Source: Eledone cirrhosa (taxonomy: Eukaryota). Taken from it: DNA of 64,000 nucleotides. Positions 1-64,000 of this stretch are shown one piece after another. The position numbers and the translations under genes are program-made. The number at the start of each line of letters is the position of its first letter. Positions within the stretch are counted from its first letter, which is position 1. The stretch spans positions 213,590,001 through 213,654,000 of the forward strand of contig OZ024742.1 in assembly GCA_964016885.1 (NCBI GenBank). Direction: 5' to 3'. The notes beneath the pieces were generated by a model, which saw only the letters and a list, made by a program, of their open reading frames with translations, did no database searches and had not been told where the DNA came from.

Positions 1-1310
1 TTATTTCTTTTTTTACTTCAAGCATTTATACTTTGATCATTTGATTACTTTCTGTTTGAATAACATCTGTTTTCTTCATGTATAAGCTGTAGTTTTTTTG
101 TATCCACCTTTCAGTTATATATTCCCATTCATATTTGACATTACCATCTTTGTCTTTGATAATATCATTTCTTTGTTGAATCTTGTTAACTTCATTGCTT
201 CGAAAAGATATTTAATAGTGTTTATTATTATCATATTTGATGTTTCCCAGCTTGTCTTTTTTCATCAAGTTTGAATTTCTTGGCTTAGCTGTTGATATCA
301 TTCTTTAGATTCGAATGATGCCATGCTGGTTTTTGCAAATCATTTTTCAGTTTTATTCAATGAGTGGTCTGTTATCCACTTCAATGTTTTTTTTTTCTTT
401 TTGTTTCCTTTGGTAATATTTTCTATGCTACTTCCAAAATCACATATTTAGCTTAATGCCAGTTTCTTTTAGGTTTTTATTTTAGTAGCGTTTTTTCATA
501 TCACCAAAATTGTTCAAAACTTTTTAAAACTTCAACATTATTTTCATTTAGAAAGTTTTCAAGACAATACCATCTTGGTGTAGTAATCTTTTTATTGCTA
601 TTAAGATGCAATTTAATAATTGAAACAATAAGCTGCTGGCAGACTTGGATATGTTCTAACATTCTCTTTTTATTTTTCCATTGCTGTTGAACATTTAAAT
701 GAGTGAAATTGGTTACAAATCTTGTGATCAGGATAAATCAAAGTGCAATATTGTCTATGATGTCGGTTAAACCATGCATTAAAAACTCAGAGTTTGTTTG
801 ATTCAAAAATTCAATTAAACTGTCTCCTTGATAATTCCGTATGCCTAAACTGAAATTACCCACAGCTGCTGATTTTGTTGTTAATTTTCCTACCTTAACA
901 TTTGCATCTCGGATCAAAAGTAAAGCATCTTTAGAGGGTGATTGATCGATTTCTTCTTGAAGTGCATCATAGAATCGATCTAATTCATCTTAATGCGCGA
1001 CTGTTGTTGGAACATAAAACCGTTTGACAGTAACGATAAACGGTTTACCTGTAAATCTGATCTTTATAATTCGATCATTAACTTGTTTTTATCCAAACAA
1101 GGGCTTAGTGGCAGTTATATTCAACACTAACCTTATAGCTATAACACTTCTCACTTTCTGGGAAGATTAACATTATATCATTGTCTGTTGTAAAATAGCC
1201 ATTTACAGTCTATTTAATTACTGAAAGTTATTCTGTGTTCATTTCATTGCATACTAGTTGTAGTTTTTCAACTTGACATAAACATTTTTCATTCAATGTG
1301 CCAATTTTCA
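1..1310 (-). mobile_element. Highly decayed non-LTR retrotransposon fragment (APE endonuclease region, probably RTE-like)
   Basis: Minus-strand remnants resembling APE motifs (MKIGTLN near 1310, NAKV near 900, PDHKI near 730); many stops and frameshifts. Confidence 0.45.
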
Positions 1311-1826
1311 TGTTTGACGAACATTAGTACTGAAATCTTAATCGACATCAGCAACAAAATTATCAATGCTTTTTGTTTTTTATGTATTTTATTTTTCTAG
1401 CTTCACTATAAGCAACAACTTCATTCTGTATTTCTCGATTTCTAGTGCATCCACTTTAGTAGTTTAATAGGAGCTGGGGCACAGCCAGTGTTTCTAATCT
1501 TACAATACCGCATGGTATTTTTCAAAGATATTTTATCATTCAAGTTTTCTATAAAACACAACGGTGGTTAGTGCCCGCTGTTATCTTATAAATCTAGGAT
1601 TTATGCTGTTTGACATTTAGAGAATTATTGCTACTGCCCTGTAGTGTTTACACTGTGGTAATTATATTTTCAATTGCCATTCTGTTAGATGACTTGTTAT
1701 ATAAGTCTAATGAGAATACTCTTCACTGAAATGGATTTCGGACATGAATCCCATGCCTAGATATATTTGTCTATTGTTAGTTGGTAATCTTGTGATATTC
1801 CGAGTCTATCCAAATTCTTGAGGGTC

Positions 1827-3480
<1,654 letters not shown>

Positions 3481-3520
3481 CAATACTAACAATACTAAGC
3501 AGAGCGAAAATAAATCCGTA

Positions 3521-4895
3521 AAATAAAACTATAACATCTCTTGGAGAAATGTTTGCAACGCCTTTCCTGACCAGAATTCTTCCCTATCCAGAACATGTAA
3601 TCTCTGCCTAGCCGAGAAATTTACAATTATATCTAATTTTAATTCTATAATAAATAGACGTACGGATTTATTTTCGCTCTGCTTGCATAAATCCCATAGA
3701 ACTTTCCATAAAGTATACAGCTAATATCTCAATACCTAATTAGTTTAAAATCTTCTTTTCTCAAAGGCTTTTATATCTTTTACAAATATACCCATCTTTC
3801 TACCTTATTTCAGTATATTATATTATACAATTTACTCATTCTCTGTCGTTAGAGGTCCCCTATCTTTCTTCTTTTTTATCCTTTTTCCTTTCTTCCTTTT
3901 TCTTTTTTAATTTCTAATCTTTAATCTGTAACTTTTACTTCTCAATTACTTCTTAATTCATATATTATTACTCACTATAGCATTTTCCATTTTTCCATTT
4001 TTCCTTATATTATTGGCCATAGAATCTATATTTTTTTAATATATAATAATATTACCATTAGAAAATTTTGTAAACATATATACTTTTTGACGTTAGATAT
4101 TTGTTCCTCCTTAAATTTTCGTCTTTCTTCTCTACTTCCGTGCTCGTATTAAACCTATTATTTACTTTTACATATTACAATACATAAAAACAAACTTAAA
4201 CCCTAACTGCTTCTTTCAGATTATATCCTTAATATCCTTTTTTTTTTTTTTTTTTTAATAATACATATTAATAAATTCTTTTTTTCGCACATATTATTAA
4301 AACCTTCAATATATAAACCTTAAATAAATACTATTCTTAATTCCTTTTTCTTTAATCATAAACATCACCATTCATAAACCTCATTAACTTTTAATTTCAA
4401 AATCTTATTAAATTATCTATTATCTTCCAGCGGTTTTTTAATTTCTCTCTGTGAGACAATGTTTTTCTCAGTTGTAAAGGCTATTTCTCTCTCTCTATCA
4501 CTCATTTCTCCTCCTCTCTCATCCTTCCTTCTTATACTCCTCCCCCGTCATCCTTTATTTTCTTTCTTCCTCTTCCTTACCTTTTCCTACCCCCCCCCTC
4601 CTTGTTTTTTCCAAATCTCATATATCCATCTTACTTTATTTTCCATATGTTGATTTAACACTTCACTGCTCGCAAGTGTTTTTTAAGCTTCATATCATGT
4701 CTCCCTATTTTATCTGATGAGAACGCAGATATCATCCCATGATGATATTTGTTTTTGAAATGCGCATAATAAAATACTTGGAACTCTTTTAACCATCTTT
4801 TGATCTTATATTATTTATACTCCAGTCCTATAAACTGTGGAGTGCTACTTATCCGATATTTGCATTGCTTTATTGTGCTACAATAAAACTCACCT

Positions 4896-4898
<3 letters not shown>
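3521..4898 (+). mobile_element. AT-rich PLE family A, 5'-truncated copy (GIY-YIG C-terminus plus 3' pseudo-LTR)
   Basis: INYNISWRNVC..SRTCNLCLAEKFTII..INRRTDLFSLCLH..KVYS* matches the end of ORF 7467-8543; ends CTCACCTCCT then (AT)n. Confidence 0.85.
4706..4776 (+). ncRNA. Type I hammerhead ribozyme (PLE family A)
   Basis: TATTTTAT-CTGATGA-[GAACGCAGATATCATC ccat GATGATATTTGTTTTT]-GAAA-TGCGCA-TA^-ATAAAATA; perfect 8-bp stem I, palindromic stem III. Confidence 0.88.
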
Positions 4899-4957
<59 letters not shown>

Positions 4958-4960
<3 letters not shown>

Positions 4961-5376
4961 TTCAGAAGAGGTTGTTTTGGTAAAAACAGGAGTAAACAGG
5001 AGAAAGCTCTCAACAATGGTAGTTTTTAGTTGCGATGGAGATTTGTTTTATAAAATTAACAAAATAAGATGCTGAGGTTCCATAGATCGTTTAATCATTA
5101 TAATTGTTTCTACGGTTCTCCATGCAATCGAGATGTCCTTGCATTTGTTGTTGTTATGAAAGCGGTATCCTCAGATGAATTCCGATATGTTTGATATGCC
5201 GCCGGCAGGAAAAACACACGTGCTATTGCTTGTGTGCCCAGCAGATATGTGAGTTCCTTTAAAGGGTCTCCCAGCCGTCGCGTTTGCTAGAGTCTAGTGC
5301 CATCAACGAAAAAACGAAAAACCTGTGAGTAGCCAAAGCCCAGTCAGTAGACAGTGGAAGCAATAAATGTAGCTCT
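4958..5376 (-). mobile_element. Non-coding PLE-like terminus (family B) ending in (TA)n; inverted partial copy at 6318-6540
   Basis: About 230-bp inverted repeat 5147-5376 vs 6318-6540; contains an HHR motif. Confidence 0.65.
5093..5181 (-). ncRNA. Type I hammerhead ribozyme, extended stem II (family B)
   Basis: Minus strand AATTCAT-CTGAGGA-TAC...GTA-GAAA-CAATTA-TA^-ATGATT. Confidence 0.65.
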
Positions 5377-6067
5377 GAGGGAGGATGGGGTATATATTTT
5401 GTCGACATTCACCTTAAGACAGCAACTACAACAACAGCAGCAACAACAACGACGACGACGACAACAACAACAACGACAATAACAGCAAAACACCGACCAA
5501 AAGTCGTAATATTACTACCCTTCTGACAACAACAACGATAGCAACAGCTACAGTAAATAGTTCCAACATCAACAGCAACAACCACAACAACAGCAAGAAC
5601 ACAGACCAACGTCGTGTACATAGGCCGTAGCAGTCGTAGTAACGGTACCACCTTGCCGACAATAACAACGACAATAACTGCCACAGCAACGGAGCTCTGT
5701 GGTAGGTTGATACACAGATTTTATGGCATCTATCACCAAGACCATAGCAACAGCAACAATAGTAACGGTAACAAACATTAACAACGCCCATCACCTACCC
5801 CGGTCGTCGCAGTAGTGGTGGTATCATTGATATTAGTATCATGTCAAGGCAGTGAGTACCCATTATCCGAAAGCCAGACAGCGGTAACACCAACAACAAT
5901 AATAACAACAACACCAGTGATGAGCCCACCTCGGTGACGGTGGCAACAAAAAAGGCCTCGCTTCCAACCTAAGGTACAAGGCCAGTAGTAAATACATTGC
6001 AGAAAAAACAAACTAACCACAATAGCAGTCAGTTGAAACTAGGAAGCGAAAATAAGGACAGAAATAC

Positions 6068-6131
<64 letters not shown>

Positions 6132-6540
6132 TCATGCACAGTGAATTCAGTCATCTCTATCAATCTAAAGCACAAGGCTAGCAATAATTACAGTGCAGAA
6201 AACCAACTAACCACAATAGCATTCAGCTGTAACTACAATGGCATCAATACTATCAAAGAGGTTGCTAGACTATGGAAGAGAACTACGGGAAGCGAAAGTA
6301 GGGACAGAAACATATAGAGAGCTACATTTATTGCTTCCACTGTCTACTGGGCTTTGGCTACACACTGTTTTCGTTTTTTTCTTGATGGCACTAGACTCTA
6401 GCAAACGCAACGGCTGGGAGACCCTTTAAAGGACCTCATATATCTGCTGGGCACACAAGCAATAGCACGTGTGTTTTTCCTGCCGTCGGCATATCAAACA
6501 TATCGGAATTTTATCTGAGGATACAGCTTTCATTTACAAC

Positions 6541-8813
6541 GGAGAAAAACATATATATTGTCTCACAGAGAGATGTTAAAAATGCGTTGGAAGATAATAG
6601 ATAATTTAAAAGAATTTGAAAGTAAAAGTTAATGAGGTTTATGCATGAAGAGAAAAAGGGATTAAGAATAATATTAAATTAAGGTTTGTATATTGAAGGG
6701 TTTAATAATATGTACGAGGAAAAGAAATTATTAATATGTATTATTAAAATAAAAATATTAATGTTATTAGGGATATAATGAGAAAAGAAGTAAAAGAATG
6801 AATGATTTATGAATTAGAGGAATTGGTTAGTGTTTAAGTTTGTTTTTATGTAATGTAATATGTGTGCGTAATATATGTACGTAAATAGTTTGTTTAAAAA
6901 TGAGCGCAGAAAGCAAAGAAGAAAATAATGTTTAAGAAAGAAAATATCTAACATCAAAAAATATATATGTTTACGAAATATTTTCTAATGGTAATAATAT
7001 AATATATAAAAAGAAATTAGTTAGGGTTTAAGTTTGTTTTTATTGTGTTTATGTATTGTATATGTAAAAGTCAAACGAGCGTGAAAGGAAGAGATAAGGA
7101 ATTTAAGGAAGAAAAATCTAACGTCAAAAAATATGTTTATGTTTACGAAGGACTATTAAAGGTAATACTATAATGTATTTAAAAACAAAAATTTTTTTAT
7201 GGCCAATGATATGAAGAAAGATGGAAGAATGGATAATGTTGTGGTGAGTAATAATAAGAATTGAGAAGTAGTTAGGAAGAAAAAGTACAGATTAGAGGTT
7301 AGAAATTAGAAAGAAAAGTAGATAAAGAGGAATGATATAGAATGAGTAACTTGTATTATATAATATATAATAAATAATATTGAAATAAGGTAGAAAGATG
7401 GGTATATTTTTAAAAGATATATAAGCCTTTGAGAAAAAGGATTTTAAACTAGTAAGGTATTAGATATTAGCTGTATACTTTATGGAATATTCTGTGGAAT
7501 TTATGCAAGCAGAGAGAAAATAAATCAGTGCGTCTATTTATTATAGAATTGAAATTAGATGTAATGGTGAATTTTTCAGATAGGCAAAATGTTCTGGATA
7601 GGGAGGCATTCAAGTAGAGAGGGGCAGAACAAACTTTTCTCCAAGAGATGTTATAGTTAATATTTTTGTCTTTCAAGGACCATATGAGTTCTGAGAGTGC
7701 CGTGTTAGTTCTTTTAAGTTGGTATTTAGTATAAGACGAATTGTGATTATAAAATCTAGCTTTGAAGGAGGTGGAAGTGGAACCGAAATAGGTAAAGGAA
7801 TTGGTATCAGTTATAACCCTACATTCATAGACTAAGTTTTTATCAAGACAATGGTTATTGAGAGAGCATTTAGTTCTAGCAGGGCAATTATAATTGCGAT
7901 TAGAGAAATTAACAGAGTTATTAACAAGTGACCTAGTGTTATTTATAGGAGGAATTGGATTGGAGAAGTTATTTACGATAGGAATAATAGTTTCCTGATT
8001 TAGATTGGTATTATGAACATTCAACGAAGTTACGTTTGACGTCGTATTTGAGTTTGCAGAATCTAGCCTAGAGTTAACAATGACGTCGGGAGTACTACTG
8101 CTATTATTATGACGCTCAGTGTTGGAAGGATGTGATTTAATATTTAATATTTTATTGTTGTGTTTAGAGATAATGTTAGAGATGTTGGAGGAGGTGGAAT
8201 AGGAAAATGTTATTGTATGTTTGTTAAAGATTTTACTATAGATATGTGAGGGAGGGAAACATTTATCTAAGGCCCTAAAGAATAGTTTAGGAATATTATT
8301 ATTAATAGAAATAGAGAAAGGAACATTATACCAGATTATATTTTTGTATTCAGGTCTTTTATTTAAGTTATTGGAATGATAATAATTAATTATTTTAATG
8401 TAAGATCTTCTAGGATTGGTTTCTTTACTGTATTTAATTTTATCAGGATAACCGGCTTTAGAAAGCGCATTATTATAGTAATTGGCGTTAACATCAAAGA
8501 TATATTTTTTTATTAGAGGATAGGTTTGATATTCTTTTTCCAATATTACTGACTATGGCATTTTTAATGTTAGTGGGGTGGTTAAATTTAAAATTAAAAT
8601 AATTTAGATTCTCATTGTTTTATGGTAAGGGTAATATAGGCCAGTGTCAAGATTAAGGGATATATCAAAGAAGTTAGCTAGTTTGACGTTGTTATCAAAT
8701 TCTATTTTAAGGTTATGTTGTTTAAAGAGATCACGTATATTGTTCTTAATAATATTAAAGTTAACTAAATTGCAATTTAAGATAGTAAACAGTCCATCGT
8801 CACCATAAATTCC
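6541..8813 (-). mobile_element. PLE family A copy: RT C-terminus/thumb plus GIY-YIG plus 3' UTR
   Basis: GGIYGDDGL motif near 8790-8815, FFDISLNL, then ORF 7467-8543; 3' UTR homologous to 3725-4470. Confidence 0.88.
7467..8543 (-). pseudogene. PLE ORF remnant with GIY-YIG endonuclease
   Basis: NCPARTKCSLNNHCLDKNLVYECRV..YFGSTSTSFKARFYNHNSSY..TALSELIW..CLSEK..INRRTDLFSLCLH; frameshifted from the upstream RT. Confidence 0.85.
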
Positions 8814-8826
8814 ACCGCGAAGTTGA

Positions 8827-9326
8827 GGAATTTATCGTGACGGTGGACTTTTTACTATCTTAAATTGCAATTTAGTTAACCTTAATATTATTAAGAACAA
8901 TATACGTGATCTCTTTAAGCAACATAACCTTAAAATCGAATTTGATAACAACGTCAAACTAGCTAACTTCTTGGATATATCCCTTAATATTGACACTGGC
9001 CTATATTACCCTTACCATAAACACAATGAGAATCTAAATTATGTTAATTTTAAATCTAACCACCTCACTAACATTAAAAATGCTATGGTCAGCAATATTG
9101 GACAAAGAATATCAAACCTATCCTCTAATAAAAAATATCTTTGATGCTAACGCCGATTACTCTAATAATGCGCTTTCTAAAGCCGGTTATTCTGATAAAA
9201 TTAAATACTGTAAAGAAACCAATCCTAGAAGGTCTTACAGCAAAATAATTAATTATGATCATTCCAATAACTTAAGTAAAAGACCTAAATACAAAAATAT
9301 AATCTGGTATAATGCTCCTTTCTCTA
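8827..9326 (+). mobile_element. Inverted duplicate of PLE family A RT segment
   Basis: Reverse complement of about 8315-8813 with scattered substitutions; ends in (TA)n. Confidence 0.9.
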
Positions 9327-9341
9327 TTTATATATATATAT

Positions 9342-9386
<45 letters not shown>

Positions 9387-9392
9387 CACACA

Positions 9393-10949
<1,557 letters not shown>

Positions 10950-11103
10950 TACATTAGTATATATACACATACACATATATACATTAGTTTTGCGAGGTTT
11001 TTTATATAAAATCGTGTGTCGAAACAAATATTGTTATATTTGTGTAATATTGTTCTGTTATTAATTCTGGCAATATTACACAAATATGACCCTCCCCAAG
11101 TAT

Positions 11104-11168
<65 letters not shown>

Positions 11169-11207
11169 GATATTAATAAATGGAAACTATATTTATAAAA
11201 CCATATT

Positions 11208-11272
11208 TATTTCATTATACATATTTCAAGGACACCAAGTTAAATTATGGTGTGCTTTCATCAGATAAAATA
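11208..11272 (-). ncRNA. Type I hammerhead ribozyme (family C)
   Basis: TATTTTAT-CTGATGA-AAGCACACCA..TGGTGTCCTT-GAAA-TATGTA-TA^-ATGAAATA. Confidence 0.8.
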
Positions 11273-11618
11273 TAATATAGATCAGTTTTATAAATAAATA
11301 TTGACATACCCTTAAAGAATGCAACCATTACTGTTGGAAGCTCCCGGATAGTGGAGTTGTATCTTTAATTATATTATTAGTATTGGATATTTTTAAAATA
11401 GGCCGTTGGGTTACGGAGAAAGAGAAAGATAGAGAAGGAAAGAGAGAGAAAGCACAGAACAACAGAGAGAGAAATATATATAGAGAGAGAGGAGACAGAG
11501 AAAATGAGAGAGAACGAAAAGCTCTAAGCTACAACTCCACTATCCGGGAGCTTCCAACAGTAATGGTTGCATTCTTTAAGGGTATGTCAATATTTATTTA
11601 TAAAACTGATCTATATTA

Positions 11619-11683
11619 TATTTTATCTGATGAAAGCACACCATAATTTAACTTTGTGTCCTTGAAATATGTATAATTAAATA
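11619..11683 (+). ncRNA. Type I hammerhead ribozyme (family C)
   Basis: Same core; stem I' ATTAAATA has one mismatch. Confidence 0.72.
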
Positions 11684-11810
11684 AATATGGTTTTATAAAT
11701 ATAGTTTTCATTTGTTAATATCGTATTTTTACTCCAAATATTTGTTGAGTGCTTTATATCAGTTATAAAAATATTTGCTTGTTGTATCCCAACAATTTAA
11801 ATAGAACTTT

Positions 11811-11936
<126 letters not shown>

Positions 11937-11993
11937 TAAACAAATAATGAATAAAACAATGAAACAGTTCCTTATATTAAACAAAAAAAGTTC

Positions 11994-12140
11994 ATTATTT
12001 AACGATCGTTTCTAGGATATATATGTGTTAGAATTGGCATGCATATTCAACAGATCTATGTACAAAATTATACAAAATTATACAAACTATCAAGATTAAA
12101 TATACATACCAAACACACATATATGCCGTCTTCAGAAATA
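11994..12140 (-). ncRNA. Type I hammerhead ribozyme, mirror copy in left palindrome arm
   Basis: Reverse complement of 12148-12294. Confidence 0.75.
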
Positions 12141-12145
12141 TTATT

Positions 12146-12294
12146 ATTATTTCTGAAGACGGCATATATGTGTGTTTGGTATGTATATTTAATCTTGATA
12201 GTTTGTATAATTTTGTATAATTTTGTACATAGATCTGTTGAATATGCATGCCAATTCTAACACATATATATCCTAGAAACGATCGTTAAATAAT
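12146..12294 (+). ncRNA. Type I hammerhead ribozyme with ~115-nt stem II
   Basis: ATTATTT-CTGAAGA-CGGCATATATGTGT...ACACATATATATCCTA-GAAA-CGATCG-TT^-AAATAAT. Confidence 0.78.
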
Positions 12295-12491
12295 GAACTT
12301 TTTTTGTTTAATATAAGGAACTGTTTCATTGTTTTATTCATTATTTGTTTAATATTTTATCTTGACTCTGTATTCCGTTTATCTTTCACCGAAAGTGATT
12401 TTTCATTACATCTCTTCTTTCCATGATATCCGGAATACATTGAGTTCTTCATACGGATTGGACACTACCGTAAACTCTTGGTAGATTTATC

Positions 12492-12534
<43 letters not shown>

Positions 12535-12575
12535 GAATATGTATATATATATGTATATATATATGTATACATATA

Positions 12576-12678
<103 letters not shown>

Positions 12679-12683
12679 GTATA

Positions 12684-13338
<655 letters not shown>

Positions 13339-13421
13339 GTGCATATATATATATATATATATATGTTGATTTAAAACTGCACTATCCACAAGTGTTTTTT
13401 AACCTTCATATCATGTCTTCC

Positions 13422-13492
13422 TGTTTTATCTGATGAAAACACAAATATTATTGCATGATGATATTTGTTTTTGAAATGCGCATAATAAAATA
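13422..13492 (+). ncRNA. Type I hammerhead ribozyme in solo family A pseudo-LTR fragment (13363-13530)
   Basis: TGTTTTAT-CTGATGA..GAAA-TGCGCA-TA^-ATAAAATA. Confidence 0.82.
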
Positions 13493-13669
13493 CATGGAAC
13501 TCTTTTAACCATCTTTTGTTCTTATATATTATATATGTATATATGTATATATATATATATATTTGTGTGTGTGTGTGTATTATGTACATATGTATATATA
13601 TTTATATGTGTGTGTGTGTCTATGTGTATGTATGTATATATGTATGTTATGTACATATATATATGAATG

Positions 13670-13744
<75 letters not shown>

Positions 13745-14087
13745 CCTAAAATAAACAAAATTTTTTTTTAAATGTTGCTATGCTACAAAGTTTGATGAGC
13801 CGACGAAGGAGCCTCTACATGCTCGCTTCGTTGGCTAGAAATACTCAGAAGAGGATCGTGTCTTCCTTGGTATGAGTCTATTACCATTACCGGGTATCAA
13901 AGGACCATACATAAGATGCATTCTTAAGATATATTCTTAAACAATGAATTAAACATACTGTATATCCCCCCCCCCCCCAACAAAAAAAACAATTAGATCT
14001 CATGGTTTGAATACCTTTGATTATTATAGATAGATTTGATCCGAGTTGACATAGAGTGGCTAAGCGACAACGTGTTGTTGCTGCCTC

Positions 14088-14159
14088 TACTACTACTACT
14101 GCTACTACTACTACTACTACTACTACTATTACTACTACCACCACCACCAACACTACTAA

Positions 14160-14204
<45 letters not shown>

Positions 14205-14231
14205 TACCACCACCAACAACAACACCACTAA

Positions 14232-14299
<68 letters not shown>
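14088..14299. repeat. (ACT)n/(ACC)n trinucleotide microsatellite
   Basis: Direct reading. Confidence 0.95.
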
Positions 14300-15060
14300 T
14301 CTTTGATCATCTTTGGAGAAAATGAAACTGTTCCATTATCACAGAAGCTGATCATTTTAATGAAATATCTACATATGTAGTTTTTACTTGTCTTAACTGT
14401 ATTATTTCCTCCCTTTTATATAGCTCAAATTCAATGTTAGATGGAAGATAGCCTCTATGAAATGTTATCAAGTTCAAACTATCTTTCTAAATTTGATTGA
14501 GTTTTCAAATGGCATAATCTGATATTACTCATAGTTGTTGACTTTTTTACTTAAGTGGAGGTAAACTGTATTGGTTATAGCAGTATTTCTCCTCAATAAT
14601 ATCTGTTACGGAAATGAAGTGGAAATGATTAAGCAAAAATTGAAACATAGTCGCTGACTATCACTACGGAACTTACCACAAGTTTCTGTTTTTAGCTTAA
14701 TCTATTCCCCTTATAGCCTGCCAAGATCAATTTTGTCTTTGATCTTTTGGGAGTCAATAAATAAAGTACCATTCCAGAGCTGTCAATTTCCGAAATCTTA
14801 GCGTATCGGACAAGCTGACATGCGCCGTTTTTTGTGTCGGAGTGCATTCTGAATTCAATTTTCAACACCTGTCACAGAGGTGGTATTGGTGGTGCTGGTG
14901 GTGGTCATGGTGCTGGTGGTGATTATGGTGCTGGTGGTGCTGGTGGTTGTGGGTTCTTCTGACGAGGTAGACATTGTGAGACACTTTGGTAGTCCTTAGC
15001 AAGTGAGCAAGTATTTCAACAAACAAGCTGAGAGAAATCAAGGGTCTTTTAAATCTTGTG

Positions 15061-15126
<66 letters not shown>

Positions 15127-15749
15127 TTTCTCACTCTCTCTCTATTTCTCTCTCTCTCTCTCCCTCTCTCTCTCTCTTTTTCTCTCTGTATATATATATA
15201 TATATATATATATTAAAATAAGAGATTAAAGTTTAAGCACACAAACACACCGGCACATACACACATACACACACACAAAAGAAAAAGAAAAAGGGAGGAA
15301 TAATCGATTCAAATATAAGATATGATATACTGAAAACAATTTGATTGTCTGGAAATAATAAATCCCGCAGAAATATGTAAGAGATCACTACTTGTCAATC
15401 TCTTCTTCCTTGCAGTGATGTGAGAATGTCTCATTGATCTGTACTTTAACTTGTAGAGGAACATCTCTAAACTCATAAAGGAGAGGAAATAGAATGGAAA
15501 TGGAATGAAGACTGTGTCACTACCCCACATAAATAAGTTAATAAATAAACAAATAAAATAAAAAGTAGGAGAAAAATAGGAAACATTTTATTTAATCAAT
15601 ATCTCAATAATAAATCCATATAATCACTCAATTTATTGATAAAAACTTAATATCTTGTATATAAAGTCGGAAAGCTATTGTAATCTAATTGAATATGTGT
15701 TGTGTTTTGGGGGGAACAGAAAAATGATAGGTCATGCAAAACAACCAAC

Positions 15750-16284
15750 TACTCTCGTGTCCCAAATAATGGTTTCTTATATAGGCACAAGGCCAGCAAT
15801 TTTGGGGGAGGGAAAAGTCGATTAAATCGACCGCACTGTGTGACTTTATTTTATCGACCCCGTAAGCACGAAAGGCAAAGTTAACCTCAGCGGAAGTTGA
15901 ACTCAGATCATAAAGGCCCGTAACTCTATGCTACAAAGCATGGTGTCCGACTCTCTATCGATACTGCCAATCCACCGCCCTTTCGGGTCCCAAATAATAA
16001 GGGGGTGAAATAAACGAGGGTGTAGGGAAATTGTATACGGGATTTCTTGTAATGTTCTTTTTTTGTCATATATAATGTTGCCATATATAATGTTTTTTTA
16101 ATGTAAAATAAAATTATTATTAGTTTCTCCAGCTGCTGTATCAATATGAATCACTTGCAATACAATTTCGCTGGAGATAGATTAGCAAAATTTAATAAGC
16201 GTGGGTTGGAATAAAAGCGAGAGGGGAGGGATCTGAAAAATTAATAAGCGGGGTGGGGAGACGATTATTCAAGATTTGAGAGTA
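15750..16284. mobile_element. Probable TA-flanked MITE interrupted by a minus-strand SINE (~15771-15986)
   Basis: Imperfect terminal inverted repeats TACTCTC..AATAAT / ATTATT..GAGAGTA; GTCCCAAATAAT duplicated either side of the SINE as its TSD. Confidence 0.55.
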
Positions 16285-16521
16285 CACAACGAGGCCGTGT
16301 GGAAGACATTACATGGTCACTCAACTTGCTAGAAATAGCAATTGGAAGAATCGTTGGATCGTCGGATAAAATGTGTTGCACTATTTACTTAAGCTCTTTT
16401 ACGATTTGTTTTCGAATTTCTCCGATGTTTACTTTGTCTTCCATCCTCCCTGGATTGATAAGATTAAAATACCAATCAATTCAATGTATATTCCTGTAAT
16501 ACATCTTAAATGTATTTTGAA

Positions 16522-16640
16522 AGCGCGTGGTTTGGTGGTTAGAGAATTAGATTCACAAGCGTGAGATTGCGAGTTCGATTCTAGGACTGGGTGATGCGTT
16601 ATGTCCTTGAGCAAGACACTTTATCTCATGTTGCTCTTTA
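16522..16640 (+). mobile_element. tRNA-derived SINE head
   Basis: A-box-like GTGGTTTGGTGG, B-box GAGTTCGATTC, then GTCCTTGAGCAAGACACTTTAT; inverted relatives at 53165-53360 and 57283-57495. Confidence 0.7.
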
Positions 16641-17091
16641 TGCCAAGAATTATGACCGGTAGATGGTATCGGCAATGGGAACATTGTTCCCTTGGTCTGA
16701 TTTGACGAGTTGAACCTCACTCATTAAACGAATGAGTTCGGATCTTGTCGATCGACATCTAGAATATTTATTACATAATTTAGTTCGACATACACCTAAA
16801 AATATGAGATGGTCATGGCTGGAATCTTTGCAGTTTCAACAGCAATAACAATAGAGCCTCAATAGGATCGCTTTGCATGCTAGACATAACAGACGAATCT
16901 CTCTCGAATCATACACTACATTCTTAAAATAAAAAGAAAACGCACATTAAATAATGTAGTCCAAGATACACTATGTCTAAATAGATTTTAAAAAATGGAT
17001 TGCCTTGATCAGAACGGGGTGCCTCAGGCTATATGCCTTCCTCTATAACGACTGAACTAGTGCTAAACAGCAATAACAACATAAAAATGAA

Positions 17092-17130
<39 letters not shown>

Positions 17131-17384
17131 AAAAAAAAAACAGTCGAAAGTAATCTTTACATCGATGTTTTATCAATGAATTTCTTAATAAAATATGAAA
17201 GAAATAATGTATTGATGGAATGGATTGAGAGAAATAAAGTACATTTCATTGGATTGGCAGGTTTTTGTTGAACAAGTTTATAATTGTGAACTCTGAGAAT
17301 GAAAGATCATTTGTTCGGCATTTGAATACATTTGACCTGTAATCCAGTATAGACACCAATATTGAAAATAATTGTTGATACTGC

Positions 17385-17673
17385 CAGGGCCGGATTTAAT
17401 GGGGGGGGGGCAAAAGGGGCAGTTGCTTCAGGCCCCCTGCTGTGGGGGTGTCCACCAGTGACGGTCGTAGCAATTCATGTGCCCTCAGCTGGCTTTTTAG
17501 TTTTAGGATGATTAGAATTTTTTTATTTAATAGCTTTTCAATTCCAATTAATCACGCCAAGCTAACTTTGATATGTAAAATTGGGGTGATTGCTGTGTAT
17601 TCTAATTGTTTGTGCCTGAATCCCCCCCTAACCTGAAATTCCCCGGGCCCTCCAAGGTCTTAATTCAACCCTG
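17385..17673. mobile_element. hAT-type MITE
   Basis: Ends CAGGGCCGGATTTA / TAATTCAACCCTG; imperfect 8-bp TSD GATACTGC / GATCCTGT. Confidence 0.6.
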
Positions 17674-17811
17674 GATCCTGTGTATATGTATTTTCATTTC
17701 AAATTACGACCAGACCTCATTGTTTTTCAATTTTCCGATTTCGATATCTAAGATAATATATATGTATAGAAACATTTCCGTAACATTTCGTTTCTCATGT
17801 CGCTTATGGCA

Positions 17812-19019
17812 TCTGTATATATATAAAATTAAGTTTGTGTGTGTGTGTGTGTGTATCTATGTGTCTGTGTATTACCTATAGGGGCCTACATCTTACGACC
17901 GATTTTCATGAAACTTTACAGGCTCATAGATTAGTCATCGGGGAGTATTTTCTATATATCAGCGTATCATTTTTTTTTATTCCGGGGTCATTCTGCAGAT
18001 AAAAATCGATAGGGGGGGTCACCTTTTGCCACCGATTTGCCACCGATTTGCCACCGATTTGCCACCGATTTGCCACATTTTGCCACCGATTTCGTTCAAA
18101 TTTTAAAGCAAAATAGAATTTATCATTGCACATCCTGTAATGGCTTTATATTTTGCATTTGTTGTTCAGGGACAGCGTAGCAGCCGCTTAAATATTCAAA
18201 AATACCACTTTTAGACTCAAATTTCCACTTTTTCGGCTCTAGCTCCCACATTAATTAACCTACTTTTGTTCAAATGTTACACTACGCTAGATGTAATTAT
18301 TTTACATCTTAAAGTCGCTTTACATTTTGGATTCTTTTGTTCAGGAACGGCGTGGCAGCCGCTTAAATATTCGAAAATACCACCTTTTCGCTCAAATTTC
18401 CGCCTTTTTGGCTCTAGCACCCACATTTTTCAACTGATTTCGTTCAAATTCGAAACTTTGGTTCCACCTCAAACATAAATCAATTTATTTGGTTCAACTT
18501 TTATACTACGATAGAACCTATCATTGCACATCTTATAGTAGCTTTACACTTTGAATGTTTTATTCAGGGACGGCGACCTATCATTAGCTCCCACATTTTT
18601 CAACCGATTTCGTTCAAATTTGAAACTTCGGCTCCAGCTCACCCATAAATCAATTTATTTGGTTCAACTTTTATACTACGATAGAACCTATCATTGCACA
18701 TCTTATAGATGGCCAAAGGCAAAACGATGGCCATTGACGTCGTCTGAGCTTTTAGTTGTGTATTTGAGAATTCATCGGTTTCCAATCAAGTAACGTGAGG
18801 AAATTTGGCTTAGTGTTAGAGGTCATTACCTCCCTCCCCCAGCATGCCCCTTCGTCAGTCACCCGCGTTTCTCAGTGATAGAGGTCATCACCACCCTCCC
18901 CTGCATGGCCTGTGTGTGGCCATAGATGAGTCATCGAGAAGCAGTCGCTAAGATCAACACCTTTTCATCAAAGCAGATATTATTTTACCTACCCAGGCAA
19001 CGCTGGGTACTGCTGCTAG
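17812..19019 (+). mobile_element. Non-autonomous Helitron
   Basis: A|TC 5' end, 3' hairpin CCCAG-GCAACG-CTGGG then CTAG|T; internal 11-bp tandem (GCCACCGATTT) at ~18028-18090 and ~180-bp internal repeats. Confidence 0.8.
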
Positions 19020-19409
19020 TATCGAATAAAGCTAAAGTCATGTAACTAATGTTCGAATAATTTACGAAATATTTATTTTCTTTTGTTACTTAGTCAGTAT
19101 TAATAATTTGTTCTACTTTTTGCACAAGGCCAGCAATTTGAAGGGAAGTGTGTGTGTGTGTGTGGGGGGGGGGGGGGCTGACCTCGACAGGTTTTTAATT
19201 CAGAACGAAGAAACTCGTAATTAAATACCAAGAAGCATTTTGACTAATACCCTACCGATACTGCCAATTTACCTCTCTAGACAGCATTAAAAATAAATGT
19301 GTGACTTCACTAATGTCTAAAATATCAGAGTGGAAGATCAATCAAGCAGACCTACTTGTCAAAACAGTGGCGACTATCATTTATTTTTTCAATTATTATT
19401 ATTATTGTT

Positions 19410-19510
19410 GTTATTTATATTTTTTACACGTTATATATGTAAACCCCCACTGTCCCTGTCTATTGTATTGTCCCCTACATGTAGGCTCTTGTGGCCAATA
19501 AGGAAATTAT
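19410..19510 (+). mobile_element. 3' tail fragment of the Tx1-like LINE family
   Basis: ATGTAGGCTCTTGTGGCCAATAAGGAAATT(ATT)n matches the 3' ends at 21176-21260 and 49820-49895. Confidence 0.7.
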
Positions 19511-19531
19511 TATTGTTATTATTATTATTAT

Positions 19532-20550
19532 AGGATTGTTTTCTCAGATTAGGTGTTGAAAATCTGGATATTGTGCGATAACAGACACTAATCAGTGGTC
19601 TTAGGTATCACTAAATGTGTCTCCATCAACTGTTCCCAAAAGGCAAGCTTTCAGAAATAATGCTATAGGGCATTCAATTTCCATTTGCTTTATCCAATAA
19701 TTAAATTTATGGGTTACTATTTCAAAGGCACCTATCACTACTGGTAAGATTTTAACCTTTTTTTCCAATTTCCGTGCAATCCCATACTTTATTGGATTGT
19801 AATTTTTCTCTTCTTTTTCTTTCACTCTTAAGTTAAATGGGCACGAGGGGTGTATTATATATCCACATTTCTGTTTTTTGTCCACCATCGTTATATCGGG
19901 TTTATTGTGCCCTGATACTTTGTCTGTCTGTATTGTGATGTGAAGTCCCATAAGATTTTACAACCAAATGATTCAATTATAACTTGTAGTTGTACCACTT
20001 ATCTTCAAACTCAAATCTCCACATATGGCAGAGTTTCTAATGTATAATCTTGGCTACTTCATCGTCTTTCCATTTTTGTATTTGTTTGGCGCCAAATTCA
20101 GGTACTCGGAAACAATGTGCACGACTGTCTCCTCGAACATTCCACACATTTGGGATATGTCTTCCTTGTAAATATGGTTCCTAACGTGATTGGTCTTCAA
20201 CAGCTATGATAGTAATTTTTGTTTATTTCTTTAGACTTCTTTTCTAAGCCAATCCCGTATATGTTTATCGCCCAGTTCTTTGGTTCTTTTGTCCATGTAA
20301 TGCATTTTTTTCTCCCTTTCCTTTCTTTAATAGCAATATATTTTTAAAACTCTTTTGATCAAGATTTTCTTGCTTTGTTCTATATAATTAATCAGGCTTT
20401 TCTTTTCCAAGCTCACACAGTCTTCGACACCAATAAGACCTCAATCTCTCCTTTTCATGTACAGCCTGTCCACGTCTGCTCTTGGGTGATGGGCACCATG
20501 CATGGTCAACAATTTTCTGGTTTTCCTATCCATTGCTTGGAACTCCATTT
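19532..20550 (-). mobile_element. Decayed R4/Dong-like non-LTR element (CCHC plus restriction-like endonuclease)
   Basis: CGMFEETVVHIVS.. then HNKPDITMVDK..PF..KEKEEKNY..VKILPVVIGAF..LKACLLGT; flanked by ATT/AAT repeats. Confidence 0.8.
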
Positions 20551-20761
20551 ATTGTTATAACAATAATTATTATTCGGTAGACCGTCGGACAGCATGCTTT
20601 GCAGCAAGAAGTTACAATTCCACTGAAGTTAGCTTTGCCTTTCATACTTTCGGGGTAGATAAAATAAAGTACGAGTAACTTCCTGGTGTCAATTTAATTG
20701 ACTTTCCCCTCCCCAAAATTTTTTGGCCTTGTGCCTAAATCAGAAATTATTATTTATTCAT

Positions 20762-20792
<31 letters not shown>

Positions 20793-21128
20793 TATATTTA
20801 TTTATTGGTGCGTGGATTTGTTAGATAATGGCGTTGATGATCTAGTAGTGGTGTACAAAAGTCAAGTTCAGTGATCGATGTCGAAAAATTAAGCGGAAAC
20901 AATCCAGAAAAGAATACAAAACAAGAAACAGTAGATGTTTATTGACGCATATTCAGTTCTAATCTGAAAATATATCATTATAGTAATGATATATCATATA
21001 TGCGTTCAGACAAGCGTAAATGATTTAATCTTACTGTGTAATTTACCAATGTTGAATTTACCAATGTTGAAGTAATTGAGTTGTCATGGTAGATTTTTAT
21101 AATTATTTTAAATTCGAAAGTGATACCG

Positions 21129-21171
<43 letters not shown>

Positions 21172-21426
21172 AATAATGATTTCTTTATTAACCACAAGGG
21201 TTTACATAAAGTAGACATTAAGGACAGTGCAGGACAATGCAGGACGGTACAAATGGGCATTTCTGCGTGTAAAAAACAAAAACAGAGGATGTAACAAAAA
21301 TAACAATGAAAAATTCCCCAATAGGGGGGAGACTTCGGAGGGACATTTGTGGAGAAAGCCCAGTAAAAAGCCACAATGACCCTGACCACCAAGGCAAGTG
21401 CCCTCTCCCAGTTTTCCACCTTTAAT

Positions 21427-24400
21427 TTACAGATATATACTCAGAGTAGGCCCATTCACTCGGGCCATTCTTGCTTCTCTCACCCATCTTTCAACAAAAT
21501 GCTGGGAAGAGAGCACTTCCCTCTCTACTCTGATTTTCCTTTTCAAATGAAATTTGAAAAAGTCAATCAGAGCATCACCGAAGAGGTAAGTGCTCGTCTT
21601 CAGCCCTTTCAAACGTGTCCACCATACTATCTCTTTCGCCATGGCCACCAGGCAGATAAAAACTGCCTGCCCTTCCCGGCTAAAGGAGGAGGGCGGGGCA
21701 ATCCTCACGATGGACTCAGATGATAGCCGGATCCGTCCTAAACGCGACAGCAGGTGTTCGACATAAACCCACAAGTCAGCAATTTTCGGACACTGGACGA
21801 GTGCGTGCAGGACGGTTTCGTCGCCCTGCGCGCATCTCGGACATGTCCGGCTGACGGCACCTCCATGCCTGTAGAGTTTATCCCGAACTGGCAAGGCTCC
21901 TCGGTAGCACTGCCAGGCCAGAGATTTCTGGAAGTTGTCCATAGGCCCTGGCCCGAAAGTTCTTCCGAAGAGATTGGCTAGTTGATTTTCGTCGACGCCT
22001 AGAGTTTCCCCAAGTACGTCGTCGCTCTTCCCCTCCACTAATCCTCTATAGAACGCCGAGGTGGAGTTTCCACCGATCACATTGCCCGATTGGTCGAGGG
22101 CTGTGAGCGCCTGAAGACATTCCAGTCTCCAGGCGCTCCCTCTCGGTCTTCGCTTGACCCAGGACTGCAGCTCCGTCAAGGAAACGAGCTGGGGAAACAC
22201 GCGTCTAGCAAACGGCGACCACACCTGATCACCGTCGAGGAAGAGGTGGAGATGTCGTAGCCTGAGCGCGTGCCTGCGCATCATCAGCCACGGCATGCCC
22301 AGCCCTCCACGTAGCGGGTGTTGACAACAGATGGACCGCCTGACCATCGGAGCGCGTCCCTTCCACAAAAAGCGAAAGAGCAAACGCTCCAGCACAGTCA
22401 GGCGAGGCTTAGGACAAGGTACGACGGTCAGGCGGTAGCAGATGACGGACGCGATGTACGCGTTAGCCACCTCCGCTCGACCTTTCAGGGATAGCTTCCT
22501 CTCGGCCCATTTCTGGGTGAGAGAAGCCACCCTGCTCGTCACCTCGTCCCAGTTTTTGTCCGTCTGGAGGTCCGGACCGAACCAGACCCCTAGCAATTTA
22601 ACCGGTCCGTCCGTCCAGCGTCCGACGACGCTGTTGGACGGCATGGACCTGCCTCTCCAGGTGCCGAGCTGCAGGCCCACTGACTTTTCCTGGTTGATCA
22701 TTGCTCCTGTCACCGCTTCGTATTCTCTTAGTGTAGTGCCGATCGCCTCGATGTGTTTGGCGTTCGACACCACTACGGTGACATCGTCCGCATATGCTGA
22801 CACGGATCTTCCGCATCCTAGTTCGCGCGGGACCCCCCTCAACGTCTCCAGTTTGTGCAGTAATGGCTCGAGAGTCAATACGTACAAGAGGGACGAGAGG
22901 GGACATCCTTGGCGGACCGAGCGCATGATGTTGAACGGTTCCGACAGGTGACCGTTCACTCTCACCACAGAGCAGATGTCGCTGTGCATGGCAGCGATCC
23001 AGCCTCTGAAGACGGGCCCAAAGCCAGCCGCCCTCAGGACTGCCGCTAGGTAACGATGGTCGACCCTATCGAAAGCTTTCGACTGATCTAAATTGATCAA
23101 GGACCCACCCGTGCCAGGTTCCCTAGCTACCCTCTCTACGATGTATCGCATGAGGTGGAGGTTGTCGTGGATGGATCTGTCGGGAATGGCGCATGTCTGC
23201 GCCTCTCCCACCAGACCACCAACGACAAGCGCCAACCTCTTTGCTAGCACCTTGGCCAAAATCTTAAACTCTGTGTTTAGCAGAGTTATGGGCCGGAAAT
23301 TTTCTATGTTATCCCGCTTGTTCGGATCCTTTCTCAGCAGTGCCACCGCTCCTCGGCTCACAGAACTGGGAATTCTCCCGTTCTGTTGCCAGTTGCAGTA
23401 GACGTCCGCCAAGAGGCCTCCGAACAAGTCTGGCATCTGTACGTAAAGTTCATAGGGCAGACCATCCAAACCAGGCGATTTACCCCTTGTGCAGCCAGTC
23501 ATTGCCTCCCGTACTTCAGCGGCTGTTATCGGCTTTTCGCAACACTTCGCCTCAGTGGCCGAGAGCCGCGGCAGTCCGTCGAGGTAGACACTAAAGTCCA
23601 TCCCTCTACCCGGCCCCCCGCTGCCCCCGAACAGCTGAGTGAAGTGTCGCTGAAAAGCTTCACACATTTGCCCGGGATCGAGTAGCATGCGCCCGTCGTG
23701 GTCCACCAAAGACCGGATCGTGGCTTTGTTGCCACGACGCGCCCATTGAACGGCTTTCGTCCCCTCGTGTATGAGAGCACGCACCCTTGCTCTGACAACG
23801 CAGCCTTCGTGCTTTGCATTGAAGAATTGGTCAAGGGCCAATTTCGCCGCAAGCATGTCGGTCGCAATGCCTTGGCTAAGCGCCTCGTCTAATTTTCTAA
23901 CTAGTTCTCCCTCTGCTCTATTTTTCTCTATTGCTAAAGCCTTACTAAACGTAATCGATTCTATTCTAATCGCTCTTTTCAGAGCAAACCACCACTTGTT
24001 GTTGACGATGGCCTCCGTCAACGCCCGCTAACTAGTTCGCTAATCCGGTCTCTGTAGGCCTTGCGCGCTGGTAAGGACGCGTTTAGCTTCCAGTAGCCGG
24101 GTCCTCGTCTATGAAGCCTATCTAAGTCAAGCACACAGATCACGAATTTGTGGTCCGTGTAGCTGACTATCTTGAATTGTGGACAGCCTATGCTAGACCT
24201 ATCTATTTCCCTACAAAATACTCTATCTAGATATGATCTGGATGACCCTATGCGATTTGTCCAAGTCCACATTGGCACATTCGGGAAATCCAATCGGTAC
24301 CTGTCAGACAGTTCAAAACGCCTGAGCAGGTTGGTGAGGCTCTTGCACCATCCACCCCTATCCGCTAATCCCACACAGTCCCAGCGTGCATCTAAGATCC

Positions 24401-24830
24401 CGTTCCAGTCGCCCACTAACACTAAAGAGCGGGATGTTCCAAGAAAGGTCTCCAGACGCCGGAAGAAATCAGGCCGCCCTGCTCCTGTCGGGGATTAGAC
24501 GGCCACTAGCCTGAAAGCTTGCCCGTCTCCGCTGGTCACGTCCAGCACCACCAACTTACCCTCTGGGTCCAGGAAGATGGCCCGTATGGCGAGATCCAAA
24601 CCTCTCCGAAAAAGCACAGCAACTCCTCCCCCCGATCCAGGACGGCTGGGAGATGCGTACACAGTGTAGCCGCCGAAGATCGGTGCGAAGGCCCGTGCTT
24701 CGGAGATTCTGGTCTCGCTGATGGCCACTACATCTATGTTTAGTGACCTGAGGTCGTTGAGCAGGTGACCCTGCTTCCATGACGACCCCAAGCCACGCGC
24801 ATTTATGCTGCCTATTCTGAGTGAGGTCAT
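21427..24830 (-). pseudogene. LINE ORF2 (APE endonuclease, reverse transcriptase, C-terminal Cys domain); one stop (24495) and one frameshift (~24020)
   Basis: SINARGL, ISET, GDWN, YLDR, TDHK; KSPGLDG, FRPITLLN, LDQSKAFDRV, RQGCPLS, YADD; CPRC..ETVLHALVQC. Confidence 0.93.
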
Positions 24831-24865
24831 GTTTAAAATAGAGTGGAAAAGATGGGAAAGACCAC

Positions 24866-27041
24866 TTACCGTACTTTTCGTAGAGGAAGGATGGTTTTTA
24901 CATCCCTTTTCACTTGATCGTCTGGTGAAGGGACCGTTGAATCGTCCATTCGGCTGGTCATCGGCTCTTCTATGAGTATGTCCGAATATACTCTTCGGTT
25001 GATAGTTCCTCCTAGGTCTCTGAAATCACCAACTGCGTTGGGGAATTTCGTTTTAATGTTTGTGTATTGTTTCTGTGCTATTTTTAGCAGTCTTATGTTA
25101 GTTGGCGTTTTGATTGGTGCTGGTATTATGTAGTCGTGTTGTGAAATGTCTGTGTGTTCAATTATGTAAGTCATTAGTTTCTTGCTGTGTGTATTTATTG
25201 CCGTGCATTTGTTTTTCTGGGGGTGGTGTGTGGTTCTGCTATTTTCTTGTCGTTTTTGCTGGGTGTGCGTGTTTTGTTGTTGTGTTTGCGATGTTGGTGC
25301 TTGTGGTGGTGGGGTTGAAGGTGTTGTTGTTGTTAGCGGTGGGGTTGTCGCCGGTGGTGATGGTGGTGCTAGTGTGGGTGGTGATGGTGTTGATGGTGTT
25401 GCTGCTGTGAGTCGCTTTGCAGTAGACTTTACCCTTTTTTCATTTCTTTCCTCCCTTTTCAAAGGCGACGATGCGCTGCTTCTGCGTTTGTGCCTTCTTA
25501 CGACCTTTTGCCATCCCTCTCCCACCTCACACTCCATGTCTGATTCTGTGAGGTCGGGGAGGGGTACCAGCTCCACTCTTTCACTTGTTGTTGTTGGTGA
25601 TGTTTGCACTGGAGTCTCTGTTGCAGCTGCATTTGGTATTGCTGTTGTTGTTGTTGTTAATACTTCCACTGCTGCTGCTGTTTTTGATTTCCGTGGCGTG
25701 GGTATGGGTGCCACGGACCTATCGTTCCTGGTTGCCGCTTGTCCTGTTGCTGGTAGCCGTGGAGCCGGTTTCGGAAGGAGGGGGGTTTTCTCCTTTCTCA
25801 GGGTCTTCTCGTTGCAGAAGGCCCTGAGGTGAGTCTTCGATCCACAGCGAAAGCATTTCGGGCGTTTGCCCTCAACACTTATGGGCAGTTGAGTGCCGTT
25901 ATCGAAGTCTATCATATCCGGGATAGCTTCGATGCACTCCTGGTTGGTTTGGATTAACATCTCAATGGAGGTGCCGACCCAATCTTCTCTTACTTTTTTC
26001 TGTATTTGCTGTACAGTTGTTTTGTCCTCGATTCCGACGAGGACAGACGCGGCCAGCCAAGAAGAGGCCATCCCGGGGGGGCAGTTTGACCCTCACAATT
26101 TTTTGCCCGCAGTAGGAGGGCACCAACACCATTTCCTCGCTCCTTAGGGTCACTACGGATTGAGCCTTTGCCTCCTGGGGTGTGGCAAAAAGCACGTCTA
26201 CGGTGGCATATTTCTTGCCTCGGGTGATGTGTGTTTTCCGCTGCCACACAGACCCCAAGGCTTTTTGTATTTGAGCCTCTGTGGCTCTTTCCACCCTACG
26301 GGATTTTGTACTTACTGTACGGTACGTGACCGTACAGTGCTGTTGGGTTTCGAAAAAATTTTCCGCTGCCTTGCAGATTGCTCGGTGTCCAGTTTTTGTC
26401 ACCATCTTCTTCGCTTCCTCTAATTCCTCATTTGTTATGAGGATTGTTTCCAGGTTCTTCGCGATACCTGCAAACGAAATTGGTTTTTCTTTGCTGCTGT
26501 TGTTGTTGTTGTTGTCGTCAGAGCTGCTGTTACTTTTGGTGCTGCTGCAGGTACTACGACTACTGCCGCCGCCGCTGTTGCTGTGGTTGTTGTTGTTGTT
26601 GCTGCTGCTAATGCTGTTGTTGTTTATGCTGCTGCTGATGCTGTTGCGGCTGCTACTGTTGTTTTCATTGTCGCTGTTGCGGCTGCTACTGTTGTTTTCA
26701 TTGTCACTGTTGCTGCTGTTATTACGGCTGCTACTGATATTATTCCTGACGTCAGACGAATGAAATGGGTTTTCGTATTTCCCGCACACCTGTTTCGTCG
26801 TTGTCGTCGTCGTCGTGGAGAAATCTTGCACGCTTTGCACGAGACTTTTCTTTTCTGTCGTCGCTTGCGAAAGAGAAGGGAGGGAGAGAGACACATTTAA
26901 AGAAGGGAGGGAGAGAGACAATCTTCTCTCTGCTGTAGTGACGATTGAGGAAGAAGAAGACGGAATGAGTGGGAGTGACCTATGAAAATTTTTTTCGTAG
27001 CCATGTTGTTTTTTTTTTTGTTTAAAATAAATATTGGGCAC
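24866..27041 (-). pseudogene. LINE ORF1 (gag-like, CCHC zinc knuckle), frameshifted near the G-run at ~26075
   Basis: CFRCGSKTHLRAFC; overlapping ORFs 25962-27041 and 24866-26071; directly upstream of ORF2; true start uncertain. Confidence 0.8.
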
Positions 27042-27373
27042 AAAACCCCAATAAGCAGTTATTTAACCCCGAAGGGCCAAATAACGGGCAGAAAGACCCC
27101 TTTCACGAGGAGGAGGGTGTTTTTGTCTACAAGTTGGTAAAAGTTTTAAACAATTTACAATTGTTATCGCGGTCAAAATTTACAATACCTTACAGAGCCG
27201 AGCCTCCGTCAACCATAGCATTCAATAATAATAATAATAATGGCAATACAAGATTTACTGATTGGTTATTTCTGCTTCAAATAAATACCATATGAAAATA
27301 TCATAAAAAAATAAAAATAAAATTATTTTTCACACAGTCGTGCGCACACACGCACACACATTATATATATCTG

Positions 27374-27641
27374 TCTTAAGCCAGAAGGCCCATTTGGCCC
27401 GTGCTTATCCCGGTTTCATGGCGGGAAGCGACTGAGAGTACAATACTCCCCCCTTGGACTGGATGCCAGTCCATCGCAGGGTTAAACCCCCAACTATTGC
27501 TGGAACTCATTTTCTGCTGAGTATACTGGAGCAACTTGAAATGAAGTATTTTGCTCAAGAACACAACACGTAACCCAGGAATCGAACCCACGACATTATC
27601 ATCCTAAGTCCAACACCGTTACCGCTAGGCCACGTGCCTCC
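27374..27641 (-). mobile_element. Full-length tRNA-derived SINE
   Basis: GTGGCCTAGCGG A-box, GGTTCGATTCC B-box, GCGATGGACTGGCATCC core; second copy 33562-33830(+). Confidence 0.85.
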
Positions 27642-27655
27642 ACACACACACACAC

Positions 27656-27716
<61 letters not shown>

Positions 27717-28018
27717 ACTGACAGGCCTGAGAATGAATACTCAATATCAAAGTAGAGTTTAAATATTCATTTATTATAGTTAAATGGTGAAACTGGTGAA
27801 CTGGTTACTCTGGAGTTTCACCTGCGTCGTCACAGAGAGGACTTGTGAAACTCCAGAGTAATATGGCTCAGCTCAACACTTAGCCATAAAAATCCATATA
27901 TATATATGTGTGTGTGTGTGCGTGCGTGTGTGTACATACTTACATAATACATACATACATACATACATACATACATACATACATACATACATACATACAT
28001 ACATACATACATACATAC

Positions 28019-28495
28019 AAGGAGAATATTTATGCAGAACTGATGAGAAATCTGCAGATACTCCACCCTGATTACACCTTCAGATTTATGCCTGTGATTA
28101 TTGGGGCACTGGGATATGTTAGTAACTGCCTCAATACAAATCTTGAGAAGCTAGGCTTCACAGGAACAGAAAGAACACAACTAGTTAGGAAATTACAAGT
28201 ACAATCCATTAATGGAACAGTAAAAATATGTAAAACATTCCAAAAATTGTGCATCTAATAACTGCATATACACATGTACAGATACAAAGCATATACACAT
28301 GCACACATACAACTCAAAACATCCACATCCACACATACAATAACATCCATATCTATACATGCATGCATGCAGACATACATACATATCTACCTAGTTGATG
28401 TTGTGTAAATTCCAATGAGAGAGTCTTGTGTCTATGTTAGAAACCGACTCTCTCTCTATTGGTAAAACTTTGTGAAATTATAAAACCAGAAGAAC
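28019..28495 (+). mobile_element. 3' end of an RLE-type (R4-like) non-LTR element in (CATA)n
   Basis: KENIYAELMRNL..FMPVIIGALGYV..KLQVQSINGTVKICKTF; CATA repeats on both sides. Confidence 0.75.
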
Positions 28496-30272
28496 ATACA
28501 TACATACATGGTGGCTGCCAACTCGTTTTCAAGTATGGCCACTACTTTATATCCATGCAGGAGAACTCCTACCGATGCGCTGAACGAGTGTGACTTTTTA
28601 GTCCAGCCAGCGACTTGAAAACTCTGGTACAAACACTACACTTGTGACAATTATTGACACATAGTGCTGGGCCCATGGTACCATGTGACGACAAGTGCAG
28701 AGAGATCTCCAGATATAAAGCAATGCCTGTACCGTGAAGCTTTTATAGTGAGCAAAGGCACTGCACAAAGCCAGTCCCACTCTCTTAACCAAGATGATAT
28801 TTACCAAAAAGAAGAACAAGTCAACATCATTGGATACCATCAGAGTTGCAGGTGTTATATCAGAGTTTTCCTTCTCTTAGAATTCTGCCTTGACAAAGGC
28901 TAAGGGGTCATCTCTCCCGGTGATTTTGGATGGCCATTGACTCTTAAGAGCCCCTTTGCCCTTTGACAGGTTTTGTTTTTAGTCCTGCAGGATGTCCAAA
29001 GTCACCCTCCTCATCAAGAAACCTTGGTGGGGTTGCCAGTTTAGTCGCCAACGACCCGACCATGAGACAGGTTGTATTGGGATACATGTTACCAATAGCA
29101 CCAACTGGTGACCTGACACATACATACATACATACATACATACATACATACATACATACATACATACATACATAATACATACATACATACATACATACAT
29201 ACATACATACATACATACATACATAGTAATAACTTGATAGAAATATCCAAGACGCAGAGCAACTCCAGCCCGCTGGGCGACTTTTAATATATTTAAAATT
29301 AGGACCAGGAACGACCGTTTCGTTGGTTAAATCAACTTTTCAAACTGAAAAGTTGATACAGCCAACAAAATGTATGTATGGACCCGTAATTCCCGAGGAA
29401 GTCGTAAGGGCGTCATATTGAAGTACGACGTTTTTTATGGCATTTTTATTAAAACCTGGCAGAGCCCATTTCTCTCCAGCTCTGAATACAGCAGATTTCT
29501 TCCGGGGAAGGATAGGGAGTGAGAGAAAGGAAGTGGGGAAAGAAATATAGAGAAAGAATCGACTCTAGAACTAGACTCATACTTTATTATCGACCTCGGA
29601 AGAATGAACGGTAAAGTTGACCTCGGCGGATTTGGACTGGGCGAGCAGAGAGCCGGAACAAGTATTCTCTGAAGTTGAGCAGCAAATCTGTTGTTGTTTT
29701 AAATTACTTGACAAATATTCATTTTTTTTCTATTGCCGTTAATGTTCTTTTATTTATGTATTTTTTCTTTCTTTCTTTTCTTTCTTTCTTTCTTTCTTTC
29801 TTTTTTCATTCTTTTTGCTTTCGTTTTCTTTCTTAATGTCTTTTCTCTTTCTTATATTTTTCCTCCATATTCTTCTTTCGCAATTTTTACCAAACATTCC
29901 TTTTTTGCCAGGCATAGTGTATCTCAGAACTACGTTAACCAGTGCAGTTCGTCCTTACGTTTATCTTTTTTTCTTTTTAATACGGTAGAATTTCATTTGA
30001 AGAAGATTAGGTCGAACGTGTGTTTATCCTATATATTTTCATGTTTATTGTTTGAACGTTTGCTCTGGTATCACAGAAAATATAAAAAGCTGCGAAGTTC
30101 AAATATTGTTTTGCTCTATCAGTAAGTTATTTCCACACATGCTGAGTGTGTTACATGTTAAACGGAAAATAAATTCAGTAGCACGAACAACGAAATGCAC
30201 TACAAATATGACCGTACACATTGTTGCATAGTAAAATGGTTATTTTAGATATTGAAATAAATAAGTAAACAA

Positions 30273-30404
30273 GTAGTGGTGGTGATGGTGGTGATAGTAG
30301 TAGTAGTAGTAGTAGTAGTATTGGTAGTGGTGGTGGTGGTGGTGGTGGTGGTGGTGGTGGTGGTGGTGGTGATGGTTGTGGTAGTAGTAGTAGTAGTAGT
30401 AGTG

Positions 30405-30445
<41 letters not shown>

Positions 30446-30605
30446 GGTGGTGGTGGTGGTGGTGGTGGTAATGATGGTGGTGGTGGTGGTGGTTGTGGTG
30501 GTAGTAGTAGTAGTGGTGGTGGTAATGGTGGGGGTGGGGGTGGTGGTAGTAGTAGTAGTAGTAGTGGTGGTGGTGGTGGTGGTGGTTGTGGAAATGATGG
30601 TGATG

Positions 30606-30655
<50 letters not shown>

Positions 30656-30942
30656 GGTGGTGGCGGTTGTGGTAATGGTGGTGGTGGTGGCGGTTGTGAT
30701 GGTGGTGGTGGTGGTCGTGGTGATGGTGGTGGTGGTCGTGGTGATGGTGGTGGTGGTCGTCGTGGTGGTGGTGATGATGGTGGTGGTGGTGGTAGTGGTG
30801 GCGGTGATGGTGGTTCGTGGTGGTGGTGGTCGTCGTCGTCGTGGTGATGGTGGGGATGGTGGCGGTGGTAGTGGTGGTAGTGGTGGTGGTGATGGTGGTG
30901 GTGGTGGTAGTGGTGGTGATGATGGTAGTGTTGGTGGTGATG

Positions 30943-30975
<33 letters not shown>

Positions 30976-30994
30976 GATGGTGGCGGTGGTGGTG

Positions 30995-31051
<57 letters not shown>

Positions 31052-31103
31052 ATAATAGTAGTAGTAGTAGTGTTTGTGGTGATGGTGGTAATGATGGTAT
31101 GGT
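30273..31103. repeat. Compound (GGT)n/(AGT)n/(GAT)n microsatellite
   Basis: Direct reading. Confidence 0.95.
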
Positions 31104-31307
31104 GGAAAGTCGGATAAAATGTTTTGCGGTATTTAGTTACGTCTTCTTGCGGCGTTCGGGGTCGACTCAACCCTTTATCTTTCTAGGGTTGATCAAATAA
31201 ATAACCACTAAGTACCGAAATCGATTTCATCGGTTGTATCAAAACTTGTGGCTTTGTGGTTATGGAAATTTAAAAATTTGATAGTTCATAATTTGCTTAG
31301 TTCCACA

Positions 31308-31916
31308 GAAGCAAGTAAAGAAATGCAAGTATCTCGGGACCATGTTCACGAGTGGTGGGAGGCAAGAGGCTGAACGAAGTGCAAGAACTGCAAAAGCTGG
31401 TCAATAATGCGCCAGCTTCAACATTCAATAATCAGAAGGGAGGTAGGCGTAAAAGTCAAACGCGCTATCTTCAATTTGGTTTTCCAGCCAATCCTTACCT
31501 GGTCTTACCATGAATCTTAGCTGGCCTCGCCTGGGGATACAGCCAGATCAATTGGAGATGTTTGCTTCTGACAGGACCCGCTGGAAGGAATGTTTGAGCT
31601 CTCTGTCCCAGCGACCCTCTCAGGAATAAGTGGGCGAAAAAGAAGAAGAAGAAGAAGAAGAAGAAGAAGAAGAAGGAAGAGGGTGAAGAGGAGGAGGAGG
31701 AGGAGGAGGAGGAGAAGAAGAAGAAGAAGAAGAAGAAGAAGAAGAAGAAGGAGGAGGAGGAGGAGGAGGGGGAGGAGGAGAAGAAAAAGAAGAAGAAGAA
31801 GAAGAAGAAGGAGGAGGAGGAGGAGGAGGAGAAGAAAAAGAAGAAGAAGAAGAAGAAGAAGAAGAAGAAGAAGAAGAAGAAGAAGAAGAAGAAGAAGAAG
31901 AAGAAGAAGAAGAAGA
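31308..31916 (+). mobile_element. Decayed RTE 3' fragment followed by (GAA)n/(GGA)n tract
   Basis: KQVKKCKYLGTMFTSGGRQEAE-like RT C-terminal motif; purine trinucleotide tract 31640-31916. Confidence 0.55.
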
Positions 31917-33175
31917 TTTGTAAACTTTGGAGCTAATATTGTCTCATATTTCTTTCTGTAATAAATGTGTTGGTTGGCAAAATCGTTAGAGAGTGCCAGA
32001 CAAAAACCTCTTGTAATGTTCAGTCTTTACGTTCTGAGTTCCAAATCCAGATGGACTCAGATATACTTTTTTATCCATCTGAGGTTGATAGTATTAGGAA
32101 ACCTCTAGCCAAGTACCGGAGTCAGTCAAATAGGCAATACCCACCAATCCACAACAGAGTCTGTGTGCCTATATACATATCGATATTGATTTCTAACTTA
32201 GGCATAAAGGCAGAAAAAGGAAGGGCAAAGTTGATTAAATCAATCCCATCACTTGAATCGCACTTTATTTTATCGACGCCGAGAGGATTAAAAGCAAAGT
32301 TGACCTTTGTGGGATTTAAACTCAGAATGTAAAGAGCTAGAAGAAATAGCAGAATTACATTTTATCGGACGCTCTACCAATCCTGCTGATCCACCGCCTT
32401 CGCCTGTAAGTAGTGATATTAGAAATCAATATTGCTTTTGGTTATGTTAACAACATATAGGAAGGTGTGCATTGAGAAGGCAGCTCAAATTCGTTGAATC
32501 ATATTTTCCAACAAGTCCATCACTTTTTTCTACGATCTGATTTCGAATACAGCCGATATCGACTTTCAATTTCAACAATCTGGGCATCGATAAAGCAATT
32601 ACCAGTCAAGTACTAATTGTCTTCTTTCTACACACACGTATAATGGTTTCTGATTCAGGTGCAAGGCCAACAATTTTTGGGGAGGGGAAAGTTGAGTAAA
32701 TAGACCCCAACCTCGGCAGGATTTGAACTCAGGGCGTAAAGGTTGGTAACTGTATGCCACAAAGCATGTTGTCCGACGCTCTAGCCAAACTGCCAATCCA
32801 CACACACACATATAACGCAAATATAACTGGATCTCCGCCGGTTTCGACGGTGACTGTTCCAGTTCTTCGATCAACGTAACGGCCTACTCATCGAATTGGC
32901 AGGTAATTGGCTGAGTATCCCACAGACATATGTGCCCTTAGCATAACTCTCGTGGAGATTCAGCGTGACATAGTGTATGACAAAAATGGACCTTTGGATT
33001 ACAGTTACATCTACCCTTCAAATTTCCACGTAGTTGCTCTCTGCCAATGTCATTGGTAAGGTATATGTAGACAACAGGCTATAAACAAAGACACATCCCC
33101 AAGATACGACGCAAGGAGAGTGAAACTAAGACATCATGATTAACAATCGAATTTCTTAACAATTAGGCTATACAC

Positions 33176-33387
33176 CAGGCATGTCAAACATGCGGCACAC
33201 GTTTGCGGCCATTTACAAGCAAACATGCGGCCCGCACAAAGGTTTTTACAGCGTGAGCATGTTTTATCTTCGTAAAATAAAAGTAAAAAAATGTTGTAAT
33301 GTGCGCAATTAGTTGTCGTGTGTGGCCCTCAGACAACACATATGTGAGCCATGTGGCCCTCGGGTGATTCTCAGTTTGACATGCCTG
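33176..33387. mobile_element. hAT-type MITE
   Basis: 14-bp perfect TIR CAGGCATGTCAAAC / GTTTGACATGCCTG; perfect 8-bp TSD CTATACAC. Confidence 0.92.
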
Positions 33388-33561
33388 CTATACACAATAG
33401 GAAAACATTCATAGGGTTGTGCCTCTGTTAGAAATCATATTTAGACTTTTTTCAGAATTAAAACAAGGAACATTGATACAATATAATTTCCTCTTGTCAC
33501 CATTTTGTATTTTTCAGTTAATTTCTGCTCTCATTTTTGAGATCCTCCTCTTTGACTGTGC

Positions 33562-33830
33562 GTGTGCGTGGTAAGGTAGTTGGACTTACCATTATAATGT
33601 CGTGGGCTCGATTCCTGGGTTTGGCTGCGTGCTATGTTCTTGAGCAAAACACTTCGTTTCACGTTTGTCCAGTATACTCAGCTGAAAATGAGTACCAGCA
33701 ACAACTGGAGGTTTAACATTGCGATGGACTGGCGTCCAATACAGGGGGGCGGTGTCTTGTACTCTCAGTCGCTTGACGCCATGAAACCGGGATAAGCACC
33801 AACCTTACGAGCCTTAAATGGTTTAAGACA
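33562..33830 (+). mobile_element. tRNA-derived SINE (same family as 27374-27641)
   Basis: Colinear homology throughout. Confidence 0.8.
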
Positions 33831-34126
33831 GACTTTAGACTAGACTCCTCTTTGACTGTTGTTTTGTTCTCTATACGATTTTGCGAAATGCCTGGGAATT
33901 GTGCCTTGTACATCAGTGATGTTTGGAAAACTGTCATGATCTGCTTATTTCGTATTGCAGCAAATAAAACGTGACCAGATATTCCACATGGATGACTGTC
34001 ATTATTTTGACAATAGGACTGGATTGGCAGTATCGGTAGAGAGTCGGACGCCATGCTTTCCAGCATAGTTACGTCCCTTTACGGTCTGATTTCAAATCCC
34101 GCCGAGGTTAACAAAGCAAGGGAGAC

Positions 34127-34172
34127 AACCGTCTATGCATTTCTGGCTTAACTGGCCATCGTCAGGACGGTC
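34127..34172 (-). ncRNA. Compact type I hammerhead ribozyme in an inverted-arm element (~34113-34305) that interrupts a SINE
   Basis: GACCGTC-CTGACGA-TGGC cagttaa GCCA-GAAA-TGCA-TA^-GACGGTT. Confidence 0.85.
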
Positions 34173-34375
34173 CCTCCCCTGAAATGCATAGACGGTTGTC
34201 CCCCTTGCTTCTGCTGGACATCACCAGAGCATCACCAGAGGGCGTTAGCTCCCCGGTGTTTGCATAGCTACGGCTTCCTAAAACCGTATTTCTTTGGAGA
34301 TACGAAATATTTATACAAATTGTATAAAGCTATGCTTGAAGCGAAATCCTATTTTTTTTATATATATATATATAT

Positions 34376-34634
34376 GTAGGAGGTGAGTTTTATTGTAGCA
34401 CAATAAAGCAATGCAAATATCGGATAAGTAGCACTCTACAGTTTGTAGGACTGGAGTATAAATAATATAAGATCAAAAGATGGTTAAAACTTCACTATTC
34501 ACAAGTGTGTTTAAGCTTCATATCATGTATCCCTATGTTATCTGATGAAAACGCAGATATCATCCCACGATGATATTTGTTTTTGAAATGTGCATAATAA
34601 AATACTTGGAACTCTTTTAACTATCTTTTGATCT

Positions 34635-34642
<8 letters not shown>
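34376..34642. mobile_element. PLE family A pseudo-LTR split into two head-to-head pieces
   Basis: 34376-34489 = reverse complement of ~4788-4900; 34490-34642 = ~4660-4813. Confidence 0.88.
34534..34604 (+). ncRNA. Type I hammerhead ribozyme (family A)
   Basis: TATGTTAT-CTGATGA..GAAA-TGTGCA-TA^-ATAAAATA. Confidence 0.78.
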
Positions 34643-34685
<43 letters not shown>

Positions 34686-34689
34686 ACTT

Positions 34690-35765
34690 TGATAACTTTC
34701 ATAGGCTTCGGCCAGTGTTGGCCCAGGTCATGTCTAAGTTAATAGCACCACCTGGCGAAGTCTTTCAAATCAGGATTTGGACACCATGGCCCACCAGTAG
34801 GGAGTTATTGTTTATGGATCATATCCGGGTGTAGGAAGTTTATACGGAATTTCTTGAAGGATTTTGTTCAAAGACATCTTGAACTTTATGGGGTTTGTTT
34901 CTGTTTTGATGTGTTTTGGTGTAATGTTAAAGAGATCAGGGCCAATTGAGGTGAAATAATTGTGCCGTATTGTTGTTATAAGGTGCGAATTTGACAGCAG
35001 GGGGGGGGGGGGGCAAGAATAGGGCGTACTTTAAAGGTGATGCCAACATCATTTGGGCAATGCTGATGGAATAATTTCCACATCACGCAGTTAATGTAGC
35101 GCTCACGGTGGCGTTGGGGAGAATAAAGTTTGAGTTTTTCTAGTCGACCCCAATAGTCAAGGCCTCACATGCCAACTATCTTTTTCGTGATTGACATTTG
35201 AGGAGCTTCAATTTTCATGATACTTTCTTTCGTGTGGGGAGACCACAGGCGACAACAGTATTCAAGGTGGGGTCGGGCAAAAGTGGAGAAGGATAATAGT
35301 GTAGATATCTCTCGACTGGAAGGTTCTGAGAATCCAGGAACACATTCTACGGGCCATGTCAACTTTGCTGTTTATATGAGTGGCCCAGCTTATGTTGTTG
35401 TCCACAATTACTCCCAAGTTTCTGATGTTGTTGGATGATGCCACGAGAGTTTCACCTGTAGGAAGGGAGTATGGGAGTTTCAGGGCATCCTCTTTTCCAA
35501 AGTGGATTAACTCAAATTTATCCTCATTCAACAGCATATTGTTCTTTTCTGCCCATTGTATAACAACGAGTAGATCGGATTGGAGGCATATCCGGTCACC
35601 CACGCCATTGATGTCTTTTTGGAGCTTGGAATCATCTGCGAAGATTCTTATGCTTCTGTGCTTGATGATGTTGGTAATGTCATTAATATAGATAATGAAA
35701 AGAAGAGGGCCAAACACAGTGCCTTGTGGGACACCACTACTGACTTTGGCTATCTTATTAATTTG
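34690..35765 (-). mobile_element. CR1/Jockey-group LINE 3' fragment (RT)
   Basis: SSGVPQGTVFGPLLFIIYINDI..IFADDSKL..LNEDKF..LGVIVD..RPHLEYC..WSP. Confidence 0.88.
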
Positions 35766-35987
35766 TGTTTGAGACAAGTTGGCTGAGTGCTTTTGACGGG
35801 AGCGGAAATTATTGTTTTCTAATCTCCTTCCACCAAATAAATTTGTAAATCGGTGGCCGATCGGGATACAGAATTGTATCAGATTCCAGTTGCTAATCAC
35901 TTTACTGTGTCGGCCGTCACAAACAGTCATAGCCGGCATGGACTGGAGTTGAATTATGTCGATCGATTGGTTGTTGATTAGGCGATA

Positions 35988-36098
35988 CCCGCTGATAAAG
36001 CTACATGCGCCGATTATGCATTGTTGCATAATATATGCAGACAGAGGGTGCAGTGCACCCTACTGCTGCATTAAGTGTGGCCGAAACTCGAGTGCGGG
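35988..36098 (+). ncRNA. Degenerate hammerhead ribozyme
   Basis: CCCG-CTGATAA-AGCTACAT...GTGTGGCC-GAAA-CTCGAG-TG-CGGG; core and cleavage triplet mutated. Confidence 0.55.
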
Positions 36099-36259
36099 AA
36101 CTACTATAGGCACCCGTTTACGTGTGTTGTATTGAAGCTAATAACTATGTGTATATTCTGGGAATGTATTCTACATTACCTATTGAGTACGCTGAGATAC
36201 AACCGGTCCTGGCATTGATAAATATGCTGGGCCTGTCAACTCTTTATCATTATATATAG

Positions 36260-36355
<96 letters not shown>

Positions 36356-36375
36356 GAAGCACTATAGATATGAAG

Positions 36376-36429
<54 letters not shown>

Positions 36430-36495
36430 GTGCTTCATATATGTTATGAACATAATTCTGTTGATTGCTTATCAACAAAGTCTATAACTCATTGT

Positions 36496-37256
36496 ATATA
36501 TATATATAAAACAGAGGATGTCTGTGTGTATAAAACCCTAAAACTCGAGAAGTACCCGACCGATTTTTTTCACTTTTTCTGCCCTAGGCATTTGTGCATG
36601 TTTAGGCGTTTTTGAGGCGTAACTTAAAGATAATCCAGTCGATTTCATCAAAGTTTGCAGCACACATTAGTTAGTCCCCTCGCATTGCTGTGGACAAAAC
36701 AATTTTCCGATTCCATTAATGGTTTCTAGGAAATTTACGAATTAGCATTGGGCATTACATGCCATTTTATTTTCAATATAAACGCTACTTAAACATCATA
36801 AGTAGCGTATAATATTTCGTTAAAAATTTGGTTTATTTAACATTTGTGCTAATTGCACTATGACCCCCTTCTGCTGCGACTGCGTTGCCACGTTGATTTC
36901 GTCATCTCAATATCCCTACTTAAACGTATATCCTTAGTTGGTTTTCACACAATTGACTACGTCGCTCCTTCAGACTGACGTGTGTTCCCCATCTGTGACG
37001 TAATTCGCGAACAGAATTACGACATACATCGTCACACAACACTTACTCCTTTCGCAAACAGGATTTCCGCAATCAGCCCACTGACACTGTTACTACTGGA
37101 TTCGGCCTTCTGGTGTTCTACGTTTCCAGTAAATGAACAATCATTCCCCGAGAATAAGGGAATTCAAAAAGTACACAACTACATTCCTCAATATTTGCAT
37201 ATGCGTGTTGCTATTTCACGTTTCCTACCCCGTGCAACGCCGGGTCCTGTTGCTAG
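36496..37256 (+). mobile_element. Non-autonomous Helitron
   Basis: 5' TATATATAAAA..GTCTGTGTG like the 17812 element; 3' CCCG-TGCAACGC-CGGG hairpin then CTAG|T. Confidence 0.72.
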
Positions 37257-37263
37257 TATGCTA

Positions 37264-37340
<77 letters not shown>

Positions 37341-37562
37341 CTTACATATATAGGGCTAGATCGATATAGATAGAACCTTGAGCTGATCAATAGCGAAACG
37401 TGCGTCACTACTCAATAAACATAATGAAGACATAACAAGTCGTCGTTTTAATTATTACTATAATTACACTCTGCTTAGTTCTACAGCACTTTATAGACTG
37501 GAAACTACGCATAGATTTGTCACTCTGGTGAACCTAGAGTAACTGGACGTTACATTTCCTAG

Positions 37563-38215
<653 letters not shown>

Positions 38216-38588
38216 AGTGGAAGCTTAGTAAAATCGAAGCTTTGGCTGCGGCCAATCAAAATCAACCTACAATTTGAAATGAGTAGCAAAGCACTCAATA
38301 CGGGTAGGAGGTCCTTAGAGTAACAACATACGTTTAAATAGCTTGACAAATTGAAAATTGCGGTTGGCGAAACCCAACCATACAATACCAAAACAACGAA
38401 AGAACTAATTAGGTTAAAACAACAGACCTGGACAGATCCAACTATATTCTGCAATACGTCCGATATGTTTCTATGAATCTGAAATCATCAATCCAACTTA
38501 CGTAATACGTAAGCTTGTGGTATTCTATGATCGAATATAGGTATGTGTGTATGTATATATATTATATATATATATACATATGTATGTA

Positions 38589-38652
<64 letters not shown>

Positions 38653-38711
38653 GTATATATATTATATATATATATACATATGTATGTATATATATTATAT
38701 ATATATATGTA

Positions 38712-39213
38712 TCTTGGTCTTAGTTCCCCCAGTCCCTTGTGGAACATTGGGCGCCGAGCTTCCTCCACTTGATCCTGTCAGGTTATTCCCATCTCCCTCA
38801 GGTCCTCCCTAAATGTGCTCCGCCATGTTTTTCGTGGTCTTCCCCGTTCTCTCCTGCCACCTTCTGGTACCCAATCCATGGCAATATGCGCAGGTCGATC
38901 TGCCGGCAAACGAAGGATGTGGCCCGCGAACCGCCGTCTCCTTTTCCGGACAATGTCCCTTAACCTCTCCAATCTTGACCTCCTCATCACTTCCTCGTTG
39001 CTAACTTGGTCTCTCCATGAAATTTTCAATATGGTCCGAATGCAACGACGGTGGAATACATCAAGCTTGTTACATACACTTTCCGTACTCTTCCATGTCT
39101 CACAGGCATATATCGCTGTTGGTACTACAATGGACATGTAAACACGGAATTTGACGGCGTTGCCGATGGAACACCTGGACCATACCGGACGGAGTCGCTG
39201 GAAGACCGCCGCT
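38712..39213 (-). mobile_element. RTE-clade LINE 3' fragment in TA tract
   Basis: VVPTAIYACETW..LDVFHRRCIRTILKISW..RRRFAGHILR..GRPRKTW. Confidence 0.88.
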
Positions 39214-39418
39214 CTATATATATATCGTATGGTTATATATATGTCGTATATATATGTATGTATATATATATATTCTATATATATGTATGTATATATATTA
39301 TATATATATATGCATATATATAATATACTACTCATTCCTAATTGTAGGTCGATTTTGCTTGGCCATTGCCAAAGCTTCGATTTTACTAAGCTTCCACTTG
39401 TATATATATATATATATA

Positions 39419-39632
39419 TATAATATAATATAAAACGAAAAATCAGTGATGCATTTGAATTCAATTTATTGTGTGTTACAATTGTTTCGCCGGCGGAACA
39501 ATTGTAACACACAATAAATTGAGTTCAGATGCATCACTGATTTTTCGTTTTATATTATATCATTTTCTGCTCTGTAAGAGCATAGAGTGCATTACCGGCA
39601 TACTGCCTATGGAAGCATCTTAGATACCATCC

Positions 39633-39633
<1 letters not shown>
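39419..39633. mobile_element. Palindromic half-HHR element ending in (CA)n; second copy 60211-60383
   Basis: Arms meet at TTCGCC|GGCGGAA; arm reads GAAA-CAATTG-TA^-ACAC. Confidence 0.75.
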
Positions 39634-39730
<97 letters not shown>

Positions 39731-39734
39731 AGAT

Positions 39735-41041
39735 ATGTTCATAGTAGTAGAGTAAGATAGTTTTCTAGTATGTCTGTTAAAGATTGAGTGGTATCTGTGG
39801 GCTTTAGGAAAACATTTATCTAGTGCTTTAAAGAATAGCTTTGCTAAAGGTGTTTTAACGCTTAATGAGAATGGGGGTGAGTACCAAAATATATTTCTAG
39901 TTCTATTTTTTCTGTTAGTTTTAGAGTTTAAGTTAGATTTTTTTTATTGTAATTATAATTAATAGTAGGGTTATTTGCCTTATCACTGTTGTCGATGTAT
40001 TTGATCTTATTTATACAGCCTGCTCTATTTAAAGCTTCATTATAATATTCTGCCTTATCGTCAAAATTGTTTTTATTAGCGGAGATGCGTGAAATACGTT
40101 GTTGGATAGAATTAACAATAGTGTTCTTGATAGTTCTAGGATGATTTGAGTTAAAACTTACATAGTTTAGATTCTCATTAATTTTATGGAATGGATAGTA
40201 GAGCCCTGTGTTAAGGTTTAATGTTACATCTAAAACGTTAACAATTTTATAGGTATTCTCTATTTCTAACTTAAGATTGTAGCTATTGAAAAATTGTATT
40301 ATTGATTTTCTTTTTCTATTAATTTCACAATTACTATGATTTTCAATTAAAAGCAGCATGTCATCACGATATAAAGTAATTTGAGTAGTAATTTGCAATA
40401 TCCAATTGAATGAATTTTTTGTTATGTTTAAATGTTATGTTATTGAACCAATCTATAACTTCATTAGTACCGTTCCATAGTTTTAGGTAAGATATTTCTT
40501 TAAGTTGCGGTATGATTCTATCTAATATATGTTTACTAACTATGCCTAAGTCTGATCTAGATGGTGCTATAAGTCTGACTGGTAATTTTATTTCAAAGTT
40601 TCTTTTGTGGTCTTTCAGGTTAATTTTTGGTTTTCTGTGGTCTATAAATACACAGTCAAAACCAGTGATAATATATATTTAACTATGTAGGTTCAACTTC
40701 TACAGAATTTAAAAGTCGCTGGAATAATCACAAATGCTCTTTCAGAAAACTTGATAAAAAATCGACTATTAAGTTTAAAAAAATCCAAAAATATGGACTA
40801 TTTTTTAACTTGGGAAATAATTTCATAAGCACCTGCCTACTGAATCACAGCTTTATCTAGATTTTGCAAATTGTGTGTTGAGGAAATGTTCTTCATACTT
40901 AAATGTAAAAACTCTATTAATGTATGGACGAATTTATTTAGTTCTTGTAAACATCGCCTAAACTCAACGTTTAGAACTATATACAAATTATAAGTACACT
41001 TATAATATTTCTACTTATTTCCATAACAATCTTATCCACTC

Positions 41042-41045
<4 letters not shown>
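39735..41045. mobile_element. Decayed PLE with RT on minus (39735-40645) and GIY-YIG on plus (40646-41045)
   Basis: Minus: LKDHK..PVRLIAPSRSDLG; LYRDD; LDVTLNL..SNHP. Plus: YVGSTSTEFKSRWNNHKCSF; CKLCVEE; SSCKH. Confidence 0.82.
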
Positions 41046-41090
<45 letters not shown>

Positions 41091-41296
41091 CATTCTTCCA
41101 TTTTGCATGTATGAAAGTGTGTTGTGTGGAATAAATCAATGGTAGAGATCAGTGTACAACCAGTATGTAAGTTGTCGCTCCTGTAGGGAAGAAGTGTAAA
41201 CTTCACGTCTATGTGAACTGATCTCGATTGTGCGTCATTGAACTTCTTACAGCGAAGCTCCAATGCAACTCACTACTTTTTACGTCAGTGTATTGC

Positions 41297-41339
<43 letters not shown>

Positions 41340-41839
41340 TGTTGATGTTGTTGTTGCTGCTGTTGTTGCATGTTGTTGTTGTTGTTGCTATTGTTGTTGT
41401 TGCTCTTGTTGTTGCATGCTGCTGTTGTTATTGTTATTATTACTGCTGCTGGTGCTGTTGTTGTTGCTGTTGTTGTTGTTGTTGCCGCTGATGTTGTTGC
41501 TGTTGCTGATGTTGTTGCTGCTGTTGTTGTTGTTGTTACTACTGTTGTTATTGTTGCTGCTGCTGATGTTGCTATTGTTGTTGTTGCTATTGTTGCTGTT
41601 GTTGTTGTTGTTGTTGTTTATGTCCCTAGGTTGTGGTATAGGTTGAATAAGACAAGTGGAGTGTGTGAGGTAACTTAGTGTAGAGTAGGGTGTCCATAGC
41701 GAAAGGATGGTACTGTACGATTTTGCGTGTATGATTAGAAAAGGAAAGTGGTGTGGAGAGCGTGTGTATGTATTCCGTGCATGAGTGCACACGTGGGAAG
41801 AGGGCCATGAAATATAATTTGTGTACTTTTGTTCTGTCA

Positions 41840-42510
41840 GATGCTAAGACCCACAAAGTAGTTGTGTTTAAGCGGAAGATCAGTTGTTCTCGTCGAAGTC
41901 GAGAAATTGTGTTATGTAATTCCCAAAACAGCGATAGGCAGGTGAAAGTGGGCTGGAGAAACGAAGTGGTGGGTCACCAGTCTGAGTGACCTAATGTTGT
42001 TCTATTTGACGTCCAGCAAATGTTCCCTAAAATGGTCAGCCAGTCGATGACCAGTCTGTTCCAGGTACACCAAGCCACAGAGTTGCCATTTAATATAACA
42101 TGAATTTTATGGCGACGCAGGTGAGTTGATCCGTGACATGGAAAGATGACACAAGTACATGTAAGGTGAGGGAAATGTAGCCGAAGGGCCAGGTGTTGTG
42201 ACGGGAGCGACAACAGATAAGGGATCCAAATTGGGTGTGAGAAGTGAAGAAATTGTGGACCAGAATGTCACTTAGATTACAACCGTGTCTGAAGAACGGG
42301 AAAAGATGTTCGGGGAAGATATGGGAAATAGCAGAGTTAGATTAGAGGAGATGGAAATGTTAAGGATGGAACTGTGGTGAAGTCGGGCTGTGGAATGGAA
42401 AGAGAGAGGAGAGGTAGGAAGAAGTAGAGCAATGAAACCATTGACGGCTGGCTGGCAGTAACCTCGTTGTCGGATGAAGCCGACCATATGGCGTTATTGA
42501 ACATCAAAGT
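41840..42510 (-). mobile_element. Very decayed Neptune-like PLE fragment
   Basis: DFDVQ..FIRQRGY and RLRREQLIFRL motifs resemble the thumb and GIY-YIG end of the 1926-3480 element. Confidence 0.45.
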
Positions 42511-42559
42511 CAGTCTAAGCTACAGGATCGACAGAGTCAGATAAATTCTTTTATAATAT

Positions 42560-43025
42560 GGTTCGTTGTGATTTGAGGGAGATTTGTCTAATATATCTAG
42601 CAGGTAAAGCAGTCTCGTTCATGACTATTGCTGCTTAGTTATATGTTAATCCTCATCGAACAAGTAAATGATCAAAACTATTCCCATTGAGACCATCTTT
42701 TTATATATCTTGGCATACAGGCATATAGGCATACACCCTTCACGTTCTGTAGGGTAAAATTTGAGAAAAATTTAGTTGCTATTTCTAGCAGGTCGAGTTA
42801 CTGCATAGAGGCGACCTTGGTGGTAGCTGTTTTTATTTAACCCTAGGTCAACCATACGCATGCAGATTTATGAGAAAAAACATTCCATTCACGGCAGTAC
42901 CGTTCTTATTAAGGGTGTACAGGACTGCTTTATTCTGCACTAAATATAATACGCTGGGGTGTAAGTTGAGGAGAATTTAGCTGTTATTTCTAGCAAGCCG
43001 AGAGACCTCATAGAGTTTCTGTCGT
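42560..43025 (+). repeat. Three diverged ~190-bp tandem units
   Basis: Recurring TTGAG..ATTT..TATTTCTAGCAGG motif at ~42573, 42761, 42966; inverted relatives near 13815 and 16315. Confidence 0.55.
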
Positions 43026-43407
43026 TGTTATTGCTGGAAGTTACTCTCCCACCTTCTTTCTATCCCTCCCTATGTCTCTATCAATCCCACCACCTAGGCT
43101 ATGTCAAGTGTTTGCCTACTACCATCACACATTATCTTTCGTAGTCCTATATCCGTTTTCAGCTTCCACGCTTCGTAAAATACGTTTCTTCCTTCCATCC
43201 ATCCACTCTTTACTTTTATTTTTCTCATTTTTTTTTCTTTTAACTTTCTTTTATTTTCTTTCCTTATATCATCGCTTTCTATTTCTGTTCTTTCTTCGTC
43301 ACTTTCGTCCGTCTTATTTTATTTCTCGACACCCCACTATCACTACTATCATCTAATTCTCTTCTCATTCATCCGTTAACATGTTTTGTGATCCTCTGAT
43401 ATTTTGT

Positions 43408-43503
<96 letters not shown>

Positions 43504-43671
43504 CTATCTCCTTATTCTTTCTTATATACACTCTTCTTTTTCTTTTCGTTGTTCCTTCTTTAATTCAGTTTTTCATTTCTTCTTGGAAAGAAATGAGAGG
43601 TTGCATTTTTATACATTTTTCTTTTTATTCCGTCGCCAGTTTGTCTTTTCATCTATTATGTATTATCTACA

Positions 43672-43862
<191 letters not shown>

Positions 43863-43915
43863 TATATATATATATATATAAATATATATATATATTATAT
43901 ATATATATATATATC

Positions 43916-44051
<136 letters not shown>

Positions 44052-44075
44052 CCTGCTTATCTATCTGTATGCCTA

Positions 44076-44123
<48 letters not shown>

Positions 44124-44559
44124 CCTTTCAGTCTATTTACTCTATTTCATATGTGTTTACCAGAACTCTTATTCTTCTACCACTTTTCTGTTTTTACTCT
44201 CAGTACGTTCCTTTCTGCACACCTATTTTCTTTATCTAATTCCTTTTCACCTTCCTACCTTCCCTTTAGTGTTTTCTCTATATTTTCTTTTTATCTTTCT
44301 CTCCATCTTTCTTTCAAACTTCCCTCCCGTCATCATCCATACTTTTCATCAATACGCCGTTTAGTACCATCATTAATATTTTTTTCATACTTGGTAGGGT
44401 TTGGCAGTTAATTTTTTTGTTCTTTGCTTTTTATACTTTCTTAATCTTCTATGAAAACGGTCATTCTGTGCATTATTCAACCAAACATACCCTCACACAC
44501 ATACAAATATATATATACATACACACATACTTGTATAGACGACATAACGTGTATAAAAG

Positions 44560-45285
44560 CACACGTACACACAATAATGCAGGCATACATACACGCGTAC
44601 ACACAATGATGCCAGCATACACACACACACGTACACACAATAATGCAGGCATACATACACGCGTAACACACAATGATGCAAAGCATACACACATACACAC
44701 GTACACACAATAATGCAGGCATACATACACGCGTACACACAATGATGCAAGCATACACACACATACACACAATAATGCAGGCGTACATACACGCGTAACA
44801 CACAATGATGCAAGCATACACACACATACACACAATAATGCAGGCGTACATACACGCGTACACACAATGATGCAAGCATACACACACACACGTACACACA
44901 ATAATGCAGGCGTACATACACGCGTACACACAATGATGCAAGCATACACACACACACGTACACACAATAATGCAGGCGTACATACACGCGTACACACAAT
45001 GATGCAAGCATACACACACACACGTACACACAATAATGCAGGCGTACATACACGCGTACACACAATGATGCAAGCATACACACACACACGTACACACAAT
45101 AATGCAGGCGTACATACACGCGTAACACACAATGATGCAAGCATACACACACACACGTACACACAATAATGCAGGCGTACATACACGCGTACACACAATG
45201 ATGCAAGCATACACATACACGTACACACAATAATGCAGGCATACATACACGCGTAACACACAATGATGCAAGCATACACACACAC
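44560..45285. repeat. Minisatellite, ~60-66-bp CA-rich unit made of two related halves, ~11 copies
   Basis: ACACAATAATGCAGGC..ACACAATGATGCAAGC repeated. Confidence 0.93.
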
Positions 45286-45518
45286 CCATACACACGCAGA
45301 TTGGCACAGTAAACACACGCTTATACACAAACAAGCTCATACACATGCACGTAGAATTAAATCATAAGCACACAGATACGTACACACGCACGCACGCATA
45401 AAGTTGCAAACAGACTTACATAACCTCATTTACAAACATATGCGCATAAACAATGTATACATACATACGAATTGAGATGCACGCAGACACTCACACATAC
45501 AAACTTATACTGGCACAC

Positions 45519-45644
<126 letters not shown>

Positions 45645-46031
45645 ATAGACAGACAGACTCACACATTTTCACACCTGTCCTCCTACTTCACTCACCATTA
45701 TCATTTCATTTCTACGTATATGGCTGAGCGTATGTGAATATTTTGAACATGTGTTGCATGAGAAAGTGTTTTTGTGTGTGCAGGGGTTTTATTTTTGTTA
45801 TTGAAGTCTAGCTCAATCTATGCATTGTGTGTTTTATATGTGTGAGTGTGTTTTCGGTTCTCTGAACGTGAACGTATGCATATTGTATGCTTGTACGTGT
45901 GAGTGTATATGTTCAAACGTCACATTATTAGAACTGTGTTTATATGTTTTTGTATGTAAGCTGTATGCGTATGCATTTGTTTTCGTGTATGTAAATGTCA
46001 GCTGTGGAGTGTCTAATATATATGCAGCAAC

Positions 46032-46089
<58 letters not shown>

Positions 46090-46166
46090 ATAGTCAAGTA
46101 GTAGTTATATGATTAGATAGTTGTGCGTGTTTGGGTATCTAACGTCGGTAAATGTGTTGCATGAGT

Positions 46167-46237
<71 letters not shown>

Positions 46238-46983
46238 CATACTATTTATATTATGAGAATAATTTCCGTCTGAAACTTCCGGACACGCATGCGCAATAAT
46301 AAAAGAACAGAAGCACATTTCCTTTTCGTATGTCTATCTCATACAATGTTTCATCGTGCCGTGTTTCTATCATATTTGTATGAAGCATATTGTTAACGTT
46401 TAGACATATTAATAAATCTGTGTGCGCATGTATATTTATGTAACAGGATATTTAAGATTAATGTATGTCCGAGTATCAAAGCCTGTAGCTGTGTAGCAAT
46501 ATCTGTATTTAACTATATATGTATATATAATACAATACAATACAGTACAATATAGTAAGGGGAAACATGATAATAGTACCACTGATGATGTTGCAGATGT
46601 GCAACGAAAGAACTTTGTTAGACTATATGTATATATATATATATTGTCTATACTTTGGGAGGTCATGTTGCCAATAAGAAACACACGCAGTTGCTTTCAC
46701 TTCAATTTATTATAATAAGTTTATAATAAATTTATAAATTTATAAATTTCTGGTTGGTTGGTTGGTTCCACAACCAGATAGTTGTTATATATTGTCATAG
46801 TTCTTTCGTCACACACTCTGTGACCTCTTCAGTGACTGGGGATTCCTTTCTTGTTTCTGTGCCTCTCCTTTGTTCTGTCCTACGCCATTTTGTTTCTGTG
46901 TGTGTGTTGTGTGCTCAGTCTGCGCATGCGCCACATCCGGGTGTCTGTGTGTGTTTATGTTCATTTAAACAAATTCAGAAACG

Positions 46984-47015
<32 letters not shown>

Positions 47016-47020
<5 letters not shown>

Positions 47021-47394
47021 TAAACGGAAAAGAAAATGCTGACAAATTGTTCCCAGTGAAAAATAGTTTAATTAGGAATAAGTAAAAATTAGTAATAGTA
47101 TTGGTTAGTATTCAGTTTTGGTTGCGCATTTCTAGTGCTTTTCAAAAATAATTTTGAGATAGAGCACCCGTGATTTTTGCTCTAATCAGATCAGAGCAAA
47201 CATCACGGGTGCTCTATCTCAAAATTATTTTTGAAAAGCACTAGAAATGCGCAACCAAAACTGAATACTAACCAATACTATTACTAATTTTTACTTATTC
47301 CTAATTAAACTATTTTTCACTGGGAACAATTTGTCAGCATTTTCTTTTCCGTTTACCAATATATCATAACTCGTGTGTTACACCTCTATTCTTT

Positions 47395-47396
<2 letters not shown>
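47016..47396. mobile_element. ~345-bp near-perfect palindrome (centre ~47188) plus short tail between TA tracts
   Basis: 47016-47185 mirrors 47191-47361. Confidence 0.85.
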
Positions 47397-47485
<89 letters not shown>

Positions 47486-47506
47486 GCACTTATTTATAAT
47501 AATAAT

Positions 47507-47565
<59 letters not shown>

Positions 47566-47665
47566 AGAGTTAAACAAGATTCAATGAATACATCAAAGAA
47601 TGAGTTTTACAACAGATTGATTAAATCTTAACCATCTACCATGTCAGGGTATGTCATGTATCATT

Positions 47666-47732
47666 TTATTTATCTGATGAGGACGTACTGTTGAACTTAA
47701 TTAAGTACCTCTGAAATATGTATAATAAAATA
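47666..47732 (+). ncRNA. Type I hammerhead ribozyme (family C relative)
   Basis: TTTAT-CTGATGA-GGACGTACT..AGTACCTCT-GAAA-TATGTA-TA^-ATAAA. Confidence 0.72.
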
Positions 47733-47771
47733 TAATTGATCACAAGAATATCTATTTTGTTAATATTTGAA

Positions 47772-47806
<35 letters not shown>

Positions 47807-48034
47807 GTACTTATTTATAATAATATAACAGTGCATACAATAAATATACACATATATTAGTTTACGTTTATGTGATCGTCACTGTCTACGCATGATTATA
47901 TATTTGTGTGGAAACCCAGGAATCCACAAGTCGATGAGCTATCGATTCTAGAGTCTGGCACCATCACTACCGATCCTACCTTGAGCTGATCGATCGCGAA
48001 ACGTGTGTTACGATCGCGAAACGGGAATTAACAT

Positions 48035-49895
48035 AATGATGTACAACTGACAGCAGAACGGGAATATTCCCAGTTCTGTGAGCCGATGCGTAGTAACGCT
48101 GATAAGGAATGACGAGAACAAGAGAGATATGTTAGATAATTTCAGGCCCATAACTCTGCTAAACACAGAGTTTAATATTTTGGCCAAGGTGTTAGCGAAG
48201 AGGTCGGCGCCTGTCGTCGAGGGTTTGGTAGGGCAGGTGCAAATTTGCGCAATCCCAACCAGGTCCACACGCGACAACCTATACTGCATGTAATACATCA
48301 TATAGATGATAGGGGGTAAACCGGCTTTCGGTGGGCAATGATCAATTTAGATCAATCGAAAGCTTTCAATAGGGTCGACCATCGATACCTGGAGGCTGTC
48401 CTCTTAGCAGCTGGCGTCTGCCCCGTCTTCAGAGGCAGAATCGCTGCAATGCACAACAACATCTATCCAGTGGTCAATCTTTCGAACCGTTTCAGATCAA
48501 GTGATCGGTTCGTGAAGGGAGCCGTCTCTCCTCCTTTCTGTACGTATTGACTCTCGTGTCTTTACTGCGGAAGTTGGAGCTGGTGCAGGGCATCCGCTCG
48601 AACCGGATCGCGGAAAGGCTGTGTCCGTTTATGCGGACCACATCACCGTGTTGGTGGTGAACGCCTACATCGTGTCCGTAATCTACCACCGCCTGACTAT
48701 CGTGCTTTTTCCCCGTTTGCATCTCACCAAATTGGAGCATCTGTTCTTCAATATTTCGTGGAAGGAACAGATTACATTGGTGATGCGGTCCATCTGCTGC
48801 CAGAACCCTCTACACGGAGGGCTGAGCAAACCGTGGTTAATGAGGCGCAAACATGCGCAGAGGGTACGGCATTTTCAGATATTCTTAAACGGTGAACAGA
48901 TGTGGCCGGCGTTTATCAGTCAGGCCTTTACGCAGCTCGTCTCTTTGACAAAGTTGCAATCCTAGACCGAGAAAAGACCGAGACTAGCATCTAGAATGTT
49001 ACCAGGCACTCACTGCCCTTTACAAGATGAGTAATGCGTTCCGTGAAAATTCCACTCTAGTGCTCCATAGAGGATTAGTGGTGGAGAGGTGCGACAACGC
49101 TCTCGAAGAGGCTCTGGACGTCGATGAAATCGAATTGACCAGTTTGTTCCGGAGGACTTTCGAGCTAGGGACTATGGATAACTTCCAGAAATCTCTTGCT
49201 TGGCAGTGCTAACGGGGGAGCACTGCCAGTTCGAGATAAACTCTACAGGCACGGAAGTGCGGTCAGACGGACCTGCTCGGGATGCGCGCTGGGCGACAAA
49301 ACCGTTCTTCACGCACTCGTCCAGTGTCCCTCCATTATTGACTTGTGGTGTTATGCCGAACAGCTGCTGTCGTGTGTGTGACAAATCTGGCTATGGACCG
49401 TGTCTATATTGAACATTGCCCCGCTACCATATTTTGGCCGGCAGGCAGTTTTCCTCTGTCTGGTGACTGTAGTGAAAGAGGTTGTGTGGTGGACCAGGCT
49501 GAAAGGATTGTAGACAGACACTTTTCTCTTCTACAAATCACTCATCAACTTTTTAAAGTTTCACTGGGAAAGGCAGGTGGGGGAGGAGAGAGAAGTGATG
49601 TCTCCTCACCCCACTTCCGGTACATTTTTTAAAGGTGGCTGAATGTTGCAATAATGGCCCGTGAAAATAGGCCTACTCTGGGCATGCACATATAGGTTGG
49701 TAGATTTGAAGGGGAGAGGGGTGCCCTCCCCGGAGGGTCTCGGAGCGTCGGGTGGTTCAGGATTGGTGGGGTATCTGTATCGCACATATTTTCCTTGTTA
49801 TCTTCGCTTTTTACTCGATTTTGTGTAACCTCCCACAGTCCCTTTATTTTGTATTGTCTCCTATATGTAGGCCCTTGTGGCCAATAAAGAAAATA
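48035..49895 (+). mobile_element. Decayed 5'-truncated copy of the Tx1-like LINE with internal deletion
   Basis: NFRPITLLNTEF, LDQSKAFNRVDH, YADHITV fused to NAYIVSVI, MDNFQKSLAWQC, LPVRDKLYRHG; same 3' UTR. Confidence 0.9.
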
Positions 49896-50062
49896 TAATA
49901 TGGTAATATATATATATATATATAGGGAGAGAGAGGGGAGAGGGTAGAGAGAGAGAAAGAAAGAGAGAGAGAATTTACTGGCTCCCACTCATTTTGTTTC
50001 TTTACAATGTCCAATATGATTAATATGATAAAAAATATGTATTGTTATTTTCACTAACGAAG

Positions 50063-50154
<92 letters not shown>

Positions 50155-50208
50155 TCAGCGAGAATCGCATTTCGGCGGGTAGAAAAAGCGAAACGAAACG
50201 CAAAATCG

Positions 50209-50280
<72 letters not shown>

Positions 50281-50333
50281 TCAGCGAGAATCGCATTTCG
50301 GCGGGTAGAAAAAGCGAAACGAAACGCAAATCG

Positions 50334-50388
<55 letters not shown>

Positions 50389-51018
50389 CGTATAAATGCG
50401 CGCGCGCGTGTGTGCACGCGCGGTTTTTATTCACTTCTGCTATCAACACTTCTCTATATAAGTATATATGGTATTTTATTCTCTCTATTCAATCTTCAAA
50501 GCAAGTCTGCATAGATAAAACGAAGGATGGCAACTGTTGCTTCTATTTGTTCCGTAGTATGGCTCATTGCATTCCAGCATTGCCTTAAATACAAGTGCTA
50601 ATTTATTTGAAATAGCAACTGAATTATTATATAATAAAATATATAATATGTACAAATATAATAACGTAAAACAAGATAAAATTAATTAAAATAATAGCAA
50701 TTTTGTAAAATATAAGCATATGAAATATAATATATATTTCTAAATAATATATAAAAAAAATCATAATTTGAAAATTAAGTGTTATAAGAAAATTAAGTAT
50801 ATATTAAAATATTACAAAAATATAACAATACGAGGCAATTAATATAACTAGATAATATACACCATATAAACAATATTATGAGATATTATAAATATAAAAT
50901 ACATAATGTAAATTGAATATAAAATTTAAAAACAATTAAAAGTTGATAATTATATCAAATGTGTACACAGTATAAAATAATGTTAATTGATGAAAAATAT
51001 ATAAAAGAAAGCAAACAA

Positions 51019-51052
<34 letters not shown>

Positions 51053-52065
51053 ATAAATCACATTAAATGGTGTTGTATATAGTAGAAAAAATTATGTGAA
51101 ATATAGAAAATTATTTTAGATAATATAGTGTGAAAAACAGTGAAGTTTTTGCAGTGTAAATTAATAATGAAATAATAATGATAATAATATATAGAGTGTA
51201 CTAAATCAATGTATCTAATTAACATAAAGGTTATTCAGGAAAGAGATCCAAATAGAGGAGGAATGAGAGAGGAAAAACTAAGAGAATAGACAGTGAAAGT
51301 GAATATGGGGGGGGGGGGCAAGAGAGAGGAAGGGATAAGAGAGAGAGAGAGAGAGAGAGAGGGGGAGGGGGAGATAGTGCGAGGAAGAGAGTGGACAGAC
51401 AAAAGAAGAAATAAATATAGACAAAAGGGGAATAGAAATGAGTGGTGAATGGATAAGAAACGTGGGAGATGTGAAAGGGTGATCAATGAGAGAAGGGAGA
51501 GAGTTTAAGAGAACAATCAGAGTGAAACTGAATGAAAAGAAGGGGAGAGAGATGGAGAAAGAGAAGTGATTTGGTATGAAATGCGGATAAGAGAAATAAA
51601 TATGTGAGAGTTTTGTGTGAGAGAGAGAGAGAGAGAGAGTTTTGTGTGTGAGAGAGAGAGAGAGAGAGATGGGAGAGAGAGAGAGAGAGAGAGATGGGAG
51701 AGAGAGAGAGAGAGAGAGAGAGATGGGAGAGACAAAAGATGAAGAGAAAGGGGAGAGAATGTGAGAGATAACATTATAAAAACAGTGAAGAGAGTAAGAT
51801 AGGCGGAGGTGTAAGAATAAGAGAAAGAGAGAAAAACAGTAAAAGGTGAAAAGGAAGAAAAACAGAAGCTAAGTGAGAGACTAAGCGTGAAATACATGTG
51901 TGTGTGTGTGTTATGTTCTTATGTGTGTGTAGAAAGCTTCTAGAAGGTAGGATAGAAAGAACAAGAAAAAGATACTTGAGTGGAGTAAAGGATGTGTTAT
52001 GAGTATATGTGTGAGTGGGTGTATCGTTGTATCATGTAACTGTAAACATATTTACACACACATCT

Positions 52066-52150
<85 letters not shown>

Positions 52151-52158
52151 GGGGGTGA

Positions 52159-52190
<32 letters not shown>

Positions 52191-52421
52191 GTGGTAAGAA
52201 ACTCTTAGGAGATAGTTGGAAACCGGAAGGTTTTCAGAGAGGATACCCCCGTCAAGCAAGTGTTTCTGCCCTTAGCTTTCGACTATATTTTCATCATCGC
52301 AGATTGAGCAAGTTGGTCCTCATGGCTAACGAAACGTACGTGCCTGTTAAGGCACCATTGCAGTAACTGGCCTTGATAATTATTTACACATACATATATA
52401 TATATATGAATACATCCATAC

Positions 52422-52510
<89 letters not shown>

Positions 52511-52821
52511 CATATATATATATAGAGAGAGGGGGGGGGGGCGAGAGAGAGAAAGAGAGCGAGAGAGAGAAACAGAGAGAGAGAGAAACAGAGAGAGAAA
52601 GAGACAAACACAGATATATGATTTCAGTCTTATCCATACAGACTTACATGTGTATATACTGTATATCAGTCAGTGTATATGATTGCGTGTGTACACATAA
52701 TTGTACGCCTTAGCTGTGTACAATTCTGACAGTATGCACTGTATATGAGTTTTCGGTTGAGTGAGAGTATATATATATATATACTGTGAGTATATATATA
52801 CTGTATATATATTGAGTGAGA

Positions 52822-52850
<29 letters not shown>

Positions 52851-52853
<3 letters not shown>

Positions 52854-53119
52854 CGAAGGAAATGTGGTAAGGAACCAGGTGGACCATAACGCACCAAAGT
52901 ACTCAATACTCAGGGTAGTAGAGTGGGTAATAGGAACCAGTAAGACCCCGACGGCTGAGCTCAAGCCGTTTCGACGGCTAATTCTGGACGCGTCTGTGTG
53001 TGACGAACAGAAGTGTGTGTGTGTATGAATGCATGTGTGTTTGTGAGAATGTGTGTGTTTTTGTCCAGAATTAGCCGTCGAAACGGCTTGAGCTCAGCCG
53101 TCGGGGTCTTACTGGTTCC

Positions 53120-53120
<1 letters not shown>
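52851..53120. mobile_element. Family E TA/CA-anchored fold-back element (other copies 54897-55042, 56181-56377, 58625-58759)
   Basis: Shared terminus TAACGAAGGAAATGTGGTAAGGAACC next to (TA)n; arms carry GAAA-CGGCTtgagctcAGCCG-TC^-GGGGTC. Confidence 0.8.
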
Positions 53121-53152
<32 letters not shown>

Positions 53153-53744
53153 TTATATATTCCTAACGATCGACTTTCGTCAAATCGGACCGAGGAAACA
53201 GTGTTGCTTATACTACCTATCGGTCGCAACTCCAGGTAGAAGGAGCAACGTGAAATAAAGTGTCTTGCTCAAGGACATAACGCATCGCCCGGTCCAGGAA
53301 TCGAACTCACAACCTCACGATTGCGAATCCAGTTCTCTAACCACTCAGCCACACGCCTTCACTATATATATATATATATATATATGCAGCGACAAGTTCC
53401 AGTAAACATTTCTCTGCTTGTATATAGCGAGTGTGTGTATGTGTGTGATAAATGTCGCTGTTTTTTATATTACTATGCATGTGATCATTTACATATGATT
53501 CTATTTATGTGTGTGTATGTATTTGTGCGTGTTTGTGCATGTTTGTGCATGAATGTTCGCGCGTGATTGCTTATATACGTATATAAAAGAGGAGTATGTG
53601 TGTGTTAGTGTGTGTGTGTGTGAGTGTGTGAGAGTGTGTGTGTGTGTGCAGCTATTTGTCAGGCAACAAAGATAACAACAGTTGTTTTCGCATTGATGGG
53701 GGCTGACAACATACTACACTGATTGCCATCTTTAGTTCAACGAA

Positions 53745-54093
53745 CTCTAAACACACACACAAACACACACACACACACACATACAAACAAACACAGACAC
53801 GCACACACACAAACAAACACACACAGACACGCACGCACACACACAAACACACACACGCACGCACGCACACACACACACACACATGCACACACACAGACAC
53901 GCACGCACGCACATGCACACACACACAAAAACACACACAGAGACGCAAACACACGCACGCACGCACGCACGCATAAAAACGCACGCACATGCAGGCATGC
54001 ACACACACACACAAACACACATTCTCACAAACACAGACATACACACACGCATTCATACACACACACACTTCTGTTCCTCACACACAGACACAG

Positions 54094-54127
<34 letters not shown>

Positions 54128-54550
54128 TCTCACCAACAGTCATACAAAAACACACACAAACACACACATTCTCACAAACACAGACATACACAGATGCATT
54201 CATACACACACACACTTCTGTTCGTCACACACAGACACAGATACACACACACACACACACACACACATTCTCACCAACACAGTCATACTCACACGCATAC
54301 AAAACCACACACAAACACACATTCTCACAAACACACATGCATTCATACACACACACACTTCTGTTCGTCACACACAGACACAGATACACACACACACACA
54401 CACACACACATTCTCACAAACACAGTCATACTCACACGCATACTAACTATACACACATTCTCACAAACACACACACATTCTCAGAAACACAGACATACAC
54501 ACACACATTCATACACACACACATTCATACACACACATACTTCTGTTCGT
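53745..54550. repeat. Complex CA-rich repeat with ~120-135-bp higher-order units
   Basis: CATTCATACAC..CTTCTGTTCGTCACACACAGAC recurs four times. Confidence 0.85.
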
Positions 54551-54813
54551 TAATCTCTCATTCTTTATTTCTCTCATTCGTATGTCTGATTATATCTATC
54601 AGTCGTGTGTAAATCAATCAATACCACACGCACGGATATCCAGCCAGACGATATCCAGCCAGACAGACAAATATAGATGTGTGTCCTTTTCACACCCTCT
54701 GTCTTGTTGTCAGATTGTCACATGCATAGCCACTTCCATCTCACCAGTTCTCTTCTTCACTCAGCATCCATCTATCTATCTATTCATCCATCCACCCCTT
54801 CCATCTATATCTT

Positions 54814-54863
<50 letters not shown>

Positions 54864-54868
54864 TCTCT

Positions 54869-54899
<31 letters not shown>

Positions 54900-55067
54900 A
54901 GCGTCAGGACCCCCGACGGCTGAGCTCCGGCCGTTTCGACAGCTAGATCCGAACTGAGTTCGGGGTCCTGACTCTTTTCCTATTACCTACTCTACTACCC
55001 TAAGTATCGAGTACTCTGGTGCGTTATGGTCCTCCTGGTTCCTTACCACACTTTCTTTGTTACACAC

Positions 55068-55149
<82 letters not shown>

Positions 55150-55324
55150 TATTAACAAATGGAAACTATATTTATAAAACCATATTATATATATATATAT
55201 ATATAATTGGTGTGGGATGGTTAAAGCGTCCGTAAGCGGTAGGCCGTTTGAGCACTCGATGCTCTTACAGAGCAACACTGATTCTCCGTTTCTTATGTGA
55301 TATATATATATATATCTATCTATC

Positions 55325-56143
55325 TAAGGCGGGTAAAATTCCCGAGATCCATGGACGAGTTCTCTCCAGCGGTCTCTGTCCCTCATTATCGCTGCCATAT
55401 CCTGCATCTCCAACAGACCAGTGTCTGTCCTTAGGGCATCAACATATGTTAACCTTGGTCTTCCTCTTCTAGTGTGTCCATATAGGGGCTCCCAAAGGAG
55501 CACTGAGTGCAATGTCAACTCTGGATGTCGGTGAGCATGTCCAGCCAACCTCAGTCTTCTCTGTGTCACTTTTGAGCTGACTTTTGGGATGCTCCCATAC
55601 AGCTCTGAGTTTTTCATCCTCAGTGTATACTGATTAATGTTCAGAGCCATCCTCAGCATTCTCGTGTAGCACCCATCCACCATCTGAGTGAGTCTTTTGG
55701 TCAGTGTCCAAGTCTCAGACCCATACAGCTTTACTGTAGCACCGGCTCAGAGCAGGAGAGTTGGGGCGAAAAAGGTAACGGATGCTGAATTTGCCGACGA
55801 CATAGTTTTGGTGACAAATACAGTGAAGGAGGCAGAGGATTTGATGCGGGAGGTTGAGACTGTGTCGATGAGTGTGGGGCTGAGAATGAATGAGACTAAA
55901 ACAAAATATCTGGTAGAGAATGTTGAGAAGCCAGAGGGGATCACTAATGTAGGCGGGAAGCCGCTGGAATTGGTTGAGGACTTCCTGTATTTGGGAGCAA
56001 AGATTGGGAATACGGAAGATGATGTGGTTGAGAGGAAGAGCAAGGCCTGGGCGGCGTGTCACAGCTTGAGATCGGTGTGGAAGTCGGACCTTCGTAGAGA
56101 CCTGAAAATCCGCCTCTTCATTGCTGTAGTGGAGTCTGTGCTG

Positions 56144-56149
<6 letters not shown>
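55325..56149. mobile_element. RTE LINE fragment with internal inversion
   Basis: Plus 55730-56149: EFADDIVL..FLYLGA..AVVESVLLY. Minus 55729-55325: LYGSETWTLTK..DGCYTRMLR..GRPRLTYVD. Confidence 0.9.
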
Positions 56150-56183
<34 letters not shown>

Positions 56184-56377
56184 CGAAGGAAATGTGGTAA
56201 GGAACCAGATGGACCATAACGCACCAAAGTACTCAATATTTAGGGTAGTAGAGTGGGTAATAGGAACGAGTAGGACCCCGACAGCTGAGCTCAAGCCGTT
56301 TCTACGGCTAATTCTGGACGTCCAGAATTAGCCGTCGAAACGGCTTGAGCTCAGCCGTCGGGGTCCTACTCGTTCCT

Positions 56378-56720
56378 TTGCAGCATAGAGTTGTGGCCAT
56401 TTACGTTCTGAGTTAAAATCCCGTCTAAGTTAACATTGCCTTTCATCGTTACGGGGGTCGATAAAATAAAGCACCAATAACGTACTGGGGTCGTTTTAAT
56501 CGACTCCCCCCCAAAAAAAGATTACTGGCCTTGTGCCTATTAGCAGTATCGGTAGAGGGTTGGACGCCATGCTTTCTAGCATAGTTACGTCCCTTTACAG
56601 TCTGAGTTCAAATCCCGCGGAGGTTAACTTTGTCTTTCATCCTTACGGAGTCGATAAAATAAAGTACCAGTAATGTACTGGGTAATTTGCTGGCCTTGTG
56701 TCTAAAGTAGAAACAATTAT
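56378..56720 (+). mobile_element. Two tandem SINEs of the GCCTTTCATCC..GTCGATAAAATAAAGTACC family
   Basis: B-box-like GAGTTCAAATCCC plus shared core; many diverged copies (e.g. 20575-20745, 32185-32400, 32650-32800, 34020-34112). Confidence 0.75.
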
Positions 56721-56731
56721 TATTATTATTG

Positions 56732-56797
<66 letters not shown>

Positions 56798-56882
56798 CAA
56801 TAATAATAATAATATATACAACAGAAATGGTCGCATTCTTTAAGGGTATGTCAATATTTATTTATAAAACTGCTCTATATTA

Positions 56883-56947
56883 TATTTCATCTGATGAAAG
56901 CACAGCATAATTTAACTTGGTGTCCTTGAAATATGTATAATGAAATA
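56883..56947 (+). ncRNA. Type I hammerhead ribozyme (family C)
   Basis: TATTTCAT-CTGATGA..GAAA-TATGTA-TA^-ATGAAATA; perfect stem I. Confidence 0.82.
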
Positions 56948-57492
56948 AATATTGTTTTATAAATATAGTTTTCATTTGTTAATATATCGTATTTTTTAAT
57001 ATATCGTATTTTTACTCCAATAATTTGTTGAGTGCTTTATATCAGTTATAAAAATATTTGCTTGTTGTATCCCAACAATTTAAATAGAACTTCTACATAT
57101 ATATATATATATATATATATATGTGTCTTCATTTATTAATATTCTGAATAATATTAATAACTCCAGAAAGCGTCCTTGTAGAGTGCTTTTAATCTATTGT
57201 AAAACTATATTCATTGAGTAATCAATGAACCATGTTAATCTTTGCTCATATATATATATATATATATATATTTTTTTCTAGTCGATCGACTTTCGTCAAA
57301 TCGGACCGAGGAAACTATGTTTCCGTTGGTCTTTCCAATTGCTAATACTATCTATCGGTCGCAACTCCAGGTAGAAGGAGCAACGTGAAATAAAGTGTCT
57401 TGCTCAAGGACATAACGCATCGCCTGGTTCAGGAATCGAACTCACAACCTCACGATTGTGAATCGAATACTCTAACCACTCAGCCACACGCC

Positions 57493-57527
<35 letters not shown>

Positions 57528-57530
57528 ATT

Positions 57531-57567
<37 letters not shown>

Positions 57568-57894
57568 ATTTACATATATATATAAAGTCATAGATATATA
57601 TGTGTTTTGCAACCGGCCACGTTGTGGCTCAATGAGAAATTAATAAATTAAATAAAATAATCAGAACTATATATCATAAAATATGTCTTTAGAATCACTA
57701 GATATAATATATACCATTTCCTCTCCCAATTAGTATAATTAGCTATAAGAATAAAGGCTCCTATGAAGAATTCATAGAAGCCTACTAATCACATCCTTTC
57801 TAACTTGACCGCTGCCACGTCACGATTCTTAGGCATTTTTGAATGTATTTTTGGCGCGATCACTTTGGAAAATTAAATGTCTTATTTTGAGCTC

Positions 57895-57970
57895 GCTCCT
57901 GATGATTCCGAAGCTCTGGACATTCCTTGTTATCGGTTGTCTTAAAATACGGATGAAACCATGGTAGAGT
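57895..57970 (+). ncRNA. Type I hammerhead ribozyme inside inverted-end element 57668-58252
   Basis: GCTC-CTGATGA-TTCCG...CGGAT-GAAA-CCATGG-TA^-GAGT. Confidence 0.72.
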
Positions 57971-58567
57971 TAATTAGGTATCTACGCAATTCTTCTAAGT
58001 TCAATTTTACACCTAATTGTATTTAGTTGACTGTATATCTGGTCGATTTTTACATGCTGTCGAAATGTTAGATAAATAATCTATTGTAGCCACCGCGAAG
58101 GGGCTGCTTACTGTTATTTATCGGAGATTTCTTCATAGGAGCCTTTATTCTCATAGCTTGGTCTAATTGATTTTTTATATGGTTAATTATACTAATTGGG
58201 AGAGGAAATGGTATATATTATATCTAGTGATTCTAAAGACATATTTTATGATATATATATATATATATATATACATCACTCCTATCCATATAGATGTTTC
58301 GTGCATAGTCACTCATTTGGGCACATATTTAACAATCAGACAGTCATTCTTCCTTTATCACACTTTTTGGTCAAGCTCAAAGACACACACACATACGCAC
58401 GCCCACACACAGGCGCGCGCGGGTATATTTGTCTCTTTTTACCCTCTCCATTCAATCCAATATGGAATATGTCATATCTCTTTCTCTCTCTCTTTCTTTC
58501 TTTCTATTCTATTCTATCTTCGCCCCCTCCCCCTCCCCATTTCTCGGACATATATAAGTAGTATATG

Positions 58568-58627
<60 letters not shown>

Positions 58628-58780
58628 CGGAAGAAATGTGGTAAGGAACCAGGTGGACCATAACGCACCAAAGTACTCAATACTTAGGGCAGTAGAGTGG
58701 GTAATAGTTAGAAACGTCGAAACGGCTTGAGCTCAGCCGTCGGGGTCCTACTCGTTCCTATATATATATATATATATATA

Positions 58781-59265
58781 GAATAGAATGAAACGAAATT
58801 TCATTTCTCACTCTTAGTCGGCACTTATTTAAATGTAAGTATGTATGTATGTATAGGTACATACATATATGTATACAAACGTACAGTAATATGTATATAT
58901 ATATATACACACATGCACGCATATATATATGCACGTATCGGTTTATCGAACATTTATTATAATGCTGGTTTGTTTGTTTGTAAACAAACAGCCCGAATTA
59001 CGCCGTACAGTGTTTAGGCAACAACGTCACCTTTTTATTCAACACTGACACAGGAACGATGTACTAGTTTCAAGCTTATTAGCTATCGTCAGCATCATAT
59101 ACCTTCCTGCCAGATGGTTGAACGTCTGAAAGTATATACTTTCCTTATAAATATTAACGGCTGAGCAGCCTAATTTGCATAACCGATACGTGCATATATA
59201 TATGTGTGCATGTGTGTATATATATATACATACTACTGTACGTCTGTATACATATATGAATGTAC

Positions 59266-59352
<87 letters not shown>

Positions 59353-59870
59353 GAGAGAGACAGAGAGAATAGAATGAAACGAAATTTCATTTCTCACTCT
59401 TAGTCGGCACTTACTTAAATGTAAGTATGTATGTATGTATACGTACATACATATATGTATACAAACGTACAGTAATATGTATATATATACACACATGCAC
59501 ACATATATATATGCACGTATCGGTTTATCGAACATTTATTATAATGCTGGTTTGTTTGTTTGTAAACAAACAGCCCGAATTACGCCGTACAGTGTTTAGG
59601 CAACAACGTCACCTTTTTATTCAACACTGACACAGGAACGATGTACTAGTTTCAAGCTTATTAGCTAACGCCAGCATCATATACCTTCCTGCCAGATGGT
59701 TGAACGTCTGAAAGTATATACTTTCCTTATGCATATTAACGGCTGAGCAGCCTAATTTGCATAACCGATACGTGCATATATATATGTGTGCATGTGTGTA
59801 TATATATACATACTACTGTACGTCTGTATACATAGATGTATGTACGTATATATATATATATATATATATT
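58781..59870. repeat. Tandem duplication (~582-bp period) of an inverted-end HHR element
   Basis: 58781-59270 nearly identical to 59367-59850. Confidence 0.88.
59056..59098 (-). ncRNA. Minimal type I hammerhead ribozyme (43 nt); core-mutated duplicate at 59638-59680
   Basis: ATGATG-CTGACGA-TAGCT aata AGCTT-GAAA-CTAG-TA^-CATCGT. Confidence 0.85.
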
Positions 59871-60170
59871 GTCTCTTTATATATGTAATACATATATTTC
59901 CCCTTCCTTGAATCCTCCACGCATTACACGAGACACAAAGCAGAGAAATTGATATACCCACACCTATACACCCACAATTGAACACCCCCATATAAACAGC
60001 TACAGACAAACACCCACATTGATACCCATACATATTGGTTATCGGAGTACACATAGGTCTAGCAGGTTAATTAAATCACACACAGAGACACACACATATA
60101 CACACACACATGCACACACACACACACGCACACATACTGAGGCACACACACACTCACGCACACACATACA

Positions 60171-60218
<48 letters not shown>

Positions 60219-60381
60219 GATAAATCAGTGATGCAACTGAACTCAATTTATTGTGTGACACAATAAATTGAGTTCAGATGCATCACTGATTTTTTGTTTT
60301 ATATTATATCACAGTCTGCTCTGTAAGAACATAGAGTGCTCAACTGGCATACCACCTATGGAAGTATCATAGCTACCATCA

Positions 60382-60509
<128 letters not shown>

Positions 60510-60669
60510 GTTTCGTTGACAAATACTTTTTTATGACATTGTATGACATTATATGCGTCAATGTATTGTGTCTTATTCTATATAGCACTGGCCTCGGGCC
60601 TCCCCTGCTGGTCCTTAAACCTTGTTCTGGTGACGCAGCTTGATGGAGCATGCAACTATTGATATACTC

Positions 60670-60735
60670 TTGTTTATAGGCTCTGATGATTCCTGCCTTA
60701 TGGTACGGATGAAACACTGTTAGCTAATAAAACAA
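60670..60735 (+). ncRNA. Type I hammerhead ribozyme
   Basis: TTGTTTATAGGCT-CTGATGA-TTCCTGCC ttat GGTACGGAT-GAAA-CACTG-TT^-AGCTAATAAAACAA. Confidence 0.7.
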
Positions 60736-60851
60736 TGTATTTCTAAGCACTCTTTGGTTATTCCTAAACCTATATATATATATATATATATATGTATATA
60801 CGGGAATTGAAGATTCAAGTACCTTAGCGGTATGTCGCATATCCAATCTCT

Positions 60852-60922
60852 TATATATTTTATCTGATGAAAACGTACTGAAACACCACTGTACCTTTGA
60901 AATATGTATAATAAAATATATA
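60852..60922 (+). ncRNA. Type I hammerhead ribozyme (family C relative), 12-bp stem I
   Basis: TATATATTTTAT-CTGATGA..GAAA-TATGTA-TA^-ATAAAATATATA. Confidence 0.8.
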
Positions 60923-60974
60923 CTTTGGTTATGATATTTCTCATTTATTAATATTTTGAATAATAATATAGAGA

Positions 60975-61034
<60 letters not shown>

Positions 61035-61043
61035 GGGGGGGGG

Positions 61044-61081
<38 letters not shown>

Positions 61082-61236
61082 TTTTTAGTGTGATATGGTC
61101 CGTACCGTAGATAGAACTCAATATATATATGTGTGCATCCCGTGTTCAATCGGGGGTTAACCACAGTAAGGTACTCAATACATAGCAGAGTATAAATATT
61201 TAATATTTCCTGATGATTTCCTTCGAATGAAGCAGT

Positions 61237-61269
<33 letters not shown>

Positions 61270-61430
61270 GTAATAATAATAAATTTCAAGACTAAAATCC
61301 AAAGAGGGCTGGATAAGGATAAATTAAATATATATCAAATATATAAGAACCCTAGATCAAATATTTATTAAAATAACAGTTGCAACGTTTTGTGAAATAT
61401 CCACATCTGCGTTTACAGATTGACTTTGTT

Positions 61431-61481
61431 AGTTTCAGAAGATCCCGTTCAGGGTGAAAGCAGCGATTCTTTGCTTAAACT
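61431..61481 (+). ncRNA. Hammerhead ribozyme with one core substitution, monomer-type stem III
   Basis: AGTTT-CAGAAGA-TCCC gttca GGGT-GAAA-GCA..TGC-TT^-AAACT. Confidence 0.6.
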
Positions 61482-61593
61482 TTAATCTGTTATTTTAATA
61501 TATATATATATATATCCAATACTTTTCCACCACATAATCACATACACGTACCCTTGTATCTTAAAATGTCCAGCCACACCTCTCAAACACACA

Positions 61594-61625
<32 letters not shown>

Positions 61626-61720
61626 TTATGTGTGTGTTTATGTGTGTCATTGAATGATTAATTACCGGACAATGTGATCGACATTATTGTGCATTGATCA
61701 GAATTATTCACACACACACA

Positions 61721-61789
<69 letters not shown>

Positions 61790-61794
<5 letters not shown>

Positions 61795-62356
61795 TGTATA
61801 TATAGTGTTTATTGCAATACACTGTATGCTTAATTAAAAGCATTTCGAAGACCTTATGTTATTGTTTTAGAGTAGTGACAGTCTCACTTACTTTAATTTT
61901 CAGCAAACAGGGGAGATAAAGCCGACAGAGCCCTGTTTCGCATTTGTTGATACTTATCAAAGCTAACTACTCCTCCTGTTTACCGAAAATCATGAATGTT
62001 TGATTCTTATAGAATTCTAGTAAATAATCAAGAACTGATTATACAGAGGCGTTGCCGGTCAAGCAGAAATTGATAATTAGAATTGGTGCTCTGAAATAGG
62101 TATATATATATATGAATGTATATATAATGTATTTTGCAATACTCTGTATGCTTAATTAAAAGCATTTCGACAATACGAAACAGGGCTCTGTCGGCTTTAT
62201 CTCCCCTGTTTGCTGAAAATTAAAGTAAGTGAGACTATCACTACTCTAAAACAATAGCATAAGGTCTTCGAAATGCTTTTAATTAAGTATACAGTGTATT
62301 GCAAAATACACTATATATACATTCATATATATATAGCTATTTCAGAGCACCAATTC

Positions 62357-62362
<6 letters not shown>
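61790..62362. mobile_element. Nested inverted copies of an HHR-bearing element (degenerate HHR 61920-61964, -)
   Basis: 61790-61940 mirrors 62176-62326; AGCT-TTGATAA-GTAT..ATGC-GAAA-CAGggctCTG-TC^-GGCT. Confidence 0.7.
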
Positions 62363-62422
<60 letters not shown>

Positions 62423-62620
62423 AATGATGAATCAAAACATATCAAATATGTTTAGGATTTTGTGTTACTCAATAAGCAAGCTCAATAGACTTTATCTAGA
62501 GCCATAGTAACCAAATTAAAAGATATATGTTTATATATAGAGAGAAAGAGATATATATCGTACAAGAAACACGGTATATTGTATATATACCAAATCTGGA
62601 AACTCTGCTTCGAAATATTG

Positions 62621-62717
62621 AGACGTATCTGAGGAACTTGCGATTTCAGAGTTAGGTTCGATCATCGCATCGATCGTGCCTCGAACTGGTTGCCAGAGAA
62701 ACGATTGTAATATGTCT
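62621..62717 (+). ncRNA. Type I hammerhead ribozyme, extended stem II
   Basis: AGACGTAT-CTGAGGA...GAAA-CGATTG-TA^-ATATGTCT. Confidence 0.75.
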
Positions 62718-62789
62718 AATAAATTCTAATTCGTCGCACCACTAATTCTCCGTTTCTTCTGTGATATATATATATATATATATATAGTG

Positions 62790-62887
<98 letters not shown>

Positions 62888-62984
62888 ATCCAGTCCCCGC
62901 TAGCTGTTCCATCTACCGAATTATTATTATTTTTATATGAGTCCCCAGTGTCCGCGCATTGCCTGGAGACTTAGCTGAGAATAG

Positions 62985-63066
62985 ACTCCCTGATGACGCA
63001 ATGAATTCTCGACGGTTATATTACGTAACTGTCTTTATCCCATTGCAGAAACTAATTAGTTGGAGT
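62985..63066 (+). ncRNA. Type I hammerhead ribozyme, extended stem II
   Basis: ACTCC-CTGATGA-CGCAATG...CATTGCA-GAAA-CTAATTAG-TT^-GGAGT. Confidence 0.8.
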
Positions 63067-63241
63067 GAAAATTTTAGTAAGTAAGTTAATTTTTTAAATT
63101 CTTTTTAAAATTTTCTTATTTTACGACTTTCATATTATTGTTCTGCATCCTCCTGCATTGAACCACCTAGGTACTATGACATAACTTATGTATTTGCTAG
63201 CATTAGCGTACATCTGTACGCATATGTTAGTAGATATACTA

Positions 63242-63374
<133 letters not shown>

Positions 63375-63577
63375 CATATCAATTTTATACATCTGCCTTA
63401 TGTCAGCTAGTTTTATACGCTAAAATCGTAGATATACTATACTTCCCACCTAGATTGATGTGATTATTTCAAATAATTTATTGCTAGCATTGTTAGTATT
63501 GTTAGTATTGTTGTTATTGTTCTGATTGAATGCCATTACTACTATATATAGTAGCCATGCCTGTATATTCTTTTCAT

Positions 63578-63698
63578 TCTCGCAAGCTCCGATGAATTAA
63601 CAGGTTATAACTTTGTATTGGTGATCGAATAACGTGAAAATAAGCGGGTAGCGATCTCTAGACCTACCAGTTCAGAGAAACAATTGTCAGCAATGAGA
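63578..63698 (+). ncRNA. Hammerhead ribozyme with one core substitution
   Basis: TCTCG..GCT-CCGATGA...GAAA-CAATTG-TC^-AGC..TGAGA. Confidence 0.6.
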
Positions 63699-63916
63699 TT
63701 AAAAACCTTTTTGTATAGCAAACCGTGTCACTCTTCTTTCCTGATTTATTATTACTCCAAGTGTTTACAACATAGGAATTACAGCGTACTCGCAGCATCA
63801 CTATGGAAACGGCGTGTTGAGTCAAACTTAGCCAAGCGTTGATATCATCCACTACCCGGAGTACCATAACTGGACTACACTTAAGTGGACTACCTATAAC
63901 AATAATTTTTTACCCC

Positions 63917-63960
<44 letters not shown>

Positions 63961-63967
63961 GGGGTAA

Positions 63968-64000
<33 letters not shown>

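What the first reader, a model, noticed from the sequence alone, without database searches (positions are those of the whole stretch)
55325..56149. Clean twin-priming-like inversion in an RTE element within a TA tract
The plus arm ends ..VLLY (GCTGTAT then ATAT..) and the minus arm begins LYGSETW (GCTGTATGGG), so the ORF is cut at one codon with a 7-nt overlap and both outer ends are anchored in TA-like repeats. The same geometry as in the PLEs, but in an APE-type LINE, suggests that the self-complementary (TA)n target drives two-ended priming regardless of element class.
Basis: partly seen in the sequence, partly recalled or inferred. Interest (0 to 1): 0.72.

Follow-up and report, generated by a model that had tools for sequence, protein, structure and literature searches.

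The report
Inverted jumping-gene copy in TA repeat
This is a broken copy of a common jumping gene whose front part lies back-to-front inside a TA repeat, a shape shared by about a quarter of the family's sampled copies and likely made when both cut DNA ends began copying the same RNA.

Summary
Window 55324-55729 (minus strand) is the last ~405 nt of a 3.3-kb single-ORF APE+RT LINE (RTE-like). Window 55728-56149 (plus strand) is the 422 nt lying just upstream in intact copies. Seven bases (GCTGTAT) occur in both arms, and both outer ends abut (TA)n. Both arms are 99-100% identical to one full-length copy, so they belong to one young subfamily.

It is not a one-off. The 3'-end 27-mer occurs 6458 times in the genome. 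Of 178 sampled copies, 47 (26%) have this architecture, each with different breakpoints. Outer junctions carry TA microhomology: 21 of 30 have at least 2 nt, against 13% expected. They recur at AU/UA sites, and the window's exact junction occurs 31 times genome-wide. Inversion junctions have a median 3-nt microhomology, and 9-11-bp target-site duplications bracket whole inverted structures. This matches L1 twin priming.

Inversions are commoner beside TA: 32% versus 15% by the first rule, and 67% versus 21% where the perfect TA run is at least 20 nt. They also occur at non-TA sites.

The cross-class generalisation was barely tested. My literature searches found no report of twin priming in RTE elements. 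Earlier notes of this scan (e1-9507759, e1-9559861) describe similar architecture elsewhere in this genome.

The parts
55300..55315 (.). (AT)8 flank on the 3' side of the element. It is either a remnant of the target TA tract or a TA extension of the element's tail.
   Evidence: sequence. Ordinary copies are followed by the same (ATAG)0-3(AT)n.
55316..55323 (-). (ATAG)2 microsatellite-like 3' tail of the element. It continues the TAG stop codon as TAG ATAG ATAG.
   Evidence: 2272 of the 6458 copies with the 3'-end 27-mer carry at least two ATAG units.
55324..55729 (-). Forward 3' arm: the last ~405 nt of the LINE (reference 2903-3311), an open frame LYGSETW...REFYPP* with its stop at 55324-55326. 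Likely the first-strand cDNA primed from the bottom-strand nick.
   Evidence: L250: 2903-3311, 99% identity.
55723..55729 (-). Copy 1 of the 7-nt duplicated stretch (ATACAGC on plus = GCTGTAT on minus), reference 2903-2909.
   Evidence: 7-nt overlap in all ordinary copies.
55728..55729 (.). Inversion junction: a 2-nt GC that fits both arms (microhomology).
   Evidence: (query 404-825 and 1-405 overlap by 2).
55728..56149 (+). Inverted 5' arm: reference 2488-2909, the RT part with FADD, ending ..VESVLLY. Likely the second cDNA, primed from the top-strand TA end at the internal ..CUGUAU site.
   Evidence: (RVT_1, DUF6451), (100% identity).
56143..56149 (+). Copy 2 of the 7-nt duplicated stretch GCTGTAT. 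Its last 3 nt (TAT) are also in register with the TA flank, giving a 3-nt microhomology at the outer junction.
   Evidence: The same junction 29-mer occurs 31 times genome-wide.
56150..56182 (.). 33-nt (AT)n flank at the outer end of the inverted arm, presumed to be the top-strand primer side of the target tract.
56183..56377 (-). Context, not part of the LINE: a hairpin-bearing repeat whose end abuts the (AT)n. An inverted relative lies at 54900-55055. Many RTE-like insertions sit in TA tracts that terminate this repeat.
   Evidence: (I1, I2, I5) and the flanks of L041, L051, L071, L086, L091 and L115.

Best explanation
Window 55324-56149 is a 5'-truncated, 5'-inverted copy of a young, (TA)n-seeking, 3.3-kb APE+RT LINE (RTE-like), and it was most likely made in a single integration event by twin priming. 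Shown directly: the two arms are adjacent parts of one element, they overlap by 7 nt, they meet at a 2-nt microhomology, and they are bounded by (TA)n. Inferred steps: (1) the element's endonuclease nicks the bottom strand inside a TA tract, and that TA 3' end pairs with the RNA's UAG(AUAG)n(AU)n tail and primes cDNA 1 from the 3' end up to reference 2903. (2) The top strand is nicked about 9-11 nt away. Its freed TA 3' end pairs with the internal ..CUGUAU (3 nt, UAU) and primes cDNA 2 from reference 2909 back to 2488. (3) After the RNA is removed, the two cDNA 3' ends pair at GC and are filled in and ligated, leaving the 5' piece inverted and 7 nt duplicated. A long TA tract would favour step 2 because it melts easily and its end can pair with any AU/UA run.
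For: Parent structure: 25 of 25 ordinary loci show the arms contiguous with a 7-nt overlap. A full-length copy (L032) is 3311 nt with one ORF carrying Exo_endo_phos_2, RVT_1 and DUF6451, flanked by TA on both sides. Family-wide survey: the 3'-end 27-mer occurs 6458 times and its reversed control 0 times. I took 180 copies in genome order on C1 and dropped 2 as duplicates (L052, L089). Of the remaining 178, 116 are 5'-truncated, 47 inverted (26%, Wilson 95% interval about 20-33%), 13 full-length and 2 head-to-head. Geometry: Z-X-1 lies within +/-30 nt in 31 of 47, comprising 17 duplications (1-44 nt), 3 exact joins and 27 deletions (5-2043 nt). The median inverted arm is 300 nt, and 4 arms reach the element's 5' end. 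Outer-junction microhomology with the TA flank averages 2.2 nt against a simulated 0.65. It is at least 2 nt in 21 of 30 events against 13.4% expected (p=2e-12). In 22 of 30 events X ends in AT or TA, against a background of 10.6%. X sites recur: 13 neighbour pairs within 1 nt against 2.3 expected. The window's own junction 29-mer occurs 31 times; of 30 loci read, 25 show the full structure with different Y (1977-2884) and Z (2892-3144). The inversion-junction microhomology has a median of 3 nt. TSDs bracket whole inverted structures: L046 ATTGCTTAA, L064 ATATATAGTGG, L087 ACATATAC. TA dependence is shown. These figures mirror L1: about 30% inverted and about 70% with 2-5-bp microhomology at the 5' junction (PMC2912911, passages read).
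Against: No TSD can be read for the window's own copy, because both flanks are TA. Twin priming is inferred from end products; no de novo event was observed. The two subsamples differ (33/98 versus 14/80 inverted) for no known reason. The second subsample was stratified by tail type. Only the first TA rule was chosen before the result was seen (p=0.074 on the first 98 copies, p=0.019 on all 178). The stricter rules and the run-length bins were post hoc, and the 0-1-nt bin (15/66 inverted) includes flanks with a mere phase break. Ten of the 47 events have deletions above 100 nt between X and Z, which simple twin priming does not predict. In cell assays, 5' inversions were seen almost only for L1 in human cells (PMC4245944, passages read), so the mechanism is not established for other clades. 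RTE clade membership rests on architecture, not on a tree.
Confidence: 0.85

Rival explanations
1. An ordinary 5'-truncated copy inserted first. Its 5' part was later inverted at the DNA level, for example by recombination or replication-template switching between the self-complementary 5' TA flank and an internal TA-like site.
For: X sites are TA-like, and the flank is a self-complementary repeat that can form cruciforms. This is compatible with TSDs around the whole structure.
Against: Recombination between the flank TA and an internal TA site would carry TA repeat to the inner junction and give an exact reciprocal break. Instead, inner junctions join Y directly to Z with 0-13 nt of non-TA microhomology, and X/Z show duplications up to 44 nt and deletions. 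One breakpoint always coincides with the element's 5' boundary in all 47 of 47 events. The arm identities of inverted and plain truncated copies are equal (97.7 versus 97.9%).
Confidence: 0.05
2. Two independent insertions of the same family landed in opposite orientation in one TA tract and by chance abut.
For: TA tracts are hit repeatedly. Tail-to-tail and head-to-head pairs exist (L077/L078, L047/L048 and L034).
Against: The inverted arm has no 3' end or tail of its own, which TPRT insertions always have. Its outer end matches the inner start of the other arm to within 7 nt here, and within +/-30 nt in 31 of 47 family events. Both arms are 99-100% identical to one reference copy.
Confidence: 0.03
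3. The inverted structure arose once and was then copied, either by segmental duplication or by retrotransposition of an already inverted master. On this view the window holds a secondary copy, not an original event.
For: Four other loci (L002-L005) align across the whole inverted query at 91-96% identity. L038/L052 are a duplicated pair, and L084/L101 share X and Y.
Against: L002-L005 have different outer and inner breakpoints and unrelated flanks. Of the other 29 loci read with the same outer junction, only L244 shares Z with the window, and its Y differs (2278 versus 2488). The apparent clustering of inner junctions came largely from querying with a junction-spanning sequence. In the position-ordered survey Y spans 1-3189, with only modest clustering.
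Confidence: 0.03
4. Assembly artefact: a mis-join inside repeats and TA tracts created the apparent inversion.
For: The locus is flanked by simple repeats and belongs to a family of more than 6000 copies. I could not confirm the locus-specific junction from public contigs.
Against: The same architecture occurs at 47 of 178 sampled loci, with precise microhomology and TSD signatures that a mis-join would not produce.
Confidence: 0.02

Closest known systems
Twin-primed 5'-inverted L1 insertions (Ostertag and Kazazian 2001, paper not held, known from citations only; Kojima 2010, PMC2912911, passages read)
   Same: The 5' piece is inverted and directly upstream of the forward 3' piece in the parent. 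There are small duplications or deletions at the break, microhomology at the 5' junction and at the inversion junction, and TSDs around the whole structure. The frequency is similar: about 30% of human and chimpanzee L1 insertions versus 26% here.
   Different: The element is a 3.3-kb single-ORF APE+RT LINE with a (TAGA)n(TA)n tail instead of poly(A). The target and second primer are a TA microsatellite, internal priming sites are AU/UA hot spots, and the rate rises with TA-run length.
RTE-clade LINEs with microsatellite-like 3' tails (Nishiyama and Ohshima 2018, PMC6007223, passages read)
   Same: Compact single-ORF APE+RT element with almost no 3' UTR and a microsatellite-like tail. TSDs are about 9-11 bp, against the 10-12-bp RTE peak quoted there. 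The paper proposes that tail repeats pair with the target, and its Table 2 lists a (TA)n-tailed RTE (Plat_RTE1).
   Different: In the passages I read, that paper does not describe 5' inversions; it cites the twin-priming paper only in another context. Clade placement of the present family by RT phylogeny was not done.
LINE- and host-dependence of 5' inversion in cell assays (Yamaguchi, Kajikawa and Okada 2014, PMC4245944, passages read)
   Same: Their model says inversion needs an exposed 3' overhang long enough to pair with the LINE RNA before first-strand synthesis ends. A TA tract between the nicks fits that requirement.
   Different: They saw inversions only with L1 in human cells, plus one Nimb-2_DR insert, and none with ZfL2-1. 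Here a non-L1 family shows them in about a quarter of genomic copies.
Penelope-like elements with inverted upstream partial copies (recalled; one PLE-like example in the window at 7467-9436)
   Same: An inverted arm whose outer end stops at an internal position against (TA)n.
   Different: In the window's PLE-like element the two arms cover the same region (a head-to-head palindrome centred near 8820). They are not adjacent regions with a shared breakpoint. The endonuclease class is different (GIY-YIG-like motif seen by eye; no Pfam hit).

Membership tests
Twin-primed 5'-inverted LINE insertion | The inverted segment is the part of the parent lying immediately upstream of the forward 3' segment, and its outer end (X) matches the inner start (Z) of the forward segment. 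| tested here: met
   Window: X=2909, Z=2903, Y=2488. Family: 31 of 47 within +/-30 nt.
Twin-primed 5'-inverted LINE insertion | Microhomology between the target end and the internal RNA site at the outer (5') junction. | tested here: met
   Window: 3 nt (TAT). Family: at least 2 nt in 21 of 30 against 13.4% expected, p=2e-12.
Twin-primed 5'-inverted LINE insertion | Microhomology at the inversion junction between the two cDNAs. | tested here: met
   Window: 2 nt (GC). Family: median 3 nt, range from -98 (filler) to 13. No formal null was computed for this junction.
Twin-primed 5'-inverted LINE insertion | A single target-site duplication brackets the whole inverted-plus-forward structure. | tested here: inconclusive
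   Unreadable for the window, where both flanks are TA. Met at three family loci with mixed flanks: L046 (9 bp), L064 (11 bp) and L087 (8 bp).
Twin-primed 5'-inverted LINE insertion | Formation during retrotransposition, seen as de novo events or filled/empty alleles. | not testable with these tools
   Public contigs collapse the family and do not bridge the junction.
RTE clade of non-LTR retrotransposons | A compact element of about 3.2-3.3 kb with one ORF: N-terminal APE endonuclease plus RT, with no RNase H or gag-like ORF1. | tested here: met
   L032 is 3311 nt with one open frame of 1131 codons. Pfam gives Exo_endo_phos_2, RVT_1 and DUF6451 only. That these features define RTE is recalled knowledge.
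RTE clade of non-LTR retrotransposons | Very short 3' UTR and a microsatellite-like tail instead of poly(A). | tested here: met
   The stop codon TAG is the start of the (TAGA)n(TA)n tail in 24 of 24 copies with a 3' end. Tail types for RTEs are listed in PMC6007223.
RTE clade of non-LTR retrotransposons | TSD length peak of about 10-12 bp. | tested here: inconclusive
   Only a few readable TSDs (8-11 bp for inverted copies, 8-25 bp candidates for others, many TA-confounded).
RTE clade of non-LTR retrotransposons | The RT domain groups with RTE references in a phylogeny. | not tested
   No named reference sequences were available. Homologues at 50-81% identity are unnamed or 'hypothetical', and the atlas clusters carry only Pfam names.

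The most novel reading that the evidence does not exclude
TA microsatellites are a general catalyst of two-ended target-primed reverse transcription. Because the tract melts easily and either 3' end can pair with any AU/UA run or with a UA-type tail, every TPRT element that lands there is pushed toward inverted or palindromic products. This would apply to the RTE-like LINE, to Penelope-like elements and to short non-autonomous elements. It would explain why this genome's TA tracts are lined with inverted LINE copies, head-to-head pairs and perfect foldback palindromes. The roughly 1300-2150 natural events in this one family would then give a sequence-level rule book for internal priming, which cell assays have not supplied outside L1.
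Probability: 0.3. Interest if true: 0.7.

Novelty: new member of a known kind. Interest (0 to 1): 0.5.

Why it matters
Nearly all the twin-priming papers my searches returned concern mammalian L1. Cell assays suggested that 5' inversion depends on both the LINE and the host (PMC4245944). This genome holds a compact non-L1 LINE in which about a quarter of the sampled copies carry the full twin-priming signature. The rate rises to about two-thirds beside long perfect TA runs, and the internal priming sites are predictable (AU/UA). That supports the idea that an exposed, pairable 3' overhang, rather than an L1-specific property, decides whether the second DNA end primes. It also offers a large natural data set for modelling that choice. 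For annotation, a quarter of this family's copies will be split into opposite-strand fragments unless the inversion is recognised.

Tried and rejected
(1) Inner-junction hot spot. One search suggested that all inverted copies share nearly the same inner junction. The position-ordered survey showed Y spread from 1 to 3189, so that impression came mainly from querying with a junction-spanning sequence. Modest clustering remains: 16 neighbour pairs within 5 nt against 8.1 expected, with 9 at 2863-2890. It is absent in the X=2909 set and unexplained.

(2) Read support. Logan contigs of runs X15, X17, X18 and X1 are short and dominated by the family's other copies. Loose ends at 55728/55729 show the ordinary parent continuation, and no listed contig bridges this locus's junction. 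This gives no verdict on the assembly or on insertion polymorphism.

(3) Clade naming. The homologue search and the protein atlas returned unnamed APE+RT proteins, so there is no clade label.

(4) Tail type. (TAGA) versus plain TA tails showed no effect on inversion rate in the first sample: 12/33, 12/36 and 9/29.

(5) Age. Identity to the reference does not differ between inverted and truncated copies.

(6) PLE comparison. No ORF of 130 aa or more in the window had a GIY-YIG Pfam hit. One PLE-like element was recognised by eye only and has a different, palindromic geometry.

(7) Literature. Four searches returned results: 'twin priming' with RTE, with microsatellite and non-LTR, with BovB, and with CR1, non-LTR retrotransposon and inverted. 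None returned a paper reporting twin priming in RTE elements. The library lacks most subscription journals, and the original twin-priming paper is not held.

(8) Earlier notes by place and by sequence returned nothing.

Full report
**1. What is at the coordinates**

The sequence and six-frame ORFs show two open frames facing away from a common point.
- On the minus strand, 55324..55746 reads AGATVK-LYGSETWTLTKRL...RELVHGSREFYPP*.
- On the plus strand, 55688..56200 reads ...KKVTDAEFADDIVLV...IAVVESVLLY and then runs into (AT)n.
- The plus arm has a partial RVT_1 match and a DUF6451 match.
- GCTGTAT sits at 56143-56149, and its reverse complement sits at 55723-55729.
- To the left lie an (ATAG)2 tail (55316-55323) and (AT)8 (55300-55315). 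To the right lie 33 nt of (AT)n (56150-56182).

The element body starts at 55324, the first base of the stop codon on the minus strand. The two arms abut directly at 55728/55729.

**2. The parent element**

A search of the window's own genome (3.0 Gb) and a local BLAST gave 25 ordinary loci. In each, the plus arm is followed by the reverse complement of the minus arm with a 7-nt overlap, and both arms are 97.5-99.8% identical to the window. The arms are thus adjacent parts of one subfamily.

A full-length copy (L032) has these features:
- It is 3311 nt long and flanked by (TA)n on both sides.
- It has one long ORF with Exo_endo_phos_2, RVT_1 and DUF6451.
- Its TAG stop is the first unit of a (TAGA)n(TA)n tail.

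Relatives of about 1000-1050 aa with APE+RT occur at 50-81% identity in records that include a ctenophore, sea urchins and amphioxus, but none is named by clade, and the protein atlas added no name. The architecture is that of the RTE clade, which is recalled knowledge. I did not build a tree, so I call the element RTE-like.

**3. Is it a one-off?**

The first search also returned four loci (L002-L005) that align across the inverted query. Aligned, each lies in TA repeats, but each has different outer and inner breakpoints and unrelated flanks. They are independent events.

To remove the bias of a junction-spanning query, I used the 27-mer at the element's 3' end. It has 6458 exact hits, and its reversed control has 0. 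I fetched copies in genome order on contig C1:
- the first 100 places;
- then 40 new places for each of two tail variants.

Two loci were dropped as duplicates of neighbours: L052 resembles L038, and L089 overlaps L088. Against the L032 reference, the remaining 178 copies divide as follows:

| Class | Copies |
|---|---|
| Plain 5'-truncated | 116 |
| 5'-inverted | 47 |
| Full-length | 13 |
| Head-to-head pairs | 2 |

The inverted fraction is 26% (Wilson interval about 20-33%). The first sample gave 33/98 and the second 14/80. I cannot explain this difference. Tail type does not account for it (12/33, 12/36 and 9/29 in sample 1).

**4. Anatomy of the 47 events**

I use X for the outer end of the inverted arm, Y for its inner end, and Z for the start of the forward arm.
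- Z-X-1 is within +/-30 nt in 31 of 47 events: 17 duplications of 1-44 nt, 3 exact joins and 27 deletions of 5-2043 nt.
- Inverted arms are 33-2331 nt long (median 300), and four reach the element's 5' end.
- In the 30 events whose adjacent flank is a perfect (TA)3 or longer, the junction shares on average 2.2 nt with the TA register, against 0.65 in a simulation over reference 2200-3250.
- In 21 of those 30 the shared stretch is at least 2 nt, against 13.4% expected (p=2e-12). In 22 of 30, X ends in AT or TA, against a background of 10.6%.
- X sites recur: 13 neighbour pairs within 1 nt against 2.3 expected. Examples are CTTCAT|, CAGTAT|, GAGGAT|, GCTGTAT|, GTGATA|, GACAT| and ACATAT|.
- The inversion junction has a median 3-nt overlap.
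- Three inverted copies with mixed flanks show one TSD around the whole structure: L046 ATTGCTTAA, L064 ATATATAGTGG and L087 ACATATAC.

**5. The window's own break is a recurrent site**

The 29-mer across its outer junction occurs 31 times in the genome. The intact site occurs 2160 times. Of 30 loci read:
- all have X=2909;
- 25 show the complete structure, with Y from 1977 to 2884 and Z from 2892 to 3144;
- only L244 (the same place as L060) shares the window's Z=2903, and its Y differs (2278 versus 2488).

The 7-nt overlap is therefore one outcome among many at this site.

**6.

| Rule for a 'TA' 5' flank | TA | Non-TA | Test |
|---|---|---|---|
| TA fraction of 20-nt flank at least 0.6 (chosen first), first 98 copies | 26/65 | 7/33 | p=0.074 |
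| Same rule, all 178 copies | 38/118 (32%) | 9/60 (15%) | OR 2.7, p=0.019 |
| Perfect (TA)4 adjacent (post hoc) | 30/72 | 17/106 | p=0.0002 |
| Same rule, inverted versus truncated copies only | 42% | 18% | p=0.0015 |

By length of the perfect TA run at the boundary (inverted and truncated copies only):

| Perfect TA run | Inverted |
|---|---|
| 0-1 nt | 15/66 |
| 2-7 nt | 2/26 |
| 8-19 nt | 12/44 |
| 20-39 nt | 7/9 |
| 40 nt or more | 11/18 |

That is 18/27 (67%) at 20 nt or more, against 29/136 (21%) below (Mann-Whitney p=0.0007). The 0-1 bin includes flanks with a mere phase break. Copy age, measured as identity to the reference, is the same in both classes (97.7 versus 97.9%). Inversions are thus clearly enriched beside long TA tracts, but TA is not required.

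**7. A control family**

A second LINE lies in the window (21186-27062, minus strand). It has RVT_1, zf-RVT and Exo_endo_phos matches and an (ATT)n tail. Its 3'-end 29-mer has 3518 hits. None of its first 30 copies in genome order has an inverted arm within the last 1.5 kb. Only about 11 of them end inside that span, so the contrast is weak.

**8. Mechanism**

The signatures match point for point those described for L1 twin priming, where about 30% of insertions are inverted and about 70% have 2-5-bp microhomology at the 5' junction, with microhomology also at the inversion junction (PMC2912911, passages read). The matching features are adjacent pieces, X near Z, microhomology at both junctions and one TSD.

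I therefore read the window's copy as a single twin-primed integration:
- cDNA 1 ran from the tail to reference 2903.
- cDNA 2 was primed by the top-strand TA end on ..CUGUAU and ran to reference 2488.
- The two cDNAs joined at GC.

Only the end product is observed. The nicks, the order of events and the roles of duplex melting and pairing are inferred. The model of Yamaguchi et al. (PMC4245944, passages read) holds that inversion needs an exposed overhang able to pair with the RNA. That fits the rise with TA-run length.

**9. Rivals**

- A later DNA-level inversion should leave TA at the inner junction and an exact reciprocal break. It does not.
- Two independent insertions are excluded because the plus arm lacks a 3' end and X is coupled to Z.
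- Copying of one inverted master is excluded by the differing breakpoints.
- An assembly artefact is unlikely given 47 independent loci with precise signatures, but public contigs could not confirm this locus.

**10. Novelty**

Twin priming itself is textbook for L1.
- My four searches that returned results found no report of it in RTE elements.
- The one RTE insertion-signature paper holds the term 'twin priming' once, in its reference list; the passages I read concern tails and TSDs (PMC6007223).
- Cell assays saw 5' inversions almost only with L1 (PMC4245944).
- The library lacks most subscription journals, so absence from print is not shown.
- Two earlier notes of this scan (e1-9507759, e1-9559861) describe similar inverted RTE-related insertions in TA runs elsewhere in this genome. 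They are leads, not independent evidence.

I rate the finding a new member of a known kind, with a useful quantitative twist: TA-run dependence and predictable priming sites. Interest is moderate.

Noticed in passing
window 54900-55055 and 56183-56377: Two inverted copies of an abundant repeat flank the locus. Each has a hairpin (58-nt arms, 97% complementary, at 56262-56377, with a different palindrome centre in the left copy), then about 85 nt ending ..CCTTACCACATTTCCTTCGTT, then a microsatellite: (AC)n on the left and (AT)n on the right. The same repeat end abuts the TA tracts at many RTE-like insertion sites (L041, L051, L071, L086, L091, L115).
   Followed up: partly
window 11928-12360 and 47012-47364: Two long perfect palindromes of non-simple sequence: 216-nt arms at 100% with a 1-nt spacer, and 176-nt arms at 99%. 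Each begins at a (TA)n tract. Pieces of the second recur in flanks of RTE-like copies (L120, L126, L128), so it is a repeat family. They could be products of priming from both TA ends, which is untested.
   Followed up: partly
window 7467-9436: A Penelope-like candidate. The minus-strand ORF of 361 aa has a CCHC-like stretch and a GIY-YIG-like motif (..LVYECRV..TYFGSTS..RFYNH..) seen by eye, with no Pfam hit. A head-to-head partial copy on the plus strand (8827-9436) covers the same region and stops at an internal position against (TA)n. This is a palindromic geometry, not that of the RTE-like copy.
   Followed up: partly
window 21186-27062 (minus strand); G000 C1: A second LINE of about 6 kb (Exo_endo_phos, RVT_1, zf-RVT) with an (ATT)n tail and 3518 exact 3'-end hits. 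On C1 several runs of hits are spaced about 6 kb apart (for example 55423678-55449609 and 57085849-57097971), suggesting head-to-tail tandem arrays.
   Followed up: partly
survey loci L034-L213 (reference position 3148): Plain 5' truncations also have hot spots. Nine of 116 start at reference 3148, a TA-like site (CTATATGG in some copies), with up to 5 nt of TA microhomology. For truncated copies with TA flanks, mean microhomology is 1.5 nt (48 copies).
   Followed up: partly
survey loci, reference 2863-2890: The inner ends (Y) of inverted arms cluster modestly: 9 of 41 survey events fall in this 28-nt stretch, and 16 neighbour pairs lie within 5 nt against 8.1 expected. No such clustering appears in the X=2909 set. 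The cause is unknown, possibly an RT pause site.
   Followed up: partly
G000 C1, 0.37-99 Mb versus 100-209 Mb: The inverted fraction differs between the two subsamples (33/98 versus 14/80), although tail type has no effect within the first sample. This may be regional heterogeneity, an effect of the stricter 35-mer selection, or chance.
   Followed up: no
full-length copies (L040, L061, L066, L119, L125, L174, L201, L213 and others): Most full-length copies read ..TATATATG directly before reference position 1. The G may be the element's true first base or an untemplated (cap-derived) addition.
   Followed up: no
runs X1, X18 and X20 (coded organisms A, H and I) versus X15-X17 (organism G): Contigs 95-99% identical to the RTE-like arms occur in runs labelled with several different organism codes. 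The family, or very close relatives, is therefore not confined to one species label. Protein relatives reach 81% identity in unnamed records.
   Followed up: no
L034 (G000:C1:367950-372176): A head-to-head pair in which both members carry their own 3' end (reference 3043-3311 inverted against 2405-3311), as if both TA ends had primed on RNA tails. Two such cases occur among the 178 copies.
   Followed up: no
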